Part shown: piece by piece, positions 1 to 64,000 of the stretch
How positions within the stretch are numbered: the stretch's first letter is position 1
Layout of the letters: each line of letters opens with the position of its first letter
NCBI GenBank assembly: GCA_022447825.1
Contig: JAKUTY010000002.1
Location: 11,963-75,962, forward strand
Length of the DNA: 64,000 nt
Direction of reading: 5' to 3'
Source: SAR202 cluster bacterium
Lineage (GTDB): Bacteria; Chloroflexota; Dehalococcoidia; Lucifugimonadales; UBA826
The notes under the pieces: model-generated
Seen by the model: the letters and a program-made list of their open reading frames with translations, nothing else
What the model was told of the DNA's origin: nothing
The model's database searches: none
Program-made: the position numbers and the translations under genes

Positions 1-762
1 GAATTACCAACTGATCATAACAATTTGGTATACAAAAGTTTCTCAAGATTATTTCAAGAAATTGACCAACCTGTCCCGGATTTAACTATTGAATGTGAAA
101 ATAATATTCCTGTTGCTCGTGGACTTGGCAGTAGTTCTGCCGCTTTAGTTGGCGGGTTGTATGTTGCAAATATTTTTGCAGGTAATCCATTAAAACAATC
201 TGATTTACTTGATTTAGCCGCAAAATTAGAAGGACACCCAGACAACGTAGCTCCTGCAATTTTAGGGGGGATTCAAATAGGAATTTATAATGATCAAAGC
301 TTAATTACTTCTTCAGTGAGTTTTCCATCAAATATTTCTTTAGTGCTTTTTATTCCTGATTCTAAAATGCCTACAGATAGTGCAAGAAATATTCTTGGAG
401 AGACAGTCAGTAGAAAAGATGCAGTATTTAATCTTGGTAGATTAGGGTTATTAGTAAATAGTTTTTCAAAAGGAGATTTAGGAGATTTAAAATATGCAAC
501 TCAAGATATGTTGCATCAACCTCAGAGACAGAAGTTGTTTTTCCCTATGAAAAATATAATTAAAGGTGCTTTAGACGCAGGTGCTTACGGCGCATTTTTG
601 TCTGGTGCAGGGTCTACAGTTATTGCAATTACTGATTCAAGAGAATATACGATTGGTTATGAAATGGCTGATGCGGCAATGAAATCTGGAATTGAAGGAA
701 ATATTTTTGTTTCATCTATTGTTAATCAAGGGGTTCAATTGATTGAGCAAGGCGAAGACTAA
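1..762 (+). CDS. thrB: homoserine kinase (5' end cut by window edge)
   Basis: Frame is open from base 1. GHMP-kinase motif PVARGLGSSSAA is present. The stop overlaps the ATG of the downstream aspartate kinase (TAATG). Confidence 0.85.
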   Translation, partial: ELPTDHNNLVYKSFSRLFQEIDQPVPDLTIECENNIPVARGLGSSSAALVGGLYVANIFAGNPLKQSDLLDLAAKLEGHPDNVAPAILGGIQIGIYNDQSLITSSVSFPSNISLVLFIPDSKMPTDSARNILGETVSRKDAVFNLGRLGLLVNSFSKGDLGDLKYATQDMLHQPQRQKLFFPMKNIIKGALDAGAYGAFLSGAGSTVIAITDSREYTIGYEMADAAMKSGIEGNIFVSSIVNQGVQLIEQGED

Positions 763-1991
763 TGTCATTAATTGTTCAAAAATATGGAGGATCCTCTTTA
801 GCGAATTCAGATTTAATTCGTAATGTAGCTAAGAGAATATCTAATGCATCTGAAGGTGATAATCAAGTTGTTGCTACAGTATCGGCCATGGGTGATTCGA
901 CTGATAATTTAATGGATATTGCTGCGCAGATAACCAATTCTCCAAACCCTAGAGAATTGGATGTATTACTTTCTACTGGAGAACTTCAATCTTGTGCTCT
1001 AGTTTGTATGGCTTTACAAGAATTAGGTAAAAATGCTGTCAGTTTAAGTGGCGGACAAGCTGGAATTATTACAGATTCAAGATTTGGCAATGCAAAGATT
1101 TCTAATTTAGCTACTAATAGAATAGAAATGGAACTAAACAAAGGGAATATTGTAGTAGTCGCAGGATTTCAGGGAATTACTGATGAATTGGATATCACAA
1201 CTTTAGGTCGGGGGGCATCAGATTTGACAGCTGTTGCTTTAGCGGCTGGATTGAAAGCAGAGAGATGCGAAATATACACTGATGTTGATGGTATTTTTAC
1301 AGCAGATCCTCGATTAGTACCAAGCGCCTATAAAATGGATGAAATTGGTATTGAGGAAATGTTAGAGATGGCAAATTATGGTGCAAAAATGAATCCAAGA
1401 TCTATCGAATTAGGTATGGTTTTTAATGTTCCCATTTTGGTTTCATCAAGTATGAATGAATCTTCAGGAACACTTATACATGAGGTAAATGATATGGATA
1501 TGAAGGTTGGAGAGATAAGAAATAGGGTTCGAGGAATAGCCACGGAGAAAGATGTAGCTAAAATTATAGTTTATTCGGTAGTGGATAGACCTGGTATTGC
1601 TTCAAGTTTGTTTGAACCGTTAGCTCAGGCTGATATTAGCGTTGATGTGATTGTTCAGAATTCTAGTGTAGAAGGTACAACAGACTTAACATTTACAGTT
1701 AAACAATCTCAGTTGAATAAAGCCGCTTTGGTTGTAAAAAAAGTTGCAGACGATTTAGGCAGCGGGCAAATTGGAATTGATGAAGACTTAGCTAAAGTAA
1801 GTGTAGTTGGAACTGGTATGCAAGATTCTCCAGGATATGCAGCAAAAATGTTTAAAACTTTGGCTTCTGCAGGTATAAATATTGAAATGATTACCACTTC
1901 AGAAATCCGAATTACTTGTATTGTAAAAGTTTCAGAATTAAGTAAAGCTGCATCTGCATTACATGATGCTTTTGAGATAGATTTTAATTAA
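762..1991 (+). CDS. lysC: aspartate kinase with C-terminal ACT repeats
   Basis: N-terminal IVQKYGGSSL kinase motif; two ACT-like repeats in the C-terminal third (VAKIIVYSV..., LAKVSVVGTGM...); 409 aa. Confidence 0.9.
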   Translation: MSLIVQKYGGSSLANSDLIRNVAKRISNASEGDNQVVATVSAMGDSTDNLMDIAAQITNSPNPRELDVLLSTGELQSCALVCMALQELGKNAVSLSGGQAGIITDSRFGNAKISNLATNRIEMELNKGNIVVVAGFQGITDELDITTLGRGASDLTAVALAAGLKAERCEIYTDVDGIFTADPRLVPSAYKMDEIGIEEMLEMANYGAKMNPRSIELGMVFNVPILVSSSMNESSGTLIHEVNDMDMKVGEIRNRVRGIATEKDVAKIIVYSVVDRPGIASSLFEPLAQADISVDVIVQNSSVEGTTDLTFTVKQSQLNKAALVVKKVADDLGSGQIGIDEDLAKVSVVGTGMQDSPGYAAKMFKTLASAGINIEMITTSEIRITCIVKVSELSKAASALHDAFEIDFN

Positions 1992-2006
1992 TTAAAGAAT
2001 TCAATA

Positions 2007-2729
2007 ATGAATGAAAGTTTTTTGTCTGTAGTAATTCCAACTTTTAATGAACAAAATAGAATTGTTCAAACTTTAGATCAACTTCTTTTTTATTTTTCAT
2101 CAAAAGATTATTCATGGGAGATTGTAGTCTCCGATGATGGGAGTACTGATTTAACTGTTAAATTGATAGAAGAGTGGGCTCAAAAATATTCTAATATTCA
2201 TATTGTATTGTTGCCACATAAAGGAAAAGGATGGGCAGTGAAAAATGGAATGTTGCAGTCATCAGGAAAATATCGATTGATGTTTGATGCTGACATGGCT
2301 ATGCATCCTAACGAAATCGATAAGTTTTTGGATCGTATTCAAAATGATTGTGATGTTGTAATTGGATCCAGAAACTTAAAAGGATCTTTTAAGAAAAATG
2401 AACCTTTCTTAAGAAAAGTGATGGGAAGGGTTTTTAATTTATTTGTTCAAACTTTTGCAGTCAATGGATATTTTGATACTCAATGCGGATATAAATGTTT
2501 TACATCAAAATCAGCAGAACAATTATTTGGAATGCAGAAAATTTGGGGTTGGGGATTTGATGTGGAAATTTTGATGTTGTGTAAAAAATATCAATTGAAT
2601 GTAAAAGAGATTCCCATTAATTGGGACCATCAATTGGATAGCAAGGTTAAGGTTTTAAATTCAACAATTTCTATTATTAAAGAAGTACTTCTAACTAGGT
2701 TCAGGATTTTAAGTAATAAATATAATTAA
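2007..2729 (+). CDS. family 2 glycosyltransferase (polyprenyl-phosphate glycosyltransferase-like)
   Basis: GT-A signatures VVIPTFNE, SDDGSTD and FDADM; 240 aa, the size of DPM1/GtrB-like enzymes. Confidence 0.75.
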   Translation: MNESFLSVVIPTFNEQNRIVQTLDQLLFYFSSKDYSWEIVVSDDGSTDLTVKLIEEWAQKYSNIHIVLLPHKGKGWAVKNGMLQSSGKYRLMFDADMAMHPNEIDKFLDRIQNDCDVVIGSRNLKGSFKKNEPFLRKVMGRVFNLFVQTFAVNGYFDTQCGYKCFTSKSAEQLFGMQKIWGWGFDVEILMLCKKYQLNVKEIPINWDHQLDSKVKVLNSTISIIKEVLLTRFRILSNKYN

Positions 2730-2807
2730 TAAAATCTGAATTTTTTGTGTAAAAAACCATTGATTCACTATCAATCAACTGTAAGAATGCCAACAATTTA
2801 ATATTAT

Positions 2808-3845
2808 TTGGAGATCAAGGTGGATATAAAAATCCTTTCTAATAAAATTAGTTTCAGAAATGCAAAAACTTTGGAGATTAAATCTTTGTTTAATTCCAAG
2901 TCTTTTGAAGATGCAGAGCAAATCGCGCTTGATATAATTCAAGAATTTCCTAATGATTTTCAAACTCATATGATCGTATCAAAAATTTATTTTGAACAAG
3001 ATAAAAGTTATGAAGCTCAGATGTATTTGCATAATGCATCTACATTAGAAAAATCTCTAAAAGAGCAAACACGTCAATCAATTGAATTTGCCATGCAATC
3101 TGATTGGGTAAACGCTATAGAGACTAACAAACTTATCATTGATTCTTTTCCATGGGAGCTTGAAGCATATAATCGGTTAGGGAAAGCTTTTTTGGAAAGA
3201 GGGAATAAAAAGGAATCATTGATTTCCTTTAAATGTGCTCTAGTGATTTCTCCTTCAAGTAAAATTGCTCAAAAAAATATAGAGAGACTTCAAAAAACTT
3301 CTAAACATAAAGCAACTATTGGTTCCCAGTCTAATAATTTAGGGCAAGCGTTTATTCAAGAGACTGGGAAAACTTGTGTTACTAAATTAGTAAATACTCC
3401 TGTTGGCTTTGATATATCCTCTTTAATTTCTGGACATCAAGTGCATTTAAAACAAAATGAAAGAGGCATATCAGTTACTGACCAGAATGATTCTAGGCTA
3501 GGAAATTTGGAGCCGAAATTAGGTTTGAGGTTAAGTCGGTTGATTTCTGGTGGGAATGAATATCAAGCTAATATTACACATGTTTCTGAGAATAATATCA
3601 ATTTGATTATTAGAGAAACTTTGAAGCACCCTTCACAATCCACAAAATCTTCATTCCCGGCAAAAATAGATATGATGAATGATATTTCTGGTCAAATGAT
3701 TCCTTATGAAATGAATGATGGAGGAAAATTAATGGATTTGAAGGATTGGAGTGATGATGATACTGAATCTGGAGATGATAATGTATTTACTCCTAGGATT
3801 CCTCAATTGATTGCGGACAAGTCACCCCTTGATGATGATTTCTAG
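2808..3845 (+). CDS. TPR-repeat protein with uncharacterised C-terminal domain and acidic tail
   Basis: TPR-like helical repeats in the N-terminal half (AYNRLGKAFLERGNKKESLISFKCALVISP). The more likely start is GTG 2820, 5 nt after GGAGA. The acidic tail ends in DDDF. Confidence 0.5.
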   Translation: MEIKVDIKILSNKISFRNAKTLEIKSLFNSKSFEDAEQIALDIIQEFPNDFQTHMIVSKIYFEQDKSYEAQMYLHNASTLEKSLKEQTRQSIEFAMQSDWVNAIETNKLIIDSFPWELEAYNRLGKAFLERGNKKESLISFKCALVISPSSKIAQKNIERLQKTSKHKATIGSQSNNLGQAFIQETGKTCVTKLVNTPVGFDISSLISGHQVHLKQNERGISVTDQNDSRLGNLEPKLGLRLSRLISGGNEYQANITHVSENNINLIIRETLKHPSQSTKSSFPAKIDMMNDISGQMIPYEMNDGGKLMDLKDWSDDDTESGDDNVFTPRIPQLIADKSPLDDDF

Positions 3846-4096
3846 TCTAAGTTAGATTCCAAGTCTTTAGTACGAAAATATATTCCCCATTTTTGCATTA
3901 AATTTTTTGACTCAGAATCATTTAATTTATTAAAATCTGAAAAGAAGCCGATTAGTGAGTGTATGTAAATAGAGTCGTCTTCCGCGACCCAATTCTGATC
4001 AGTTTTAACAAAATATAATTTACCACTAAGATGGTTTGTTTCAAGATCCAATGTATTCATGTTTTCGGTAATTGTTAAATCGAATTTTTTAGTCAT
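3842..4096 (-). CDS. hypothetical protein (84 aa)
   Basis: AAGGA Shine-Dalgarno 8 nt upstream of the ATG; no recognisable motif. Confidence 0.35.
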   Translation of the reverse strand: MTKKFDLTITENMNTLDLETNHLSGKLYFVKTDQNWVAEDDSIYIHSLIGFFSDFNKLNDSESKNLMQKWGIYFRTKDLESNLD

Positions 4097-4299
4097 ATTT
4101 TAATTCCTTTGCCCATACTCAATTTAATTCGCTAGGGATAATGTATGCAATTCTGTTTTAATGTGGACATTGCAGCTTAATTGTAAATCCTGTTGAATAT
4201 TTTTTGATGTTCAGTCCATCATTCATATTTTTGCCTTGTGTTATGTTTTTGTTTAATAGAGAATGGCGTTTTAATAAAATATTTTAGCATCTGCATAAT

Positions 4300-4941
4300 A
4301 TGAAACCTCATTTCAAAAGTTCCACTTTCTTATTCTATAAAATCAAATGTGGCCCATTTGATAATAATGCTTATGTTTTAGTATGCCGTGAAACCAATCA
4401 AAGCATATTAATTGATACTCCTGCTGATCCTAATGTATTCATTGCCATAGCTGAGTCTACGAAAGTGAATAGAATATTAATTACCCATAGTCACAGTGAT
4501 CATATTGCAGGTTTTGATGAGGTTATTAATACATTTAAAGTACCAGTAAATATTTCTAAATATGATTCTAATGCATTAAATTATGATTTATTAGATGATT
4601 TGAAAGACGATTCAAAAATTTCTTTTGGTAATTTAAACCTCCAGGTTTTGTTCACTCCTGGGCATACGGCTGGCTCAACTTGCTTTTATTTAGATGGACA
4701 TTTATTTTCAGGAGATACGCTTTTCCCTGGAGGTCCGGGTAAGACTCAATCTGAAGAAAAATTAAATCAGATAATTGATAGTATTACTGGAAAACTATTT
4801 GTTCTTCCCGCATCGACTATTTTTTATCCCGGTCACGGTGATGATGGGGAATTATCAGTTTCAATTTCAGAATATGAAATTTACAAAAGTAAAAATGTTC
4901 ATTCTCAAACATTTGGTGATATTTTTTGGTTAAAAAGTTAA
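4300..4941 (+). CDS. MBL-fold metallohydrolase (glyoxalase II-like)
   Basis: THSHSDH metal-binding motif, plus later GH and D/H ligand positions; 213 aa. Confidence 0.75.
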   Translation: MKPHFKSSTFLFYKIKCGPFDNNAYVLVCRETNQSILIDTPADPNVFIAIAESTKVNRILITHSHSDHIAGFDEVINTFKVPVNISKYDSNALNYDLLDDLKDDSKISFGNLNLQVLFTPGHTAGSTCFYLDGHLFSGDTLFPGGPGKTQSEEKLNQIIDSITGKLFVLPASTIFYPGHGDDGELSVSISEYEIYKSKNVHSQTFGDIFWLKS

Positions 4942-5591
4942 GTCAAGTTAATTTATTTTTACCAGTTGAGATTATTCTTACATTACTATTAACTTATACA
5001 TTGATTTTAATTTTGCGAAATGTACTTCTTACAGAATCAGATTTTATTTATCCAAGTAAATTTTACCCTTGGATTTTAGTTATACCCCAAATATTCATGT
5101 TGTTGTATTCAATAAAATTTTTAAATAATTTGCGCAAATTATTTAAAAATGTGAGATTAAAAAATTATTTGTTCGCGATTTTATTACTGTTAATTAATTT
5201 GAGTTTTTACTTATATTACGCAGAAATAGTGGTTTTTTTTAGTTTAGAAATCATGTATTTGCCAAATATTTCTAAATATATTTTAGGAGAAGGAATATTT
5301 ATATTCATTAACCTCTTTGCTATTTGTGTTTGGGTCCCCGTCATCGAAGAAATATTTTTTAGAGGAGTGATTCTTCGTAAATTAACTGAATCTCACGGAA
5401 ATTTTATTTCAATTATTTTATCTAGTTTTTTGTTTTGTGTTGTTCATGGAGACGTTGGGTTGTTGATACCAGTTTTTTTTAGTTCAATTTCAATTTCAAT
5501 ATTATTTGTGATTAGCAAATCTCTTTTTCCGTGTATCATGCTGCACTCTTTTCAAAATTTTTTTGTATGTATAGTTGCTACTTTTGCATAA
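4926..5591 (+). CDS. CPBP-family intramembrane protease (CAAX protease-like)
   Basis: Multi-TM protein with EEIFFRG, FCVVHG and MLHSFQN motifs. The exact start is uncertain because of a 16-nt overlap with the upstream gene. Confidence 0.7.
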   Translation: MVKKLSQVNLFLPVEIILTLLLTYTLILILRNVLLTESDFIYPSKFYPWILVIPQIFMLLYSIKFLNNLRKLFKNVRLKNYLFAILLLLINLSFYLYYAEIVVFFSLEIMYLPNISKYILGEGIFIFINLFAICVWVPVIEEIFFRGVILRKLTESHGNFISIILSSFLFCVVHGDVGLLIPVFFSSISISILFVISKSLFPCIMLHSFQNFFVCIVATFA

Positions 5592-5618
5592 ATTAAAGAC
5601 AATTAGGGTCAAGGTGGT

Positions 5619-6407
5619 ATGTTGAAAAATAGAATTAATATTCAATTTGAAAAATTGAAACAAAATAACAATTCAGCTCTTGTTCCTTATTTGACTGCAG
5701 GGTTCCCTGATCCAGAAACTTTTGTAAGTTTATCTTTGGAAATTTTGGATAATGGTGCCGATATGCTAGAAATTGGAGTCCCTTTTAGCGACCCTTTGGC
5801 CGATGGCCCTACTATTCAAAGGACGAACTTTCAAGCTATTCAAAATGGAATTACTCTTAATGGGTGTATAGATCTTTTGAGATTAATTAGAAACTCTAAC
5901 ACTGAATCTCCTGCTATATTTATGGGGTATTTCAATCCTTTTTTAGCATATGGAATAGATGAATTTTTAAAACAAAGCTCTAATGCGGGATTAGATGGTT
6001 TAATTGTTCCTGATTTACCCATATCGGAATCAAAGCAAATTTCTCAGAAGTGTTTTGATAATGGAATCCATTTAATTCCATTATTGGCTCCTACTAGCAC
6101 AGATGAAACCATTCAAAAAGCTTGTGAACAGGCAAAAGGATTTATTTATTGTGTTAGTTTAACTGGAGTGACGGGTGCTAGAAAAAACTTATCTTTAGGT
6201 GTTGAAACTTTAGTGAAAAAAATAAAATCTTATACTGATGTACCTGTTTTAGTGGGTTTTGGTGTTTCTAAGAGAGAAGATGTAATAAACATTTCTAAAT
6301 TTGCTGATGGTGCAGTGGTTGGTAGTGCATTTTTAGATTCAATTGAGAATGCTGATTATGAAAAAACTGAAGCCGGTGTTGATTTTGTAAAAAATCTGGC
6401 TAATTAA
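5619..6407 (+). CDS. trpA: tryptophan synthase alpha chain
   Basis: LVPYLTAGFPD, LEIGVPFSDPLADGPTIQ and GFGVS motifs typical of TrpA; 262 aa. Confidence 0.9.
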   Translation: MLKNRINIQFEKLKQNNNSALVPYLTAGFPDPETFVSLSLEILDNGADMLEIGVPFSDPLADGPTIQRTNFQAIQNGITLNGCIDLLRLIRNSNTESPAIFMGYFNPFLAYGIDEFLKQSSNAGLDGLIVPDLPISESKQISQKCFDNGIHLIPLLAPTSTDETIQKACEQAKGFIYCVSLTGVTGARKNLSLGVETLVKKIKSYTDVPVLVGFGVSKREDVINISKFADGAVVGSAFLDSIENADYEKTEAGVDFVKNLAN

Positions 6408-6425
6408 CATTAATGAGGTAAACAA

Positions 6426-6803
6426 ATGGGAAAAGTTATTGCTATTAGAGGTGCAACTACTGCGGAATCGAACACTAAGGACTCAATTGTGAAGGCAACT
6501 AGTGAGATGTTAGAAGAGTTGGTCAGTTCTAATGATTTAAATGTTGAAGATATTATTAGTGCTTTTTTTACTACTACTAGAGATTTGAATACCCAATTTC
6601 CTGCAGTTGCTGCCCGTAAAATAGGGTGGGAGTATGTTGCGTTAATGTGTTCTCATGAGATGTTTATAGATGATGCTCAACCAATGTGCATAAGGGTAAT
6701 GGTGCACGTAAATTCTGAAAAAGATGTTAAATCTATAAATAATGTTTATCTTAACGATGCAATTAATTTAAGAAAAAGAGGATTTGAAACAGACAAGAAT
6801 TAA
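6426..6803 (+). CDS. aroH: chorismate mutase, AroH class
   Basis: 125 aa with N-terminal IRGATT motif as in monofunctional AroH-type chorismate mutases. Confidence 0.8.
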   Translation: MGKVIAIRGATTAESNTKDSIVKATSEMLEELVSSNDLNVEDIISAFFTTTRDLNTQFPAVAARKIGWEYVALMCSHEMFIDDAQPMCIRVMVHVNSEKDVKSINNVYLNDAINLRKRGFETDKN

Positions 6804-7159
6804 GGTTGTTGGAATATTTGAACTATATTTCCATCTGGGTCTTTGAATGTTGCCACGATTCCTCCCCAATGTTCAGTTTCTGGCTCTCTTAAAATTTCCA
6901 CATTTTTAGCTTTCAATTTGTTTAAAGTTGAATAAATTTCATCTACATTGAAATTTATCATAAATCTATACGGGTCTTTGTTGAACTTATTTGTGATAAA
7001 GGAATGTTCTCCAATACTGAATTTAAAATCTTTCCATCTGAAAGATATAAATTTATCATTCACATAATGTGCTTCTAACCCTAGTAAATCTTCATAAAAT
7101 TTTTGTAGGTTAGAAATTTTTTCTGTCCATAAAATTATCCCTGAGAATTTAGCAAACAT
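6800..7159 (-). CDS. VOC/glyoxalase-bleomycin resistance family protein
   Basis: 119 aa. Has the family beta-alpha-beta pattern (FYEDLLGLE ... FKDPDGNIVQI). AGAGGAAAA SD precedes the ATG. Confidence 0.65.
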   Translation of the reverse strand: MFAKFSGIILWTEKISNLQKFYEDLLGLEAHYVNDKFISFRWKDFKFSIGEHSFITNKFNKDPYRFMINFNVDEIYSTLNKLKAKNVEILREPETEHWGGIVATFKDPDGNIVQIFQQP

Positions 7160-7344
7160 ATTTTCCTCTACAATGCATAAAAGTATTGCTGTAAATATTT
7201 TTATGAAAGTTTATAATGAAATTAGAGACAGTGATGTGAAGGGAAAGCTTAAAAATGGGTCTCAAAAAAGGAGGGTAGTAACATTGGATAGTAGTAGTAG
7301 GAGGCGTTTCAGGTAGGTGTTCCTTGGAATGCCTCCACATAACA

Positions 7345-7379
7345 AGGTCCTTATCTATTAGGTAAGGACCTATTTTTTT
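7345..7379 (+). terminator. intrinsic terminator-like hairpin with plus-strand U-tract
   Basis: AGGTCCTTA (7345-7353) / TAAGGACCT (7363-7371) form a 9-bp perfect stem with a 9-nt loop, followed by A + T7 (7373-7379). On the minus strand the trailing tract is only TGTTATG. Confidence 0.5.
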
Positions 7380-8328
7380 ATGATTCAAAAAACTTTTTGG
7401 GGTTATTGATTAAAATATCATCTATTTGTTCTTGAGTTATACCGGATTTTTTCAAATATGGAATTACGTTTCTGTGTATAAATAAATAATCATCAGGATT
7501 ATATTTGTTTCTACTAGATTCAGTTTCATTGGATGCTATGTTTAAAGTCACAGACCAATCGTGTCCTATCATAAGTTTTTTACCATAGCCATCAGAAATT
7601 AACTTTATTAGTGTTTCAGTTCTTTCTTCCCATTTTGGAGTTCCCATTTCTCTACCTCCTGGGTATCTGTCTAGTCCAACCCAAGCGCCTTTATCCATTA
7701 ATCCTTCGAGGTAAAAAATGTCAGTGGTATCGTTACTATGTCCTATATAAACTTTATTTAAGTTGACTTTTTCATCTTCAAAAATTCTAATTTGTTGTTC
7801 CCCAACTCGTTCTGGAGCCCATGTATGAGCAGAAATGGGAGTGTTTGTAGAAATTGATGCTCTAGCAGCAGCACGTAAAATTATTTCTCCTTCTCTGGAA
7901 ACTCCTCCTTTATCATTTGCGACCTTAATTATTCCAGCTTTAATATTTGTACCTTCAATTCCTTGAGTTATTTCTCGTTTGTACAAGCTGGCTACTGCAT
8001 CAGGGGTACTATTCCAAAAAGCTCTAGGTATATCTCTCCAAGTTCCTGTGGCACAAATGATATTGACTCCAGATTCTCTTGAAACAGTTTCTATTAATTT
8101 GATATCACGTCCTAAATCTAGTGTTGTGACGTCAACTATTGTATCTACTCCTTCTTTTTTTGCCTCTGATAGACGAGCAATTCCCTTGTTGATTGATTCA
8201 TCTCTTTTAATAAATTCCGGGTAAATTTGCGGGATTCCTCCAGAACTGACAATTACATGTTCATGAGACAGTGTTTGTCCTAATTTAGAGGTATCTATGG
8301 GTCCTAATACTGTCTGTATTGAAGTCAT
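7378..8328 (-). CDS. phosphotriesterase-related (PTE/Php family) amidohydrolase
   Basis: N-terminal TLSHEHV metal motif; 316-aa size and later H/D ligand pattern fit the PTE family. Confidence 0.8.
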   Translation of the reverse strand: MTSIQTVLGPIDTSKLGQTLSHEHVIVSSGGIPQIYPEFIKRDESINKGIARLSEAKKEGVDTIVDVTTLDLGRDIKLIETVSRESGVNIICATGTWRDIPRAFWNSTPDAVASLYKREITQGIEGTNIKAGIIKVANDKGGVSREGEIILRAAARASISTNTPISAHTWAPERVGEQQIRIFEDEKVNLNKVYIGHSNDTTDIFYLEGLMDKGAWVGLDRYPGGREMGTPKWEERTETLIKLISDGYGKKLMIGHDWSVTLNIASNETESSRNKYNPDDYLFIHRNVIPYLKKSGITQEQIDDILINNPKKFFES

Positions 8329-8339
8329 AAATCTCCTTA

Positions 8340-9140
8340 TTACTGAATTTTTCTCACATGGTTTTTTAAAGTTCCAATTCCTGATATGGTGATTTCACAT
8401 GTGTCTCCATCACTCATATTTTTACCCTCACCGTCAGTTCCCATCCAAATCATATCTCCAGGATATAAAGTGATATATTTTGTGATTTCATGTATGTATT
8501 TTTCAACGCCAAATATCATCTCATTGGTTTTGAATTCTATAGTTTTTTCACCATTTAGATGAACTGAAGTAATCATGTCATCTAGATTCGCTTCAGTTTC
8601 AATCCATGGGCCCATTGGTTTGAAAGTATCAGAATTTTTAGCTCTCCAAAGAGTTCTATCCAGTTTTTGCCAAGATCTTTCACTGACATCATTTCCAATT
8701 GTGTATCCAAATACGTATTGCAAAGAGTCGGATTCTTTTACTTGAAAAGCTTTTTTACCTATTACCACAACAAGTTCGGCTTCGTATTGTACTTTTTCCG
8801 TAGCATCTTTAGGAATTATAATAGTTTCATCATGGGCGATTAGCGCATTATTAGCCCTATAACCAATGTCAGCTTTTTCAGGGATATTTGGTTGCTCTCC
8901 GATTAATTCTGCCACCTTCCTAATATGTTCTTCGTAATTAGTGCCTGCGGCATAAAAAGTTTTGGGTTCAAATGGAGTGAGTAGTTTGATATCAGAAAAT
9001 GGCACAGTTTTCTTGTGTTCATACTCTTCAAATGGGTTTCCGTTTACTTCGGTTACAGATTGGTTTTGTAAATCCGCGATTCCGTAATAAATATTTTTTT
9101 CTCTGTAGTACCTAATCCACTTCATTTGTTTTCCTTGCAT
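8340..9140 (-). CDS. fumarylacetoacetate hydrolase (FAH) family protein
   Basis: FAH-fold motifs (YEAELVVVIGK, GYTIGNDVSER, PGDMIWMGT). The more likely start is ATG 9125 (MKWIRYY), preceded by AAGGA. Confidence 0.8.
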   Translation of the reverse strand: MQGKQMKWIRYYREKNIYYGIADLQNQSVTEVNGNPFEEYEHKKTVPFSDIKLLTPFEPKTFYAAGTNYEEHIRKVAELIGEQPNIPEKADIGYRANNALIAHDETIIIPKDATEKVQYEAELVVVIGKKAFQVKESDSLQYVFGYTIGNDVSERSWQKLDRTLWRAKNSDTFKPMGPWIETEANLDDMITSVHLNGEKTIEFKTNEMIFGVEKYIHEITKYITLYPGDMIWMGTDGEGKNMSDGDTCEITISGIGTLKNHVRKIQ

Positions 9141-9189
9141 GTTTGAATAGATGCGTATATTAGCATGGAAATTTATTTATTAAGAATTA

Positions 9190-9855
9190 TTACTCAGACC
9201 ATTCAAGAGCTTCAGAGACATTTGGGAATTGTTCTATAAAAATCGCTTTTATTTCTTGGGCTACATTCATATGCTCTTTTTGTGTTCCATGAGCAGATCT
9301 TAGATCAATATAATGAATCCATGATCGCACATTCCCTGTCATGTAAATTCGAGTTGGTGTTGCAAGAGGAAGGACAAATCTGGCACATTCTTTTGCTATA
9401 CCTTCTTGGATAAGTTCGTTATACAAATCCATAGCGTTAGCAAAATGTGTGGCAATTTTAGATTGAAGATTTTCCTTTTTTGTTGTTGGAATATCATCAA
9501 TACTATTTTGCCTATTTTTACTGTCTTGACTACGAAGATCAGGAACATCAATTTTAGTATCTAAAAGATTAGTATCAGCATATCTTTGACTAAACTCTTG
9601 GAATGTAAATGATCTGTGTCTTAAAATTTGTGCAGCTAAGCCTCTAGTAGTATTAATTTCTACTGTCATGAATGCCTGTTCAAATACAGACCAATGACCA
9701 TGTTTAATACAATATTTGAGTAATCCAGCAAATTTGTCATTATTTTGATTGTTAGGGTTACTCACTCTAGCAACATAAGCCATGTGCTGCTCAGCATCAG
9801 AGGTTGCGCTGACCAATTTGATTTTGGATTCTATTTCGTTGTCTGATGTCAACAT
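9190..9855 (-). CDS. thyX: flavin-dependent thymidylate synthase
   Basis: ThyX signature RHRSFTFQEFSQRY (RHRxxSxxxxS); 221 aa. Confidence 0.9.
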   Translation of the reverse strand: MLTSDNEIESKIKLVSATSDAEQHMAYVARVSNPNNQNNDKFAGLLKYCIKHGHWSVFEQAFMTVEINTTRGLAAQILRHRSFTFQEFSQRYADTNLLDTKIDVPDLRSQDSKNRQNSIDDIPTTKKENLQSKIATHFANAMDLYNELIQEGIAKECARFVLPLATPTRIYMTGNVRSWIHYIDLRSAHGTQKEHMNVAQEIKAIFIEQFPNVSEALEWSE

Positions 9856-9920
9856 TCCTACTTTATTTCTCCATTAAATTTGTAGTTAAAGTTTATATCA
9901 TTTGGGTTGAAAGAACAGAA

Positions 9921-11624
9921 TCACATTGGTTCAGGAGTATGGCTTTTCCATTTAGTTACAGCAGCTTCTGCTCTTGGGCTTATAGAATTTGATATTTGAA
10001 TGTTGAGTAATGATGGTAGGTTTTGGTTAATGGCCCTATTTAACGCATTTGTTAGATCGTCGGATTTAGTAACATGTTCAGAATACCCTCCCAATCCTGA
10101 AACAACTTTGTCATATCTAGAAGGTAATAATTTAGTAGCAACACTTTTTCCGAAAACTTTTTCTTGAATATGTTTATCAATTCCCCATGTCGAGTCATTA
10201 CCCATGATTCCTATAAAGGGCAGATTGTGTCTTACAGCAGTGTCGTATTCAAATCCATTGAAACCAAACGCGCCATCTCCGGTGAAGATAAACACTCTTT
10301 TGTTTGGATGAGCAATTTTTGCTGCAAGTGCTGTTGGTATCGCCTGTCCAAGCATTCCTGATGTAGGTAAATACCACCAAGACTTAGGTGAATTCGATTG
10401 ATGAAATGCTCTTCCAAAATGGCAAAAATCTCCACCATCAAAAACTAAAATGTCATCATCAGTTAAAAGTTCACCTACGGTTTTGTGTACAAAAGAAGCA
10501 TGCATTGGATTTTGATTTTGAGCATTAATGGAAAGTTGTTCTTTTTGTGTTTTTTGAGCTTCTTTTAATTCTTCTAGCCATTCTAAATGATTCCATTTGT
10601 GTTTTTTGGATTCTGAGAGTATTTGAGGAATGATACCTCCAATATCACCGGTAATTCCAATGTCTACTTTGCGATTTCGTCCAATGACTGATTCGTCTGG
10701 ATCTATCTGAATTATTTTTGCAGAAGTTGGGACTACAGGATTCATTGCATACCCTATGATTAAATCCTGCTTTCTTCCTATTAGTATCAGTAAATCTGTT
10801 TCCCTGATTTTTTTTGCTGCAAGATTTAATCCATTATCAAAAAAACCACAACTAAATTCATGGGAATCAGGGATAATCCCTCTTGCATCTCCCTCAGTCA
10901 TTACGGGGAACTTTATTGTGTTTATTAATTCATTAATTGAATCTGTGGAGTTTGAATATGCTGCAGCGCTACCCAAGATTATGAGTGGCTTTTTTGCATT
11001 TTGCATTAATTCAATCATGTTTGATAATTGAGAATTTGTAGCAGATCCTGAATTTTGAATCTCAAATGATTCTGTGAAGAATTCATAATTTTCGTAATCA
11101 TCAACTTCCATTTGTTGCACATCTACAGGAATTGTTATGTGAACTGGCCCTCTTCTGCCTGAGTATGCAACTCGAATTGCGTGACCTATCATGTCAGGAA
11201 TTCTTCTAGGATCTGTAATAATCCAGCTTCCTTTTGTGATTGGTTTAGCCATACCTACTTGATCTATTTCTTGCATGGCACCTCTTCCGAGTTCAGATAA
11301 TTCCGCAGATCCGCTTATTGATAATAGTGGTGCTTCGGAATGGATAGCGTTTGCTAGACCTGGGATAGCATTTGATAATCCAGGAGTAGTGTAGATAGAA
11401 ACTCCTAATTTTCCAGTAATCCTTCCCCATGCGTCAGCCATGTGAACTGCAGCTTGTTCGTGTCGAGTATCCCAAATTCTAAAGTTTTCACTTCCAATCA
11501 CGTCCAATGCGGGTAAGACGTGGTCTCCGGCAAGTGTAAAAATGTTTTCGACGCCTGCTTTTTCCAGTGATTTTGCTATTAAATGACTTCCAGTGATTTT
11601 GTTATTTTGCATATTAGTTCCCAT
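9921..11624 (-). CDS. thiamine-pyrophosphate enzyme (acetolactate synthase / oxalyl-CoA decarboxylase-like)
   Basis: N-terminal Pyr domain (GSHLIAKSLEKAGVENIF) and C-terminal TPP motif GDGAFGFNG...N; 567 aa. Substrate cannot be assigned from motifs. Confidence 0.8.
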   Translation of the reverse strand: MGTNMQNNKITGSHLIAKSLEKAGVENIFTLAGDHVLPALDVIGSENFRIWDTRHEQAAVHMADAWGRITGKLGVSIYTTPGLSNAIPGLANAIHSEAPLLSISGSAELSELGRGAMQEIDQVGMAKPITKGSWIITDPRRIPDMIGHAIRVAYSGRRGPVHITIPVDVQQMEVDDYENYEFFTESFEIQNSGSATNSQLSNMIELMQNAKKPLIILGSAAAYSNSTDSINELINTIKFPVMTEGDARGIIPDSHEFSCGFFDNGLNLAAKKIRETDLLILIGRKQDLIIGYAMNPVVPTSAKIIQIDPDESVIGRNRKVDIGITGDIGGIIPQILSESKKHKWNHLEWLEELKEAQKTQKEQLSINAQNQNPMHASFVHKTVGELLTDDDILVFDGGDFCHFGRAFHQSNSPKSWWYLPTSGMLGQAIPTALAAKIAHPNKRVFIFTGDGAFGFNGFEYDTAVRHNLPFIGIMGNDSTWGIDKHIQEKVFGKSVATKLLPSRYDKVVSGLGGYSEHVTKSDDLTNALNRAINQNLPSLLNIQISNSISPRAEAAVTKWKSHTPEPM

Positions 11625-11648
11625 AATTTCTGATAATGAGTGTAAATC

Positions 11649-11677
11649 TTGGTGCTTATTCTACCTCATGCTATACT
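11649..11677 (+). promoter_or_regulatory. putative sigma70-type promoter of the rpsF-ssb-rpsR operon
   Basis: TTGGTG (11649-11654), 17-nt spacer, TATACT (11672-11677), about 50 nt upstream of the rpsF start. Confidence 0.4.
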
Positions 11678-11725
11678 TATGAGCGCTGAAAATCCTGTAT
11701 TAGGAAAAGAAGGAAAGGTTTAAAT

Positions 11726-12016
11726 TTGGATCAAATACGTAAATATGAATTGGTAATGGCAATTACTCCTATGTCTAATGAAGAGGAGATTAATTCTATA
11801 GTTGGTAAATTAGAATCGTATATCAATGATAATGGTGGCGATTTAACTGAAAAAGACAATTGGGGGATTAAAAGATTATCTTACCCAATTCAGAAATCTA
11901 ATGAAGGAAACTATGTTAGAGCTTTATTCTCTTTACAAGCATCTGCAGTAAAAGAATTAGAAAGAATGTTGAATCTTACTGAAGAAGTGCTTTTACATAT
12001 GGTTTCAAGGGTGTAA
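11726..12016 (+). CDS. rpsF: 30S ribosomal protein S6
   Basis: YELVMAI...WGIKRLSYPI pattern. TTG start. Canonical rpsF-ssb-rpsR order. Confidence 0.9.
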   Translation: MDQIRKYELVMAITPMSNEEEINSIVGKLESYINDNGGDLTEKDNWGIKRLSYPIQKSNEGNYVRALFSLQASAVKELERMLNLTEEVLLHMVSRV

Positions 12017-12025
12017 GTATATAAA

Positions 12026-12445
12026 ATGACTATGAACAAAATTATTATCATAGGTAATTTAGGCTCAGATCCTGAAATGAGATATACACCAAAAGGCGCT
12101 CCTGTTACTTCATTTAATCTAGCAACAAATAGACGATACACAACATCTGATGGAGAAAATAGAGAAGAGACAGAATGGTTTCGAGTAAGTGCTTGGAATA
12201 GATTAGCCGAAACTTGTAATAATTATTTACAGAAGGGTAGCAAAGTCTACGTTGAAGGTCGTCTTTCTAGTAGAACTTATGTAGGAAATGACGGTCAGAC
12301 TAGGGTTTCTTTGGAAGTTAATGCAGCGAACTTAACGTTTTTAGATAGTCGAGGAAATAATTCTAATTTAGAAAATAATGATAATTTTTCTCAGTTTTCT
12401 TCAGAAGCACCTGATGAACCTGCAAATGATGATTTACCTTGGTAA
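12026..12445 (+). CDS. ssb: single-stranded DNA-binding protein
   Basis: OB-fold N-terminus (NKIIIIGNLGSDPEMRYTP.G...F.LA) and acidic C-terminal tip DDLPW. Confidence 0.9.
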   Translation: MTMNKIIIIGNLGSDPEMRYTPKGAPVTSFNLATNRRYTTSDGENREETEWFRVSAWNRLAETCNNYLQKGSKVYVEGRLSSRTYVGNDGQTRVSLEVNAANLTFLDSRGNNSNLENNDNFSQFSSEAPDEPANDDLPW

Positions 12446-12476
12446 AATAAACAATGATGATTAATTTGGAGATAAG

Positions 12477-12761
12477 ATGACATCACAGGCCCCTAAAAAA
12501 ACTGGTCAAAAACGATTTTACAGCAGAAGAAAAGTTTGCCAGCCTTGTGCAGATAAAAAACAAGACTTGGATTATAAAGATGTAGATTATCTAAAGAAAT
12601 TTTTGTCTGACAGATATATGATTGAAGCTCGTAGAAAAAGTGGTATGTGCGGAAAATGTCAGAGAACGTTTGCTAGATCAGTAAAAAGAGCAAGGCAAGT
12701 TGGATTGATACCATATAGTCCAGCTCATAAGGGAGTTAATCCCATCAATTTCAGACGTTAA
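12477..12761 (+). CDS. rpsR: 30S ribosomal protein S18
   Basis: DYKDVDYLKKFLSDRYMIEARRKSG...KCQR pattern typical of S18. Confidence 0.9.
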   Translation: MTSQAPKKTGQKRFYSRRKVCQPCADKKQDLDYKDVDYLKKFLSDRYMIEARRKSGMCGKCQRTFARSVKRARQVGLIPYSPAHKGVNPINFRR

Positions 12762-12788
12762 TTTCAAAATTAACAATTAGGTGGGTAA

Positions 12789-13919
12789 TTGGCTAAATTA
12801 ACATCTGTGAATTCTAAAAATTTATCTAATGATAGTCGTCATGCTACTATTCAAGATCCCAATTTAAAAAAGAAAAATAGACTTGTATTTTTATCTTTAG
12901 GTGTTTCTTGTTCAATAATTTTGATAATGATTTTTATTGGATTTTTGCTAGTTTTTGTACTTCCCCCAAGACATTTGGTGGTTAGCATTAATGATGTTAA
13001 ATATACTAGAGGTGATTTGGTAGAGACGGTAAGAGTAAATAAGACTACTGAAATATTTTTAGGCCCTGATGCTGATAAGGGATCAACCATTTTTGATACA
13101 TTACAAAAAATAGTTGAAAATGAAATAATATCTCAATCTGCTCCCTCATATGGTGTAAGCGTAACCAATTCAGAAATTGATAGCATAATTGAATATGTGA
13201 TGCAATCTACTGAAGATCAAAATTCTGGTAAAACAAAACAGCAGATTCAGTTAGAAACCCGGGAAAGATATTTGAGATACTTAAATCAAGTCCAAGTAGA
13301 TGAAGATTCTCATAAAGAACAATTAAGAAAAGCTTTATTAAGAGAAAAAATGAAACAGTGGTCCGGAGAAACAGTACCTTATGTGGCTGAACAAGTACAT
13401 TTGTTTAGAATGTTAATTCCATTGTCGGGCGAATATGAGATTATGCAAACTAACTATAGTGACGCCGTAAAAAATGCTCTAACTTCAGAAGACTATGAAG
13501 ACGCATTTAAATATTTAGCCAAAGAATTTTCGGTAGATGATCCTATTATGATTAGGCAAGGTGGTGATATGGGATGGGTTCCAAAAGGAGTTATTGAATA
13601 CGAAAGAGACTTTTTTGATTTGGAAATAGGTGAATTGAGTGATCCAATCAAAAATAAAGATAACCCGTCTACAATGATATTTTTTATGGTTTCTGATAAA
13701 CAAACTGCTGCTGAGTTAGATCAGTCTATGAGAGAAAAACTCAAAACTAATGCGTTACAAAAATGGGTAAATAAAGAAAGAAGTCGGCACGATATTTTTG
13801 CTGAGTTTAACTCAGACGTATATGCTTGGGTAGGCGAACAACTGAAATTAAATGATCGTTCACCTACTCCAACTCCTAATCCAGATCCCTTACAACAATT
13901 TATTTCAAGTGGAAGTTAA
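12789..13919 (+). CDS. membrane-anchored PpiC/parvulin-type peptidyl-prolyl isomerase (SurA/PrsA-like)
   Basis: N-terminal TM helix and parvulin motif GGDMGWVPKG near the C-terminal third. Confidence 0.7.
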   Translation: MAKLTSVNSKNLSNDSRHATIQDPNLKKKNRLVFLSLGVSCSIILIMIFIGFLLVFVLPPRHLVVSINDVKYTRGDLVETVRVNKTTEIFLGPDADKGSTIFDTLQKIVENEIISQSAPSYGVSVTNSEIDSIIEYVMQSTEDQNSGKTKQQIQLETRERYLRYLNQVQVDEDSHKEQLRKALLREKMKQWSGETVPYVAEQVHLFRMLIPLSGEYEIMQTNYSDAVKNALTSEDYEDAFKYLAKEFSVDDPIMIRQGGDMGWVPKGVIEYERDFFDLEIGELSDPIKNKDNPSTMIFFMVSDKQTAAELDQSMREKLKTNALQKWVNKERSRHDIFAEFNSDVYAWVGEQLKLNDRSPTPTPNPDPLQQFISSGS

Positions 13920-13920
13920 A

Positions 13921-15207
13921 ATGGCAAAGGAAATTGGAGTTTCCTTATTAGGCTTAGGGGTAGTTGGATCTGGAATTGCACAACAATTAATTGCAAAAGA
14001 ACATACTTATACGCAACAAGTAGGATCGAAACTTGTTTTAAATCATGTTCTAGTGAGAGATAAAAATAAGAATAGAGATATTCAAATTTCTCAGCAATTG
14101 TTTGCTGATTCTATTGATCAAATAATAAATGATGACAAAACTGACATCGTAATTGAAGTAATTGGCGGAGAAGAGCCTGCTAAATCGTTTATCACTCAAG
14201 CTTTAAATAGCAAAAAACATGTTGTTACTGCTAATAAAGAATTAATTGCAAAGCATGGCCCTGAACTGATTTCTGTGGCTAGAGAAAATAATGTAAGAAT
14301 CTTGTTTGAAGCTAGTGTCGCTGGAGGTACCCCTATAATTGCTCCAGTATTGAGAGATTTCTCTGGTAATAATATTACTTCTATCAAAGCAATTATTAAT
14401 GGGACTACCAATTATATTTTGTCACGTATGTCTACAGAAAATGCTGATTATTTTGAAGTATTGAAAGATGCGCAAAAGTTAGGTTATGCAGAATCTGATC
14501 CCACCAATGATGTTGAAGGGATTGATGCTGCATACAAATTATCGATTTTGTCTTCACTAAGTTATAAATCGTTTGTGAAAGATTCTGATGTCTATTGTGA
14601 AGGAATTACCAATATTTCTGCTAAAGATTTTCAAATCGCAAAAGAATTGGGCTATGAAATTAAACTTATAGCTTTTTCAGAATTTAAAGATAATAAAGTT
14701 TCAGCAAGGGTACACCCTACTTTAATTTCAAAGAATCAAATGCTTGCTAATGTTCATGGCGTGTTAAATTCCGTTCAAATAGAAACTGATTTGATAGGAG
14801 AAGTTCTTTTTCATGGTGCTGGAGCAGGTTCTTTGCCAACAGCTAGTGCTGTTTTGGCTGATGTAATTGATATTTCTAGAAATATCTCATCAGGATTTGT
14901 TAATTTGGATTATATGAATATAGACCAAAATGCATCTATTGTTGAAATTTCAAACTTGAATACTAAATATTACATTCGAGTTTCTGCAAATGACGAGCCG
15001 GGTGTTTTATCTAGAATTTCGACTATTCTTGCTGATCATAAAATTAGCATTGCTTCATTTATTCAAAAGAGTTCACATGAAGGGATAGCTGAATTAGTAA
15101 TTATGACTCATGAAGCACTTGAGAAATCAATTCAGGAAGCATTAAATCAGATTAGAAATTTAAGTGTTGTAAAAGCTATAGAAAATTCGATTAGGGTAAT
15201 GGATTGA
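13921..15207 (+). CDS. hom: homoserine dehydrogenase with C-terminal ACT domain
   Basis: GLGVVGSG NAD(P) motif; GYAESDPTNDVEGIDAAYKL catalytic-region motif. Start set to ATG 13921 (MAKEIG), right after the upstream stop, rather than the track's 13852. Confidence 0.9.
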   Translation: MAKEIGVSLLGLGVVGSGIAQQLIAKEHTYTQQVGSKLVLNHVLVRDKNKNRDIQISQQLFADSIDQIINDDKTDIVIEVIGGEEPAKSFITQALNSKKHVVTANKELIAKHGPELISVARENNVRILFEASVAGGTPIIAPVLRDFSGNNITSIKAIINGTTNYILSRMSTENADYFEVLKDAQKLGYAESDPTNDVEGIDAAYKLSILSSLSYKSFVKDSDVYCEGITNISAKDFQIAKELGYEIKLIAFSEFKDNKVSARVHPTLISKNQMLANVHGVLNSVQIETDLIGEVLFHGAGAGSLPTASAVLADVIDISRNISSGFVNLDYMNIDQNASIVEISNLNTKYYIRVSANDEPGVLSRISTILADHKISIASFIQKSSHEGIAELVIMTHEALEKSIQEALNQIRNLSVVKAIENSIRVMD

Positions 15208-15563
15208 TAAATATAGAATTTTTTTATTGGAACAAATGAAGTTCTTGTAAAAAAGTGAAAGAGTCTCTTTTACATAAAGGATTTCATTTATTACTAGAGA
15301 GAGACTTTTTTATTAATCGTTTTACTAGAGAAGAGTTGGTTGATTTGTTTGAGAATCATAACGTATTTGACTTTTTATCTATCAAAAGTCCTTCATTTAA
15401 GAAGTTACAAATTGATTTAGAAAAACTTTCAGTAGAAGGGGCTATTGACTTGATGCTTGATGAGCCTAGATTGATAAGAAGGCCACTTTTGAAAATTGGG
15501 AATCAAATATTTGTTGGAGATGTTAAGTTAAGTTTTGTAAACAACTTAGAATTATTACCATAA
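15204..15563 (+). CDS. Spx/ArsC-family thiol-redox protein, candidate selenoprotein (TGA 15237-15239 read as Sec)
   Basis: The frame is open from TTG 15204 except for one TGA. Translation MINIEFFYWNK-U-SSCKKVKESL matches the family N-terminus, with U in place of the first Cys of CxxC. Downstream family motifs are SIKSPSFKKL and RLIRRPLL. The track ORF (GTG 15255) lacks the redox motif. Confidence 0.6.
15255..15273 (+). promoter_or_regulatory. candidate bacterial SECIS hairpin
   Basis: GUGAAAGA / UCUUUUAC form an 8-bp stem (one G-U) with loop GUC. The hairpin starts 15 nt after the UGA, and the apical loop begins 23 nt after the UGA. Confidence 0.35.
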
Positions 15564-15593
15564 AAAAAGGGATTCCACTGGAATCCCTTTTTT
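15562..15593. terminator. bidirectional intrinsic terminator between convergent genes
   Basis: A7 (15562-15568), GGGATTCC (15569-15576), loop ACT, GGAATCCC (15580-15587), T6 (15588-15593). Confidence 0.8.
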
Positions 15594-15613
15594 AGTGATT
15601 TGATTTGATAGAT

Positions 15614-16690
15614 TTAGTTCTTCTTGAAAAGAAGTATTCCACCACTGGTAACTACTAGCAAGGCTCCTAATACTAGAGATAATTGCATTGTAATTGTTAA
15701 AAATTTATCTCCTACACTAGGAAGTCCTAGTCCTAACACAGATGTATTAACTGACTTGCCATCAATAGTTGATGCTTCTAAATCGCCCTCTATCACAGAT
15801 AAAGAACCTAATCCTTGTGCAGCTTCTATTGCTTTGTGTATTCCTCCAGCACCAGGTATTTCAACTCGGTTACCGTCTGAATCATATTCAAATTTGTCTG
15901 GAAGACCGTTAAGGATTGCATGTGAGTCAGCAACAGATCCACCGGATGCACTTCCTACATATGTTTGAGCTACTGCAAGTGAAGAAGTTCCAGATACACT
16001 AGAGTTATTAGCTTCAATTGAAGCTATCCAAGTATTGATGTTAGTTACTATAGCATCAACACCAGATACGTCTAAACTCTCATCGGTACTTTTGACATTT
16101 GCACTAGCAGATGAAATATTTTCAACTGCTGTTTTTAAGTCACTAATGTCTGAATTACTACTTTCAACACTTGTTTGAATAGATTCTAATGTTGTCGAAG
16201 AGCTTGCTGTTTCTAGGTTTGTTTTAAGTGAATTTGCACTTTCTTTAGCATCGTTAATACTTGAAACTAAGGCAGATACAGATGCACTATTTGCATAACT
16301 ATTACTAGCACTGTATGTGTTTGATGAATTTTCTAATATAAATCTGCTATATTTTGATAGTAAATTAGTACCATCGTAAGCAGCGCTTGAAGAGTCAAAT
16401 GTGAAATCGATTGATCCTGTACTTTGAACTACTCCTTGCAGTGTTGCTACTTCAACATCTACATCAGAAAGTTTAAATTGTTGTCCATCTGAAGAAATTA
16501 AAGATGCTGTGTAACTTCCAGGGGCTATTCCTGAAACTGAAATGATAGCCGAGTCATTGTGCCCAGCATCATCAGCGAATGTTACTGTACCGTATACAAC
16601 TGGATCATTAGCCTCAGCAATTGATCCAAATGGTATTGCAAATGTAAATATAGTAAGAGCAAATATGGCTATAGTCTTGATTCTGAACAT
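15614..16690 (-). CDS. secreted Ser/Ala/Thr-rich surface protein with C-terminal anchor
   Basis: N-terminal signal peptide (MFRIKTIAIFALTIFTFAIPFGSIAEA). Low-complexity S/A/T-rich body. C-terminal LPSVGD, then a hydrophobic helix, then a KKN tail. AAGGAGG SD. Confidence 0.5.
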   Translation of the reverse strand: MFRIKTIAIFALTIFTFAIPFGSIAEANDPVVYGTVTFADDAGHNDSAIISVSGIAPGSYTASLISSDGQQFKLSDVDVEVATLQGVVQSTGSIDFTFDSSSAAYDGTNLLSKYSRFILENSSNTYSASNSYANSASVSALVSSINDAKESANSLKTNLETASSSTTLESIQTSVESSNSDISDLKTAVENISSASANVKSTDESLDVSGVDAIVTNINTWIASIEANNSSVSGTSSLAVAQTYVGSASGGSVADSHAILNGLPDKFEYDSDGNRVEIPGAGGIHKAIEAAQGLGSLSVIEGDLEASTIDGKSVNTSVLGLGLPSVGDKFLTITMQLSLVLGALLVVTSGGILLFKKN

Positions 16691-16839
16691 AGCGACGTGT
16701 TGCCTCCTTGACCGCTAATTTTTATGCACGTGCTGTTAGAGCTACATGCGGTTATACCCTAACACAAACAATAGCCTGATTGTATATCGTTTATGCCAAG
16801 ATTATGAACAATTTTATATCATTTTGATAAAATTCTTTA

Positions 16840-17589
16840 TTGATGAGTATTTTTGATACAAATAAGAGCTATGACTTTGGTGATTTTTTACCAAATATTT
16901 TGAAATTGGGTATTAATCCAACCCAATCTCAATTGAATTCAATTATTAGTTTTTTTGAATTGTTGGTAAATGAAAACAAATCATTTAATCTTACTTCTAT
17001 TGTTGAATGGGAACCTTTTTTATTACGACATATATTAGACTCTGCTTGTCTAAATCTTGTTTTTTCTGAAAATGATTACAAGGTTAATTTATTAGATATT
17101 GGTTCAGGTGCAGGAATACCAGGAATTCCTATAAAAATTTTTAATCCTGATTTCAAAGTACAAATGATGGATGCTACTAAGAAAAAAATTGGATTTATAG
17201 ATAAAGTAATATCCCAATTAGGCCTTACAGATACATATTCTCATCATGGTCGAGCAGAAGAACTAGGGCATCATTCTGGATTTAGAGGTCAATTTGATTA
17301 TGTTACTGCAAGAGCAGTAGCTGAGTTACCTACCCTCCTCGAGTTGATGCTTCCATTCGTTAAGCAAGGTGGGTATGCAGTAGCTATGAAAGGTGAAACT
17401 GTAAATCAGGAAATACAAAAATCTACAAAAGCTCTACATGAATTAGGCGGGAAAATTATAAACATTATTGATCCTTCTGAATTTATTCAAAATTATCCGG
17501 GTTTTTTGGTTGTAATAGAAAAAATTAGTGAAACGCCCACGCGATATCCTAGAAGAAATGGGGTTCCTGTGAAGTCTCCATTGATCTGA
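16840..17589 (+). CDS. rsmG: 16S rRNA (guanine527-N7)-methyltransferase
   Basis: LLDIGSGAGIPGIPIKI SAM motif; RsmG/GidB family length and pattern (RAVAELPTLLE). TGA stop. Confidence 0.85.
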   Translation: MMSIFDTNKSYDFGDFLPNILKLGINPTQSQLNSIISFFELLVNENKSFNLTSIVEWEPFLLRHILDSACLNLVFSENDYKVNLLDIGSGAGIPGIPIKIFNPDFKVQMMDATKKKIGFIDKVISQLGLTDTYSHHGRAEELGHHSGFRGQFDYVTARAVAELPTLLELMLPFVKQGGYAVAMKGETVNQEIQKSTKALHELGGKIINIIDPSEFIQNYPGFLVVIEKISETPTRYPRRNGVPVKSPLI

Positions 17590-17671
17590 TGTGAGGACCG
17601 TTTTGAAAATATAGAATCTTTAGACTTTTTAGATTAAAATCAATTTTATTTACAATTGAGAGGAATATTAT

Positions 17672-19363
17672 ATGGCCACAAACGCTAAAGATCTTTCATT
17701 ATTGAAACACAAATCTGGCATTGTTAGTTTAGGTCCTGATAGAGCACCAGCAAGATCCATGTTAAGAGCAGTAGGTTTAAATGACGATGACATGGAAAAA
17801 CCTTTTGTTGCTGTATCTAATTTAGCTAGTGATGTTACGCCTTGTAACGTGCATTTAACTCGTATAGCAGACAAAGTTAAAGAAGGTTTATGGGATGCTA
17901 AATCTGTTCCATTTATGTTTGGAACCATCACTATTAGTGATGGTATTTCGATGGGAACTGAAGGTATGAAAGGCTCTTTGGTGAGCAGAGAAGTGATTGC
18001 AGATTCAATTGAAACAGTATGCTTTACTGAAGGTATGGATGGTTTAGTTGTAGTAGCAGCTTGTGATAAGAATATGCCTGGAGCCATGATGTCTATGGCA
18101 AGATTGAACATTCCGTCTATATTTGTTTATGGTGGAGCTATTTTACCGGGTAAATATATGGAAAAAGATATCAACATCCAAGATATGTTTGAAGCAGTTG
18201 GGGCTTATTCTAAGAAACAAATCACATATGAAGAACTGATAAATATGGAACGAGTTGCTTGTCCTGGAGAGGGAGCCTGTTCAGGTATGTTTACTGCTAA
18301 TACTATGGCTTCAGCTATCGAAGCTATGGGAATGTCATTGCCTGGAGCCTCATCTATTCCCGCTGTTGATGACAGGAATCTTGCTGTAGCTCATGAGGCT
18401 GGACAGCATATGTACTCAATGTTAGAGAAAGGTATAAAACCAAGAGATATTATGACTAGAGACGCATTTGAAAACGCTCTAAGGTTGGTGTTATCCATGG
18501 GTGGTTCAACGAATGCAGTTTTGCATCTACTAGCTATAGCTAGAGAAGCTGAAGTTGAATTGACTATTGATGATTTTGATAAGTTCAGTCGAGAGACTCC
18601 TTATTTAACGGATTTGAGACCTGGTGGTAAATATGTGATGTCAGATGTGGATCGTTCTGGTGGAGTTCAGGTTGTAATGAAAGAATTGTTAAGAGGCGGA
18701 TTGTTACACGGAGACGCAATGACGATTAATGGTAAATCTATCGCAGAGAATTTAGAGTCTGTTGAAACTTTACCCGATGAGAGAGTGATATTTTCAATTC
18801 CTAATGCAAAAAGCACTACTGGTGGATTGGCTATTTTGAAAGGAAACTTAGCTCCAGATGGTGCTGTCATCAAAGTTGCTGGGACTAGTATTAAGAAACA
18901 TGAAGGTCCTGCAAAAGTATTTGATGGCGAAAGACTGGCTTTTGAGGCTATTACTAATGGTGAAATAGAACATGGTGATGTTGTAGTAATAAGATACGAG
19001 GGTCCAAAAGGTGGACCCGGAATGCAAGAAATGCTAGCAGTTACTGGAGCCATAATGGGTGCTGGGTTAGGGGATTCTACTATATTAATTACTGATGGTA
19101 GATTCTCTGGTGCAACAAGAGGCGGTTCAATTGGACACGTTGCGCCTGAAGCTGCTGTTGGAGGTCCAATAGGCTTGATACAAAATGGAGACATAATTAC
19201 ATTAGATATTGAGACAAGGCTACTAAACGTGAATATTTCTGATGAAGAAATGGAAAAAAGAAAAGCATCATGGACCCCTAGGAAACCAAATTACGCTAGA
19301 GGAGTGCTTGCAAAATATGCCAAGTTGGTGTCTTCAGCATCTGAAGGTGCAGTAACTAGTTAG
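17672..19363 (+). CDS. ilvD: dihydroxy-acid dehydratase
   Basis: [23 protein letters not shown] and DGRFSG motifs are diagnostic of IlvD; 563 aa. Confidence 0.95.
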
Positions 19364-19419
19364 TGTGTGATCATAATCACAATGATACAATTAGATTAAT
19401 TATTATTTAGAGGTAAATT

Positions 19420-20100
19420 TTGATTAGAAACGCACTGTTTGTATCGAGTTGTGTATCGACATTGGTATTGATTTATTTAATTTTTATGTGGGTTCCTACA
19501 GAACGTACATTAGGGATTTCCCAAAGAATATTCTATGTTCATGTTCCTATCGGATGGGTTGGAATGGTTTCAATTATTGTAGTTGGAATTGCTAGTGTTG
19601 TTCATTTAATTACTAGAAATAACTTTTGGGATGCCATTGCCTATTCTGCGGCAGAGTTGGGAATAATTTTTGCTACTTTGATTCTTTTAACTGGGGCTAT
19701 ATGGGCTAAACCAGCTTGGGGAGTATGGTGGACTTGGGATCCGAAATTAACTACTACTTTGATTTTATGGTTTATTTACGTAGGTTATTTAATGGTCAGA
19801 TCATTCTCTCAAGGCACCCGAGGGAGAATGTATGCTTCTGCTGTAGCTTTATTGGGAGCTATTGATGCTCCTATTATTTATCTTGCTTCTGTTTGGTGGC
19901 GATCTGCTCATCCTCCATTAAATATAGGTCCTCTTGCTGAACAAGAAATGAGTTTAGATTCAAAAATGTTAATTACTTTGTTTGTTGCAATTATTACTTT
20001 TACTATTTTTTATGTTTATTTAATGGTTGAACGGTTTAGTTTCAGAAGAGTAGAAGACAAATTAGATGAGGTACATCAATATGTTTCAGTTAATTTATAA
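19420..20100 (+). CDS. ccmC: heme exporter protein CcmC (System I cytochrome c maturation)
   Basis: Polytopic membrane protein with WWD motif AWGVWWTWDPKLT and flanking conserved His residues. Confidence 0.8.
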   Translation: MIRNALFVSSCVSTLVLIYLIFMWVPTERTLGISQRIFYVHVPIGWVGMVSIIVVGIASVVHLITRNNFWDAIAYSAAELGIIFATLILLTGAIWAKPAWGVWWTWDPKLTTTLILWFIYVGYLMVRSFSQGTRGRMYASAVALLGAIDAPIIYLASVWWRSAHPPLNIGPLAEQEMSLDSKMLITLFVAIITFTIFYVYLMVERFSFRRVEDKLDEVHQYVSVNL

Positions 20101-20350
20101 CAAAATTCCCCTTCGTTTTACTATGATTTTTTTGATTTTGTTGGGGTTGTACTTACTTTTGCCCATTCAATCTGTTTCTGCAGATAGTCATGCAAGTAAC
20201 GATTCAGGTTCAGGATTATCTTATTTGTTTGCTGTATTTATGGTGATTTGGATTTTCTTTTTTGGGTATACATTTTTTTTAACTAGAAGGATAAAAGAAA
20301 TGAAAAATGAAGTGGATTTTTTAAAAGAAGAATTAGCGAAGAAAGAATAG
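20066..20350 (+). CDS. CcmD-like small membrane protein
   Basis: Sits between ccmC and ccmE. C-terminal TM helix followed by a basic/coiled segment (FFLTRRIKEMKNE), as in CcmD. Start uncertain (ATG 20081 or 20123 possible). Confidence 0.4.
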   Translation: MRYINMFQLIYNKIPLRFTMIFLILLGLYLLLPIQSVSADSHASNDSGSGLSYLFAVFMVIWIFFFGYTFFLTRRIKEMKNEVDFLKEELAKKE

Positions 20351-20353
20351 TTA

Positions 20354-20809
20354 ATGGAACCTATAACTGATATTGAACAAAGCCATTTTTTAAACAGGAA
20401 TAAAGTTAGAATATTTTTGGCATCATTAGTTTTGATTGGTGCTTTAATTTACTTTTCTGTAATCACTTTTCAAAGCGCTATGGTCTACTACTATACAGTC
20501 AGTGAAATTCAGGAAGAACCGGCAACATTACCCGGTCGGATGGTTAGGGTTAGTGGTAAATTGGTACCTGAATCATTTAATAGAACTCAAGGTTCTACTC
20601 TTGCCTATTTTGAATTAACAGATGGTGAAAATATATTAATCGCTCAACATGATGGAATTATTCCGGATTTGTTTTTTAATGAGCACTCAGAAATTATCCT
20701 AGAAGGTTCGCATAATCCATCAGATAAATTTACTAGTCATAATGTGATAGTTAAATGTCCATCAAAATATGTTGCAATCGAAGAAGAATCTAAATTAGAT
20801 ACCCAATAA
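20354..20809 (+). CDS. ccmE: cytochrome c-type biogenesis heme chaperone CcmE, CxxxY variant
   Basis: N-terminal TM anchor; OB-fold pattern (RVSGKLVPES..., IIPDLFFNEHSEIILEG). The heme-binding position reads VKCPSKY where E. coli has AKHDENY. Confidence 0.8.
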   Translation: MEPITDIEQSHFLNRNKVRIFLASLVLIGALIYFSVITFQSAMVYYYTVSEIQEEPATLPGRMVRVSGKLVPESFNRTQGSTLAYFELTDGENILIAQHDGIIPDLFFNEHSEIILEGSHNPSDKFTSHNVIVKCPSKYVAIEEESKLDTQ

Positions 20810-21628
20810 AGTTTTAGGGTTTTCTTTTACTACTTCTGAAATTTTTTCTGCCTCTAATCCAGCTTCTAAAAGTAAGCTGATTGCCATTCTCATTCCCTCT
20901 GCGGGAGTTGGATTCATCCATTGTCCAAAATCGGTTGTAATAACGCAATTTTCTGTTCCTAAAATATTTAATATTTCTATTAATCCCTTTATAGAAAGAG
21001 TATTGATGTTTGGCATACAAGTTTGGAAAGTATATTCAATATATACGCCAAGCTCTGTCAAATATTTTTGCTCATCTAGAGACATGATCTGGTAAGGATG
21101 AGTAGCGATCATCTTTTTTACGCCGCGTTTTTTTGCTTCTTCAAATAATGCTTTAACTTCAGGCGGGGAAACATGACCTGAAGCCAGAAGAATGTCATGT
21201 TCAGCTATAATTTCAATGACTTCAATTGTTTCATTACTTAGTTTCTCATTATCATCAAAAATTCTTAAGCCTTTTGCATTTGAATCTTTTTGAACCCAAT
21301 GGTGAGCGGAGAATGTGGGCATCCAAATGACTTTAGCTCCAAGTTTTGCTGACGTTTCTGCAGCTATAGGATTTACTCCACCAACCTCTTTATTAAGAGC
21401 TATTGCTCCAAATACGTGGATACCTGGGTATATTTTGTCTAATAAATCGGCTAGAGGAGCTGTGGAATATTCATGGGATTTAAGAACAAAACCACCCATT
21501 TGAGATTCGTAAGCATATTTAACAGTTTCTAGAGCATCCATTCTTCTGTCTTGCGTATCTGGAGCAGCATGAACATGAAGATCATAAGAACCTTCTAAAA
21601 TTTCTTTGATTTCTGATGTTTTACTCAT
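20795..21628 (-). CDS. metal-dependent hydrolase (amidohydrolase/PHP-like fold), function unknown
   Basis: N-terminal YDLHVHAAPD HxH motif and later His/Asp positions; 277 aa. Confidence 0.5.
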   Translation of the reverse strand: MSKTSEIKEILEGSYDLHVHAAPDTQDRRMDALETVKYAYESQMGGFVLKSHEYSTAPLADLLDKIYPGIHVFGAIALNKEVGGVNPIAAETSAKLGAKVIWMPTFSAHHWVQKDSNAKGLRIFDDNEKLSNETIEVIEIIAEHDILLASGHVSPPEVKALFEEAKKRGVKKMIATHPYQIMSLDEQKYLTELGVYIEYTFQTCMPNINTLSIKGLIEILNILGTENCVITTDFGQWMNPTPAEGMRMAISLLLEAGLEAEKISEVVKENPKTLLGI

Positions 21629-21633
21629 TTTAA

Positions 21634-22275
21634 TTACAAATGATCAATTATATTGATCAAATCCTTCATGGAAGAAAAATTTGTCCCTTTATTTGCCGGA
21701 ATAAAATGATTATACCCAAATTGGTCGAAAGCTAGAACTTTCATGTCTGCTTTTAGAGCTGCTTCTATTCCTGAAGGAGAATCTTCAATCACTAATGAAT
21801 TGGCAGGATCAGAATTCATTTTACTTGCAGCATATAAAAATAAATCTGGAGCTGGTTTACCATTTTTAACATCAACTGCACTAAATATGTTCCCTTCAAA
21901 AAAAGACAAAAGCTCTGTAATTCCCAGCGTCTTATAAATTTTTTCATATGGCCCACTTGAAGCAACACATTTGGGATAATTTAAATTGTTAAGTACTTCA
22001 GAAATTCCTTGAATAGGATTAAGGTCGGTTTCAAATAGCTTAAACATCCTCTGCATATACTCGTCAAAAAGATTTTCTGGAGGTGTTTTACCTAGAAGTG
22101 ATTCTATAGTTTTCAAGCTATCTTTCCATGATTTACCTAGAAATAATTCAAGCGATTTTTCAAATGTAGTAGGTAGGCCTATTTCTGTTAATAGTTCTGA
22201 CAAAACTTGATTAGAGATAGGTTCACTATCAACTAATACACCGTCACAATCAAAAATTACTAAATCTGGTTTCAG
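21634..22275 (-). CDS. HAD-superfamily hydrolase (beta-phosphoglucomutase-like subfamily), start extended
   Basis: The track ORF starts at TTG 22203, but HAD motif I (VIFDCDGVLVDS) is encoded in-frame upstream. The only possible starts are CTG 22275 or ATT 22278, behind GAGG. Motifs II-IV are present (ASSG, K...G, IEDSPSG). Confidence 0.7.
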   Translation of the reverse strand: MKPDLVIFDCDGVLVDSEPISNQVLSELLTEIGLPTTFEKSLELFLGKSWKDSLKTIESLLGKTPPENLFDEYMQRMFKLFETDLNPIQGISEVLNNLNYPKCVASSGPYEKIYKTLGITELLSFFEGNIFSAVDVKNGKPAPDLFLYAASKMNSDPANSLVIEDSPSGIEAALKADMKVLAFDQFGYNHFIPANKGTNFSSMKDLINIIDHL

Positions 22276-22308
22276 AATTTCGCCTCACAATATTAATTAA
22301 GTTATTAT

Positions 22309-22938
22309 ATGCAATCATCAATGAAAGGAATCAATATGGTGAGAATAAGTAATAAAAACTTTTCTATAGAAAATGATGGAAATGCTCCGCCTGGTCAAAT
22401 AATTACAGAAAAATTTCCAGTTTTAACTTTTGGAAACACGCCTTCAATTGATTTAGATAATTGGAAATTTTCAATAACTGGTTCTGTTTCTAAAAACTTA
22501 GAGTTTGATTATCAATCATTTTTAGGTTTAGGGGAAATTACTTTATCATCAGAATTTCACTGTGTGACTCAATGGAGTAACTTAGATAATCAATGGTCAG
22601 GAATTCCTTTTAAAACTCTTTTTAATCAAGTTCAAATTTCTAGAGATAGTAAGTTTGCAATGATTCATTGTTATGGAGGTTATTCTACAAATTTGTCTTT
22701 AGATGTTTTGTTGGACGATGATGTCTTATTTGCTACAAAACATAATGGTGAAACCTTGTCTGCTGATCATGGAGCTCCTTTAAGATTGATAGTTCCCAAA
22801 AGGTATGGATGGAAGAGTGCTAAATGGGTTAATGGTATAGAGTTTATGGAAGAAGATGCCCCAGGTTTTTGGGAGATGAGAGGTTACCATATGGAAGGCG
22901 ACCCTCATAAAGAGCAAAGGTTTGATTCTGATAAATAA
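22309..22938 (+). CDS. sulfite-oxidase-family molybdopterin-binding domain protein
   Basis: Oxidoreductase molybdopterin-binding pattern with the conserved Cys context SSEFHCVTQWS and HGAPLRLIVP. The more likely start is ATG 22336 (MVRISNK), behind AAAGGAA. Confidence 0.75.
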   Translation: MQSSMKGINMVRISNKNFSIENDGNAPPGQIITEKFPVLTFGNTPSIDLDNWKFSITGSVSKNLEFDYQSFLGLGEITLSSEFHCVTQWSNLDNQWSGIPFKTLFNQVQISRDSKFAMIHCYGGYSTNLSLDVLLDDDVLFATKHNGETLSADHGAPLRLIVPKRYGWKSAKWVNGIEFMEEDAPGFWEMRGYHMEGDPHKEQRFDSDK

Positions 22939-22969
22939 AAAAAGCCCCGAATTATTTCGGGGCTTTTTT
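22937..22969. terminator. bidirectional intrinsic terminator between convergent genes
   Basis: A7, GCCCCGAA (22944-22951), loop TTAT, TTCGGGGC (22956-22963), T6 (22964-22969). Confidence 0.85.
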
Positions 22970-23003
22970 GGTTACTTACTAAGCTTTTATTTTGACAGAT
23001 TGT

Positions 23004-24638
23004 TTACTGTTTAATATTTATTGCTTTATCGAGTTTATCGTTAAATTGCTTTTCAGTAAGCTTACCGTCTTTCATTTCTTGAACTATATCTGTAACTGAT
23101 TGCTGTGCCTCATTCTTTTCCATACCGTAATTGTCAGAAGGTTTAACTTTGCGGTTTTCCATGATTTGGTCCATTGGTTGGGGACCCATAGCTGAAAAAT
23201 CACCAAAAGCTTTATCAGAGCATTCTTTTCTAGCATCAGGATCGAATCCATTTGACTTCATGCATGCTTTAATCATGTCTGAAACGGCATGTTGGTTAGG
23301 TTCCGGCAGAATACTTACAAAATCTTTGTTACCAGTAACTTGTTCAACCATAGCTTCTTTGGCTGCAAATTTTACAAAGTCATCTTTTGTATTAAAGTTA
23401 TTACCACCTTTGTCATATGATTTGTGAGCTTCAACTACAGCATTTTTAGTTGATTCAATAAATTTTCCGATCTGAGGTTCATCTATTACGATCGGAGTTA
23501 TAGCTTTAAATGTTTTCTCTGCCTGAGTCATACAAGTTTTAGTTGCAACGTCAGAAATTGATGGATCTCCTTGTGCTAAAGAAACACATTCCGATAATTC
23601 TGAAGATACTTTATCTGCAGCAGCGTCAATAATGATTTGTTGAGCTATAGTTTCTTCGTTAGTAATACCTGCTGCTCTGTATGCATTTTTAGCTAGAGCT
23701 TCACAAGCTATTTTTGATTTTCCTGATTCTATACAGTTTTTTGCAGAAGTTGCTGATACTCCTGCTGCTGTTTCAACAGATGACTCAGTAATCATTTTTG
23801 TGAGTTCTTTTGCATCTTCTTTGTCTATATTTTTATCGTATAGTAAATCTTCAACTGCTTCTTTGAAATTAGGATTTTCTACTTCATCATTAGCTAAGAT
23901 GATTTGATTCCTGGCTTCTCTGGCTTCTTTTGTGTCAGCCTGGAGAGCAGTACTTAAAGCTTCTGGGTTTGCACCAATAATTTGTTGCATTACCTGAATC
24001 ATTTTTTCGGATTCTTCACCCAAGCCTTTTAGTTCGTCTTTTTCAAATTCATCCATGCCTGAATCGAAGTGCATTTCGTCAATTTCCTGATACAACTCTT
24101 GTATGTGTTGATCAAGGAGAGCTAATTCAGTATGGAGGCCATCTATTTCTAACCTTTGAATTCTTTCAAGCTCAGTTTCTTTAGGTTCCATTAAAATCTG
24201 CATTAATCGATCTTTAAGTGCATTTGTTTCTTCAGAGAATGCTTGCTGTGATGCATTTTGATCTAATCCAGATAAATAGGCGTTACCAATATCCATAACC
24301 TCTGAATATTGAGGGTGAACGATCATTGTTGATTCATCTTGTAAGATGATTCCTGTTGTTGATGTGTTGTCTGGCATCATTATATCTGGACTAATACCAT
24401 TTAACTTATCAAGCATTTGAGTAATTACATCTCTAGCTTCATTCATTTCTTGATGTAAATTTTGAACTTCTTCAGTGTGCCTTTGATCGATTTCAATCAG
24501 AATTGATTGTAATTCATCCTCATTAGTGACTACTTCACCTGCTCCAGTAGCAAGCCCTATTGCTGAACCGCATGCTACAGACGCAATAGCCGTAACACTC
24601 ATCGCTGCAAAAACTAGTAAGTTCTTAATGCTTTTCAT
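23004..24638 (-). CDS. acidic, helical lipoprotein of unknown function
   Basis: Signal peptide with lipobox (AIASVA|C). 544 aa, rich in E/D/K/Q. Paired Cys residues in the C-terminal half. Confidence 0.5.
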   Translation of the reverse strand: MKSIKNLLVFAAMSVTAIASVACGSAIGLATGAGEVVTNEDELQSILIEIDQRHTEEVQNLHQEMNEARDVITQMLDKLNGISPDIMMPDNTSTTGIILQDESTMIVHPQYSEVMDIGNAYLSGLDQNASQQAFSEETNALKDRLMQILMEPKETELERIQRLEIDGLHTELALLDQHIQELYQEIDEMHFDSGMDEFEKDELKGLGEESEKMIQVMQQIIGANPEALSTALQADTKEAREARNQIILANDEVENPNFKEAVEDLLYDKNIDKEDAKELTKMITESSVETAAGVSATSAKNCIESGKSKIACEALAKNAYRAAGITNEETIAQQIIIDAAADKVSSELSECVSLAQGDPSISDVATKTCMTQAEKTFKAITPIVIDEPQIGKFIESTKNAVVEAHKSYDKGGNNFNTKDDFVKFAAKEAMVEQVTGNKDFVSILPEPNQHAVSDMIKACMKSNGFDPDARKECSDKAFGDFSAMGPQPMDQIMENRKVKPSDNYGMEKNEAQQSVTDIVQEMKDGKLTEKQFNDKLDKAINIKQ

Positions 24639-24733
24639 TAGAAATCCTCATATGATCTAAATATATTTTTCTATGTATATAATACTGCTTTGTTTATGAT
24701 GATGATACAGTGATTTCACCTGTAAAATATAAA

Positions 24734-25639
24734 TCACATATCATTTTTAATTTTTGTGTAAATATAACCCATTGAATCTTCAAGTTTGTCGAACGATCTC
24801 CATCCTGAAAAGTCTTTTCTTAAATATTCATAAACTGAACTAGAAGCGGTTTCTAAATCTTGTCCGTCTGAGATTTTATTTTTGAATTCTCCAACAATTA
24901 TGTCTATGAACTCTTTATCGCTTTTTAAACTGTCGCGATCTCCTATGGATCCATGTCCACCCATGTACACGTCGGCACCAATTTCTAAGATTTTTGCGTC
25001 GGTTTCTGGCCATTCAACAGGATATCCGTCTCCCATGAAAGGTACTCCTTTGTTTTGGGCAACGTCACCTGTAAATAACAAGTATTCTGAAGGTATATTT
25101 ATAAATATATCCCCACTTGTGTGAGCTTTACCCAAGTACATTAGGTCAATTTGGCGTCCTCCAAAATAAAGGCTCATTTTATTGTCAAATGTCAGGTTTG
25201 GTGGAGTTATTTGAACTGTTTTAGCCTCTTCTGACCAAGGATCATTAGCGTTTACAATTTTGTTTAACCAAATTTCTTGTGCCTCTACATCTAGCATTTC
25301 GTCGTAACAATTTTGATGTCCGATAATAGTGGCTTCAGGAAATACTTCGTTTCCCCATGAATGATCCCAATGAGAATGTGTATCTATTACATATTGGATA
25401 GGCTTATCAGTAATTAATTTTACGTCTTCGTATAGATCACGAGCAAAAGACGGGACCCTTAGTGAGTCAATGATCATTACTCCATGGTCACCGACTAGAA
25501 TTCCAGCATTGGTGAGGTTTTCGTGTAGCCTTGCATATATTCCTGAGGCTAGTTCAACAATTTCAGTACCTGGTGTTCGAGCCATATCAATCTCCATTTT
25601 AATTTTGTCCACTATATTGATTGATACACAATCGATCAA
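24734..25639 (-). CDS. MBL-fold metallohydrolase
   Basis: DTHSHWDHSWG (HxHxDH) motif and later H and D ligands. The start may be the internal MARTPG. Confidence 0.75.
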   Translation of the reverse strand: MIDCVSINIVDKIKMEIDMARTPGTEIVELASGIYARLHENLTNAGILVGDHGVMIIDSLRVPSFARDLYEDVKLITDKPIQYVIDTHSHWDHSWGNEVFPEATIIGHQNCYDEMLDVEAQEIWLNKIVNANDPWSEEAKTVQITPPNLTFDNKMSLYFGGRQIDLMYLGKAHTSGDIFINIPSEYLLFTGDVAQNKGVPFMGDGYPVEWPETDAKILEIGADVYMGGHGSIGDRDSLKSDKEFIDIIVGEFKNKISDGQDLETASSSVYEYLRKDFSGWRSFDKLEDSMGYIYTKIKNDM

Positions 25640-25662
25640 TATAGCGCTTTAGAGTATTACTA

Positions 25663-25694
25663 AAGTTGACACGCTCCGAATCAACTTGTATCAT
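25663..25694 (+). promoter_or_regulatory. hspR-grpE-dnaK promoter with overlapping HAIR-like inverted repeat
   Basis: TTGACA (25666-25671), 17 nt, TATCAT (25689-25694). Perfect inverted repeat AAGTTGA (25663-25669) / TCAACTT (25681-25687) gives a TTGA-N11-TCAA core. Confidence 0.55.
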
Positions 25695-25719
25695 TTACTC
25701 ACATTGAAAGGAAATATTT

Positions 25720-26136
25720 TTGAATCAAAATACTCCAAATCAAAATTTTAAAAGAGTAATTAGAGTTAGTGTTCCAACAAGAGTAACTGAAGTTTATTCT
25801 AACCCCGATGGTTTATACGTCATTAGTGTAGCTGCTCGATTGTTAGAAATGCATCCTCAGACTTTGAGAAAGTATGAGAGGGTTGGATTGGTAAGTCCAT
25901 CTCGAACCGTTGGGATGTTGAGGCTTTACTCTGAAGAAGACATAGTGCGTCTTCGTTTAATTAAACATTTGGTAGGAGATTTGGGATTAAACATGGCTGG
26001 AGTGGAACTTTCTCTAAATATGTTTAATCAGGTTTTAAAAATGCGATCTGGTTTGGACCAGGCAGAGCCAAGTGACTTGAAAAAATATTTAGAAGATTGT
26101 CTCGAAGAAATGTTTGAAATTTTAAAAGGGAATTAA
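25720..26136 (+). CDS. hspR: MerR-family heat-shock repressor HspR
   Basis: YVISVAARLLEMHPQTLRKYERVGLVSPSRT...RLYSEEDIVRL matches the HspR HTH region. TTG start behind AAAGGAAA. Lies immediately upstream of grpE-dnaK. Confidence 0.85.
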   Translation: MNQNTPNQNFKRVIRVSVPTRVTEVYSNPDGLYVISVAARLLEMHPQTLRKYERVGLVSPSRTVGMLRLYSEEDIVRLRLIKHLVGDLGLNMAGVELSLNMFNQVLKMRSGLDQAEPSDLKKYLEDCLEEMFEILKGN

Positions 26137-26148
26137 GTCGGAGTAAAT

Positions 26149-26706
26149 GTGACTGAAGAAAACAATATAGAAGAAGGACCTGTTGAAGAAGAATCTGTAG
26201 ATGAAAATATCCAAGATGATGAAACTGATCCTCTTGACGAAGCAATTAAAGATAGGGATAACTACAAATCTATAGCTCAAAGAGCTCAGGCTGATTTAGT
26301 AAATTATCGTACTCGTGCAGCTCAAGAATTAGAGGAAACACGAAGAAATCTCAAAATGTCTATTTTTCATAGGGTAGTTTCAGTTGCTGATGATTTATCC
26401 AGGGCTGTTGACAGTATTCCTGAAGACTCTGATGCCCAATGGTCAGATGGAGTCAAATTAGTTTTAAGGAATTTTGAAAACTTTTTAGAGATAGAAGGAG
26501 TTAAGAAAATTGAGTCTTTGGGATTGATATTTGATCCCAATTTTCATGAAGCATTGATGTATGAAGATGATGAAATAAATGAAGAGGGGACCATTATTTC
26601 TATAATTCAAGAAGGATATCAAATTGATGACAAACTACTTCGACCTGCAAGAGTTGTTGTAGCCAAAAAACCAGAAATGCAAACAGAACAAGAACAGGAG
26701 GAATAA
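26149..26706 (+). CDS. grpE: nucleotide exchange factor GrpE
   Basis: Acidic N-terminus, coiled-coil region ([13 protein letters not shown]) and C-terminal beta domain (FDPNFHEAL...RPARVVV). GTG start behind GGAG. Confidence 0.9.
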
Positions 26707-26707
26707 A

Positions 26708-28612
26708 ATGCCGAAAATTCTCGGTATTGATTTAGGTACCACAAATTCATGTATGGCAATTATTGAAGCTGGTGAACCCAGAGTCATTGAGAATGCTGAA
26801 GGAAATCGGACTACTCCATCAGTAGTTGGAATTAATCCCAGGTCAAATGAAAGATATGTAGGGACTACAGCAAAAAGACAAGCTGTGACTAACCCTGAAA
26901 ATACAGTTTTTTCTGCAAAAAGATTTATGGGCATGAAACACACTGATGATTCAGTAAGTAGAAATATTGATTTAGTTCCATATTCCGTAGTTGCTCACAG
27001 TAACGGAGATGCTCACGTAGCCATGGGAGACAAAACTTTTGCTCCCCCAGAAATAGCTGCGATGGTTCTTCAGAAAATGAAACAAGACGCAGAATCTAAG
27101 TTGGGTGAAACTATTACACAGGCCGTAATCACTGTTCCTGCTTATTTCAATGATAGTCAGCGTAATGCTACTAGAGATGCTGGGAAAATTGCCGGTCTAG
27201 AAGTGATGAGAATTATTAATGAGCCTACTGCTGCAGCTTTAGCTTATGGTTTGGATAATAATAAAGAACAAACTATTGCAGTTTACGACTTGGGTGGTGG
27301 GACATTTGATATAACCATTCTCCAAATGGGTGATGGAGTATTTGAAGTTAAAGCTACAAATGGAGATACTCACTTGGGTGGTGATGATTTTGATCAAGTA
27401 ATTATTGATTGGATCTGTGATAAATTTAAACAAGATCAAGGAATAGATTTGACTGCTGATCGAATGGCTCTACAACGCTTGAGAGAGTCTGCAGAACGAG
27501 CAAAAATTGAACTTTCTACTTTAATGCAAACCGAAATCAATTTGCCTTTTATAACTGCTGATGCGTCTGGTCCAAAACATTTAGTAGAAACTCTAGACAG
27601 AGCCACAATGGAACAACTTGTTGGTGTGTTGATTCAAAACTCTATTGAACCATGTAAGAAGGCGATTCAAGATGCAGGAGTAAGCATTTCTGAGATTAAT
27701 GAGGTGATATTAGTAGGCGGAATGACCCGAATGCCAGCTGTTCAAAAAGCAGTATCAGACTATTTTGGTAAAGAGTCTCATCAGGGAGTTAACCCAGACG
27801 AAGTTGTTGCTGTTGGAGCTGCAGTTCAGGCAGGTGTTTTACAAGGAGATGTACAGGATATTCTGTTATTGGATGTTACTCCATTAACTTTAGGGATAGA
27901 GACACTTGGTGGTGTTACAACTCCATTAATTCAAAGAAATACAACTATTCCAACTTCTAAAACAGAAACATTTACTACTGCAGCAGATAACCAACCTTCA
28001 GTAGAAGTTCATGTTTTGCAAGGTGAAAGACCCATGGCAAACGAAAATAAAACAATTGGTAGATTTAATCTTGATGGAATACTTCCTGCAGCTCGTGGAA
28101 TTCCTCAAATTGAAGTTACTTTTGATATTGATGCTAATGGAATTCTTAATGTCTCTGCAAAAGATAAAGGCACTAATAAAGAACAGAGTATTACTATTAC
28201 TGCTAGTTCAGGATTGTCTCAAGACGAAATTGACCAAATGATTAATGATGCTGAGCTTCATGCAGATGAAGATCAAAAGAAACGTGAAAATGTTGAGTTG
28301 AAGAATAATGCTCAAGGTACAATTTTTGCTGCTGAAACGATGCTGAAAGATAATGAAGATAAAATTTCAGATCAAATAAAAGAAGAGATTCAAGGAAAAA
28401 TTACTGAATTATCTACGGCATTAGAATCTGATGACTCTGCATCTATAGAAGCTTCACTTCAAAATTTAAATTCAGCCATACAACAAGTAGGGCAGGAAAT
28501 TTATAGTAATCCAGAAAACTCTTCTGAAGAATCACCTCAAGAGGAATCACCTGATTCTTCTCCAGATTCAGAGGACGATAATACTGTAGAAGGTGAGTTT
28601 AGGCAGGTTTAA
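26708..28612 (+). CDS. dnaK: molecular chaperone DnaK (Hsp70)
   Basis: [18 protein letters not shown] and [11 protein letters not shown] signatures; 634 aa; AGGAGG SD. Confidence 0.97.
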
Positions 28613-28628
28613 AACCTATGTTAATTAA

Positions 28629-28664
28629 AATCGGGTAGTAAATCACTACCCGATTTTATTTTTT
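28629..28664 (+). terminator. intrinsic terminator after dnaK
   Basis: AATCGGGTAGT (28629-28639) / ACTACCCGATT (28645-28655) form an 11-bp stem with loop AAATC, followed by TTATTTTTT. Confidence 0.85.
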
Positions 28665-29655
28665 AAAGAACGTGATATTCCAAAAGATGCTTTCTCATTA
28701 CATCTTCAGCAAAATCATTGTCTACGTCTCTCCATACTGAATGAATATGATTGGCTCCATTTTGTCTATTATCAAATTCAACAACAAAATTACCGCCATG
28801 AATTCTGTAATAATGTTCTTCTCCTAATTCAGTTGGGCCTGCCCATGCGAAATAAACATTATCCAATCCAAATTCCCTTAGTTCTTTAAATTTCCTTTCT
28901 GCTAGTTGTTCAGGTACTTGATTAATATACTCAGCTATTAAAGATTCTATTATGTTTTTTTGTGTAGAATTCATTTTACTAATTGCTAATCCTTCTTCTG
29001 CTGGTAAGGATGCTTTAGAGCTGTTGTATGTAAGAATATCCCAAGGGGCTTTGTCATAAATAATTGCCTTTTTTAATTGGCCTTCATCAAAATGATTCAT
29101 TAAATCGTAGGCAATATCTTCTCTGTCACTTAAGATTCTCAATCCATTTTTAGGACCTTGCCTTACCTCAGCCGGGGTAGCACCAAAGAAAAATGGTGTC
29201 ATAGAGATAACTTGATCACCTAAAACACTGTAGTGTAAAGACACATGGTGTCCCTCTGCACACCACCCCCAAGCATCTTTTTGCCCAGGTTCCCCGAAAA
29301 TCCTAAAGTAGTAGAGTTCAGGATTTCTGTCGAACCAAGTAGGTCCTCCTTTAGCGTTTTCCTTTTCAATAGGACCTAAAACTGTTTCTAAATCAATGAT
29401 TTGTAGGGCTTGTTTATATGATGTTTCTGTTAGACCGGTAGACATTAATCTGAGGGCTAATTTTCTTTGGTTATCATCCATGTCTCTTAAAGAGATTCCA
29501 TGTCTGTTTATTGGGGGGTAATACCAAAATAATCTTTCTCCATCCATATAATGGAAACAGGCTTTACTTTTCTGATCCTCAGATAAGCTGTTTAAAAATT
29601 CCAAACCAGCTTGATTCATTCTTTCAACTACCGAGTTAGCTTGAGATGTTGCCAT
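28663..29655 (-). CDS. DUF3500-family protein
   Basis: C-terminal HYYRIHGGNFVVEFDNRQNGANHIHSVWRD pattern, which I recognise as DUF3500. Confidence 0.7.
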   Translation of the reverse strand: MATSQANSVVERMNQAGLEFLNSLSEDQKSKACFHYMDGERLFWYYPPINRHGISLRDMDDNQRKLALRLMSTGLTETSYKQALQIIDLETVLGPIEKENAKGGPTWFDRNPELYYFRIFGEPGQKDAWGWCAEGHHVSLHYSVLGDQVISMTPFFFGATPAEVRQGPKNGLRILSDREDIAYDLMNHFDEGQLKKAIIYDKAPWDILTYNSSKASLPAEEGLAISKMNSTQKNIIESLIAEYINQVPEQLAERKFKELREFGLDNVYFAWAGPTELGEEHYYRIHGGNFVVEFDNRQNGANHIHSVWRDVDNDFAEDVMRKHLLEYHVL

Positions 29656-29713
29656 TTTGCCCTACCTTTTATCTATTATGTTTGCGAAGATTAGCATTAT
29701 CTAATCCAATCTT

Positions 29714-30664
29714 CTATAGTTTCTTTAGTTTTTGAAAGCTTCTAGGGAAATCAGGTGGGGCTTCTACGTGGCTAATATTAGTTTTTGAAACCTCAGCAAC
29801 ATACATATTCAACTGTGAATCAAGACATAATCCGTGAGGAGCAGTGAATTGCCCTAAATCTGTTCCATATCCTTGATTTCCAACTCTTTGTAACAGTTTT
29901 CCAAATGAATTGAAAATTGAAATTCTAGGTCCAATATTTGGCATGTCTCTGTTTATTTTAGTTGCCCATCCTAGTTCTGCTACATATACAACATCATTTG
30001 AATCAATATAAATTGCACAAGGACGGTGAACATTTGACCACTCAGACTGAAACTTACCTTCCGTGTCGAAAATTTGAATTCTATGATTTTCTCGGTCGCA
30101 AACATAAAGATATCCGTTAGAGTCAAGGGCCAGATTATGTACTATATTAAATTCTCCTTCATCTACTCCCGGAGTGCCCCAAGATTTGATTAATTTTCCA
30201 TTAGGATCATATTTGTGTACTTTGGAATTTTGGTACCCATCTGAAATAAAAATATTTCCTGTATTAAAATCTACCGCAGTATGCGTACATCTATTGAAAG
30301 GGATTCCACTAAATGGTTTGGATGGATTTCCAGGATTTCCTATTGTCATTAATACATTCCCGTCTAGATCACATTGTCTTACTGAATGATCTCCATCATC
30401 GCTGCAAAAAATTGAATTATCAGGTCCTTTACTCAAACCATGTGCTCTTACGAAAATATTTTCGCCCCATGATTTAATAAAATTACCATCAGAATCAAAT
30501 ACAATCATAGGGTGTTTCCCTCTATTAAACACGTATACGTTATCTTGATCGTCAGTAATTACACTTGCGGTTTCGGGCCATTTGTACTCATCAGGCAATT
30601 TTTCCCAATTTTCAATGATTTCGTATTTATAATCTCCTTCACCTAAAATTGCTTGAGAATTCAT
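29714..30664 (-). CDS. NHL-repeat beta-propeller protein (peptidyl-alpha-hydroxyglycine lyase-like)
   Basis: Repeated NHL-type blades (F..PHGL..D....IYV.D..NHRIQIFD..G). Confidence 0.7.
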   Translation of the reverse strand: MNSQAILGEGDYKYEIIENWEKLPDEYKWPETASVITDDQDNVYVFNRGKHPMIVFDSDGNFIKSWGENIFVRAHGLSKGPDNSIFCSDDGDHSVRQCDLDGNVLMTIGNPGNPSKPFSGIPFNRCTHTAVDFNTGNIFISDGYQNSKVHKYDPNGKLIKSWGTPGVDEGEFNIVHNLALDSNGYLYVCDRENHRIQIFDTEGKFQSEWSNVHRPCAIYIDSNDVVYVAELGWATKINRDMPNIGPRISIFNSFGKLLQRVGNQGYGTDLGQFTAPHGLCLDSQLNMYVAEVSKTNISHVEAPPDFPRSFQKLKKL

Positions 30665-30747
30665 ATTTGTTTCCTTGATGTTTTTACGAGAGGATTGGGA
30701 TTATACATTCATTTTTTGTAGAATGACTCAAAAATTTCACAAAGGAG

Positions 30748-31227
30748 TTGAAAATGCAAACGGGCAAGGTGGTTTCAATGAGAAAAAATGTCGGAAAACG
30801 TGCTCCTATGTTAGAGGTAGAAGATGCTAATTTTATTACTTACGAGGGTATAGAAGGTGACAGGCATCGGAAAGCTCCATCTCAGATGAAATATTCATCT
30901 ACTGCATCAGTATCTTCAATTCCTAAAAGACAAATTTTGTTGATGGATTTGGAAACTTTGGAAGAATTTGACCTGTTCGCAGGGCAAATTCGTGAGAATG
31001 TAACTGTTGAGGGGTTAGATTTTTCTAAAATTCATGAGGGTGATATGGTGAAGGTTGAATCCGGAGTGATTTTAGAGATTACAGGAATTTGTGACCCTTG
31101 TGCTTTCATAGATGGAATCAGACCTGGCCTTCGCAATGCTATAGATGGTAGAAGAGGATTGTTAGCTTTTGTTCAGAACGGAGGATCCGTAAAAGTTGGA
31201 ACTACTATTTCAGTAGAAACCCCCTAA
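30748..31227 (+). CDS. MOSC-domain protein
   Basis: About 159 aa with GIEGDRH near the N-terminus and the conserved Cys context GICDPCAFI. Confidence 0.65.
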   Translation: MKMQTGKVVSMRKNVGKRAPMLEVEDANFITYEGIEGDRHRKAPSQMKYSSTASVSSIPKRQILLMDLETLEEFDLFAGQIRENVTVEGLDFSKIHEGDMVKVESGVILEITGICDPCAFIDGIRPGLRNAIDGRRGLLAFVQNGGSVKVGTTISVETP

Positions 31228-31976
31228 TATGTTGCTCTACCGCCACTGGCATCATATGCAGCACCAGTACTAAAAGAACATTCTTCAGAGCACAACCATG
31301 AAACTAGTGCAGCAATTTCTTTGATCTCTCCTGTTCTGCCCATGGGAATTTTATCTGTCATATATTTGATTTGTTCAGGTGTAAATTCATCTAGTAATTT
31401 TGTTTGAACAACTGCTGGGGTTACACAATTTACTAGTACATTTGACCCAGCCAATTCTTTGCCTACTGATTTTGTTAATGCGATGACCGCTGCTTTTGTA
31501 CTTGAATATGGGACCATTCTGGGATTTCCTTCTTTACCAGCAGTCGATGCCATATTAACTATTCTTCCAAAGTTGTTATCAACCATATGAGGAATAACTG
31601 CCTGACAAAATAAAAATACTCCCCTTAGGTTGATTTGATATACTCTGTCTAACTCTTCAACATCTAATTCCCATATATTTCCGTTAATTCCACCGATTCC
31701 AGCGTTGTTAACTAGTATGTCTATTTTGCCCCATGCGGCTAATGTATTTTTTACTGCTTCAATAGATGTCGTAGGTTGGGAGACATCTCCTAGTGTTAAC
31801 TGTACATTCCCAGGATTTTTTGAATTTATTTCACTAACTGATTGAGATCCGATTTCAGAATTAAAATCTACAACCATAACATTAGCGCCTTCACTAGATA
31901 ATCTTTCCGTGATGCCATATCCAATGCCGTCTCCACCACCAGTTACAATTGCAACTTTATTTTCAAACCTCATCAT
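31224..31976 (-). CDS. short-chain dehydrogenase/reductase (FabG-like)
   Basis: TGGGDGIG cofactor motif, NNAG, catalytic YSSTK; 250 aa. Confidence 0.85.
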   Translation of the reverse strand: MMRFENKVAIVTGGGDGIGYGITERLSSEGANVMVVDFNSEIGSQSVSEINSKNPGNVQLTLGDVSQPTTSIEAVKNTLAAWGKIDILVNNAGIGGINGNIWELDVEELDRVYQINLRGVFLFCQAVIPHMVDNNFGRIVNMASTAGKEGNPRMVPYSSTKAAVIALTKSVGKELAGSNVLVNCVTPAVVQTKLLDEFTPEQIKYMTDKIPMGRTGEIKEIAALVSWLCSEECSFSTGAAYDASGGRATY

Positions 31977-33184
31977 GATTTTTTCTTTCCAGGGTAGGTG
32001 TTGTAAATTTTTGTAGCTTCAGCAACTGCTGCACCTTGAGCTACTTCGTATCCAACTCTAGATAAAATACTTTCGATAGCTGATAAGAATGTGAGTACAT
32101 ATTCTTGTTTACTGGATTCTCCCATCAGTCCAACTCTCCAAACTTTTCCTGAAAAATCACCTAAACCTCTTCCTAACTCTATAGAGAATTCGTTTAATAG
32201 CATGTTTCTTACTTCCATGTCATCAACACCTTCTGGGATCCAAACTGGAGTGATTTGTTCTAATCGGCTTCCTTGAGGTGCCACTGCGTTCAATCCAATA
32301 GCTTGTAGGCCCGCATTTAATGCCTCTGCATTGATTCTGTGTCTTTCAAATCTTGTTTCTAGACCTTCTTCCATAACAATTCTTAATGCTTCATTAATTC
32401 CATAGAGCATTGAAACTGGAGCTGTGTGATGATAAACCCTTTCTTCTCCCCAATATTTACACAATAATTCTAAATCTAGATACCAAGAAACAGGTTTATT
32501 TTTTCTGTTTCTAATAGTCTCTAAAGCTCGGTCACTTACAACAGCAGGAGATAGGCCGGGAGGGGCTCCTAAGCATTTTTGAGATGCTGAATAAGAGTAA
32601 TCAATATCCCAATTGTCTATTTCTATATTTCTTCCAGAAAAAGTTGTGACAGCATCAACCATAAATAAAGCATCATGTTGCTTAGCAATTTTTGAAATTC
32701 CTTCTAGAGGTTGGGCTATTCCTGTAGATGTCTCTCCATGAATTGCCGTTACAAGTTTGATATCGGAATGTTTTTTAATTTCTTGTTCTAGTAGCTCTTC
32801 TGGAAATGGAGCACCCCATTCTGCTCTAATTGGTATAACGTCTGCTCCAATTCTTTCTCCCATTTCAACCATTCTTTCACAAAAAAATCCGTAAATACAC
32901 ATAATTACTTTGTCGCCTGGCTCTAACAAGCTTGAGAGGCCTGCTTCCATTCCAGCAGATCCAGTCCCGGGTATAGCTAATGTCGATTGTTTTGTTTTGT
33001 AGACATTTTTTAAATGTCCTGAAATTTCATCTAATACTTCTATGAAGTCAGGATCTAGATACCCAATCATACTTTGCATCATTGCCTGCAAAACTCTTGG
33101 GTGGGCCATGCTGGGTCCTGGACCAAGTAATATTTTGTTTGGCATAGGTTGAGCAGTAATTACTTTATCTGCGTATTTGGTCAT
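31973..33184 (-). CDS. class V aminotransferase (serine/alanine-glyoxylate aminotransferase-like)
   Basis: PLP-lysine context SASQKCLGAPPG. Start moved to ATG 33184 (MTKYADK), 4 nt after GGAGG (33193-33189), which lies just downstream of the manC stop. The track start 33232 would overlap manC by 38 nt. Confidence 0.85.
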   Translation of the reverse strand: MTKYADKVITAQPMPNKILLGPGPSMAHPRVLQAMMQSMIGYLDPDFIEVLDEISGHLKNVYKTKQSTLAIPGTGSAGMEAGLSSLLEPGDKVIMCIYGFFCERMVEMGERIGADVIPIRAEWGAPFPEELLEQEIKKHSDIKLVTAIHGETSTGIAQPLEGISKIAKQHDALFMVDAVTTFSGRNIEIDNWDIDYSYSASQKCLGAPPGLSPAVVSDRALETIRNRKNKPVSWYLDLELLCKYWGEERVYHHTAPVSMLYGINEALRIVMEEGLETRFERHRINAEALNAGLQAIGLNAVAPQGSRLEQITPVWIPEGVDDMEVRNMLLNEFSIELGRGLGDFSGKVWRVGLMGESSKQEYVLTFLSAIESILSRVGYEVAQGAAVAEATKIYNTYPGKKKS

Positions 33185-33194
33185 TGGTCCTCCG

Positions 33195-34589
33195 TTAGGT
33201 GCTAGAGTTTGTTCTAGCGTATTTGTCTTCAAATCTAGTGATATCGTCTTCTTCTAAATATACCCCAGTTTGTATTTCTAGGAGACATAAATTTTCATGT
33301 TTTGAATTTTCTATTCTATGTTTAGATCCTTGAGGAATAAATATTGAATCATTTTGATTTAAATTAAACGTTTCTTTTTCTACTGTAACTTTAGCTACTC
33401 CCTGAGTAATTATCCAGTGTTCAGATCTGAATTGATGGCTTTGAAGAGATGTGGCTTCACCCGAAAAAATCGTGAGTTTTTTAATTTGTTGACCTGAAGT
33501 TCTACTTAAAATCTCATAATATCCCCATGGTTTATCAAATTTTTGTGAAGTTTGATTAGATTGGATCAAGATTTCTCCATTATTTTCTACAACAAAAACA
33601 TCGGTAATATTATTAGCAGTAATTATTTGATTTTGAGAAACTATTAAAGAATTTCTAACATTTGAATGAGATATATTCCCTTTAAAGTAATTATCGTTTT
33701 CAGTTTTGAAGAACTTCCAAATTGATGACCATTCTCCTAAATCCGTCCATTGAGAACTTAATTTTATAGCAGACAATTTTGATTTGTATTCATTTTCTTT
33801 TTGCATTTTTTCTAAAACTGCATGATCAATAGAAATTGGTTTGATTTTTAGAAAATGAGATGGGTCTAAATTTATAGTTTTGGATTCTAAATTGGAATTT
33901 TTTAAAGATGATTCGCACTGTTTTAAGACTTCTGGAGCAAATTTTTCCATTAGTCTTAACCACAGGCTTGACTTAAGAATGAAATTTCCGGAATTCCATA
34001 GATAATTTTTGCTTCTGATCATTTTTTTTGCATTATGAACTGATGGTTTTTCTACAAACTCTTTTACTTGATATTCATTTTTTGAGGATTTAATTTGATT
34101 GATTTTAAGATATCCGTATTGGGGATTAGGGTGTGTAGGCTCAACACCAACTAAAACAACATTTTCTTCAAATGCAATTTTAATTGCATTTGAAATTTCT
34201 TGAGAAAATTCTTTCTCATCCGATATCCATTGATCCGAATGGATTGAAATCATTATGCCGTCTCCAAATTGTTTTTTTATAAGGATTGCGGCTAATGTCA
34301 AAGCTGGTGCTGTGTTTTTAATTTCAGGCTCTAAAATAATTGATGCAATTGCTGACTTAACTTTTTCGGCTTGGTCATTTACCAAAGATTGATGATTTTG
34401 GTTACAAACAATTATTGGGTTATTTAATTGACCTATTGATGTGTTTAATTTGTCTAATCTTTGAAGAGTATTTTGGAACAATGAATACTGTCCATCAAAT
34501 GATATGAATGGTTTTGGAACATCTGAGGTCGATAATGGCCATAGTCTTTTGCCAGAACCCCCAGTAAGAATTACTGGTTGAATGATCAT
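33195..34589 (-). CDS. manC: mannose-1-phosphate guanylyltransferase / mannose-6-phosphate isomerase (type II)
   Basis: N-terminal GGSGKRLWPLS nucleotidyltransferase motif and C-terminal cupin (KPWGYYE..., SEHWII.QG); 464 aa. Confidence 0.85.
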   Translation of the reverse strand: MIIQPVILTGGSGKRLWPLSTSDVPKPFISFDGQYSLFQNTLQRLDKLNTSIGQLNNPIIVCNQNHQSLVNDQAEKVKSAIASIILEPEIKNTAPALTLAAILIKKQFGDGIMISIHSDQWISDEKEFSQEISNAIKIAFEENVVLVGVEPTHPNPQYGYLKINQIKSSKNEYQVKEFVEKPSVHNAKKMIRSKNYLWNSGNFILKSSLWLRLMEKFAPEVLKQCESSLKNSNLESKTINLDPSHFLKIKPISIDHAVLEKMQKENEYKSKLSAIKLSSQWTDLGEWSSIWKFFKTENDNYFKGNISHSNVRNSLIVSQNQIITANNITDVFVVENNGEILIQSNQTSQKFDKPWGYYEILSRTSGQQIKKLTIFSGEATSLQSHQFRSEHWIITQGVAKVTVEKETFNLNQNDSIFIPQGSKHRIENSKHENLCLLEIQTGVYLEEDDITRFEDKYARTNSST

Positions 34590-34722
34590 TTTGTATCCTT
34601 ATTCTGTCGAATGAAAATCTATAGAAGGAAATTATAGATTTGGTTAAAATATTCTTCAAATATTTTTAGTTGTGTCAGATTCTCAGAGAATTTAGAATGT
34701 GCTCAAATTCAAGAGGTGAAAT

Positions 34723-35577
34723 ATGGGTAAATTAGATAATAAAGTAGTGATAGTGACTGGAGCTAGTAGAGGAATTGGAGCTGAGATAGCAAACTTGTTT
34801 GCTAAAGAAGGAGGAAAAGTTGTTTGTGCTGCTAGAACTCTTAAAGAAGGTGACCATCCACTGGAAGGTTCTTTAGAAAAGACTGTTAGTGATATTAATG
34901 AATTTGGAGGCGAAGCCGTTGCAGTTACTGCAAATATTTCTTTGCCAGAAGATTGCGAAAAATTGTTTCAAGATACTTTAGATTTATATGGGGATGTAGA
35001 TGTGTTAGTTAATAATGCAGCATTGACATATTTTGTACCTGTAAAAGATTATCAGATTAATAGATGGATGAGATCGTGGGCTGTGAATTTTCATGCACCG
35101 TTTATTTTAAGTCAGTTGGCAGTAAATCATATGATTCCAAAAAACTCCGGTAGTATAGTGAATATTTCTTCTGGAGCAGCAATTGGGCCCGGAAGAGGCC
35201 CTTATGAAAATGTCCCTTCAAATTCTGGTGGGACTTGTTATGGTGCAGAAAAAGCTGCCTTGGAACGTTTTACTCAAGGTCTAGCTCAAGAAGTTTTTGA
35301 TTATGGTATTTCTGTAACTAGTTTAGCTCCTTCTCAAGTTGTACCGACACCTGGAACAGTATTTCACAATCTTGTGACAGGATTAGACGATCCCAAAAGT
35401 GAGCATCCAAAATTGATGGCTGATGCAGCATTGCTTTTAGCTACAGAACCAGTAGATAAAATTAGTGGTAGGGTCACTTATACTCAACAGATTTTGAGTG
35501 AATATGGTTTAATTTCTGACCCAAAAGGTACTGGTGTAGAGGGCGGTAGGGTAGGCAGTGGATATAGCCAAATTTAA
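34723..35577 (+). CDS. short-chain dehydrogenase/reductase
   Basis: TGASRGIG, NNAA and YGAEKAAL catalytic motif; 284 aa. Confidence 0.8.
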   Translation: MGKLDNKVVIVTGASRGIGAEIANLFAKEGGKVVCAARTLKEGDHPLEGSLEKTVSDINEFGGEAVAVTANISLPEDCEKLFQDTLDLYGDVDVLVNNAALTYFVPVKDYQINRWMRSWAVNFHAPFILSQLAVNHMIPKNSGSIVNISSGAAIGPGRGPYENVPSNSGGTCYGAEKAALERFTQGLAQEVFDYGISVTSLAPSQVVPTPGTVFHNLVTGLDDPKSEHPKLMADAALLLATEPVDKISGRVTYTQQILSEYGLISDPKGTGVEGGRVGSGYSQI

Positions 35578-35692
35578 TAGAGAATAAAATCTTAAAAAAC
35601 TTACAGCTAAAAACTCCTTGATTGTAACTACTAGAATTGTTTATTGTCAGTTCTGTAAAAACTAATTAGAAGTACTTTTCTTCGGGGGAATT

Positions 35693-37642
35693 ATGAAGCT
35701 GACTCGAGCACGAGTAACTAACTACAGAAGTATAGATGATTCAACGTGGGTGAATTTAGAAGATGTCACTGCTTTAGTTGGCAAAAATGAATCTGGAAAA
35801 ACAGCCTTTCTTCAGGCTTTGAGAAAAATTAATTCTATTGCCGGAATTGAAGATCAATTTAGTATTAGAGATTATCCACGTAAAGGATACATAAAATATA
35901 AGAAAATTCATCAAGAAAATCCCGGTACTGTTGTTCAAGCTGAATTTCAATTATCTGAAGCTGAGTTTACCGAAATCGAATCTTTTTTCGGTAAAGGAAT
36001 TTTAAGTACAGATACTGTCGTAGTAGGAATGAATTATAAAAACGAAAGATCTTGGGACATCGAAATTTCTTCTGCAGTTATAAATCAGCCACAACAATCT
36101 TCATCAGAAATTGAATTAATTTGCAAACAAATTGAAGATGAATTTCTTGAAAAATGGTTGCCTAAGTTTGTTTATTTTGATAACTACAGCATTATGCGTG
36201 GGAAACTTTCCATTAATGATCTGCAAGATCGTTTGAAAACTAACGGCCCTTTAGATGATGCTGATAGAACATTTTTGTCACTTTTAACTTTATCGGGAGT
36301 TTCATTAGAAGATCTGCAACAAGATTTAGGATATGAAGATATTAAAGTTGAATTGGAATCTGCGTCTATAAATATTACCGACGAGATATTTGAATATTGG
36401 CATCAAAATCGACAATTAAAAGTAGAATTTGATGTATCTCAAGCAGACCCTAGAGACCCGGCACCATTAAATGAAGGAAAGATTTTACACGTACGAATTG
36501 AAAATTCTAGGCATAGAGTAACAGTATCTTTTGATGAAAGATCAAAAGGTTTTGTTTGGTTTTTCTCTTTCTTGGCATATTTTTCTCATTTAGAAGAAAC
36601 AGAATCTAGTGATTTGGTAATTTTATTAGATGAGCCTGGGACTGCATTGCATGCAATGGCTCAGAAAGATTTTTTAAGATTCATGGATGAAAGATTAGCT
36701 CCAAGATGCCAAGTTGTTTATTCTACACACTCCCCATTTATGGTTGATTTACAAAAATTACAAAGAGTTCGTACAGTTCAAGATATGGATGGTAAAGGTA
36801 CTGTAATTAGTCAGGATGCTAGTAAAAACGACCGTGAGACAGTTTTTCCGTTACAAATGGCTCTTGGGTATCAAATGGCCCAAACATTATTTATGGCCCC
36901 TCATTGCTTGATGGTCAATAATCCTTCTGACCTTATATATTTACAAGTCATGGGAAATTTAGTTTCTAGAGACTTTGACATTAGAATTGATCCTAGGTGG
37001 GTGATTATTCCAATAGGTGGTACTGAGAATTTATCTACATTTATTTCTTTATTGGGTGAAAATTATGTGAGTGTAGCTGTAATGATGGATATTACCCCCA
37101 CTAATAGGCAAAAAATTGATGATATCAATCAGTCAACTCAAACCTTTATAGATAACCCGGTTAAATGGGTAGAAGTAACTAGAATAAGAGATGCTGATAT
37201 TGAAGATTTATTTCCACCCAATCTTTATTTGGACTTGGTTAATCAAGCCTATGGGAATCAATTAAAAGAACCTTTGACAATGAAATTGATTACTGACAGG
37301 AATCCTAGAATTGTAGAAAGAATTTCTTTATATTTTGATAAAAATAACATCTGTGGAGGTGTTTTTGACAGATATATTCCAGCTGCTTATTTATTAGAAA
37401 ATTTTCACGTTTGGCAGAATTTAATCCCACCAGAAACAGTTGAGAAAATCTCTACTTTAATTTCTAAAATCAATTCTTTGTTGGCAGATAGTCAAGAAAA
37501 AGATATAGATCAAAAATCTAATCTTTCTATAGACTCTAATGAAAATAGATCGGAATCAAATAAAGATTCAGTATCTCCATTTGATTCGATTATTTCTGAA
37601 ATAGATGAGTCTACTAATTTTCCTGTACAAACGCAGTTCTAA
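35693..37642 (+). CDS. OLD-family-like ABC/SMC-type ATPase with C-terminal TOPRIM-like region (apparently degenerate)
   Basis: The N-terminus (NYRSIDD...ALVGKNESGKTAFLQAL, Walker A at 35780-35803) resembles OLD/AAA_15 ATPases. Signature-like RSKGFVWFFSF, Walker B VILLDEPGTALH and H-loop STHSP follow. Residues ~406-469 follow the OLD TOPRIM layout, but read VNNPSD and DIT where E-G and DxD are expected. The C-terminal tail looks disordered. Confidence 0.65.
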   Translation: MKLTRARVTNYRSIDDSTWVNLEDVTALVGKNESGKTAFLQALRKINSIAGIEDQFSIRDYPRKGYIKYKKIHQENPGTVVQAEFQLSEAEFTEIESFFGKGILSTDTVVVGMNYKNERSWDIEISSAVINQPQQSSSEIELICKQIEDEFLEKWLPKFVYFDNYSIMRGKLSINDLQDRLKTNGPLDDADRTFLSLLTLSGVSLEDLQQDLGYEDIKVELESASINITDEIFEYWHQNRQLKVEFDVSQADPRDPAPLNEGKILHVRIENSRHRVTVSFDERSKGFVWFFSFLAYFSHLEETESSDLVILLDEPGTALHAMAQKDFLRFMDERLAPRCQVVYSTHSPFMVDLQKLQRVRTVQDMDGKGTVISQDASKNDRETVFPLQMALGYQMAQTLFMAPHCLMVNNPSDLIYLQVMGNLVSRDFDIRIDPRWVIIPIGGTENLSTFISLLGENYVSVAVMMDITPTNRQKIDDINQSTQTFIDNPVKWVEVTRIRDADIEDLFPPNLYLDLVNQAYGNQLKEPLTMKLITDRNPRIVERISLYFDKNNICGGVFDRYIPAAYLLENFHVWQNLIPPETVEKISTLISKINSLLADSQEKDIDQKSNLSIDSNENRSESNKDSVSPFDSIISEIDESTNFPVQTQF

Positions 37643-37677
37643 AAATAGGCAATTTTTCTAATTAATCTTTTAGTGAT

Positions 37678-39030
37678 ATGAACTTTATTGACTCAGTCAA
37701 CAGAACTTTTACTTTGGTAGATTTTGAAAGAAATCAGAATCTACCTGCACATTCTACTTTTCATTTGCAAAGAATCTCAGAATTTTTAGATAATCTTGAT
37801 AATCCTCATTTGAAGATTCCTACTATTCATGTTGCTGGAACTAAAGGTAAAGGGAGCGTTTGTTCACTCATAACTTCAATATTGACAAAAAATGACAAAA
37901 AAGTTGGACTAATTACCTCCCCTCATCTTCATAGTGTGACTGAAAGAATTAGATTGGGTTCTGATCCGATTGATCAAAATGATTTTATTGACTTGGTGAA
38001 TGAATTATGGCCAAAAGTTGAACATCATAATCATTCTAGTTCTTTTGGAGAGCTGACTTGGTTTGAATTTATGATTGCAGCAAGTTTTTATTATTTTGAA
38101 AAATGTGGGGTTGATTTTCAGGTAGTTGAAACAGGCTTAGGTGGAAGACTGGATGCCACTAATGTTGTACATCCTATTGTGAGTGTGATTACTTCAATTA
38201 GTTTGGATCATACAAAAATTTTAGGTGAAACTATAGAAGAAATTTCATTTGAGAAAGCCGGCATTATTAAATCAGGGATTCCCATAGTTTTATCTCCTCA
38301 AAAATTTGATGAAGCATTTGACGTGATTGCAGATATAGCAAGTCAACGAAATGCAGATTTGATAAGTGTTTCAGACTTATATCATGTAGAAAATGTACGC
38401 AATTTGCGTACATCTCAAGTATTTGATGTGAAATTACAAAATGTATCTTATCAATTTGAATTGGGATTATTGGGCGATTATCAAATTGAAAATGCGTTGA
38501 CAGCATTAGGCGCCATAAATGTTTTAAGATCTTCTGGTTTTGAAATATCTGATGAATCCATTTCGGAAGGTTGCAGGCAAGTGGTTTGGAGTGGCAGGTT
38601 TGAATACCTTAGTACTATTAATGATAGTTTTGAAATTTTAGTTGATGGAGCTCATAACGTTTATTCTATGGAGTGCGTAGTCCAAGAAATAAAAAACCTT
38701 AAATATGAAAAATTGATTGTGATATTTGGTGGATTAGGGTCACATGATTTAAAGGGAATGTTAGGTGTTTTGTCTTCATTAGATCCTATTTTAATTGGAG
38801 TTCATTCACGACACCCGAGATCAGTTCAATCTTCTTTAATTCAATTACAATCACATAATATGAAATTTAGAGACCAATTTTTCTTCGATTCTGTTGCAGA
38901 TGGATTTGACTATGCTAGTAAGATATCCGATAAGGGTGATTTAATTTTAGCTACTGGATCGTTATCAGTAGTTGCAGAAGTCATTGAATCTCATAAAGAA
39001 ATTCTACCTGAGTTGTATCAAAGTTTTTAG
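37678..39030 (+). CDS. folC: folylpolyglutamate synthase / dihydrofolate synthase
   Basis: Mur-ligase P-loop HVAGTKGKGS and TSPHL motif; 450 aa. Confidence 0.85.
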   Translation: MNFIDSVNRTFTLVDFERNQNLPAHSTFHLQRISEFLDNLDNPHLKIPTIHVAGTKGKGSVCSLITSILTKNDKKVGLITSPHLHSVTERIRLGSDPIDQNDFIDLVNELWPKVEHHNHSSSFGELTWFEFMIAASFYYFEKCGVDFQVVETGLGGRLDATNVVHPIVSVITSISLDHTKILGETIEEISFEKAGIIKSGIPIVLSPQKFDEAFDVIADIASQRNADLISVSDLYHVENVRNLRTSQVFDVKLQNVSYQFELGLLGDYQIENALTALGAINVLRSSGFEISDESISEGCRQVVWSGRFEYLSTINDSFEILVDGAHNVYSMECVVQEIKNLKYEKLIVIFGGLGSHDLKGMLGVLSSLDPILIGVHSRHPRSVQSSLIQLQSHNMKFRDQFFFDSVADGFDYASKISDKGDLILATGSLSVVAEVIESHKEILPELYQSF

Positions 39031-39035
39031 AGTTT

Positions 39036-40316
39036 ATGAAAGGATTGAAATTGCAAAACCAGCAAAATTTAAAAGATAAAAAAAGAGTTGTTGTAACTGG
39101 ATTAGGTGTCATGTCTCCATTAGGGGAAAGTGTGGATGAGTATTGGGATTCTCTCAAGAATTCGAAATCTGGTATATCAAACATTACTCTTTGCGATACG
39201 TCAGGTTTCCCATCTGCTATTGCAGGAGAGGTTTCAGGGTTTGACGCTGGTCAATATATAAATCCAAAAGAAGCTAGAAGAATGGCAAGATTTTCACAAT
39301 TAGCAGTTTCTGCAGCATCCACAGCAATAGAAGATTCTAAATTGGATTTTAACAAAGAGAATTTAGAAAGATTTGGAGTTGTGATGGGTAATGGAAATGG
39401 AGGTTTACCAACTACTGAAGAGAATGCAGAAGTTTTGTTTTCAAAAGGGGGTATGAAAATAAGTCCCTTTTTTGTTCCTATGATTTTACCTAATATGGCT
39501 GCAGCCCAGATTAGTAGAGTTTTTGGTATTAAAGGATATTCTTCTACAGTTATTACTGCTTGTGCTGCAGGAAATCAAGCAATTGGTGAGGCAACTGAAG
39601 TTATAAGAAGAGGTACTGCTGATGTGGTAGTAGCAGGAGGAACTGAGGCAGGTATCAGTAGGATTGGACTAGGTGGATTCCATGTAATTAAGGCCTTAAG
39701 TCGATTTTCAGGAGATCCTACATTAGCTAGTAAGCCATTTGATGCTAATCGAGATGGATTTGTTCCTGCTGAAGGAGCAGGAGTTTTGATTTTAGAAAGT
39801 TTAGAACATGCAGTGTCTAGAGGGGCAGAAATTAAAGCGGAAATAGTAGGTTATGGGATCACTTCTGATGCTTTTCATCCTGTTCAACCAGATGATACGG
39901 GTGATGGAGCTTCTAGAGCAATTAAGCTTGCTATGAGTGATGCAAATATTTCTGCTACTGATTTGGATTATATTAATGCTCATGGGACATCGACTCCTTT
40001 AAATGATGCTTCAGAAACTAAAGCTATCAAGAAAGCTTTGGGTGACCATGCCTATAAAATACCCATTAGTTCTACAAAATCTATGATTGGGCATGTATTA
40101 GGTGGTGCGGGAGCAATTGAAGGTGTTGCTGTGGTGAAATCGATACAAGAATCTATAATTCATCCAACAGTTAATCAAAATGTTCCTGATCCGGATTGCG
40201 ATTTGAATTATGTTCCAAATGTTAAATTGGACAAAAAAATTAACTTTGCTTTATCAAATAATTTTGGATTTGGTGGGCAGAACGCTTGCGTAATATTTGC
40301 AGATTTTAATCGTTAG
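39036..40316 (+). CDS. fabF: 3-oxoacyl-ACP synthase II
   Basis: Active-site context ITACAAG, HGTSTP, GHVLGGAG and NNFGFGGQN. Confidence 0.92.
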   Translation: MKGLKLQNQQNLKDKKRVVVTGLGVMSPLGESVDEYWDSLKNSKSGISNITLCDTSGFPSAIAGEVSGFDAGQYINPKEARRMARFSQLAVSAASTAIEDSKLDFNKENLERFGVVMGNGNGGLPTTEENAEVLFSKGGMKISPFFVPMILPNMAAAQISRVFGIKGYSSTVITACAAGNQAIGEATEVIRRGTADVVVAGGTEAGISRIGLGGFHVIKALSRFSGDPTLASKPFDANRDGFVPAEGAGVLILESLEHAVSRGAEIKAEIVGYGITSDAFHPVQPDDTGDGASRAIKLAMSDANISATDLDYINAHGTSTPLNDASETKAIKKALGDHAYKIPISSTKSMIGHVLGGAGAIEGVAVVKSIQESIIHPTVNQNVPDPDCDLNYVPNVKLDKKINFALSNNFGFGGQNACVIFADFNR

Positions 40317-40954
40317 AATTCTACTGATTCCATAAAATCTACATAAGTATTGAGGGTGATGTCGTTTCTGCGGTTTCTTAAGGCTTCTTCTCTGTCCCAA
40401 ATTTGGTCTTGTGATTCATTTGATTTAATTGAATCAAATCTTGTTTGTTCCCAGTGAGTTGGACTGTTGTACCCAGTTAATAATGTGATTTCAGTAGGAG
40501 TAGTAGACGATAGAGTTGTCCACATTCCAATGATACTAGCTCCCATTTTTTCCATTCTAGGCCATATACCATCTTCAGAACATTCTACAAATTCTTTAAC
40601 ATTAGATGATGATATATAAAATTTTCTGAGACCATAAAATGGCCTTCTATCTTCAGGGGGAATAATTTCCTTTGGCCGCGTACTTATTGATTGCAATAGA
40701 GAAACCGCTTCATGTTCTATAAATTCACTTCGGTCAACGGCCCACGCGCCTTGTGAAGTTTTTAAATCATCAAAGTTGTTAAAGGATGTAATCTGAACTA
40801 AGTGAGTTTTTGGTTTTCCAATTACTCCACCAACCACACATAAAATCTGGCCACCTGCTGTGCGAATTGATGGCCACACATTTGATCTGCAGTAGGCCAA
40901 ATATTCTGATAATTCACTTTTTTTAATAATAGTTTTTCTTTCTTCGGCTAGCAT
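40313..40954 (-). CDS. NIPSNAP-like (tandem dimeric alpha-beta barrel) protein
   Basis: Two repeats. The second (YGLRKFYISSSNVKEFVE...GMWTT...TLLTGYNSPTHWEQTR) fits the NIPSNAP pattern. Confidence 0.5.
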   Translation of the reverse strand: MLAEERKTIIKKSELSEYLAYCRSNVWPSIRTAGGQILCVVGGVIGKPKTHLVQITSFNNFDDLKTSQGAWAVDRSEFIEHEAVSLLQSISTRPKEIIPPEDRRPFYGLRKFYISSSNVKEFVECSEDGIWPRMEKMGASIIGMWTTLSSTTPTEITLLTGYNSPTHWEQTRFDSIKSNESQDQIWDREEALRNRRNDITLNTYVDFMESVEF

Positions 40955-41057
40955 GAATTTTTCTCAGATAAATAAAATTTAACAAAATGGTAAAATCTCA
41001 ATCTGTTTCATTGTAAATCAAAAACGTATAATAGATAAACAATGTTAGGAGGATGAG

Positions 41058-41786
41058 ATGTCAGTAATTACTTTAGGTGGATTAGCTGGTGGAGGAGCTA
41101 GAATATTAGGTCCAAAATTGTCTGAAAAATTAGGTGCTGATTATATCGATAGAAATATCATTTCTACTATAGCTGAAGAGTTGGGTGAGTCAGTTGAATC
41201 TATTGTTGCTAAAGAAGAGCAAGCTCCTTCAAGATCTCATAAGCTTGCATTAGCAATTAAAAAAATTATAGAACGATCTGGTGCAAGTTGGGGAGGAGAT
41301 CCATATTTTGGGTCTGGTTTTTCACATTTTTTTTCTGATAGTTATGAAGATTTGCCTGATATTTCTGAAACTAATCAACACGATTCTATAAATGATAGCT
41401 ACATTGAAGTAATTAAAAATACTATGACTAATTTAGCTACAGAGGGTAATGTGATTTTTCTTGGTAGAGGTGGTCATGTCATTTTAAAAGACTTTACTAA
41501 TGTTCTTCGTGTTGGAGTTGTTGCTCATCCTGAAGATAGAGTTCAAAATGTGATGAAAGTGGATGGTTTAGATGAGAAAGATGCTCTAATTGCTGTGAAA
41601 AATAGAGATTTAGCCAGAATCAATTATTTTAAAAAATACTTTTCAATAGATGAACCTGATAGGCCCGATTTATACCATCTGACCATAAATACTAGTGAAG
41701 TTAGTGTTGATTATGCATTAGATGTAATTGTTTCTGCACTACATGCATTGGAAGATGGAAAAATAGTAGGGCCATTACATATTTAA
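41058..41786 (+). CDS. cytidylate-kinase-like family P-loop protein
   Basis: N-terminal VITLGGLAGGGARILG degenerate P-loop; overall layout resembles cytidylate_kin2-type proteins. Confidence 0.55.
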   Translation: MSVITLGGLAGGGARILGPKLSEKLGADYIDRNIISTIAEELGESVESIVAKEEQAPSRSHKLALAIKKIIERSGASWGGDPYFGSGFSHFFSDSYEDLPDISETNQHDSINDSYIEVIKNTMTNLATEGNVIFLGRGGHVILKDFTNVLRVGVVAHPEDRVQNVMKVDGLDEKDALIAVKNRDLARINYFKKYFSIDEPDRPDLYHLTINTSEVSVDYALDVIVSALHALEDGKIVGPLHI

Positions 41787-41867
41787 TTAATGTATTGTGG
41801 TATTTTCATCTTTTATATAGAATGCACGAGCTTGTATCATTGGCAATAATCAGAAAGGTTAATTAAA

Positions 41868-42839
41868 TTGGCTCCTTTAATTGAAGTTAAAGACTTAAAA
41901 ACTCATTTTTTTACTCCTTCAGGAGTAGTTAAAGCTGTAAACGGAATCTCATATTCGGTTGATGAAGGTGAAGTGGTAGCCATAGTTGGTGAAAGTGGTT
42001 GTGGAAAAAGTGTTGGAGCTATGTCTATTATGCAATTAATCCCAAACCCTCCGGGTAGAATCGTCAATGGCGAAGTTTGGTTTCAAGGCAAAGATTTAAC
42101 TCAACTTTCAGATGCTGAAATGAGGGAAATTAGAGGGAACAAGATTGCTATGGTTTTTCAAGAACCCATGACTTCTCTTAACCCCGTTTTAACTGTCGGA
42201 AGACAACTTACAGAAACTTTGGAATTACATGAGGGAATGAATGATGATGAATCTCAAGCTCGTGCAACCGAGCTTTTAGAGATGGTTGGAATTCCTGATC
42301 CTGAATCTAGATTAAATGATTATCCTCATCAGTTTAGTGGAGGTATGAGGCAGAGAGTAATGATTGCGATGGCATTAAGTTGTAATCCTGATTTAATAAT
42401 AGCTGATGAACCTACAACTGCTCTAGATGTGACTATTCAAGCTCAGATCTTAGAATTAATGCAGAAGTTATCTAAAGAAACAGGTACTGCCTTAATTGTA
42501 ATTACACATAATTTAGGTGTAGTGGCTAGATATGCACATCGTGTGATTGTTATGTATGCGGGTAAAATAGTTGAAACCGCGAGTGCTGTCGAACTTTATA
42601 CTAATCCACAACATCCATATACAAGAGGTTTATTAAATTCTGTGCCTAGATTAGATGAACGAGTTTCTACTCGTTTGGAAGCAGTTGAAGGAATGCCTCC
42701 AAATTTAAGCAAGCCTACACTATGTCAAACTTGCGATGCACCTGAACCAGAATTAGTTTTAGTAAATGAAGATCATTGGGTTGCGAAATGTTCAAATGAC
42801 AGTTCATGTGCTGGATGGTTCCCTCGAGACTTAGAATAA
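41868..42839 (+). CDS. Opp/Dpp-type ABC transporter ATP-binding protein (OppD-like)
   Basis: Walker A GESGCGKS, signature FSGGMRQR, Walker B IIADEPTTALD. Oligopeptide-type C-terminal extension with HPYT and Cys residues. Confidence 0.85.
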   Translation: MAPLIEVKDLKTHFFTPSGVVKAVNGISYSVDEGEVVAIVGESGCGKSVGAMSIMQLIPNPPGRIVNGEVWFQGKDLTQLSDAEMREIRGNKIAMVFQEPMTSLNPVLTVGRQLTETLELHEGMNDDESQARATELLEMVGIPDPESRLNDYPHQFSGGMRQRVMIAMALSCNPDLIIADEPTTALDVTIQAQILELMQKLSKETGTALIVITHNLGVVARYAHRVIVMYAGKIVETASAVELYTNPQHPYTRGLLNSVPRLDERVSTRLEAVEGMPPNLSKPTLCQTCDAPEPELVLVNEDHWVAKCSNDSSCAGWFPRDLE

Positions 42840-42848
42840 GGAGAAAAA

Positions 42849-43874
42849 ATGGTTACTGCTACTAATGAAACATTATTAGAAGTTGAAGATTTACAAATGT
42901 ATTTTCCTGTTACATCAGGCATTGTTTTTCAACAAAAAGTTGCTGATGTGAAAGCTGTTGATGGCGTAAGTTTTACATTGAAAAAAGGTGAGACTCTAGG
43001 TTTAGTGGGAGAGAGTGGTTGTGGTAAAACTACAGCTGGTAGAACTATTCTTCAATTATACAAACCAACAGCTGGGTCAATTAAATTTAATGGGACAGAA
43101 TTGAACGGTTTAAAAGGCAACTCTTTAAGAGCTGTTCGTCGTGATATGCAAATGATTTTTCAAGATCCTTATGGTTCCCTTAATCCTAGAATGACATGTG
43201 GAGACATAGTTGGAGAACCATTAAAGGTTCATAAACTTACTTCTTCTAAATCTGAATATCAAGAAAGGGTTAGTGAATTATTAACTATTGTAGGATTAAG
43301 CCCATACATGGCAGAAAGGTACCCTCATGAATTCAGCGGAGGTCAAAGGCAAAGAATTGGGATTGCTAGAGCTTTAGCTGTTAATCCAAGTTTAATAATA
43401 TGTGATGAACCAGTTTCAGCTTTAGATGTTTCTATCCAAGCTCAAGTAATAAATTTATTAGAAGACTTACAAGAACAATTAGATTTGACATATATCTTCA
43501 TTGCTCATGATTTATCAGTTGTTAAGCATATAAGTGATAGGATTGCTGTGATGTATTTAGGTCATATTGTTGAAATTGCAGAAAGAAACGAGCTATATGA
43601 AAATCCTGTGCATCCTTATACTCAAGCTTTGTTGTCTGCTATTCCTATTGCTGATCCAGTTTTAGAGGCAACTAGGGAAAGGATTTTGCTGCGAGGCGGT
43701 GTCCCAAGTCCTATGAACCCTCCATCTGGGTGTTGTTATGAAAGAAAATGTCCAGACCCTGACAATTCAGGTGATCCTATAGAAATGAAGGAAGTTTCAC
43801 CAGGGCATTTTGTGGCTGTAGCCCAAGAGTGTTTTGATCAATACGGATGTTATTGGTTTCCTAGAGAAGGTTAA
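42849..43874 (+). CDS. Opp/Dpp-type ABC transporter ATP-binding protein (OppF-like)
   Basis: Walker A GESGCGKT, signature FSGGQRQR, Walker [16 protein letters not shown] and a Cys-rich C-terminal extension. Confidence 0.85.
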
Positions 43875-43904
43875 AGTACTACAAAAGTAAGTCACTCTTA
43901 TCTA

Positions 43905-44906
43905 ATGCACTATTTTTCTAACGAAATTTTGGATAGAGTATTAGAATCATCTAATATTAGTGAAGGTTTTAATTCTCTCAGATTGTTTCTGAGATATGTA
44001 TTTGAAATAGGTCCCGTGTCTACAAAAGACATGTCTGCTTTGATAGGAATTCCTCTACCTGTAATTGCCTCTGTGAGAAAAGAACTTGAAAAAAATCGTA
44101 TTTTGATACGGTCAAATGGTATGGTTCTGTCAGATTTAGGGATTGATTTGATTAATCAGATGGGTATTTCTAAGAACATTAAAATCTCTGAAATTACTTC
44201 CTCCGAGGATATTTCACATCAGTTTGAAGATTTGATTCCAGAGCTAGAGAAAATTTGTTTAACTCGACCTTCTTATAATCCTAAAATTGATCAATCTCAT
44301 GTAACTATAGAAACTAGTATTAAGAGAGTTCAATATTTGATTAAAAATGATGCTTTTGAAGGAAGAGATATCTTAATATTGGGTGATGATGATCTTACTT
44401 CCTTAGCCATTTATTTGTGCATGAGAAAGTTTGATATTTATCCGAATAATATTTCTGTAGTTGATATAGATCATAGGATATTGGATTTTATTAATGGTCA
44501 CTATTCTCAAAGCAGGATAAAACCCAAATTAGTCAAAGTAGATTTATTAGAAGGAATAGATAAATCTTTATTAGGTCGACATGATGTTTTTATTACTGAT
44601 CCACCGTATACAGTTGATGGTTTTAAATTGTTTGTTTCAAATGCATTGAAATCTCTTAGAAGTGGCCCCGGCAATATTGGTATTATTTCTTTTCCTAATC
44701 CTCCAATAGGAAATTATTTATTGATGCAGCATTCACTGATTCAAATGGGATTATTATTTCGAGAGATGATTCCTGGATTTAATCATTATATTGGTGCTCC
44801 TATTCATGGGGGTAGGACGAATTTAATTCGATGTACAACATCTAATCAAATTAATTCAGATGTCGATATAGATTTGTCTAAAATTTATACTCATTCAAGA
44901 GGTTAA
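43905..44906 (+). CDS. DUF43 / BpsA-like aminopropyltransferase-fold protein with N-terminal winged-helix region
   Basis: ILILGDDDLTSLAI and DVFITDPPYTVDGFKLF match the DUF43 (branched-chain polyamine synthase BpsA) core motifs as I recall them; 333 aa. Confidence 0.65.
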   Translation: MHYFSNEILDRVLESSNISEGFNSLRLFLRYVFEIGPVSTKDMSALIGIPLPVIASVRKELEKNRILIRSNGMVLSDLGIDLINQMGISKNIKISEITSSEDISHQFEDLIPELEKICLTRPSYNPKIDQSHVTIETSIKRVQYLIKNDAFEGRDILILGDDDLTSLAIYLCMRKFDIYPNNISVVDIDHRILDFINGHYSQSRIKPKLVKVDLLEGIDKSLLGRHDVFITDPPYTVDGFKLFVSNALKSLRSGPGNIGIISFPNPPIGNYLLMQHSLIQMGLLFREMIPGFNHYIGAPIHGGRTNLIRCTTSNQINSDVDIDLSKIYTHSRG

Positions 44907-44910
44907 AATA

Positions 44911-45837
44911 CTGAATAGTTCAATTCAAAATTTAATTAGAAAGTCTGAAGAAATTGCAATACATCATTCTGAAATTTTTTCAACAATTTTTGAAAATGAA
45001 AATAAAACATCTTGGGCATATTTTTTCCCCTTTGTATTTTCTAATAATTTACCTCCTGGAAAAAAAATTTATATTTATGAAGATTCTGATTTGATATTGA
45101 TTTTTATTCATTACCTAAGAAATCCCGATCAAATTGAATTATTTTTCCCTCCTTTAATTCTGAATGATTTAACCATTAAACAATTTAATGAAATTTTCAA
45201 AAAAATAAATCAACCAAACATGAGATTTTTATGGGTAGATGAGAGAGACAAAAAGAAATTAGAAAATTATTTTGGAAACCAAATAGAAATTGAAAAAAAA
45301 TCATCTGAATATATTTTTGATCCAAAAAAAAATCATTCTTTAGAAGGCTCAGAATTCAGAGATATCAGAAAAAAGATTAATTCTGTTAAAAAATATCAGC
45401 CCCAATTTTCTTCTTTAAATCCCACTGATATTCCTGAAGTATTAGATTTATTGAAGAACTGGAGAAAACTACAAGGCAGAAAAAATAGTTTTTTATTAGA
45501 TTGGGGTTATACAAATTCAGCAGTTGAAAATATATTTGATCTTGATTCATCTATTATCAAAGCATGGAAAGTAGAAATCTCTTCTGAAATAGTTGCAGTA
45601 GGTATGGCAGGAAAAATTAATGAAGAAATAGCAAATATGTTTATTGCCAAAACTAATATGAATATTAAAGGATTATCAGAATTTTTGCGTTGGCGCATGT
45701 TCTGTGAGTTAAAAGAATTTTCATTTGTGAATGATGCCAGTGATTTAGGATTAACAGGGTTGAGGCAACATAAAATGAAATTTAGGCCAGTAGCTTTTCA
45801 GCCAATCTACACCGCCAATGTAATTCTGACGGTGTAG
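44911..45837 (+). CDS. DUF2156-family protein (aminoacyl-PG synthase C-terminal-like GNAT fold), start extended
   Basis: Family motifs SEYIFDPKKNHSLEGSEFRDIRKKIN and FVNDASDLGLTGLRQHKMKFRP. The track start is TTG 45091, but the frame is open from 44872 and encodes a family-like N-terminus (SWAYFFPFVFSNN...). No ATG/GTG/TTG lies upstream. CTG 44911 and ATA 44908 sit behind AGAGG. Confidence 0.6.
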   Translation: MNSSIQNLIRKSEEIAIHHSEIFSTIFENENKTSWAYFFPFVFSNNLPPGKKIYIYEDSDLILIFIHYLRNPDQIELFFPPLILNDLTIKQFNEIFKKINQPNMRFLWVDERDKKKLENYFGNQIEIEKKSSEYIFDPKKNHSLEGSEFRDIRKKINSVKKYQPQFSSLNPTDIPEVLDLLKNWRKLQGRKNSFLLDWGYTNSAVENIFDLDSSIIKAWKVEISSEIVAVGMAGKINEEIANMFIAKTNMNIKGLSEFLRWRMFCELKEFSFVNDASDLGLTGLRQHKMKFRPVAFQPIYTANVILTV

Positions 45838-45852
45838 ATTAACTATTTAAAA

Positions 45853-47496
45853 CTATTTTCCGTAAGTAGATATAGTTTCTTCTTCTTTGGTAATCATTTC
45901 TAGCAGGACAGGTTGCCCTGAAGCAGTGATTTCAAGAGCTCTTTCTACGGCTGGTTTAATGTCCTTAGGATTGGTAATTCTTTCTCCGTGAGCACCTAAG
46001 CTTGTCGCTGTATCAGAATAAATTCCACCTAATTCATTGCTTTTCCAGTTTTCAGTTGCATGAGGGAAATGGTCAGTGTAATGAGTCATTACTCCGTTAT
46101 TTAGAACTATAGTGATTGTTCCTAATTGAGATCGTACTCCAGTTTCTAAGTCTAATCCTGACATTCCAAATGCAGCATCACCCATTACGTTGATTACAGT
46201 TTTGTCAGGAGCTGCAACTTTTGCTCCCAATGCCAAGCCAAGGCCATATCCTAATTGAGTAGATTTACCCCATCCAATGTATGATCTAGGTGCTAATGCT
46301 GGCCAAAAAGGTACTAATTGGTTTCTAGGGTATCCTGAATCATGAGTGATAATGGTGTTTTTGGGGTCCACTGTATTCATCACTTCGTGGAATACTCTGT
46401 ATGGACTCATAGGAGTTTCATCAGAGGTCAGTCTGGGCATCCATTCATTCATGAATTCTGCTTTTATTTTTGCAACTTCATCTTTTGCTCCATTTACATC
46501 AGCTCTTCCGTGTTCGCCTAATTGAGATTTGGCTTCTTCAATCAATTGTCGTAATACTAGTTTTGCATCTCCCACAGCTCCAAATTGAACTCTGTAGTCT
46601 CTATTAATGTCTTCTGGAGTATTTGTTACTTGGGCTTTGATGACTTTTTCAGGCATTGGAACAGTAAAATTATTGATTACGAAACTTGTCCCTATTCCTA
46701 AGATGAAATCAGTCGTTTGTAGGAATCTATCTACCATTAATGTACCCGTATTTCCTCCTGTTCCTAATGCTAGAGGGTGATCTTCTGGGTACGCACTTTT
46801 TCCAGCCAAAGTTGTCATAACAGGTACATTTACTAGTTCGGAAAATTCGATTAATTCATCTGAGGCTTCAGCGTATAAAATTCCCTGCCCAGCATTTATT
46901 ATAGGTTTTTGTGCTTTTAACAAAGCAGATACTATGTCTCTGACATCTTCTGAAGCAGCAGCAGTTTTGTATTGTCTAGTAACTTGGTAATCTTCTATAT
47001 CTGAAGGCACTTCAGCTTTGCCAACATCACCCGGTAATTCTAATAAAACAGGTCCAGGACGACCATTTTTTATTTGAGTAAATGCTCTACTAACCATTTC
47101 TGGAATTCGCTCAACTGTATTTATTCTTCCAGCCCATTTTGTTATGTGTTGGTAGTTGGGAACAGAGTCAAAATTGGGATGTACTCCAACTCTTCTTTCA
47201 GTATACCCTCCAGGAATAATTAACATAGGTACATTATCGGCATAAGCTTGTGCTACTCCACCAAAAGCATTTTCAGACCCGGGGCCGTGCTGCATGGTGA
47301 ATACGCCTATTTTATTTCCATTATTGATTCTGCTATATGCATCAGCCATATTTACTCCGGCTCTTTCTTGCCGGCAAAGTATTGGACGAATTCCCTCTTG
47401 AGAACAAGCTTCAATTAAAGTTTGTGCAGGGAAGCATGAAATCCATTCGATTCCTTCTTTTTTCAGAATTTGAGCCATTAATTGGTCGCCATTCAT
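45853..47496 (-). CDS. thiamine-pyrophosphate enzyme (acetolactate synthase-like superfamily)
   Basis: N-terminal Pyr domain (QILKKEGIEWISCFP) and C-terminal GDAAFGMSG...NN TPP motif; 547 aa; AAGGAG SD. Confidence 0.8.
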   Translation of the reverse strand: MNGDQLMAQILKKEGIEWISCFPAQTLIEACSQEGIRPILCRQERAGVNMADAYSRINNGNKIGVFTMQHGPGSENAFGGVAQAYADNVPMLIIPGGYTERRVGVHPNFDSVPNYQHITKWAGRINTVERIPEMVSRAFTQIKNGRPGPVLLELPGDVGKAEVPSDIEDYQVTRQYKTAAASEDVRDIVSALLKAQKPIINAGQGILYAEASDELIEFSELVNVPVMTTLAGKSAYPEDHPLALGTGGNTGTLMVDRFLQTTDFILGIGTSFVINNFTVPMPEKVIKAQVTNTPEDINRDYRVQFGAVGDAKLVLRQLIEEAKSQLGEHGRADVNGAKDEVAKIKAEFMNEWMPRLTSDETPMSPYRVFHEVMNTVDPKNTIITHDSGYPRNQLVPFWPALAPRSYIGWGKSTQLGYGLGLALGAKVAAPDKTVINVMGDAAFGMSGLDLETGVRSQLGTITIVLNNGVMTHYTDHFPHATENWKSNELGGIYSDTATSLGAHGERITNPKDIKPAVERALEITASGQPVLLEMITKEEETISTYGK

Positions 47497-47511
47497 TTTT
47501 TTCTCCTTAGC

Positions 47512-48999
47512 TTATTTTTTTGTTAAAGCAAATTTTGCAGCATTTTCGCCAGAAATTTTTCCAAATACTGCACCATTCATTAATCCAGATCCCCCAGGAT
47601 AATTATTGTAAAAAATTCCTCCAACTATTTCTCCTGATGCGTAAAGGCCAGTTATTGGCAGGTCAGCATTGTCGATCACTTGTGAATTTGAATTGATTTT
47701 AAGACCGCCAAAAGTAAATGTAATTCCACAAGTCACTGCGTATCCAGTATATGGAGGTTCATCTATTTTTTGAGCCCAATTAGATTTTGGTGGAGTAATT
47801 CCTTCAGTGTGTTTTTGATCTAATATAGTAGGATTAAATTCTCCATCTTGTACAGAATTGTTATACTCATTAATTGTCTTTTCTAGTCCTTGAGGGTCAA
47901 TGTCTAATCCAAGTGCTAGTTCTTTAATAGAATTTGCCTCAAATTTTGTTACTTGATTAATAAAATATTCGTCTCTAAGCAAATGCGTAGTTTTTTGATC
48001 AAAAATTTGGAAAGCTGCTCTTTGAGGTTGATTTAGAATTTCTCTTCCGTATTTTGCGTAAGTATAATTTCTGAAATCAGCTCCTTCATCTACAAATCGG
48101 TCTCCGTTGACATTGACAATTAATCCAAAAATGTAGGAGTGTTTTTGAAATAAGTCAGCTATATTTCTGTCTCCGTAAGCTGGTGAATTTAAGTCCCATG
48201 CAACAGAATGACATCCACTCCAATGTCCTGCTGATTGTGCACCAATATCTAATGCCATATTAATTCCATCACCAGTGTTAAATTGAGTTCCTCGTACTTT
48301 AGCTAATTCCCATCCAGGGCCAAGATAACGGGTTCTCATTTCAGGATTTGCTTCAAATCCACCACATGCTAGTACAACTGAATGACAAGAAATATTTTGA
48401 TATCCTTCAGGTGATTTAATCCTAATGCCACTGATTTGACCTTCATCATTTTGTAAAATTTCTGTAGCAGAACTTTGGTATTTAATATCGATTTCAGATT
48501 TTTTTACAATCTCAAATAGGGAGTCAGATAATCCTTTACCGCCTCCAACTGCCTCTACAATAAGTCCTCCAACAAATCTTCGAATGCCTTCATGTTCGTA
48601 AGATTGCCTACCATATGCAAGTATCCAAGGGACCCCTTGATTTTTCATCCATTCCATAGTGTTAAATGAATTATTTGTTAATGTTTGTAATAGTTCTGAA
48701 TCTGAAAGTCCTTCTGTAACTCGCATTACATCTGAGTAGAATTCAGACTCTGAGTAACTTCCTACATCTAATTTGGATTTTTCTGAATCTGACAGCCCAT
48801 CAATTAGTTTGTCTATATCTTCTATGCCGTTATATGCAAATCTAAATAGTCCTCCAGTAAAATAGGAATTGCCTCCACTGAGATGTTCAGGGGCTTTTTC
48901 TAAAACTATAGTCCTAGCACCTTCTTCTTTTGCGGCTAATGCAGCACATAAGGCTGAGTGTCCTGCCCCTACTACTACTACGTCATAAATTTCATTCAT
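47512..48999 (-). CDS. FAD-dependent oxidoreductase (fumarate reductase flavoprotein / TcuA-like)
   Basis: N-terminal DVVVVGAGHSALCAA...LEK dinucleotide fold and C-terminal GLYASGE FAD motif; 495 aa. Confidence 0.75.
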   Translation of the reverse strand: MNEIYDVVVVGAGHSALCAALAAKEEGARTIVLEKAPEHLSGGNSYFTGGLFRFAYNGIEDIDKLIDGLSDSEKSKLDVGSYSESEFYSDVMRVTEGLSDSELLQTLTNNSFNTMEWMKNQGVPWILAYGRQSYEHEGIRRFVGGLIVEAVGGGKGLSDSLFEIVKKSEIDIKYQSSATEILQNDEGQISGIRIKSPEGYQNISCHSVVLACGGFEANPEMRTRYLGPGWELAKVRGTQFNTGDGINMALDIGAQSAGHWSGCHSVAWDLNSPAYGDRNIADLFQKHSYIFGLIVNVNGDRFVDEGADFRNYTYAKYGREILNQPQRAAFQIFDQKTTHLLRDEYFINQVTKFEANSIKELALGLDIDPQGLEKTINEYNNSVQDGEFNPTILDQKHTEGITPPKSNWAQKIDEPPYTGYAVTCGITFTFGGLKINSNSQVIDNADLPITGLYASGEIVGGIFYNNYPGGSGLMNGAVFGKISGENAAKFALTKK

Positions 49000-49132
49000 T
49001 ATATAAGTTATACCATTAAATATTTGCCTGACTAACTTAATCTAATCTACATGAATAATCAATGTTGCTTGACCCTCAAAATGATACATGGGAAAATTTT
49101 TAACTGTGGTTTAACAAAAGAATAGGTTTTAT

Positions 49133-49657
49133 ATGCATTACAACGTGGCAGGTTTGCTAAAAGAAAGCAGTGGTTATAAATCCATGGAAACTGTTGATGA
49201 TATATTTTTTGTAGAAGAAATGAATCGTCAAGCAGATGCTTTTGGGAAGCTTGTTTTAATAAGAACAGACAAAGGTATCTGGGTAAGTGCAGATTCTGTA
49301 GTTTTAATTGAATTAGATTGTGGTGGATGTTTGAATCAATTTGAATTTCAATTTGAGATAAATTTGGAAGAAGAATTCATTCCTTATATTGATATGAAGA
49401 ACAATTCAATAATTCATATAGAACCCGGAGAAGAGCCTTTCAGGATTGATGCTGACAATATTATAAATTTAGAGGAAGCTTTCTCTCAGTATACTTTTAT
49501 GAAAATTCCATTTTCACCAAGGTGTACTGTTCAATGTAGGGGATTATGTGTAAAGTGTGGTATGGATTTGAACACGCAGAAATGTGATTGCAATACTAAA
49601 CATATTGATCCTAGATGGGCCTCTCTAGTGAATTTGTTAGATTCAAAAAATGATTGA
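49133..49657 (+). CDS. yceD: YceD/DUF177 family protein
   Basis: Position immediately upstream of rpmF; Cys cluster CxxxCxGLCxxCGxxLN typical of DUF177. Confidence 0.75.
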   Translation: MHYNVAGLLKESSGYKSMETVDDIFFVEEMNRQADAFGKLVLIRTDKGIWVSADSVVLIELDCGGCLNQFEFQFEINLEEEFIPYIDMKNNSIIHIEPGEEPFRIDADNIINLEEAFSQYTFMKIPFSPRCTVQCRGLCVKCGMDLNTQKCDCNTKHIDPRWASLVNLLDSKND

Positions 49658-49688
49658 CTTAATAATAGAAATATAAAAAGGAAAAGAT

Positions 49689-49892
49689 ATGCCTCCATTA
49701 CCAAAGAAAAAACATTCTAAAAAGCGTAAAGCTGGGCGAAACGCTCATAATGGAATGAAAAAAGTAACATTTTCAAAGTGCGCTGAACCAGACTGCGATA
49801 GTATGGTAATTCCTCACAGAGTTTGTGTTAAGTGCGGGAAATATGCAGGTCGAGATGTGGTTTCGAATGAAGAAACGCAAGCAGGGTTATAG
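49689..49892 (+). CDS. rpmF: 50S ribosomal protein L32
   Basis: Basic N-terminus PKKKHSKKRK and CxxC zinc knuckle (CVKCGKY); 67 aa. Confidence 0.9.
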   Translation: MPPLPKKKHSKKRKAGRNAHNGMKKVTFSKCAEPDCDSMVIPHRVCVKCGKYAGRDVVSNEETQAGL

Positions 49893-49900
49893 GTCATACT

Positions 49901-50839
49901 ATGAATCAGCAATCTAAATATGCCTTTTTATTTCCCGGCCAAGGTGCTCAAGCTGTAGGGATGGGATATGAGCTTTATCAAGAATCAGATGAAGCAAAAA
50001 CAATTTTTGATTCTATAGATACATCTCTAGGTAGATCTTTGACAAAAATTATGTTTGAAGGTCCTGAAGATGAATTAAGAGAGACAATTAATGCACAGCC
50101 TGCGATTTTGGCAGTAAGTTTGGCTTGTTTACATACTATGCGTTCAGAAATGGGAGATTCTTTTTTATCTACTCCCGCTATGATGGCAGGTCATAGTTTG
50201 GGTGAATACTCTGCTTTGGCCGCATCTGGCGCTTTATCAGTAACAGAAGCATCTCTTCTTGTCCAGAAGCGTGGTGAATTGATGCAGCTTGCATGTGATC
50301 AAAATCCTGGAACAATGGCTGCTATATTGGGAATGGATCAAGAAGAAATTTTTAAAATTGCAAAAACTTCAGGTACATATGTTTCTAATATTAATACCCA
50401 AGAGCAAATAGTAATAAGTGGTGAAAAAGAAAAAATTCAAATCGCCATGGATATGGCTTCAGAAAAAGGAGCTAAACGTGTTATTCCTTTGAATGTGGGT
50501 GGAGCATTTCATTCTGGGTTGATGGAACCAGCAAGAGATGGTTTAGCAGCAGCAGTTGAGAGTGTTAAATTGGTTAATTCAAGCATTCCTATAGTTGCAA
50601 ATTGTACCGCTAAACCTGTTTCAGAATCTTCTGATATTAAAGAAGAATTGGTAACTCAAATTTCTGGATGTGTAAATTGGAGACAGACAATTGAGTTTAT
50701 GATTGACGAAGGTGTTACTGATTTTTATGAAATTGGTCCGGGCAGAGCTTTAAGCGGAATGGTTAAAAAAATTAATAAAGAAATGAATACTTATAATATC
50801 TCTGATTTGGCTTCAATTAGAGAATTAAAGAATACTTAA
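49901..50839 (+). CDS. fabD: malonyl-CoA:ACP transacylase
   Basis: FLFPGQGAQ and active-site GHSLGEYSAL, plus GAFHS. Confidence 0.92.
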   Translation: MNQQSKYAFLFPGQGAQAVGMGYELYQESDEAKTIFDSIDTSLGRSLTKIMFEGPEDELRETINAQPAILAVSLACLHTMRSEMGDSFLSTPAMMAGHSLGEYSALAASGALSVTEASLLVQKRGELMQLACDQNPGTMAAILGMDQEEIFKIAKTSGTYVSNINTQEQIVISGEKEKIQIAMDMASEKGAKRVIPLNVGGAFHSGLMEPARDGLAAAVESVKLVNSSIPIVANCTAKPVSESSDIKEELVTQISGCVNWRQTIEFMIDEGVTDFYEIGPGRALSGMVKKINKEMNTYNISDLASIRELKNT

Positions 50840-50840
50840 A

Positions 50841-51260
50841 GTGGTCAGTGTGGAAAATGTAAACACTAAATCTGATGCTAGGACTGTAATTTTGCAATGT
50901 TTGTGTGAATATGATCTTGTGGATCATGATATAGTTCCATTGGTATCTAGAGTTTTTGATAGTTCTGTATTTTCAAAGGATGCAACTCAGTTTTTAAAAC
51001 AGACTATTGAAAAAGTTCAAGGTAATAAATCTGCTATTGATCAAATAATTAGTCATAACGCACCTACGTGGCCGATAGACCAATTACCTACCGTAGATAG
51101 AAATATACTTAGATTAGCCCTTGCGGAGATAATTTGGGTAAAACAAGCTCCATCTGCAGTTGTGGTTAATGAAGCAGTAGAATTAGCAAAAGTTTTTGGG
51201 TCTGAAGGATCATCAAAGTTTGTAAATGGTGTTCTGGGATCTTATTTAAAAGATAATTAA
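50841..51260 (+). CDS. nusB: transcription antitermination factor NusB
   Basis: C-terminal [27 protein letters not shown] motif typical of NusB. GTG start. Confidence 0.8.
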
Positions 51261-51277
51261 TATTGGGGGTAACACAA

Positions 51278-51532
51278 ATGTCACTTTTAGAGAAAGTACA
51301 AGCAGTAGTAGCAGACAAATTAAGTATTGACCAATCGGAAGTGGTTCCTGAAGCTTCTTTTACAGAGGACTTGAACGCAGACTCTTTAGATTTGGTTGAA
51401 TTAATTATGGCTTTTGAAGAAGAATTTTCTGACGGAGATGTAGAAATTGAAATCTCTGATGAGGACGCAGAAGGAATTACTACTGTACAGGCTGCTATCG
51501 ATTATTTGCAGGCTCATGGTGTAGAAGGATAA
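51278..51532 (+). CDS. acpP: acyl carrier protein
   Basis: Phosphopantetheine site [19 protein letters not shown]. Start set to ATG 51278 (MSLLEKV), behind GGGGGT. Confidence 0.92.
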
Positions 51533-51539
51533 TTTTCTT

Positions 51540-51974
51540 TTACAAATTGTCTAAATACGACTGAAGTATTACCGTAGCTGAAGCAGAATCAATTAAATTT
51601 TTAGGAATTCTTTTCTTAGATTTTTTCGATTTGTTTAAATTTATTGATTCTAATATTTTCTTTTTGGCTTCAATAGTAGAAAATCTTTCATCAATGGTAA
51701 TTATTGGAATTTTTGTGTGATTAGAAATTTCTCTAATAAAAGTTTGTGTTTTATTAAATTGCGTACCTTTTGATCCTGAAGGTAAGTATGGAAGTCCAAT
51801 TAAAATAGAAGCAGCGTTAGCTCGATCTATGCATTCTATAATTTCACTTAATGCATTGATAGTTTTGATTGTTTTCAGTGGAGAGGCTAAAGTTTTAGTT
51901 GGGTCGCTAATTGCAATTCCTATTCGGGATTCGCCTACATCCAAAGCCAATATGGGTTGTTGATCATTTTGCAT
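51540..51974 (-). CDS. ruvX: Holliday-junction resolvase-like RuvX/YqgF
   Basis: ILALDVGESRIGIAISD N-terminal motif and DERFST motif. Confidence 0.85.
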   Translation of the reverse strand: MQNDQQPILALDVGESRIGIAISDPTKTLASPLKTIKTINALSEIIECIDRANAASILIGLPYLPSGSKGTQFNKTQTFIREISNHTKIPIITIDERFSTIEAKKKILESINLNKSKKSKKRIPKNLIDSASATVILQSYLDNL

Positions 51975-54633
51975 TTAATTGTTCTTGAATAATATTAGGG
52001 ACTAATGCAATTGCATCTTGCAATTTGTTGGAATTTTTGCCTCCTGCTTGAGCTGAATCTGCTCTTCCGCCCCCACCGCCCTCTAGTATAGATGCAATTT
52101 TTTTAGCGATATCTGAACAGTTAACTCCTTTTTCAATTGGATCTTTTGAAGCTACAATTATAACTATTGGGTTGTCGTTTATAACTGCACTTAAGCAAAC
52201 TACACCGTTCTGAATTTTATCTTTGAGCCAGTCTCCCATATTTCGAAGTGTTTCTTGTGAGGATGCCTGAGTTATTGAGGAAATAATTTTAAATCCGTTA
52301 ATCTCATATGTTTCATTTAATAGGCTTTCAGCAGATAGAATTGATAATTCAGATTCTAATTTACTTTTTTCATTATTAGATTGTTCTAATTGTTGTATGA
52401 GAGCTAGAATTCTATCTTCAATTTGAGAAGGATTTGTTTGAAGTAGTTGTGAGATTTTTGAATCAGTTATTGTTTTTTCCCAAATCATTTTTTCGGCAGC
52501 CTCACCGCTTACAGCTTCTATTCTTCTCATCCCTGAACCGATACTAGATTCGTTTAAAATTATGACAGTTCCTAATTCTCCAGTACGTGCAGCATGTGTC
52601 CCTCCGCATACTTCAAAGCTAAAGGTTGTCCCATTTGAAATTTCAATTAATCGGACATTTTCTTCATATTTATCACCAAAAAAAGCCAAGGCTCCTCTTC
52701 GTATAGCCTCTGCATATGTATCCTCACCTTTAATAATTTCAGAATTATGGCGAATTTTTTGATTGACTAAATGTTGGACATTCCATAACTCTTCCTCAGT
52801 TAATGCTTGGAAATGGCTGAAGTCAAATCTTAATCTTTCAGAAGTTACTAATGATCCAGCTTGACGTACATGATCTCCTAAAACCTCGCGTAATGCAGCA
52901 TGAAGCATATGAGTGGCAGTATGATTTCTGCCAGTGTTGATTCGTTTTTGAGGGTCTACTTCAGCAGAAACACTTTCTCCCACTGAAAGTGTTCCGTTAA
53001 TGATTTTTCCGTAATGTACAGTCAAACCTGGTATTGCTTGTTGAGTATCAGTTATCTCAATTTCACAATTTGGGGAGATGATTTTTCCTGTGTCGCCAAC
53101 TTGACCTCCTCCCTCAGAATAAAAAGGAGTTTCTTGTAAAAGTATCTCTACTGAATTGCCAGGTACAGAGATTTTGTCTACAGAAACATCATTGGAAAGT
53201 AAGCCTACTACAACAGATTGATTTGTTGTGGTTTCGTACCCTAAAAATTTAGTTGTACCTATTCCTAGGCTATCGTAAATTCTTAGTTTTGCATTGTCGT
53301 CTTTAAATTGCGATTTTGATCTAGCTCTATTGCGTTGCTTTTCCATTTCTGACTGGAAAGAGACTAAATCAACTGAAACATTATTTTCAATTGCTATTTC
53401 TTCAGTCATTTCTATTGGGAAACCATAGGTGTCCCAAAGTTTAAATGCTATTTCTCCAGATAATTCTGAGACATTTTCTAATGAACTTTGAAGCATATTT
53501 AATCCATTTTCAAATGCTTGTTCAAATTTTTCTTCTTCAAGCTGAAGTACAGTTTGAACAAATTCTTTGTGTTGAATTAATTCTGGGTAGGTCACCCCCA
53601 TTTTATTAGTTACTTCGGAAGATAATTCTTTTAAAAATTGACCTTCAATCCCTATTTTTTTTGCTAATCGTATTGCTCTTCTTATTACCCTTCGCAATAC
53701 ATATCCCCTACCTTCGTTACTAGGGATAACGCCATCAGTAGTTAAAAATGTACAACTTCTTGAATGTTCAGCAATTCCTCTGATTGCATAATCATTATCA
53801 AGGCTTTGCCCATACTTTACGCCACTTAATTTTTCGATTTTTTGTATTAGACTTTTAAAAATATCGGTTTCATACATAGTTTCAGCATTTTGCATGATTA
53901 TTGTAAGTCTTTCTAATCCCATTCCTGTATCTATGCTTGGAGCAGGCAAAGGTGACCTTTCCCCAGATGGATGATGATAATACTGCATGAAAACTAGGTT
54001 CCAAAGTTCTACAAATCGCGTGCATTTTTCTTTCGATTTCATTACGTTTTCACAATTGGGCTTACAGTCTTGTTTTAAGCACCCACGATTTTGTCCGAAA
54101 TCATAATGAAGTTCACTGCATGGGCCACATGGACCTTCATCACCGTGAATTGGAGGGCCCCACCAATTGTCTGTGTCTCCAAATTTAAAGATTCGATCTT
54201 TAGTAATCCCTGCCTGTACCCACAAGTTTAAAGCCTCATCGTCAGTGTGATGAACAGTGATCGCAAAATCTTCTTTTGGTAATCCCATTGAAATTGTTAA
54301 AAACTCTAAAGCATATGAAATTACTTCTTCTTTAAAATAATCGCCAATGCTGAAATTGCCAAGCATTTCAAACATAGTGTTATGTGTAGCGTCTCCAACC
54401 TCGTCTATATCAGGAGTTCTAAAACATTTTTGCGAGGATGTTAATCTTCTATTTGGCGGCTCTTGTAGGCCTGCAAAGTAAGGTTTAAATTGGTTCATTC
54501 CAGCTATAGTAAGTAGTAGAGTTGGGTCTCCAACTGGAATTAATGATGAACTTGCAACTTTTAAATGATTTTTAGATTCAAAAAATGATAAAAACGATTC
54601 TCTGATTTCATCGCTAGTCATAGTGGTAGGCAT
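51964..54633 (-). CDS. alaS: alanine--tRNA ligase
   Basis: Class II AlaRS motifs (FEMLGNFSIGDYFK, WWGPP), editing-domain HTATHMLH and C-terminal GGGGGR DHHA1 region; 889 aa. Confidence 0.97.
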   Translation of the reverse strand: MPTTMTSDEIRESFLSFFESKNHLKVASSSLIPVGDPTLLLTIAGMNQFKPYFAGLQEPPNRRLTSSQKCFRTPDIDEVGDATHNTMFEMLGNFSIGDYFKEEVISYALEFLTISMGLPKEDFAITVHHTDDEALNLWVQAGITKDRIFKFGDTDNWWGPPIHGDEGPCGPCSELHYDFGQNRGCLKQDCKPNCENVMKSKEKCTRFVELWNLVFMQYYHHPSGERSPLPAPSIDTGMGLERLTIIMQNAETMYETDIFKSLIQKIEKLSGVKYGQSLDNDYAIRGIAEHSRSCTFLTTDGVIPSNEGRGYVLRRVIRRAIRLAKKIGIEGQFLKELSSEVTNKMGVTYPELIQHKEFVQTVLQLEEEKFEQAFENGLNMLQSSLENVSELSGEIAFKLWDTYGFPIEMTEEIAIENNVSVDLVSFQSEMEKQRNRARSKSQFKDDNAKLRIYDSLGIGTTKFLGYETTTNQSVVVGLLSNDVSVDKISVPGNSVEILLQETPFYSEGGGQVGDTGKIISPNCEIEITDTQQAIPGLTVHYGKIINGTLSVGESVSAEVDPQKRINTGRNHTATHMLHAALREVLGDHVRQAGSLVTSERLRFDFSHFQALTEEELWNVQHLVNQKIRHNSEIIKGEDTYAEAIRRGALAFFGDKYEENVRLIEISNGTTFSFEVCGGTHAARTGELGTVIILNESSIGSGMRRIEAVSGEAAEKMIWEKTITDSKISQLLQTNPSQIEDRILALIQQLEQSNNEKSKLESELSILSAESLLNETYEINGFKIISSITQASSQETLRNMGDWLKDKIQNGVVCLSAVINDNPIVIIVASKDPIEKGVNCSDIAKKIASILEGGGGGRADSAQAGGKNSNKLQDAIALVPNIIQEQLNAK

Positions 54634-54724
54634 ATTGATCCTTTAGTAAATTCAGTACTTAAAGTATACTATTTTCCGATAATTACACTTAGTATACCAA
54701 GACAATTAAGGATAATATTTTTTA

Positions 54725-55780
54725 ATGAGTAACCAAAAAAGCCATGTTGAAGAATTAGGTTTTTCTTCAAAACACTTGTTTAGCCCTCTAGAACTAGTAG
54801 ACAGATTTCCTAGATCAGAAACTGCATCTAAAACAGTTCAGAGTGGTAGAGAAACTATTCACCAGATTTTAAATGGTGATGATAAGAGATTGATGATAAT
54901 TACTGGGCCATGTTCTGTGCATGATGAAGAAGTAGCTTTGGATTATGCTAGAAGACTAGTTGAATTAAGAGATCAACTTAGTGACCAAATATATTTGGTG
55001 ATGAGAGTATATTTTGAAAAGCCAAGGACAACTGTAGGTTGGAAAGGCTTAATTAACGACCCTAACCTTGATGAGACTTTTGATATCCCGCAAGGCTTAC
55101 AAAGAGCTAGAAGGCTTTTAAGAGAAATCAATGATATGGGGATGCCTGCTGCAAGTGAATTTTTAGATCCTGTTGTTCCGCATTACATAGAAGATTTAGT
55201 TTCTTGGGTAGCTATTGGTGCTAGAACCACAGAAAGTCAAACACATCGCCAAATGGCTAGTGCTATAGGCATTCCGGTAGGATTTAAGAATGCAACTGAT
55301 GGTAGTTTACAAACCGCTATAGATGGAATTAATGCTGCTCGTCAAAGTCATTCATATGTTGGGACAGGACCTGACGGACATGTTTGTGTCTTGAGAACCG
55401 ATGGCAATCCTGATGGTCACTTGGTATTAAGAGGTGGTAGGAGTGGTACTAATTACGATTCTAAGTCAGTTCAGCAAGCTACAGATTCTCTAGATTCAAA
55501 TGGGTTGCCAAAAGGTTTGGTGATAGATTGTAGTCATGCTAATTCTGATAAAGACCATGAAAAACAACCAGGGGTTTTTGAGGATGTTATCACTCAAAGA
55601 GTGAATGGTAACGAATCTATTGTTGGAGTTATGCTTGAGAGTAATATTAATCCCGGTGCACAAAAATTGGGCAACAATCCATCTGCATTGGAATATGGCG
55701 TTTCTATTACTGATGCTTGTGTTGGTTGGAGTAAAACTGCAGAAATTTTGAAATGGGCAGATTCTCAATTGAATGGTTAG
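54725..55780 (+). CDS. aroG: 3-deoxy-7-phosphoheptulonate (DAHP) synthase, class I
   Basis: GPCSVHD, KPRTTVGWKGLINDP and IDCSHANS motifs; 351 aa. Isozyme type is not assignable. Confidence 0.9.
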   Translation: MSNQKSHVEELGFSSKHLFSPLELVDRFPRSETASKTVQSGRETIHQILNGDDKRLMIITGPCSVHDEEVALDYARRLVELRDQLSDQIYLVMRVYFEKPRTTVGWKGLINDPNLDETFDIPQGLQRARRLLREINDMGMPAASEFLDPVVPHYIEDLVSWVAIGARTTESQTHRQMASAIGIPVGFKNATDGSLQTAIDGINAARQSHSYVGTGPDGHVCVLRTDGNPDGHLVLRGGRSGTNYDSKSVQQATDSLDSNGLPKGLVIDCSHANSDKDHEKQPGVFEDVITQRVNGNESIVGVMLESNINPGAQKLGNNPSALEYGVSITDACVGWSKTAEILKWADSQLNG

Positions 55781-55783
55781 TGC

Positions 55784-57070
55784 TCACCATAATTTCATAG
55801 AATCCAAAAATAGTTGCTCTAGATCTTTTTCATCCACGCTTCTAGGTGAAAGCTTTATTACTCTATGCTGAGGGACTGCTCCCGTAGCAAGAGCTTTAGC
55901 ATCTTCATTTTTGAACCCTACAGCAGATAATCCGTTAGGAATATCTATTTGTTTAATTAGATTTATTATAGTTTCTGCCAATATGTCGCCTGCGTCTTCT
56001 AGGTTGGCATGCTTGATGTCTGCTCCCATTAATTGGGCGGCTTCTAAGTGTCTTTCTGGGTTTGATGGAGCTGTGTATCTGAAAACTGCAGGAGCATTAA
56101 GTATTACCGACATTCCATGAGGAACTATAGGTTTATCCGTAGGATAGCCTTCTACAAGGTTGTTTGTAACCATACCAGCTACTGGATAACTCATTCCGTG
56201 AGGTAAATGGCATCCAGCATTTCCAAATCCCACACCTGCAAAAGTAGCGGCTAGCATCATTTCACTTCTTGATTCAAAATCATTAGCATTATGGACTGCC
56301 GAGACTATGTTTTTTGAGCACATTTGTATAGCTTTAGCAGCCCATACATCACTTATAGGGTTTGATCCTTGGTATGCAGGTCTAAATTCTGGAGATGATG
56401 GAGCTTCTCTCATGCTGAATGGCATAGCGGTGAATGATTCTAGCCCATGAGATAAAAGATCTAATCCACTGCAAGCTTGTACCATTCTTGGCATTGTGAT
56501 TGAGTTGTTAGGATCAACTAAACCAACATTTGGTCTTAAGTATCTGTGGGCAATTCCTGTTTTGGCTTTCATACTAATCAGGTCAAAAATGGCTACTCCA
56601 GTAGTTTCGCTTCCTGTTCCACCTGTTGTAGGAATAGCTACTAAGGGTTTTAGAGGGCCTGGGACTGGAGTTCCTGATCCTATAGGAGCATTTACATATG
56701 TTAGAAATTCTGCAGGATGTGTAGTGTAAAGGTTCGCTGCTTTTGCTGTATCAATACTTGAACCGCCTCCAATAGCTACAAATCCGTCAAAATTCCCTTG
56801 AGATGCATATTTAATACATTCTTTAAATGAAATATCAGTGGGTTCTACATGTACCTGATCAAATATAGATACAGAAATTTTTTCAGATTCTAGAGATCTT
56901 TTAGACATTTCAACAGGTTCAGAATTTGAAAGATTTGGGTCTGTAACTATTAAAACATTTTTTGCTCCTAGTCGTTTCATTTCAAATCCAACTTCTTGGG
57001 TAATTCCAACCCCAAATTTAATTTGAGAAGTGTCAATACTAAACCCAGTTTCAAAAATTGTTTTATCCAT
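55784..57070 (-). CDS. iron-containing alcohol dehydrogenase family (hydroxyacid-oxoacid transhydrogenase-like)
   Basis: AIGGGSSIDTAKAA motif and His-rich metal site (GCHLPHGMS); 428 aa. Confidence 0.85.
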   Translation of the reverse strand: MDKTIFETGFSIDTSQIKFGVGITQEVGFEMKRLGAKNVLIVTDPNLSNSEPVEMSKRSLESEKISVSIFDQVHVEPTDISFKECIKYASQGNFDGFVAIGGGSSIDTAKAANLYTTHPAEFLTYVNAPIGSGTPVPGPLKPLVAIPTTGGTGSETTGVAIFDLISMKAKTGIAHRYLRPNVGLVDPNNSITMPRMVQACSGLDLLSHGLESFTAMPFSMREAPSSPEFRPAYQGSNPISDVWAAKAIQMCSKNIVSAVHNANDFESRSEMMLAATFAGVGFGNAGCHLPHGMSYPVAGMVTNNLVEGYPTDKPIVPHGMSVILNAPAVFRYTAPSNPERHLEAAQLMGADIKHANLEDAGDILAETIINLIKQIDIPNGLSAVGFKNEDAKALATGAVPQHRVIKLSPRSVDEKDLEQLFLDSMKLW

Positions 57071-57088
57071 TTTAAATTCCTTATAAAT

Positions 57089-57430
57089 TTAGTCTATATA
57101 CATTCCAAGTGCTCTCCCTCCAAGTAAATGAAGATGTGCATGAGGTTGAGATTGCATACCGTCATTGCCAAAATTAGAGAGGATTCTATATCCGTTTGGG
57201 CATAACTTTTTACCTAAATCATTAGCGCACTTGCCCATTTTAGATAAAAGTTCACCAGAGTTCCACAATTCATACTGAGTTAAGTGATTTGTGGGAACAA
57301 TCAATAGCTGAGTTGGCAACCAATTTAGGTTGTTTTCAAATACTACGAAATCTTCAGATCTATAGTGGAATTTAGCTGGAGATTGATCAGAAATTATTTC
57401 GCAAAAAATACAACTTTGGGAATCATCCAT
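57089..57430 (-). CDS. HIT-family nucleotide hydrolase/transferase
   Basis: CIFCEI N-terminus and histidine triad HAHLHLLGG. Confidence 0.85.
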   Translation of the reverse strand: MDDSQSCIFCEIISDQSPAKFHYRSEDFVVFENNLNWLPTQLLIVPTNHLTQYELWNSGELLSKMGKCANDLGKKLCPNGYRILSNFGNDGMQSQPHAHLHLLGGRALGMYID

Positions 57431-58814
57431 TGTACTGTCTGTAATTTGGTGCTGTGATTTCTATACATATTCCTATAGAAGGATCGGCTATTCTAGAAGC
57501 AGTAGCATTATTTTGATTTGTTACTTCTAGAGGAATGTTTTTTCGAGAAGTAATAATAGTTGTAAGTCGATGGTCATGCCTGTAAGCAATTAATTGAAAA
57601 AGCTTTTCTTTTCCCCAATCTGTAATTACTCCAGAGCCTAAATCATCTAATATTAGAACTTGACTCTGTTTTATTTCTTCAAAAATACTATCTCCATCAA
57701 GTTGGTTTCTAGGATCATTAGATTTTCTTAAATAATCTATCATGTCAGGAGTTCTGAAGAATAAAACTTCTAAGTCTTGCTTTAAGAGTTCGTTTCCTAT
57801 AGCGACAGCTAAATGAGTTTTTCCAACTCCAGTAGTATTATCGCTCCAAAAGCAAAGCCAAGTATCTTTTGGCTCGGATACAAATTCTTTAGCTGTTTTT
57901 AGAGAGCCAGTTAAATTACTTACAACTGATTGGGGTGCTGCAGATCCTTGTGCCCCAGAAACCTTGAAATTTTCAAATGAAAAATTCTTGAAACTTTTTG
58001 GTATTTGTCCAAAATTATTATTTTGTAAAAAGTATGTATTTTTTAAATTGCCAGTATTAATTAATTGGTTAGTATTATTAGACTTTAACCTGCTTTGTAA
58101 GTATGGATCTAAATTAGAAATGTTCTCTGATGTTGTAATAACAGTTGGGAGGTTTTTTATGTTTCTATGGTTCAATATTTGTAATATTTTTTCAGATGCC
58201 CATGTAGAGTTACTTGTTTTTGAGATTCCATCGAGAATTAAGACAGGGTAATTACGAATCTGATCAAGTAAATCATCATATAGAAATGTTTCGGGATTTT
58301 GAAATACTGATCTGAATCTATCAAGTAAATCTGGTAAAAACATAAAAAGTACTGAATCGCCATTTTGAATGCATTGATTGCCTATTGCTGCTGCTAAATA
58401 GGTTTTTCCTGATCCGTTCGGCCCTTGGATAGTCAGCCATCCGGACGGGTTTTTGGAATATTTTTTTGAAACTTTTAATGCTTCTCTAAATTTTTCAACA
58501 TTATCTTTCCCTTCTAAATTTCCTTTTGATTGTATGTTTTCAAAAGTTAGATGAGACATTGCCTCTAAATTACTATATTCAATACGTTTTTGGATAATTT
58601 CAGGGTTGTGAGCACTTTTTTTACATGAAGGGCAAACAATTAAATCTCCAAAGTTTTCGTGCCAAATTGGTACTGTAGATGTTAGCCAGCCTTTGTCTTG
58701 GCACTCGTCACATTTAAACACTACTGGTTTTATCTCGGAGTTTTTTTTATTTGTAGGATCTAACGAAGGGTTAGAAGCTTTGAGTTTTTCTAGAATTTGT
58801 TGCAGATTCTGCAC
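57423..58814 (-). CDS. helicase-loader-like protein: zinc ribbon plus two tandem DnaC/DnaI-type AAA+ modules
   Basis: CDEC...CPSC zinc ribbon. Module 1: TFENI, GPNGSGKT, VLILDG. Module 2: SFENF, TTGVGKTH, VLILDDLG. The likely start is GTG 58814, 7 nt after AAGGA (58826-58822). The track's ATG 58943 would overlap the upstream gene by 173 nt. Confidence 0.65.
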   Translation of the reverse strand: MQNLQQILEKLKASNPSLDPTNKKNSEIKPVVFKCDECQDKGWLTSTVPIWHENFGDLIVCPSCKKSAHNPEIIQKRIEYSNLEAMSHLTFENIQSKGNLEGKDNVEKFREALKVSKKYSKNPSGWLTIQGPNGSGKTYLAAAIGNQCIQNGDSVLFMFLPDLLDRFRSVFQNPETFLYDDLLDQIRNYPVLILDGISKTSNSTWASEKILQILNHRNIKNLPTVITTSENISNLDPYLQSRLKSNNTNQLINTGNLKNTYFLQNNNFGQIPKSFKNFSFENFKVSGAQGSAAPQSVVSNLTGSLKTAKEFVSEPKDTWLCFWSDNTTGVGKTHLAVAIGNELLKQDLEVLFFRTPDMIDYLRKSNDPRNQLDGDSIFEEIKQSQVLILDDLGSGVITDWGKEKLFQLIAYRHDHRLTTIITSRKNIPLEVTNQNNATASRIADPSIGICIEITAPNYRQYNG

Positions 58815-59424
58815 TATATTTTCCTTGTATATTCCATTTGGTAAGTATAGATGAGATATAGGACCAATTTCTTTTGTTATTTTTGACAGCTTCACTGAAT
58901 GCTTCATTGATCCAGTCTGATGGATAAATTTCTTCTGCTTCACGTAATTTTTCAGCTATTATTGGTGTTAATGTAGAGATATTTTGTTCGTAAAGAGTGA
59001 AAATATTGGGAGTAAGTTCATCAGCTTCCCATGGTTCTAATGATTCATCTGGATTTGCTGAGAATCCATGGGGGATATTTCTATTAAATTTTGTGTTTAA
59101 AAGATAACTTGTTTCTTGATTAGATTTTGAGACAACTTGAATGATTAATTCTAGGGTAATTAAGTTATTTAATGAATTTTTAATGATCTGCTTTTTGTCG
59201 GATTGAGGATGGGTTTTTTGTAATGTTCTCATCAGAATTCTGTCAGATAATAGTTCGTCAATTGAACAAAATAGATATTTACCTTTTTTGGTTTGGCTCA
59301 AATAAATTACTCTTAATAATATTTTGAAATCTGTGATATCTTCAATGTTTTCTAATATTTGATTGAATATATTTACTGGAAGTCCTAAATATTTGGTTGA
59401 GTCAGGGAATCCTTTTGATTGCAT
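58771..59424 (-). CDS. DnaD/DnaB_2-domain replication initiation protein
   Basis: C-terminal NIFTLYEQNISTLTPIIAEKL...AVKNNKRNWSYISSILTKW matches the DnaD C-terminal (DnaB_2) domain. Located between dnaB and the loader. Confidence 0.7.
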   Translation of the reverse strand: MQSKGFPDSTKYLGLPVNIFNQILENIEDITDFKILLRVIYLSQTKKGKYLFCSIDELLSDRILMRTLQKTHPQSDKKQIIKNSLNNLITLELIIQVVSKSNQETSYLLNTKFNRNIPHGFSANPDESLEPWEADELTPNIFTLYEQNISTLTPIIAEKLREAEEIYPSDWINEAFSEAVKNNKRNWSYISSILTKWNIQGKYSAESATNSRKTQSF

Positions 59425-59433
59425 TACATTCCT

Positions 59434-60798
59434 TTAATTTTGTGGGTAGTAAGCTAGATTTTCAAATTTTACCAAGTTTTCTTGGAAAAATAATTTGATG
59501 TTTCCAGTTCTTCCGTTACGATGTTTCGCAATTATGATCTCTGCTATATTTTCAGGGTACGGTTGTCCAGGATTTTTCTTTTCCCAGGCTTCTTCGTCTA
59601 TATATCTATCTTCTCTGTGTATGAAAGACACAATATCTGCGTCTTGTTCTATACTTCCACTTTCTCTTAAATCTGATAATAGTGGTCTGTGATCAGGTCT
59701 ATGCTCTATTGCACGGCTTAACTGTGAGCAAGCTATTACGGGTACATTTAAATCTCTGGCTATGCCTTTGAGAGATCGTGAAATTTCTCCCATTTCCTGT
59801 ACCCTATTTCCAGATCGGTAATCGCCATTTCCATTGATTAGCTGTAAATAATCTACTATTAATAAGTCTAATCCAATTTCTGCTTGAAGTCTTCTAGCCT
59901 TACTTCGCATTTCGACTATAGTTTGAAATGGAGTGTCGTCAATGTATAGAGGTATTTCAGATAGAGTTCCAATTGACTCAAAAACTTTTTGCATTTCAGC
60001 ATCATTTACTACTGAAAGCCTTAGTCTACTACTGTCAACTCCAGACTCACTAGATAAAAGCCTTACTGCAATTTGTTCTTTACTCATTTCTAAACTAAAT
60101 ATGCCAACATTGTTTCCCTGTAATGCTGCATTAGCGGCAATATTAAAGGCTAGGCTACTTTTCCCCAAACTGGGTCTTGCTGCAATAATAACCAAGTCTG
60201 ATCTTTGGAGTCCTCCTCCTAAAATTTCATCAAATTGATTAAAGCCACTAGCTACAGGAGCTAATGAGTTAACATCGGGTCCTTGAGTGGTTTCTTCTAG
60301 GAAAACATCTAAAACTTCACTGAGGCTTGAAAAATCTCGTGATCCTCTATCTGATCTGACTTGAAACAATAATTCCTCAGCTTTACTAAGGGAATCATCC
60401 ATGTCAGGACTGCTTTCGAATCCGATTTCAGCAATAGAATTAGATGTGGAAATCAATTTTCTCATTACTGCAGTTCTGTGCACAATTTCTGCGTAATGAA
60501 TAATGTGAGCTGGAGTGGGAACTATATCAGGGAGTTCGTTTAATCTTTCCATGCCGCCGATTAACTCTAATTGACCTTGAATTCTTAATTCATGTGCAAC
60601 AGTTATTTGATTAATGGCTTCATTTCTAGAAATAAGGTTGATGCATGCTTCATAGCAGAGTTTATTTCTTTCATAAAAAAAATCTTCTGATTTTAGAAAC
60701 GAAGAAACTTTAGTCAGAGAATCTCCGTCAAGCAGTAGTGATCCTAAAACAGAATCTTCTGCTTCAGAGTTATGAGGTTGAACTCTGTCTGAGTACAT
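59434..60798 (-). CDS. dnaB: replicative DNA helicase
   Basis: PHNSEAEDSVLGSLL N-terminus, Walker A ARPSLGKS and DYLQL Walker B region; 454 aa; no intein. Confidence 0.95.
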   Translation of the reverse strand: MYSDRVQPHNSEAEDSVLGSLLLDGDSLTKVSSFLKSEDFFYERNKLCYEACINLISRNEAINQITVAHELRIQGQLELIGGMERLNELPDIVPTPAHIIHYAEIVHRTAVMRKLISTSNSIAEIGFESSPDMDDSLSKAEELLFQVRSDRGSRDFSSLSEVLDVFLEETTQGPDVNSLAPVASGFNQFDEILGGGLQRSDLVIIAARPSLGKSSLAFNIAANAALQGNNVGIFSLEMSKEQIAVRLLSSESGVDSSRLRLSVVNDAEMQKVFESIGTLSEIPLYIDDTPFQTIVEMRSKARRLQAEIGLDLLIVDYLQLINGNGDYRSGNRVQEMGEISRSLKGIARDLNVPVIACSQLSRAIEHRPDHRPLLSDLRESGSIEQDADIVSFIHREDRYIDEEAWEKKNPGQPYPENIAEIIIAKHRNGRTGNIKLFFQENLVKFENLAYYPQN

Positions 60799-60833
60799 GA
60801 AAGCTCCTAATCCAAATGATTTGCATTAGGATA

Positions 60834-61430
60834 TTATGATATTTCTTGGTCGTCTGTCTCTATGTTTGAATTAGAATCTGTGTCAATTTGGTCTTCATTT
60901 TCTTCTGATGATTCAATTTCTTGAAGATCTGCAGTTGAATCTAAATCATCCTGATCTTCTTCAAACTCTGAAATAGGATCTGCTCCATCTGCATGTACTA
61001 TCACAGAAATTTGTGCTGACACTTCGGGATGTAATCTGACAGGTACTTCAAATGTTCCTAAATCCCTGATTGGGTCATCAAGCTGAACTAACCTTCTCTC
61101 TAATGTTCTACCAGTAATTACAGATACCTCATCAGCTATCATTGTGCCTGTTACAGAACCATAGAGCCGTCCATTTGCTCCTGCACGGACTGGAATTGCT
61201 ATTTCAGTACCGTCTATGGCCGATGCTAACTCTTTCATGTCTTGAAGCATTTTTAGTCTATCTACTTGAGCCTGCTCGGTTAATTTCTTGATTCTTTGTA
61301 GGTTGTTATGAGTTGCAGGAGCAGCTAATTGTTGAGGTATTAAGTAATTTCTTGCAAAGCCGTTTTTAACTTCTTTAACTTCTCCACCGTGTGCGACTCC
61401 TTCTACGTCTGTTAAAAATACTACTTCCAT
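60834..61430 (-). CDS. rplI: 50S ribosomal protein L9 with acidic C-terminal extension
   Basis: MEVVFLTDVEGVAHGGEVKEVKNGFARNYLIP N-domain. An extra acidic tail of about 50 aa. Confidence 0.9.
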   Translation of the reverse strand: MEVVFLTDVEGVAHGGEVKEVKNGFARNYLIPQQLAAPATHNNLQRIKKLTEQAQVDRLKMLQDMKELASAIDGTEIAIPVRAGANGRLYGSVTGTMIADEVSVITGRTLERRLVQLDDPIRDLGTFEVPVRLHPEVSAQISVIVHADGADPISEFEEDQDDLDSTADLQEIESSEENEDQIDTDSNSNIETDDQEIS

Positions 61431-61499
61431 GAATTTTTCCTAATTTTCTATTTTTTGTGGATTGGAATTATAACATAGCTAAAGCAAAACTCAGGAGAT

Positions 61500-61790
61500 T
61501 TATTCATCATCATCATCTATAACTTTATATTCACCTTCTACGACATTATGGTTTTGACTATCATTCTTTTTATTTAAGTAAGGAAATGCTTTTGTCAAAA
61601 AAAATATTATGGATAATCCAATAATGAAAATATCATCTATCCAGCCGAGTAAGGGGATGAAATCAGGTAAAAAATCTAATGGGAGTATTAGGTAAATGAT
61701 TCCTAATAAAGGAATTAGTTTGAGTTTAAATGGGATTGTTTTGTTAAAAAACAACTTAGTAAAGTTTTTAATTAAAAATATAGATTTCAC
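61500..61790 (-). CDS. DUF1232 (YkvA-like) membrane protein
   Basis: YLILPLDFLPDFIPLLGWIDD motif typical of DUF1232. Confidence 0.7.
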   Translation of the reverse strand: MKSIFLIKNFTKLFFNKTIPFKLKLIPLLGIIYLILPLDFLPDFIPLLGWIDDIFIIGLSIIFFLTKAFPYLNKKNDSQNHNVVEGEYKVIDDDDE

Positions 61791-61857
61791 AACATTGATC
61801 CGTTAGTTAATTTATAATCAGTTTAATTTTAAAGCAATTTTGATTGGGTTGGAATAA

Positions 61858-62817
61858 TTGAAAAATACATCAGTTTTGTTACATGGAGCTAATGAATATT
61901 TAATTTCTAAAAAGATTTTGGAAATTCGTGACAATATAGAACCTGTTGATTTGATGGATGTGAATTTTGTGCAAATTGATGCTAAGTCTTCATCAATAGA
62001 CGAGATAATTAATGCGTGTTGTACAGTCCCTTTTATGACTAATTACAGGGTAGTCTTAGTTAATTTTTTATCAGATCTAATTAAATCTGATAAATCTTAT
62101 GATTGGAAAAGTTTATCTGATCAAATCAGTAATTTCCCAGAATCTACATTCGTTATTTTTAGAGAAAATGAGTTAAATAAAACCGATTCTGTTTTTAAGT
62201 TTTTGGCTGATTCAGTCACTGAGAGTAACTTTGAGAATTTTAAATATCCTGAATTACTTGAATGGGCTAAAACTCGATTCGATAATTTGGGTGTGATAAT
62301 TGATTCTAAAGCTTTAGCTTTGTTAGTAGAATCTGTAGGGAGTGATTTGCGATTGCTAGATTCAGAGATTCAAAAACTTTCTATGTATAAGCCTTCTGAA
62401 ATGATTACAGCTAAAGATATAGATGATTTAGTTGCGTATGTGAAAGAGCAAAGTATATTCAAATTAGTTGATTCTGCTATAGATGGAAATATTACACACT
62501 CTTTAAATCTTGTAAGGTCTTTAATTGATTCTGGTCAGTCAGTTACATTTATAAAAAGAATGATAGAAAGGCAAGTAAGGTTGGTGTTGATGGTGAAATC
62601 ACTTAAATCTCAAGGCTTAAATTCAGCTCAAATTGGTCCCAAAATTTCACTTTTTGGATATCCATTACAGAAAACCTTAGAACTTGAATCAAGATTAACT
62701 GAATTGCGTCTAGTAAATATGTATCAGATGATTTTAGATTCTGAAATTAGAGAAAGAAAAGGTGAGATGTCTGAAGAGTTATCATTTGAACTGCTAATTT
62801 ATGAATTAGCAGTTTGA
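61858..62817 (+). CDS. holA: DNA polymerase III delta subunit
   Basis: Length and pattern match HolA (LLHGANEYL N-terminus, SDLRLLDSEIQKL, helical C-domain). TTG start. Confidence 0.75.
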   Translation: MKNTSVLLHGANEYLISKKILEIRDNIEPVDLMDVNFVQIDAKSSSIDEIINACCTVPFMTNYRVVLVNFLSDLIKSDKSYDWKSLSDQISNFPESTFVIFRENELNKTDSVFKFLADSVTESNFENFKYPELLEWAKTRFDNLGVIIDSKALALLVESVGSDLRLLDSEIQKLSMYKPSEMITAKDIDDLVAYVKEQSIFKLVDSAIDGNITHSLNLVRSLIDSGQSVTFIKRMIERQVRLVLMVKSLKSQGLNSAQIGPKISLFGYPLQKTLELESRLTELRLVNMYQMILDSEIRERKGEMSEELSFELLIYELAV

Positions 62818-63485
62818 AGCGTGAATTCTTTAACGTTAGTAGCATAATATTTTCCGGATTTAATTGCCAAAATAAAATCTTCTAAGTTTTTTATATTGTT
62901 TTCAAAATAAGTTGCGTAAGTACCTATATCAGATAATTTGTGTGCATCGCTAGCTCCAGTGCTCGGCATCTTTAATCTAGCGGCTAAGTTTTTTGAGAAT
63001 TCATTTTCTTTAAGTGTTCCCCGACCATTTTTTATCTCTACAGCATCAACTAAACTAAAGGCTTTATTCCTTAAACCTCTATCGATCATTTCATTGTATG
63101 TATCAGGGTCTTGAGGGGCATTTTCTCTGTACACCCTTCTGTAAGGGTGTGCAATAACCATGGCCCCTTTGGCTTCATCAACTAATTCTTTAACAAATGC
63201 TGATTTATGCATTCCGAAAATATATTTTTCAAGACCATAAACTAAAATGTGCCCTTCTTCCGTGGTGACTTCACATCCTGGTATTACTAAAAAATCGTGT
63301 ATTTTACCTAATTGGGTTACGTCTTTAGGGTCCCAAAAGCCATCGTGGTCAGTAATGCAAATACCATCTAGCCCCAGTTGTTTTGACCTGATAATTAATT
63401 CTTCAGGGGACAGTGAGCTATCATCTGAAGTTGGATATGTGTGAGTGTGGATATCGATTAACATTCTAGAAGTATCGTAACCCAA
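62799..63485 (-). CDS. PHP-domain metal-dependent phosphoesterase
   Basis: IDIHTHT N-terminal motif, ICITDHD, and later H/D ligands (AHPY, ASDAH). The start may be ATG 63464. Confidence 0.75.
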   Translation of the reverse strand: MGYDTSRMLIDIHTHTYPTSDDSSLSPEELIIRSKQLGLDGICITDHDGFWDPKDVTQLGKIHDFLVIPGCEVTTEEGHILVYGLEKYIFGMHKSAFVKELVDEAKGAMVIAHPYRRVYRENAPQDPDTYNEMIDRGLRNKAFSLVDAVEIKNGRGTLKENEFSKNLAARLKMPSTGASDAHKLSDIGTYATYFENNIKNLEDFILAIKSGKYYATNVKEFTLQTANS

Positions 63486-63503
63486 AAGCTTGATTTTCTA
63501 AAA

Positions 63504-63538
63504 CTTGAGTTGATGCGACTCAATGTTATTGATATACT
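63504..63538 (+). promoter_or_regulatory. HAIR (HspR operator) overlapping a putative clpB promoter
   Basis: CTTGAGT (63504-63510), N7, ACTCAAT (63518-63524) matches 13/14 positions of the HAIR consensus CTTGAGT-N7-ACTCAAG. TTGATG (63510-63515), 17 nt, TATACT (63533-63538). Confidence 0.6.
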
Positions 63539-63576
63539 GTGATGATAAAAGCTTATTGTATATAGGGTGGTAAGTT

Positions 63577-64000
63577 ATGGTTTTAGGCCCAGATAGATTC
63601 ACGGAACATGCTCAAGAAGTGATTAATTCTGCTCAACAGATATTAATGAGGTATAGGCATAATCAGTTAGATTCTGAACATATTTTGTTGGCTTTAATAG
63701 AGCAAGAAAAAGGTGTTCCCGCAGAAATATTTAAAGAACTTGGCGTTAACTTGGATGTATTGCATGCGAGTTTGCATAAATTATTAGAATCTTCCCCAAA
63801 GGTAGGAGGGCAGAGAAATCAAATTTATCAAACACCTACGGTGGGATTATTGTTTCAGTTAGCTGACTCAGAATCAAAAAGATTCAATGACGAATTTATT
63901 GCAACCGAACATGTTTTAATAGCTTTAGCTGACAAATCAATGCCGTCAACTTCATCAATGCTTGGTGAGTTTTCTGTGACCTCAGAAGAACTATACAAAG
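63577..64000 (+). CDS. clpB: Clp/Hsp100 ATPase N-terminal domain, probably ClpB (3' end cut by window edge)
   Basis: The ATG 63577 ORF is not in the track because it runs off the window. Clp_N repeat pattern (FTEHAQEVINSAQ...SEHILLALIEQ; FNDEFIATEHVLIAL). Confidence 0.8.
   Translation, partial: MVLGPDRFTEHAQEVINSAQQILMRYRHNQLDSEHILLALIEQEKGVPAEIFKELGVNLDVLHASLHKLLESSPKVGGQRNQIYQTPTVGLLFQLADSESKRFNDEFIATEHVLIALADKSMPSTSSMLGEFSVTSEELYK

Follow-up and report, generated by a model that had tools for sequence, protein, structure and literature searches.

Selenoproteins with an ArsC-like domain and a UxxC motif are a known kind that has been on published lists since 2008. The family "Arsenate reductase 2 (UxxC)" was listed in the Global Ocean Sampling (GOS) selenoproteome (Zhang and Gladyshev, 2008, PMC2398784), and it is listed again as "Arsenate reductase-like protein, COG1393, UxxC" in a review of 2022 (PMC9312934), where general features of bacterial SECIS elements are also described. 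Moreover, few bacteria are as rich in selenoproteins as Dehalococcoidia (PMC13326102). In the part of the GOS supplement considered here, the family is heterogeneous and most reads belong to a subfamily with the signature VDWYY.R.G-U-TTC ... GN[LM]RAPT. NF041106 ("ArsC family (seleno)protein"), NCBI's only ArsC-selenoprotein model, likewise describes an ArsC fold with an N-terminal UxxC Sec, and it represents the other subgroup of the same GOS family, JCVI_READ_17177 scoring 116 bits against its cutoff of 85.

Positions 15204–15563 of the window (the whole 64-kb stretch of DNA that was analysed) very probably hold a selenoprotein gene of ArsC/Spx fold that is co-transcribed with hom, that is predicted to undergo SECIS-directed UGA recoding and that belongs to the known GOS UxxC family. 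The GOS family, as far as its supplement was available, and the window protein have in common an N-terminal UxxC, an ArsC/Spx (cd03032) domain and marine origin. When the window protein was compared with the GOS reads by BLASTP, JCVI_READ_1095390070075 showed 46% identity (E 6e-31) and JCVI_READ_1318105 showed 41% identity (E 5e-28). Together with JCVI_READ_1121231, these listed reads are 41–46% identical to the window protein and carry the signature of its subfamily, YxW.K-U-xxC ... SP[SA][FV]KK ... EPRLI[RK]RPL, and one of the three is nearly identical to a SAR202 ortholog (L011). The statement in an earlier note on this DNA that ArsC-like Sec families had been reported from marine metagenomes was therefore correct, this subfamily being included in the supplement of PMC2398784. 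No exact ortholog of the window protein was found among the supplement reads examined, and PMC2398784 gives no account of the SECIS, the taxonomy or the near-exclusive Sec use of the subfamily.

The predicted selenoprotein coding sequence (15204–15563, forward strand) comprises 119 sense codons and a TAA stop at 15561–15563, and it encodes the protein M-INIEFFYWNK-U-SSC-KKVKESL...EPRLIRRPL...LELLP. The earlier note had started from a 102-aa ORF beginning at GTG 15255, and had claimed that its frame can be followed back to TTG 15204 with a single interruption. The ORF was found at 15255–15563, and the sole break in the extended frame was TGA 15237–15239, the upstream part reading L/M-INIEFFYWNK-*-SSCKKVKESLLHKG. 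When the sequence was read directly, the TTG start codon (15204–15206, forward strand) was seen to overlap the hom stop TGA (15205–15207), also as claimed. The TTG start is retained in the loci L001 and L007, and 69 of 80 orthologs (the best 80 of ~280) have an ATG start 10–13 codons 5′ of the UGA. No promoter-like site was found between hom and the selenoprotein gene, and translational coupling of the gene to hom is likely.

The UGA predicted by comparison to be read as Sec (15237–15239, forward strand; residue 12) takes the first position of the UxxC motif, and TGT 15246–15248 (forward strand) encodes Cys15, the resolving cysteine. As had been proposed, the TGA falls on the first, redox-active Cys of CxxC, aligning exactly with Cys10 of the Spx motif C10-x-x-C13. 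For comparison, 80 species-level genomes from two phyla (Dehalococcoidia/SAR202 and Smithella/Syntrophaceae) were used, which represent the best-scoring loci of ~280 GTDB relatives. In this set, the homologs aligned over residues 1–17, as the earlier note had expected, and the UGA column contained TGA in 78/80 GTDB species and TGC in 2/80; Cys occupied the column in L323 and also in P0021 and P0027, which are counted in addition to the 80. The Cys15 column was invariant in alignment A3, and TGT/TGC was invariant at columns 10–12 of A2. Among the same best 80 of ~280 relatives, the orthologs measured 113–124 aa with U at residue 11–14, the 10–13 codons 5′ of the UGA were open and conserved, and the extra frame disruptions that would have spoken for a pseudogene were found in none. 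The N-terminal motif [FY][FY]xWx[KR]-U-xxC-[RK]K was conserved throughout these loci, as was a start codon. When the 11 codons 5′ of the UGA were compared with those of L007, which belongs to the same low-GC lineage as the window, three synonymous changes and one non-synonymous change were observed. The observation goes beyond chance because 78 of the 80 species (best of ~280) have TGA at this position and the downstream hairpin covaries. Judging from these best 80 of ~280 relatives in Dehalococcoidia/SAR202 and Smithella/Syntrophaceae, the subfamily is predicted to use Sec almost exclusively. A scan of the window for in-frame TGA near Cys, Ser or Thr gave off-frame noise only and no second selenoprotein candidate.

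A SECIS-type hairpin lies inside the coding sequence at 15255–15273 (forward strand), where 15255–15262 pairs with 15266–15273 around an apical loop, GUC, at 15263–15265. This structure, GUGAAAGA-GUC-UCUUUUAC, beginning 15 nt after the UGA, was proposed in the earlier note, and it was recovered as the minimum-free-energy structure in a local RNA fold. The folding energy of the single sequence was unexceptional (z −0.94 to −1.72). Conservation of the hairpin in orthologs was evident from the alignment, in which 95.9% of 640 cells were paired and compensatory changes occurred in 5/8 pairs. Double-change cells numbered 91, as compared with 30.7 ± 6.1 in shuffles, and 0/500 shuffles contained as many; slid-helix controls were only 35–70% paired, and the 8-bp helix was also recovered by RNAalifold. 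One synonymous third-codon position covaried with its pairing partner (17/0 vs 24/35, Fisher p = 4e-6, uncorrected for phylogeny). The suggested G/U in the apical loop was likewise borne out, since the loop G was present in 78/78 Sec forms among the best 80 of ~280 relatives, and the helix was weaker in the three Cys forms. The hairpin resembles the bacterial SECIS of the E. coli fdhF type (bSECISearch consensus) in being a stem-loop within the coding sequence directly 3′ of the UGA, set at a fixed distance from it and conserving a G in the apical loop. It differs in being very compact, since its perfect 8-bp stem lacks a bulged U and its loop has only 3 nt. No Rfam family was found for the hairpin, and a permissive scan of 15180–15340 gave sub-threshold miRNA/sRNA noise only. 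Based on the covariation and on the established bacterial mechanism, we infer that the hairpin acts as a putative bacterial SECIS.

The genes for Sec incorporation were searched for in the window and in related genomes. ARAGORN called no tRNA in the 64-kb window, so neither a tRNA-Sec nor a suppressor tRNA is found there; Rfam gave no gathering-level matches in the window, and Pfam scans of 30 sizeable ORFs gave no SelA, SelB or SelD. In the 10 kb past the right window end (L324–L326), selA, selB, selD and tRNA-Sec were not found either; the gene content of this region includes clpC, two tRNA-Ser genes, topA, xerC, aroQ, efp and xseA. The E. coli SelA, SelB and SelD probes used in tblastn were approximate; their sole use was to find candidates, and these were confirmed or rejected with NCBIfam models. 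A SelD-like tblastn match near the ortholog in L077 was rejected as a generic AIR-synthase-family protein (78.8 bits in the SelD model vs a cutoff of 125). For tRNA-Sec, a Chloroflexota-specific pattern was run over genomes and metagenomes, with at least 120 loci each. The UGA-form gene and a tRNA-Sec pattern match occurred together in at least five assemblies among the matches listed (CAWEZF01, DFZJ01, CAZMZE01, JAWOCP01 and CBDBQI01), and JAWOCP01 also contained SelB (365 bits vs a cutoff of 242). ARAGORN called tRNA-SeC in L198, in L206 and in 117/121 Chloroflexota-pattern loci among the matches listed. In L031, a tRNA-Sec gene and the ortholog are 9 kb apart, and SelA, SelB and SelD adjoin Dehalococcoidia tRNA-Sec genes; L223 and L319 are examples of Dehalococcoidia loci with SelB and tRNA-Sec. 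None of the 240 Chloroflexota-type tRNA-Sec loci listed had the composition of the window, the lowest GC content being 38.7–39.7%, and the tetranucleotide correlation of the listed loci with the window was at most 0.85, as compared with 0.95–0.99 for true relatives.

Scored with C in place of U, the 119-aa protein gave 50.2 bits with Pfam ArsC (PF03960; gathering cutoff 24) over residues 9–105. Without the 17 upstream codons, the product would lose its catalytic motif, as the earlier note had stated, and the score was 36.9 bits; with them, it rose to 50.2 bits, the match then beginning at profile position 3. The natural Cys-form ortholog P0021 was used as a proxy for the window protein in structure prediction. 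Its model is similar in fold to ArsC (E. coli R773, PDB 1I9D) and YffB (PDB 1RW1), with TM 0.78–0.80; the nucleophile is found at the same position (ArsC Cys12), and an [NR]RP motif is common to both. However, identity to these proteins is only 20–26%, and ArsC has a single Cys without CxxC. The score of the window protein with the arsenate reductase model TIGR00014 was 20.8 bits (equivalog cutoff 106), and of the ArsC triad Arg60/Arg94/Arg107, Arg107 has no counterpart, the alignments to ArsC structures ending at about residue 97–99. With NF041106 (ArsC_rel_Se_1; cutoff 85), the window protein scored 22.7 bits and its relatives 28–32 bits. Because the scores are only 22–32 bits, the window protein and its relatives are assigned on sequence to a separate subfamily, which NF041106 does not catch.

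A nonsense mutation from TGT to TGA in an ordinary CxxC gene of the ArsC/Spx type would take one base change, the upstream similarity then being a decaying remnant, and such a pseudogene would fit with the Sec machinery not being found in the window, in the 10 kb beyond or in window-like composition among the loci listed. However, TGA is shared, with intact frames, by 78 of the 80 species (best of ~280) from two phyla described above, the codons 5′ of it change mostly synonymously and the downstream hairpin covaries; because the state is conserved across ~40–80% protein divergence, a single mutation cannot explain it. Given these comparative data, a pseudogene is very improbable and can be regarded as effectively refuted. 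Initiation at GTG 15255 was also considered, in which case the true product would be the 102-aa protein, the UGA would end a hom-coupled uORF of 11 codons, and the hairpin would be regulatory or constrained by coding. The 102-aa ORF does pass the Pfam ArsC threshold at the 36.9 bits given above, and the public gene calls examined all use GTG 15255 or a similar downstream start, which cuts the protein to 70–103 residues, just as the earlier note had said that standard gene callers would miss the locus. Nevertheless, strand beta1 of the thioredoxin-like fold and the entire UxxC motif would be missing from the shortened product, homology to the N-termini of Spx and ArsC extends over the upstream peptide, and the Cys-form orthologs are full length. 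The GTG itself (15255–15257, forward strand), which corresponds to Val18 and is the codon that opens the SECIS stem, is replaced in most orthologs by GCG, GCA or ACG, none of them a start codon, and the starts called in homologs vary in position (products of 70–103 aa); this GTG is very probably a false start used by gene callers. Finally, read-through of the UGA might insert Trp, Cys or Gly, be it through near-cognate decoding, a suppressor tRNA or a TGA-reassigned code, which would agree with Sec-tRNA and SelB not being found in the window or 10 kb beyond. The earlier note had described TGA as a regular stop signal in the rest of the window, and this was confirmed: because TGA terminates 9 of 46 domain-supported genes, hom and rsmG included, and is absent from their interiors, it is not reassigned. 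Also against such read-through are the missing suppressor tRNA in the window, the Cys found in the rare non-TGA homologs (the classic Sec/Cys pairing), the SECIS-like hairpin with its conserved loop G at a fixed distance, and the presence of tRNA-Sec and SelB in gene-bearing genomes, so that insertion of an amino acid other than Sec is highly unlikely.

With regard to function, fold and motif suggest that the protein is most likely a small selenol-dependent oxidoreductase or reductase, and a regulator that binds RNA polymerase like Spx is less likely. In the latter case, the protein would act as a genuine Spx-type regulator through binding to the alpha C-terminal domain of RNA polymerase, and U-x-x-C would be a non-catalytic selenium redox switch. 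Such a role is compatible with the evidence, Spx being the best match in both sequence and structure. The family profile matched Spx structures over positions 4–114, with Spx as the best profile match (80–82 bits), and the predicted structure of P0021 gave TM 0.82, RMSD 1.8 Å and 36–37% identity to Spx. In comparison with Spx/MgsR (B. subtilis Spx; PDB 1Z3E, 3GFK, 7F75), U12-S-S-C15 aligned with Spx C10-T-S-C13, with Sec in place of the first Cys, and the R(R)P motif (RRP) and a basic residue corresponding to Spx R60 were conserved in the subfamily. TIGR01617 (Spx/MgsR) was the best NCBIfam match, and P0021 passed its cutoff narrowly (76.0 vs 75.05 bits). However, the window protein fell below this cutoff with 52.8 bits, and P0021 was the only one to pass among the relatives (57–76 bits). 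The score with the model for Spx proper, NF002459, was 49.7 bits (cutoff 123), and the scores with the Spx-specific models NF002459, NF009885 and NF009210 were all far under their cutoffs. Spx requires Gly52 for its binding to the alpha C-terminal domain of RNA polymerase; when aligned with 1Z3E, the subfamily lacks two residues next to this segment and has no Gly at the position, the column being variable and occupied by Asn53 in the window protein. Moreover, the C-terminus is ~15 residues shorter, the last part of Spx being missing, and the hosts belong to Chloroflexota and Desulfobacterota, whereas the characterised Spx proteins are from Firmicutes. Because of the changes in the Gly52 segment, the loss of the C-terminal tail and the scores below the Spx cutoffs, the evidence does not favour an Spx-type regulator, which is rather unlikely; known prokaryotic selenoproteins, in addition, are mostly redox enzymes (PMC9312934).

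In the preferred reading, that of a selenol-dependent oxidoreductase made by UGA recoding, the gene would be co-transcribed with hom and translated from the TTG overlapping the stop codon of hom. The ribosome would insert selenocysteine at UGA 15237–15239 without terminating, and the hairpin with its G-first triloop would recruit SelB-GTP-Sec-tRNA(Sec), as the covariation and the established bacterial mechanism suggest. Sec12 and Cys15, at the beta1/alpha1 junction, would then form a U-x-x-C selenol/thiol redox pair.

The results bear mainly on annotation, given that the subfamily has ~280 relatives in GTDB species genomes and that 78 of the best 80 use Sec. Where the subfamily gene calls are named, the name is "hypothetical protein". 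No NCBIfam selenoprotein model covers the subfamily; a dedicated model, used with the simple and clearly covarying SECIS (15-nt spacer, then an 8-bp stem closed by a G-first triloop), would fix hundreds of annotations in Dehalococcoidia/SAR202 and Smithella, and better selenoproteome counts for abundant ocean bacteria would follow. A near-exclusively Sec-using family that is closest to the redox-sensing regulator Spx is also a reasonable target for biochemistry. If it were a Spx-type Sec regulator after all, it would be the first transcription factor that is a selenoprotein, and transcription in Dehalococcoidia/SAR202 and Smithella would take direct input from selenium status and oxidative stress. 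No existing view is overturned, and no new question is opened, since both ArsC/Spx-like UxxC selenoproteins and the wealth of selenoproteins in Dehalococcoidia have already been published.

Across the ortholog loci, no conserved redox-partner neighbourhood was found and the synteny followed lineage only, with rpsF-ssb-rpsR-(ppiC)-hom in 13–16 loci and mutS/mutL in 9 loci. Directly after the stop codon of the selenoprotein gene, a hairpin at 15562–15593 (no strand assigned) lies between an A-tract and a T-tract; its folding energy was −21 kcal/mol (z −5.35), and 0/200 shuffles were equally stable. A simple terminator scan did not flag this hairpin. It probably acts as an intrinsic terminator in both directions, common to the selenoprotein gene and to the convergent gene at 15614–16690 (reverse strand).

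The frame at window 15204-15563 (+) translates as LINIEFFYWNK*SSCKKVKESLLHKG...LELLP*, its sole internal stop being the TGA at 15237-15239, and its TTG codon (15204-15206) overlaps the hom stop TGA at 15205-15207. In the ORF list, this frame appears as 102 aa with a GTG start (15255-15563, +), and that ORF scored 36.9 bits against Pfam ArsC (residues 36-88). With selenocysteine (Sec, U) written as C, the full-length protein scored 50.2 bits and the match extended to profile position 3; the 17 upstream codons therefore carry family signal. The sequence description in the earlier note was exact in all points (ORF list, translation, hom overlap and hairpin), and its selenoprotein interpretation proved correct, based on the comparative UGA column, the covarying helix and the published relatives. 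The longest hom ORF (451 aa) was also seen to share 68 nt with the upstream ppiC-like ORF (window 13852-13919); because hom orthologs are called at 428 aa, translation of hom probably begins at the ATG shortly past the overlap, near 13921 (MAKEIGVS...).

Almost all of the 43 homologs from a protein search are of 70-103 aa and span only the post-UGA part; the only full-length ones were the Cys-form orthologs P0021 and P0027, reading METVFLYWWKK-C-SSCRKV. In the DNA 5' of truncated calls (loci L001, L007 and L008 from other genomes), the corresponding column holds an in-frame TGA, preceded by a conserved open frame. L001 and L007 are syntenic orthologs (80% and 70% identity), and L008 is a 63%-GC homolog (MPEAAFYWWKR*SSCRKV). 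Scanning GTDB with a profile, one genome per species, yielded 280 relatives, the best 80 of which were examined. These 80 belong to Dehalococcoidia/SAR202/Chloroflexota and Smithella/Syntrophaceae; the proteins reconstructed from them span 113-124 aa and place U between residues 11 and 14, 69 of them start at ATG, and in two (L018 and L060) the column holds TGC. Predicted Sec use is near-exclusive in the subfamily across two phyla, among the best 80 of the 280 relatives.

The same comparison ruled out both a pseudogene and a true start at 15255. Against a pseudogene stand the TGA in 78/80 relatives, the open upstream frame and the mostly synonymous upstream changes, the window and L007 (low-GC lineage) differing by three synonymous and one non-synonymous change over the 11 codons 5' of the UGA. 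A start at 15255 is contradicted by the conserved upstream frame and by the window GTG position, where most orthologs carry a codon that cannot serve as a start (GCG, GCA, ACG); for this reason the called starts in homologs are scattered. Relatives were found to align upstream of GTG 15255 with TGA or Cys in the column, which answers the homolog check proposed earlier. As for a variant genetic code, TGA terminates 9 of the 46 domain-supported window genes and occurs inside none, so recoding is site-specific, as the earlier note had argued.

The hairpin GUGAAAGA-GUC-UCUUUUAC (15255-15273, +), which starts 15 nt past the UGA, is, as predicted, the fold of lowest free energy for the local RNA. 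Across 80 distinct sequences aligned without gaps, the helix (columns 19-26/30-37, window 15255-15262/15266-15273) was paired in 95.9% of cells, with both-side changes in 5/8 pairs; the helix is conserved and covarying in orthologs, the point on which the note had asked the hairpin to be judged. Double-change cells numbered 91 against 30.7 ± 6.1 in shuffled alignments (0/500 shuffles reached 91), and when the 3' partner was slid by 1-3 columns, pairing was only 35-70%. The same helix was found independently by RNAalifold. Column 21, a third codon position, is A only with U in its partner column 35 (17/0 versus 24/35; Fisher p = 4e-6 without phylogenetic correction), and this covariation is not predicted by protein-coding constraint. 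A G lay within the first two loop positions in 78/78 Sec forms, and all eight pairs were kept in 63. The single-sequence folding energy was unremarkable (z -0.94 to -1.72), and an Rfam scan of the hairpin region gave no family match. With its clean covariation, the hairpin is a candidate minimal SECIS, and is part of what the analysis adds. In the three Cys forms the pairs number 6-7, and two have lost the loop G, which is suggestive of hairpin weakening (n=3). In the Cys form at L323, the otherwise invariant G-C pair is broken and the sequence is without the hairpin fold. This locus (L323 2387-2752) carries P0021 (TGT) in an rpsF-ssb-rpsR context common to many Sec forms, and differs from those orthologous loci by a Sec/Cys switch that hairpin decay accompanies.

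The Global Ocean Sampling (GOS) selenoproteome contains "Arsenate reductase 2, cd03032, UxxC" with 42 Sec sequences (PMC2398784), and a 2022 review relists an "Arsenate reductase-like protein, COG1393, UxxC" (PMC9312934). The Arsenate reductase 2 section of the GOS supplement includes JCVI_READ_1095390070075 (VTFYYWKKUTTCRKVRD...EPRLIRRPLI), JCVI_READ_1318105 and JCVI_READ_1121231 (PMC2398784). The window protein aligned nearly full length with the first (46% identity, E 6e-31) and the second (41%, E 5e-28), and the SAR202 ortholog L011 is almost identical to the first; the earlier note's mention of ArsC-like Sec families from marine metagenomes is thereby borne out by 41-46% identical reads in the GOS list. 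Judging from the entries of that section, the GOS family (PMC2398784, supplementary file 3) is a mixture of two distinct subfamilies. The subgroup VDWYY.R.GUTTC... is modelled by NCBIfam NF041106 (116 bits), whereas the window's subfamily scores just 22-32 bits, and no dedicated curated model for the latter was found. That NF041106 does not reach it is consistent with uniformly truncated public calls: in the window protein's 90% cluster, 22/22 listed members are of ≤102 aa, as expected of a gene said to be missed by standard gene callers, and MCH2310821.1 is named "hypothetical protein". The finding is real: the gene adds one more unannotated member to a selenoprotein family in print since 2008, and its class (Dehalococcoidia) was already known as selenoprotein-rich (PMC13326102). 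Added here are the subfamily delineation, the near-exclusive predicted Sec use across two phyla, the covarying candidate SECIS and the annotation gap.

Compared with structures, the family profile matched Spx best (3L78 82 bits, 1Z3E 80), followed by YffB (54) and glutaredoxin-coupled ArsC (~46), and C10/C13 of Spx align with U12/C15 of the window protein. The AlphaFold model of the natural Cys form P0021 was confident (pLDDT 86, pTM 0.77) and placed the CxxC at the beta1/alpha1 junction; Spx ranked top in Foldseek (TM 0.82, RMSD 1.8 Å, 36-37% identity), above YffB and ArsC (TM about 0.8, 20-26% identity). However, with TIGR01617 (Spx/MgsR) the window protein scored 52.8 bits and its relatives 57-76 against a cutoff of 75.05, and family scores with Spx-specific models were far under the cutoffs. 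Spx depends on its Gly52 to bind the alpha C-terminal domain of RNA polymerase; the family has a 2-residue deletion beside this position, no Gly in the column, and lacks the last ~15 residues of Spx. By these sequence comparisons, the family is not clearly Spx. Invariant in its alignment are W9, U/C12, C15, R33-D34, F36, E44, S62-P63 and the stretch E87-P88-R89-x-I91-R92-R93-P94, and gene neighbourhoods reflect lineage synteny only (rpsF-ssb-rpsR-(ppiC)-hom or mutS/mutL). We predict a small redox protein that depends on Sec and whose UxxC forms a selenenylsulfide, an oxidoreductase being more likely than an RNA-polymerase-binding regulator.

No tRNA, selA, selB or selD was found in the 64-kb window, nor tRNA-Sec, selA, selB or selD in the 10 kb past its right end. 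At locus L031, the ortholog has a tRNA-Sec 9 kb away, and among the matches listed for a generic tRNA-Sec pattern, at least two assemblies (CAWEZF01 and DFZJ01) also hold the UGA-form gene. Chloroflexota tRNA-Sec genes have a distinctive common 5' half, GGGAGYGRATGRGNCCCGGTGG....C.CGGACTTCAAATCCG (loci L103, L118, L148, L166, L190, L195 and L209-L322). Among the matches listed for this pattern were at least three further shared assemblies (CAZMZE01, JAWOCP01 and CBDBQI01) and, as far as record titles go, Chloroflexota only; the 5' half could be used as a lineage marker for Sec use. ARAGORN reported tRNA-SeC in 117/121 Chloroflexota-pattern loci. The SelB flanking tRNA-Sec in JAWOCP01 scored 365 bits with TIGR00475 (cutoff 242), and flanks of the Chloroflexota loci held SelD (361 bits versus 125) and SelA (561 versus 268). 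The window composition (34.5% GC) was matched by none of the sampled tRNA-Sec loci among the matches listed; Sec machinery is documented in the class and in other gene-bearing genomes, and is not tied to the window's genome. In BSepDB, two Dehalococcoidia genomes with 46-49 selenoproteins are among the ten richest bacteria (PMC13326102). In one Dehalococcoidia genome, the SelD gene (L319 3864-4958, -) carries TGA in frame at its catalytic position (…SVRGAG*AAKIGPS…), which makes SelD a selenoprotein too in that genome; its ORF as mechanically called is truncated to model position 34.

A very stable hairpin (15562-15593; -21 kcal/mol, z -5.35), with an A-tract on one side and a T-tract on the other, lies between the convergent genes 15204-15563 (+) and 15614-16690 (-) and looks like a bidirectional intrinsic terminator; a simple terminator scan of the window did not report it. 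The 15614-16690 (-) gene, which adjoins the selenoprotein gene in eight loci, encodes a Ser/Ala/Thr-rich protein of 358 aa with no Pfam match and a hydrophobic N-terminus; its C-terminal LPSVGD motif precedes a hydrophobic helix and KKN, an arrangement reminiscent of sortase-type sorting signals. Two other ORFs had no Pfam match, one of 345 aa (2808-3845, +) and one of 544 aa (23004-24638, -), the latter kept at the equivalent position in L001 and L007. An AAA_15/AAA_21 ATPase of 649 aa with OLD/AbiEii-like architecture (35693-37642, +), amid housekeeping genes, may be defence-related. At 57423-59424 (-), an IstB/DnaC-like AAA+ ATPase gene (506 aa as ORF, 463 aa as called in relatives) and a DnaB_2 (DnaD-like) gene overlap directly upstream of dnaB, and the two look like a helicase-loader pair.

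Follow-up and report, generated by a model that had tools for sequence, protein, structure and literature searches.

We consider that the 649-aa protein encoded on the + strand at positions 35693..37642 of the 64,000-nucleotide stretch of SAR202 cluster DNA analyzed here (hereafter the window) is a vertically inherited, exapted OLD-family ATPase, whose nuclease has been attenuated or altered and for which we infer a function in a constitutive DNA transaction. We assign this reading a probability of about 0.5. It appears to be a defence enzyme that has been taken over for a cellular role, since marine SAR202-type Chloroflexi pass it on vertically as they do a housekeeping gene and a key nuclease residue has been permanently replaced. 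As the initial annotation of the window proposed, it is a stand-alone OLD-family ABC ATPase derived from nuclease-competent ancestors. It belongs to a Chloroflexota-specific clade (hereafter the N clade), whose origin lies in an OLD clade that is horizontally mobile and carried by defence islands and prophages. Judged from the alignments, the catalytic Glu of the Toprim site and the coupled His560 are both replaced on the stem of the N clade.

Domain architecture and predicted fold

The open reading frame stands as initially described, and its features are listed below by window position.

35693..37642 (+), complete gene of the OLD-family ATPase-Toprim protein, 649 codons plus stop; belongs to the N clade of Chloroflexota
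35693..36892 (+), ABC ATPase head, interrupted by a helical/dimerisation region, approximately residues 1-400; from AAA_15, AAA_21, the AriA model and the AlphaFold (AF2) model
35780..35803 (+), Walker A GKNESGKT, residues 30-37; K36 in 249/251 family sequences
36539..36553 (+), signature-like RSKGF, residues 283-287, followed by VWFFSF; S284 in 251/251 sequences
36620..36637 (+), Walker B ILLDEP, residues 310-315 (D313, E314); D313 in 251/251 sequences
36722..36736 (+), H-loop STHSP, residues 344-348 (H346); H346 in 250/251 sequences
36893..37216 (+), Toprim-fold domain, approximately residues 401-508; from AF2 secondary structure, HMMER alignments to TsOLD and GajA, and PF20469 in Glu-type homologues
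36917..36922 (+), Asn409-Asn410 in place of the Toprim Glu-Gly (metal-A Glu); matches E377 of TsOLD and E379 of GajA
36929..36931 (+), Asp413, retained; aligned with the TsOLD metal-B ligand D381, 26/26 in the N clade
37088..37096 (+), Asp466-Ile-Thr468; D466 is retained and aligns with TsOLD D431, the counterpart of position 468 is TsOLD D433
37193..37213 (+), acidic cluster ADIEDLF, residues 501-507 (D502, E504, D505); probable metal-B site
37217..37534 (+), C-terminal helical domain, approximately residues 509-614; AF2 helices, with NPRIVER (R539, R543) and FDRYIPA
37364..37384 (+), FDRYIPA, residues 558-564; Arg560 in place of a His that varies together with the catalytic Glu across the family
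37535..37639 (+), disordered low-complexity tail, approximately residues 615-649; a clade-specific extension
37619..37639 (+), C-terminal heptapeptide FPVQTQF-COOH; conserved among marine orthologues

The OLD/AAA_15-type ATPase head recognized by the initial annotation was confirmed by matches to Pfam AAA_15 (1.2e-21) and AAA_21 (2.2e-15), and its Walker A, signature-like, Walker B, and H-loop motifs were all located. The AriA ATPase model of PADLOC, the top PADLOC match for the head, spans residues 1-351 (3.2e-24), the PADLOC Old model spans residues 294-471, and DUF2813 (YbjD-type) gave a weak N-terminal match (0.0033). The best PADLOC matches of the protein, the AriA, Old, and GajA models, are generic, domain-level matches of 84 bits or less, those to the GajA models being 40-54 bits. 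Relatives that carry the canonical Glu (hereafter Glu-type) also gave generic ATPase or Old matches only, of 95 bits or less. No NCBIfam model came near its cut-off, with retron_eff_Eco8 at 34.7 bits against a cut-off of 250. Since the NCBIfam scores lie below the cut-offs and the PADLOC matches are generic, the N clade and its Glu-type relatives are both without a dedicated model. Annotation pipelines currently label the gene "ATP-dependent nuclease" or "AAA family ATPase". No second OLD paralogue is present within the window.

The AF2 model of the protein, built with 128 diverse relatives, has a pLDDT of 90.8 and a pTM of 0.82, with the ATPase head mostly above 90. The Toprim core is predicted as a β-α-β-α-β arrangement (strands 404-408, 436-440, and 460-465; helices 411-428, 444-454, and 469-481), in which Asn409 follows strand 1 and Asp466 follows strand 3. 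The top PDB fold match of the model is GajA (8u7i_A, 2.7e-15, 670 aligned columns, full length), followed by Thermus scotoductus OLD (TsOLD, 1.5e-14), and the heads of SMC, Rad50, and PtuA are also among the fold matches of the ATPase head. Among proteins of solved structure, TsOLD matches best by sequence (1.4e-10 for the single sequence and 4.7e-19 for the family profile), at an identity of approximately 15%. In the Pfam search, PF20469 (OLD-like_TOPRIM) did not match the window protein itself; Glu-type homologues passed its threshold at the region aligned with the window Toprim. The Toprim layout that had been suggested for approximately residues 404-468 is no chance likeness, as indicated by HMMER, the PADLOC Old model, PF20469 in the homologues, the AF2 model, and the fold matches.

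Substitutions in the Toprim site

HMMER aligned CLMVNNPSD of the window protein with LLVEGYGD of TsOLD and LLIEGPSE of GajA, which places Asn409 at Glu377 of TsOLD and Glu379 of GajA. Across 153 sequences, position 409 is Glu in 118 and position 410 is Gly in 109, and Glu occupies position 409 in 201 of the 251 wider-family sequences. Since Glu-Gly is the family norm there, the Asn-Asn replacement proposed in the initial annotation is genuine. Asn409 is found in all 26 N-clade sequences analyzed, and the motif C[LM][LM]VNxPSD is kept in 119 of 120 marine orthologues. The initial annotation also read DIT as a loss of the DxD motif, which did not hold. Asp466 is retained, and the residue at position 468 in the 201 Glu-type sequences is Ser in 68, Ala in 43, His in 34, and Asp in 10; since the second Asp is rare even in Glu-containing members, DIT is not a specific loss. 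Of the substitutions at N409/N410 and T468 that were suggested as possibly conserved, Asn409 is invariant in the clade and position 410 varies; position 468 is usually not Asp throughout the family.

The change at position 409 is accompanied by one in the helical domain. His560 is present in 188 of the 201 Glu-type sequences (94%), in none of the 26 N-clade sequences, and in 3 of the 24 other non-Glu sequences. The contrast within the family can be written as LLVEGPSD...FxHY for the Glu-type and LMVNxPSD...FDxY for the N clade. Glu504 and Asp505 occur in essentially all 251 family sequences, and Arg539 and Arg543 in 26/26 N-clade sequences; of these 26, 25-26 retain Asp413, Asp466, Asp502, Glu504, Asp505, Arg539, Arg543, and every ATPase motif. 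Asp413 aligns with D381, a metal-B ligand in TsOLD (PMC7049728). A search of PDB sequences with a Toprim-plus-helical profile yielded a spurious match only and no alignment to S478, E480, and R487 of TsOLD, of which D502, E504, R539, and H560 are putative counterparts, as further metal-B ligands and a basic transition-state residue.

We infer the loss of nuclease activity from just the two substitutions at positions 409 and 560; with Asn409 invariant and the acidic cluster intact, the site could still be truly catalytic in an altered form. The Toprim module had been called apparently inactivated. The canonical Glu-Gly is indeed lost; on the other hand, the word is too strong, since only the metal-A Glu and the coupled His have changed.

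Gene neighbourhood and transcription

The features flanking the gene are listed below.

34723..35577 (+), SDR2, short-chain dehydrogenase; recurrent upstream neighbour, probably on a separate transcript
35578..35692 (+), intergenic region 5' of the OLD gene; RBS GGGGGA before the ATG, probable own promoter
37678-39030 (+), folC; recurrent downstream neighbour
39036-40316 (+), fabF; recurrent downstream neighbour

The neighbours are as initially reported, namely an SDR gene and folC-fabF, and neither a helicase, DUF4435, RT, nor integrase gene was found among them, nor a tRNA gene in the 20-52 kb portion of the window. A GajB/UvrD-like helicase adjoins neither the window gene nor the orthologous loci, and in one locus only (L092) is there a UvrD, of the housekeeping type and with a tudor domain, approximately 3 kb upstream of the OLD gene. 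The GC content of the OLD gene equals that of its flanks. Horizontal acquisition of the gene was considered and rejected, since its GC content matches the flanks and neither tRNA nor integrase genes are present. The neighbours across the orthologous loci, which belong to folate and fatty-acid synthesis, SDR, and NUDIX/GNAT genes, give no hint of a DNA transaction.

In the orthologue group of 671 aa, a hairpin follows the SDR2 stop codon and is itself followed by a conserved promoter-like block. A simple sigma-70 scan found no + strand site at 35578..35692, and the promoter of the OLD gene is therefore regarded as putative. No LexA/SOS-type box was detected upstream of the OLD gene; in the 671-aa group, the inverted repeat that follows SDR2 resembles a terminator hairpin. 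The gap between the OLD gene and folC is 35 nt and contains no terminator-like site on the + strand. The OLD gene is probably co-transcribed, and would probably be expressed, together with folC-fabF in the marine lineage.

Vertical inheritance and selection

The N clade was monophyletic in 100/100 NJ bootstraps, and nearest to it is a Glu-type clade of both bacteria and archaea. The N clade can be followed down to approximately 53% identity. The order SDR2-OLD-folC-fabF is present in 9/9 species-representative loci of the closest lineage that reach far enough downstream. The SDR2-OLD pair occurs in L019, L020, and L095, the order NUDIX-GNAT-OLD-folC-fabF occurs in L092, L093, and L096, and such overlapping partial synteny (SDR2 and/or folC-fabF) is kept down to approximately 52-59% identity. 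In L016 and L021-L087, whose SDR2 has 76% identity or less, the OLD gene is not beside SDR2 in what is a locus-level view only. In the seven lineages examined, the context of the N-clade gene is housekeeping and syntenic, and the gene was never found beside mobile or defence genes. The pairwise divergence of the OLD gene correlates with that of fabF (r=0.98), folC (0.92), and SDR2 (0.86) (Mantel p=0.001 each).

Between the window and L008, the whole gene has a dN/dS of 0.061 and its Toprim and helical parts have 0.067 and 0.064, respectively, as compared with 0.139 for folC and 0.032 for fabF. On its dN/dS, a pseudogene was rejected for the OLD gene. The Glu-type relatives adjoin HEPN, DUF4062-HATPase, Dam, DndB, integrase, and SLATT+RT genes and are found on 53 IMG/VR viral contigs. 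Among the 23 full-length IMG/VR copies checked, the VEG motif was detected in 19 and the His motif in 18 by the search patterns used, and none of the 23 was an N-clade member.

In the loci compared, the gene is a conserved syntenic core gene of its lineage at the same housekeeping locus, an outcome that the initial annotation had named as counting against its proposal. That proposal, an uncharacterised defence system or a minimal single-gene system, is disfavoured by the 9/9 synteny, purifying selection as strong as that on the housekeeping neighbours, and the co-divergence with those neighbours.

C-terminal tail

The low-complexity tail pointed out by the initial annotation is disordered in the AF2 model, with pLDDT below 50 from approximately residue 622; the conserved heptapeptide at its end had been missed. 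The median tail length is 24 aa in the N409-class and 1 aa in Glu-type sequences. The tail evolves with a dN/dS of 0.255 versus 0.06 for the whole gene. The C-terminus is TQF, TKF, or TRF in 119/120 marine orthologues, mostly as LPVQTQF (90) or LPLQTQF (15). This heptapeptide may mediate docking or act as a degron. Relatives from soil have tails of the R[TA]LAPT type. No other protein in the window has the QTQF ending. The consensus sequences of β-clamp-binding motifs and SSB tails are QL[SD]LF and D-I-P-F, and mimicry of either was rejected since the peptide does not fit them.

Proposed function and alternative explanations

As an exapted ATPase, the OLD protein would be driven by ATP, probably as a dimer, and would engage nucleic acids much as SMC, Rad50, and RecF heads do. 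Its Toprim module would mainly bind metal and nucleic acids or have a regulatory role, its cleavage of phosphodiester bonds being strongly attenuated or altered, and the C-terminal peptide may recruit a partner or control turnover. Such a protein would work constitutively in the cell, most plausibly in a transaction of DNA or of the chromosome, and not as a mobile anti-phage module.

The same conserved site may instead belong to a working nickase or nuclease, in which Asn409 supports slower or differently regulated cleavage in a cellular role, either as a Cran1-like chromosomal ATPase-nickase or with a P2 Old-like tRNA/RNA-directed activity. Asn409 is invariant while positions 410 and 560 drift, which suggests a role for the Asn, such as coordinating a metal via its carbonyl oxygen, and the other site residues are invariant in the clade, with a Toprim dN/dS of 0.067. 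Metal-A triple mutants of TsOLD still nick DNA, and mutants of a single site (metal A or metal B) of TsOLD and a class 2 OLD still nick plasmids (PMC7049728); Cran1 is itself a vertically inherited OLD protein with nickase activity (PMC12796447). However, the metal-A mutants of TsOLD lost activity 12-15-fold (PMC7049728), and Glu is the rule in the wider family (201 sequences) with His560 alongside it in 94%, both being replaced on the clade stem. A non-cleaving module that binds metal or nucleic acids would be just as likely to keep the remaining residues. We regard a working nuclease as rather doubtful.

A fixed single-gene anti-phage system of the abortive-infection type, acting via its ATPase as E. 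coli YbjD/OldB does, would fit the parent family, which is typical of defence islands and prophages, and the top PADLOC matches, AriA, Old, and GajA. The induced phenotype of YbjD needs the ATPase but not the Toprim module, and it is a point against exaptation that conserved chromosomal OLD genes can still give ATPase-only anti-phage phenotypes (PMC13261556). We nevertheless consider an anti-phage system unlikely. Those PADLOC matches are generic (84 bits or less), the locus is stable and co-diverges with its housekeeping neighbours to approximately 52-59% identity, and no N-clade member was found on the viral contigs checked or by mobile or defence genes in seven lineages. At a gene-wide dN/dS of 0.06, constraint on the Toprim and helical domains equals that on the ATPase, which would be unexpected if these two domains were dispensable. 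The loss of the canonical Glu-Gly and the low-complexity tail might also suggest a decaying, functionless relic of a defence nuclease, whose probability is negligible. Thousands of metagenomic variants keep the reading frame intact, long invariant blocks persist between orthologues of 68% identity, the dN/dS is 0.06, and the clade is kept to approximately 53% identity; the selection and conservation data have already refuted the relic reading.

A more specific form of the exaptation reading, which we put forward only tentatively, is that the N clade is the bacterial counterpart of Cran1, a core chromosome or DNA-maintenance factor in SAR202 and other Dehalococcoidia. Its Toprim, once a two-metal nuclease, would now engage DNA without cleaving it (or with a single metal under tight gating), and the C-terminal peptide would tether a replication, repair, or proteolysis partner. 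If true, the N clade would function as a fused machine of the RecF/RecR kind that descends from an immune nuclease. The contrast between Glu-type and N-clade proteins could show what ATPase/Toprim modules do without a cleavage output. The analysis also flags a strongly conserved gene behind a generic nuclease/ATPase annotation, in SAR202 and related Dehalococcoidia, a host lineage abundant in the ocean.

Comparison with known systems

Class 1 OLD proteins (Thermus scotoductus OLD, PDB 6P74; P2 Old; Vibrio cholerae OLD) are stand-alone proteins with an ATPase and a C-terminal Toprim, as is the window protein. D381 and D431 of TsOLD match its Asp413 and Asp466. In contrast, the metal-A Glu (E377) is replaced and the second Asp of DxD is absent, and the window protein has a C-terminal helical domain and a disordered tail, whereas TsOLD has no helical domain (PMC7049728). 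Class 1 homologues all conserve the E, DxD, D, S/T-x-E, and R/K catalytic residues (PMC7049728), a set from which the window protein departs by Asn in place of Glu and by the missing second Asp. The window gene is vertically inherited at a housekeeping locus and lies outside prophage or defence contexts. GajA of Gabija (Class 2) shares the helical domain after the Toprim fold. However, GajA has Glu379 at the position of Asn409, whereas the window protein has its catalytic Glu replaced and no adjacent GajB.

AriA of PARIS (Class 4), whose head is similar to that of the window protein, shows an OLD-type ATPase serving as a sensor and not as a nuclease. AriA lacks a Toprim and is paired with the AriB (DUF4435) nuclease, while the window protein has a fused Toprim and no AriB-like gene nearby. 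The retron-associated OLD (Class 3) adjoins an RT and msr/msd, and the window gene has no RT neighbour. E. coli YbjD/OldB is a conserved chromosomal Class 1 OLD that is anti-phage on induction and keeps the acidic Toprim residues (PMC13261556). Like the window gene, it is a chromosomal stand-alone OLD gene among ordinary genes, and it shows that an OLD protein can act via its ATPase without the Toprim. The Toprim of YbjD is dispensable, whereas the Toprim and helical domains of the window protein are strongly constrained. RecF-RecR, which takes part in a housekeeping transaction of DNA, pairs an SMC/Rad50-like ABC ATPase with a Toprim module not known to be catalytic. The window protein may work in a similar way, an analogy with no homology beyond the domain superfamilies.

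The closest parallel in inheritance and apparent role is Cran1, a Class 5 OLD of the Sulfolobales clade U11, which is vertically inherited, essential, cell-cycle regulated, an active nickase, and apparently not a defence protein (PMC12796447). The WFFSF and GKNESGKT motifs, which are diagnostic of the family of the window protein, were absent from the portion of the OLD dataset of that study that was searched (PMC12796447). The window protein resembles Cran1 in being lineage-restricted, vertically inherited, and outside a defence context with an apparently cellular role, which is a shared property and not a membership. Cran1 is an archaeal U11 protein characterized by experiments, whereas the window protein is bacterial, is nested in another clade of mixed bacterial and archaeal membership, and has its metal-A Glu replaced. 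OLD-family proteins have been treated almost entirely as anti-phage nucleases, with archaeal Cran1 as the only documented exception, and the N clade points to a second, independent OLD recruitment, in bacteria, with a fixed change of the catalytic Glu and the coupled His.

Domain architecture of the window protein

The OLD-family ORF is present as the initial annotation described it, and the ATPase motifs quoted there were located in its product.

35693..37642, + strand: OLD-family gene, 649 aa
Residues 30-37: GKNESGKT
Residues 283-287: RSKGF
Residues 310-315: ILLDEP
Residues 344-348: STHSP

An OLD/SMC-type ABC ATPase makes up the N-terminal half (Pfam AAA_15, 1.2e-21; AAA_21, 2.2e-15), and the top PADLOC matches are the models of AriA (the PARIS ATPase; ATPase only, residues 1-351), Old, and GajA (the Class 2 OLD of Gabija). 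Four lines of evidence (HMMER, PADLOC, Pfam on homologues, and AlphaFold) establish that the region initially read as Toprim-like is a Toprim fold. HMMER places CLMVNNPSD opposite LLVEGYGD of TsOLD (the Class 1 OLD of Thermus scotoductus, PDB 6P74) and LLIEGPSE of GajA, with N409 falling on TsOLD E377 and GajA E379; in the HMMER family-profile alignment, D413 and D466 lie opposite TsOLD D381 and D431. The PADLOC Old model spans residues 294-471, and Glu-containing homologues aligning at full length exceed the Pfam OLD-like_TOPRIM threshold at the matching stretch. The AlphaFold model, built with 128 diverse relatives as input, is confident (pLDDT 90.8, pTM 0.82). Its Toprim core has three strands (404-408, 436-440, and 460-465), each followed by a helix; behind it come a helical domain (residues 509-614) and then the disordered tail. 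Among PDB folds, the model matches GajA (E 2.7e-15, 670 columns) and TsOLD (1.5e-14) best, and then the SMC, Rad50, and PtuA heads.

Sequence changes in the altered Toprim site

An exhaustive cluster-representative search (E<1e-30) yielded 788 family representatives, most of them 620-670 aa long, with the alignment reaching about residue 598. A few are unusually long (P0189, 1086 aa; P0221, 981 aa; P0235, 795 aa; P0177, 728 aa), which suggests fusions to extra N- or C-terminal domains. The signature of 251 aligned relatives is LLVEGPSD ... AVLxD ... [EA]ADIEDLF ... RIVKR ... F[NSD]HYxPA. Since Glu occupies position 409 in 201 of the 251 and Gly occupies position 410 in most, the replacement of Glu-Gly by Asn-Asn noted initially is real. 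The change of DxD to DIT, on the other hand, does not amount to a loss: the first Asp, D466, is kept, and position 468 is mostly non-Asp in the 201 sequences that retain Glu (Glu-type; S68, A43, H34, D10).

At 53% identity to the window protein and above, every sequence has [LI][LM]VN-x, AVLMDVTP, and FD[PSRA]Y, with the Asn invariant and the next residue variable; below 53%, every sequence has VEG and His. Asn409 is thus a conserved substitution in the former group, hereafter the N clade, in which T468 is found in 23/26 and position 410 varies. The 26 sequences analysed split off in 100/100 NJ bootstrap replicates, and the members with names are Chloroflexota, Dehalococcoidia, or SAR202 MAGs.

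The N clade shows a second change that had gone unnoticed, the loss of the His of F-x-H-Y (His560). This His is present in 188/201 Glu-type sequences, 0/26 of the N clade, and 3/24 of the others, which lost Glu independently. Such co-variation of His with Glu suggests that His560 and Glu409 work in a single site. D413, D502, E504, D505, R539, and R543 are each retained in 26/26 N-clade sequences and D466 in 25/26, and all ATPase motifs are unbroken. In TsOLD, metal A is bound by E377, D431, and D433 and metal B by D381, S478, and E480, R487 is the basic catalytic residue, and a metal-A triple mutant loses activity 12-15-fold while still nicking plasmids (PMC7049728). D502, E504, R539, and H560 are equated with TsOLD residues by motif order only. 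Since the other site residues are kept and the TsOLD mutant still nicks, the residues of the window protein point to a crippled or altered metal-A site and not to a demonstrably dead enzyme; the term "inactivated" used for this Toprim is too strong.

Outside the N clade, the catalytic Glu has been replaced independently (by K, D, Q, G, P, R, S, A, or N) in about 10% of the family representatives (P0127, P0158, P0161, P0164, P0170, P0172, P0185, P0188, P0210, P0211, P0213, P0216, P0223, P0224, P0228, P0230, P0248, P0249, P0260, P0262, P0264, P0266). His560 is usually gone there too, and D466 or D502 often. The nuclease site has therefore been lost repeatedly within this OLD clade.

A C-terminal extension was gained in the N clade: the median number of residues past the last family helix is 24 in the N409 class versus 1 in Glu-type proteins. 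The marine-subclade tail is variable in sequence (dN/dS 0.255) and ends in TQF/TKF/TRF in 119/120 marine orthologues, most commonly as LPVQTQF (90) or LPLQTQF (15). Soil and groundwater members have R[TA]LAPT-like C-terminal peptides instead. A terminator scan flagged an inverted repeat in the tail-coding region (37553-37587; 15-bp stem, GAATCAAATGGAGATACTGAATCTTTATTTGATTC on the - strand), which may simply reflect low-complexity sequence.

Conserved locus and vertical inheritance

The gene order in the window is dnaK, DUF3500, NHL, MOSC, SDR1, aminotransferase, ManC, SDR2, OLD, folC, and fabF, with oppD and oppF further on, and it recurs on contigs with 671-673-aa orthologues (67-68% identity). 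Loci were scanned in one genome per GTDB species with the upstream SDR2 (a short-chain dehydrogenase gene) as bait. At the SDR-folC junction, OLD occupies the same place, next to SDR2, in 9/9 loci with SDR2 of at least 80% identity that reach far enough downstream (L008, L009, L010, labelled SAR202-II, L011, L013, L015, L017, L018, and L053), and folC and fabF follow wherever the contig continues. More distant N-clade members (52-59% identity) keep overlapping pieces of this neighbourhood:

L019, L020 (two complete 3.4-3.8 Mb Dehalococcoidia chromosomes): SDR2-OLD
L095: SDR2-OLD
L092, L093, L096: NUDIX-GNAT-OLD-folC-fabF
L094: NUDIX-GNAT-OLD adjoining mutL

These N-clade loci contain no integrases, defence genes, or tRNAs, and the 20-52 kb stretch of the window is likewise free of tRNAs. 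In loci with SDR2 of at most 76% identity (L016, L021-L087), the OLD gene does not adjoin SDR2 and may lie elsewhere or be absent. The neighbours point to no specific pathway.

Three nearby genes differ from the SAR202-II loci:

31973-33232, - strand: 419-aa aminotransferase, replaced there by a 56-aa ORF
33195-34589, - strand: adjoining ManC-like gene, 37-40% identical to the same-position gene (its neighbours 54-84%), with GC of 0.28-0.31, markedly below the flanks
40313-40954, - strand: 213-aa ORF downstream of fabF, without counterpart there; a 94-aa ABM-domain gene and a phosphoribosyltransferase lie at this position

The segment 31973-34589 resembles a variable surface-sugar cassette that has been replaced within an otherwise syntenic block.

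The GC content of the OLD gene (0.33) matches that of the window (0.345). Against L008, a relative with SDR2 at 96%, its overall dN/dS is 0.061; taken by segment, the values are 0.010-0.12 (ATPase parts), 0.067 (Toprim part), and 0.064 (helical domain). SDR2, fabF, and folC gave 0.039, 0.032, and 0.139. Across 12-13 loci, the pairwise protein divergences of OLD track those of fabF (correlation r=0.98), folC (0.92), and SDR2 (0.86; Mantel p=0.001 each), and OLD evolves at 1.3x the rate of fabF and 0.7x that of folC. The stable locus, low dN/dS, and co-divergence with neighbours are signatures of vertical inheritance and functional constraint.

The OLD-folC gap is 35 nt in the window and 6-7 nt in the 671-aa group. 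Since this short gap holds no terminator-like site, co-transcription of OLD with folC-fabF is plausible. In the 671-aa group, a hairpin after SDR2 precedes a conserved promoter-like block. In the region upstream of these orthologues (L001 7819-8000, L010 10856-11038, and equivalents), one conserved block, AAACAttGTATgTAAATGcCTTGCCTTTGA...CTCTGTGGTTAGTTTGAA, is followed about 100 nt beyond by a second, TAAGGTGTAAATcGtAGAGGTGGAgAAGCTATG; this arrangement suggests a promoter and an extended, conserved 5' leader. In the window, the upstream region is shorter and the leader is missing.

Mobile relatives and the proposed role

Glu-type relatives are scattered over Methanoregula, Methanoculleus, Methanothrix, Bdellovibrio, Planctomycetota, and Thermoleophilaceae, in the following contexts:

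Methanoregula: adjoins HEPN_Swt1, DUF4062-HATPase_c_4, Dam, DUF4238, and DndB
Bdellovibrio bacteriovorus CP168968.1 (L090 11461-14719): adjoins a phage integrase and a SLATT_5/reverse-transcriptase gene pair, a defence-RT-like module
Thermoleophilaceae: amid small HTH and hypothetical genes

Family members (at most 41% identity) also occur on 53 IMG/VR viral contigs; search patterns applied to 23 full-length copies picked up VEG in 19 and the His motif in 18, and none of the viral-contig copies belongs to the N clade. Since these defence, integrase, and viral contexts contrast with the stable N-clade locus, members of the parent family behave as mobile defence genes of the stand-alone, Class 1-type OLD kind, with the N clade as a domesticated branch.

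Both the change of Glu to Asn and the coupled loss of His became fixed in the stem lineage of an old clade of Chloroflexota, and the ATPase looks competent. We give a probability of about 0.5 to the following reading. The protein would be an ATP-driven, probably dimeric machine engaging nucleic acid, as are its OLD, SMC, Rad50, and RecF relatives. The Toprim module would now bind metal and nucleic acid, its cleavage activity being attenuated or altered, and the C-terminal peptide would recruit a partner or act as a degron. The whole would act in a constitutive process of the cell and not in phage defence.

The invariance of Asn409 and the residual nicking by the TsOLD mutant (PMC7049728) would also suit a protein that is still a physiological nickase, which we regard as possible but rather unlikely. 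A candidate defence system, as initially proposed, fits poorly with a syntenic, vertically inherited locus that has no defence genes or integrases and no copies on the IMG/VR viral contigs. The chromosomal OLD YbjD/OldB shows that such a protein does not need its Toprim domain to act (PMC13261556), and a fixed, ATPase-driven defence gene of the YbjD type is doubtful here. A relic without function is refuted by the strong purifying selection on every domain.

Comparison with known OLD systems

The nearest solved protein by sequence is TsOLD, and the nearest by fold is GajA. The nearest by biology is Cran1, an essential, chromatin-associated Class 5 OLD of Sulfolobales that is passed on vertically and apparently plays no part in defence; unlike the lineage of the window protein, it is archaeal, and it is an active nickase (PMC12796447). 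The N-clade diagnostic motifs are absent from the examined part of the OLD dataset of that paper, and no description of the clade was found in the full-text literature on the OLD family, Toprim, and Chloroflexi. The window protein departs from Class 1 in its catalytic residues and in lacking a defence or mobile context, from Class 2 in having no GajB, and from Class 3 in having no RT. It differs from Class 4 in its fused Toprim and the lack of AriB, and it lies outside the Sulfolobales clade of Class 5. Lacking defining features of each of Classes 1-5, the window protein is best placed as a variant within the OLD family, outside the named classes.
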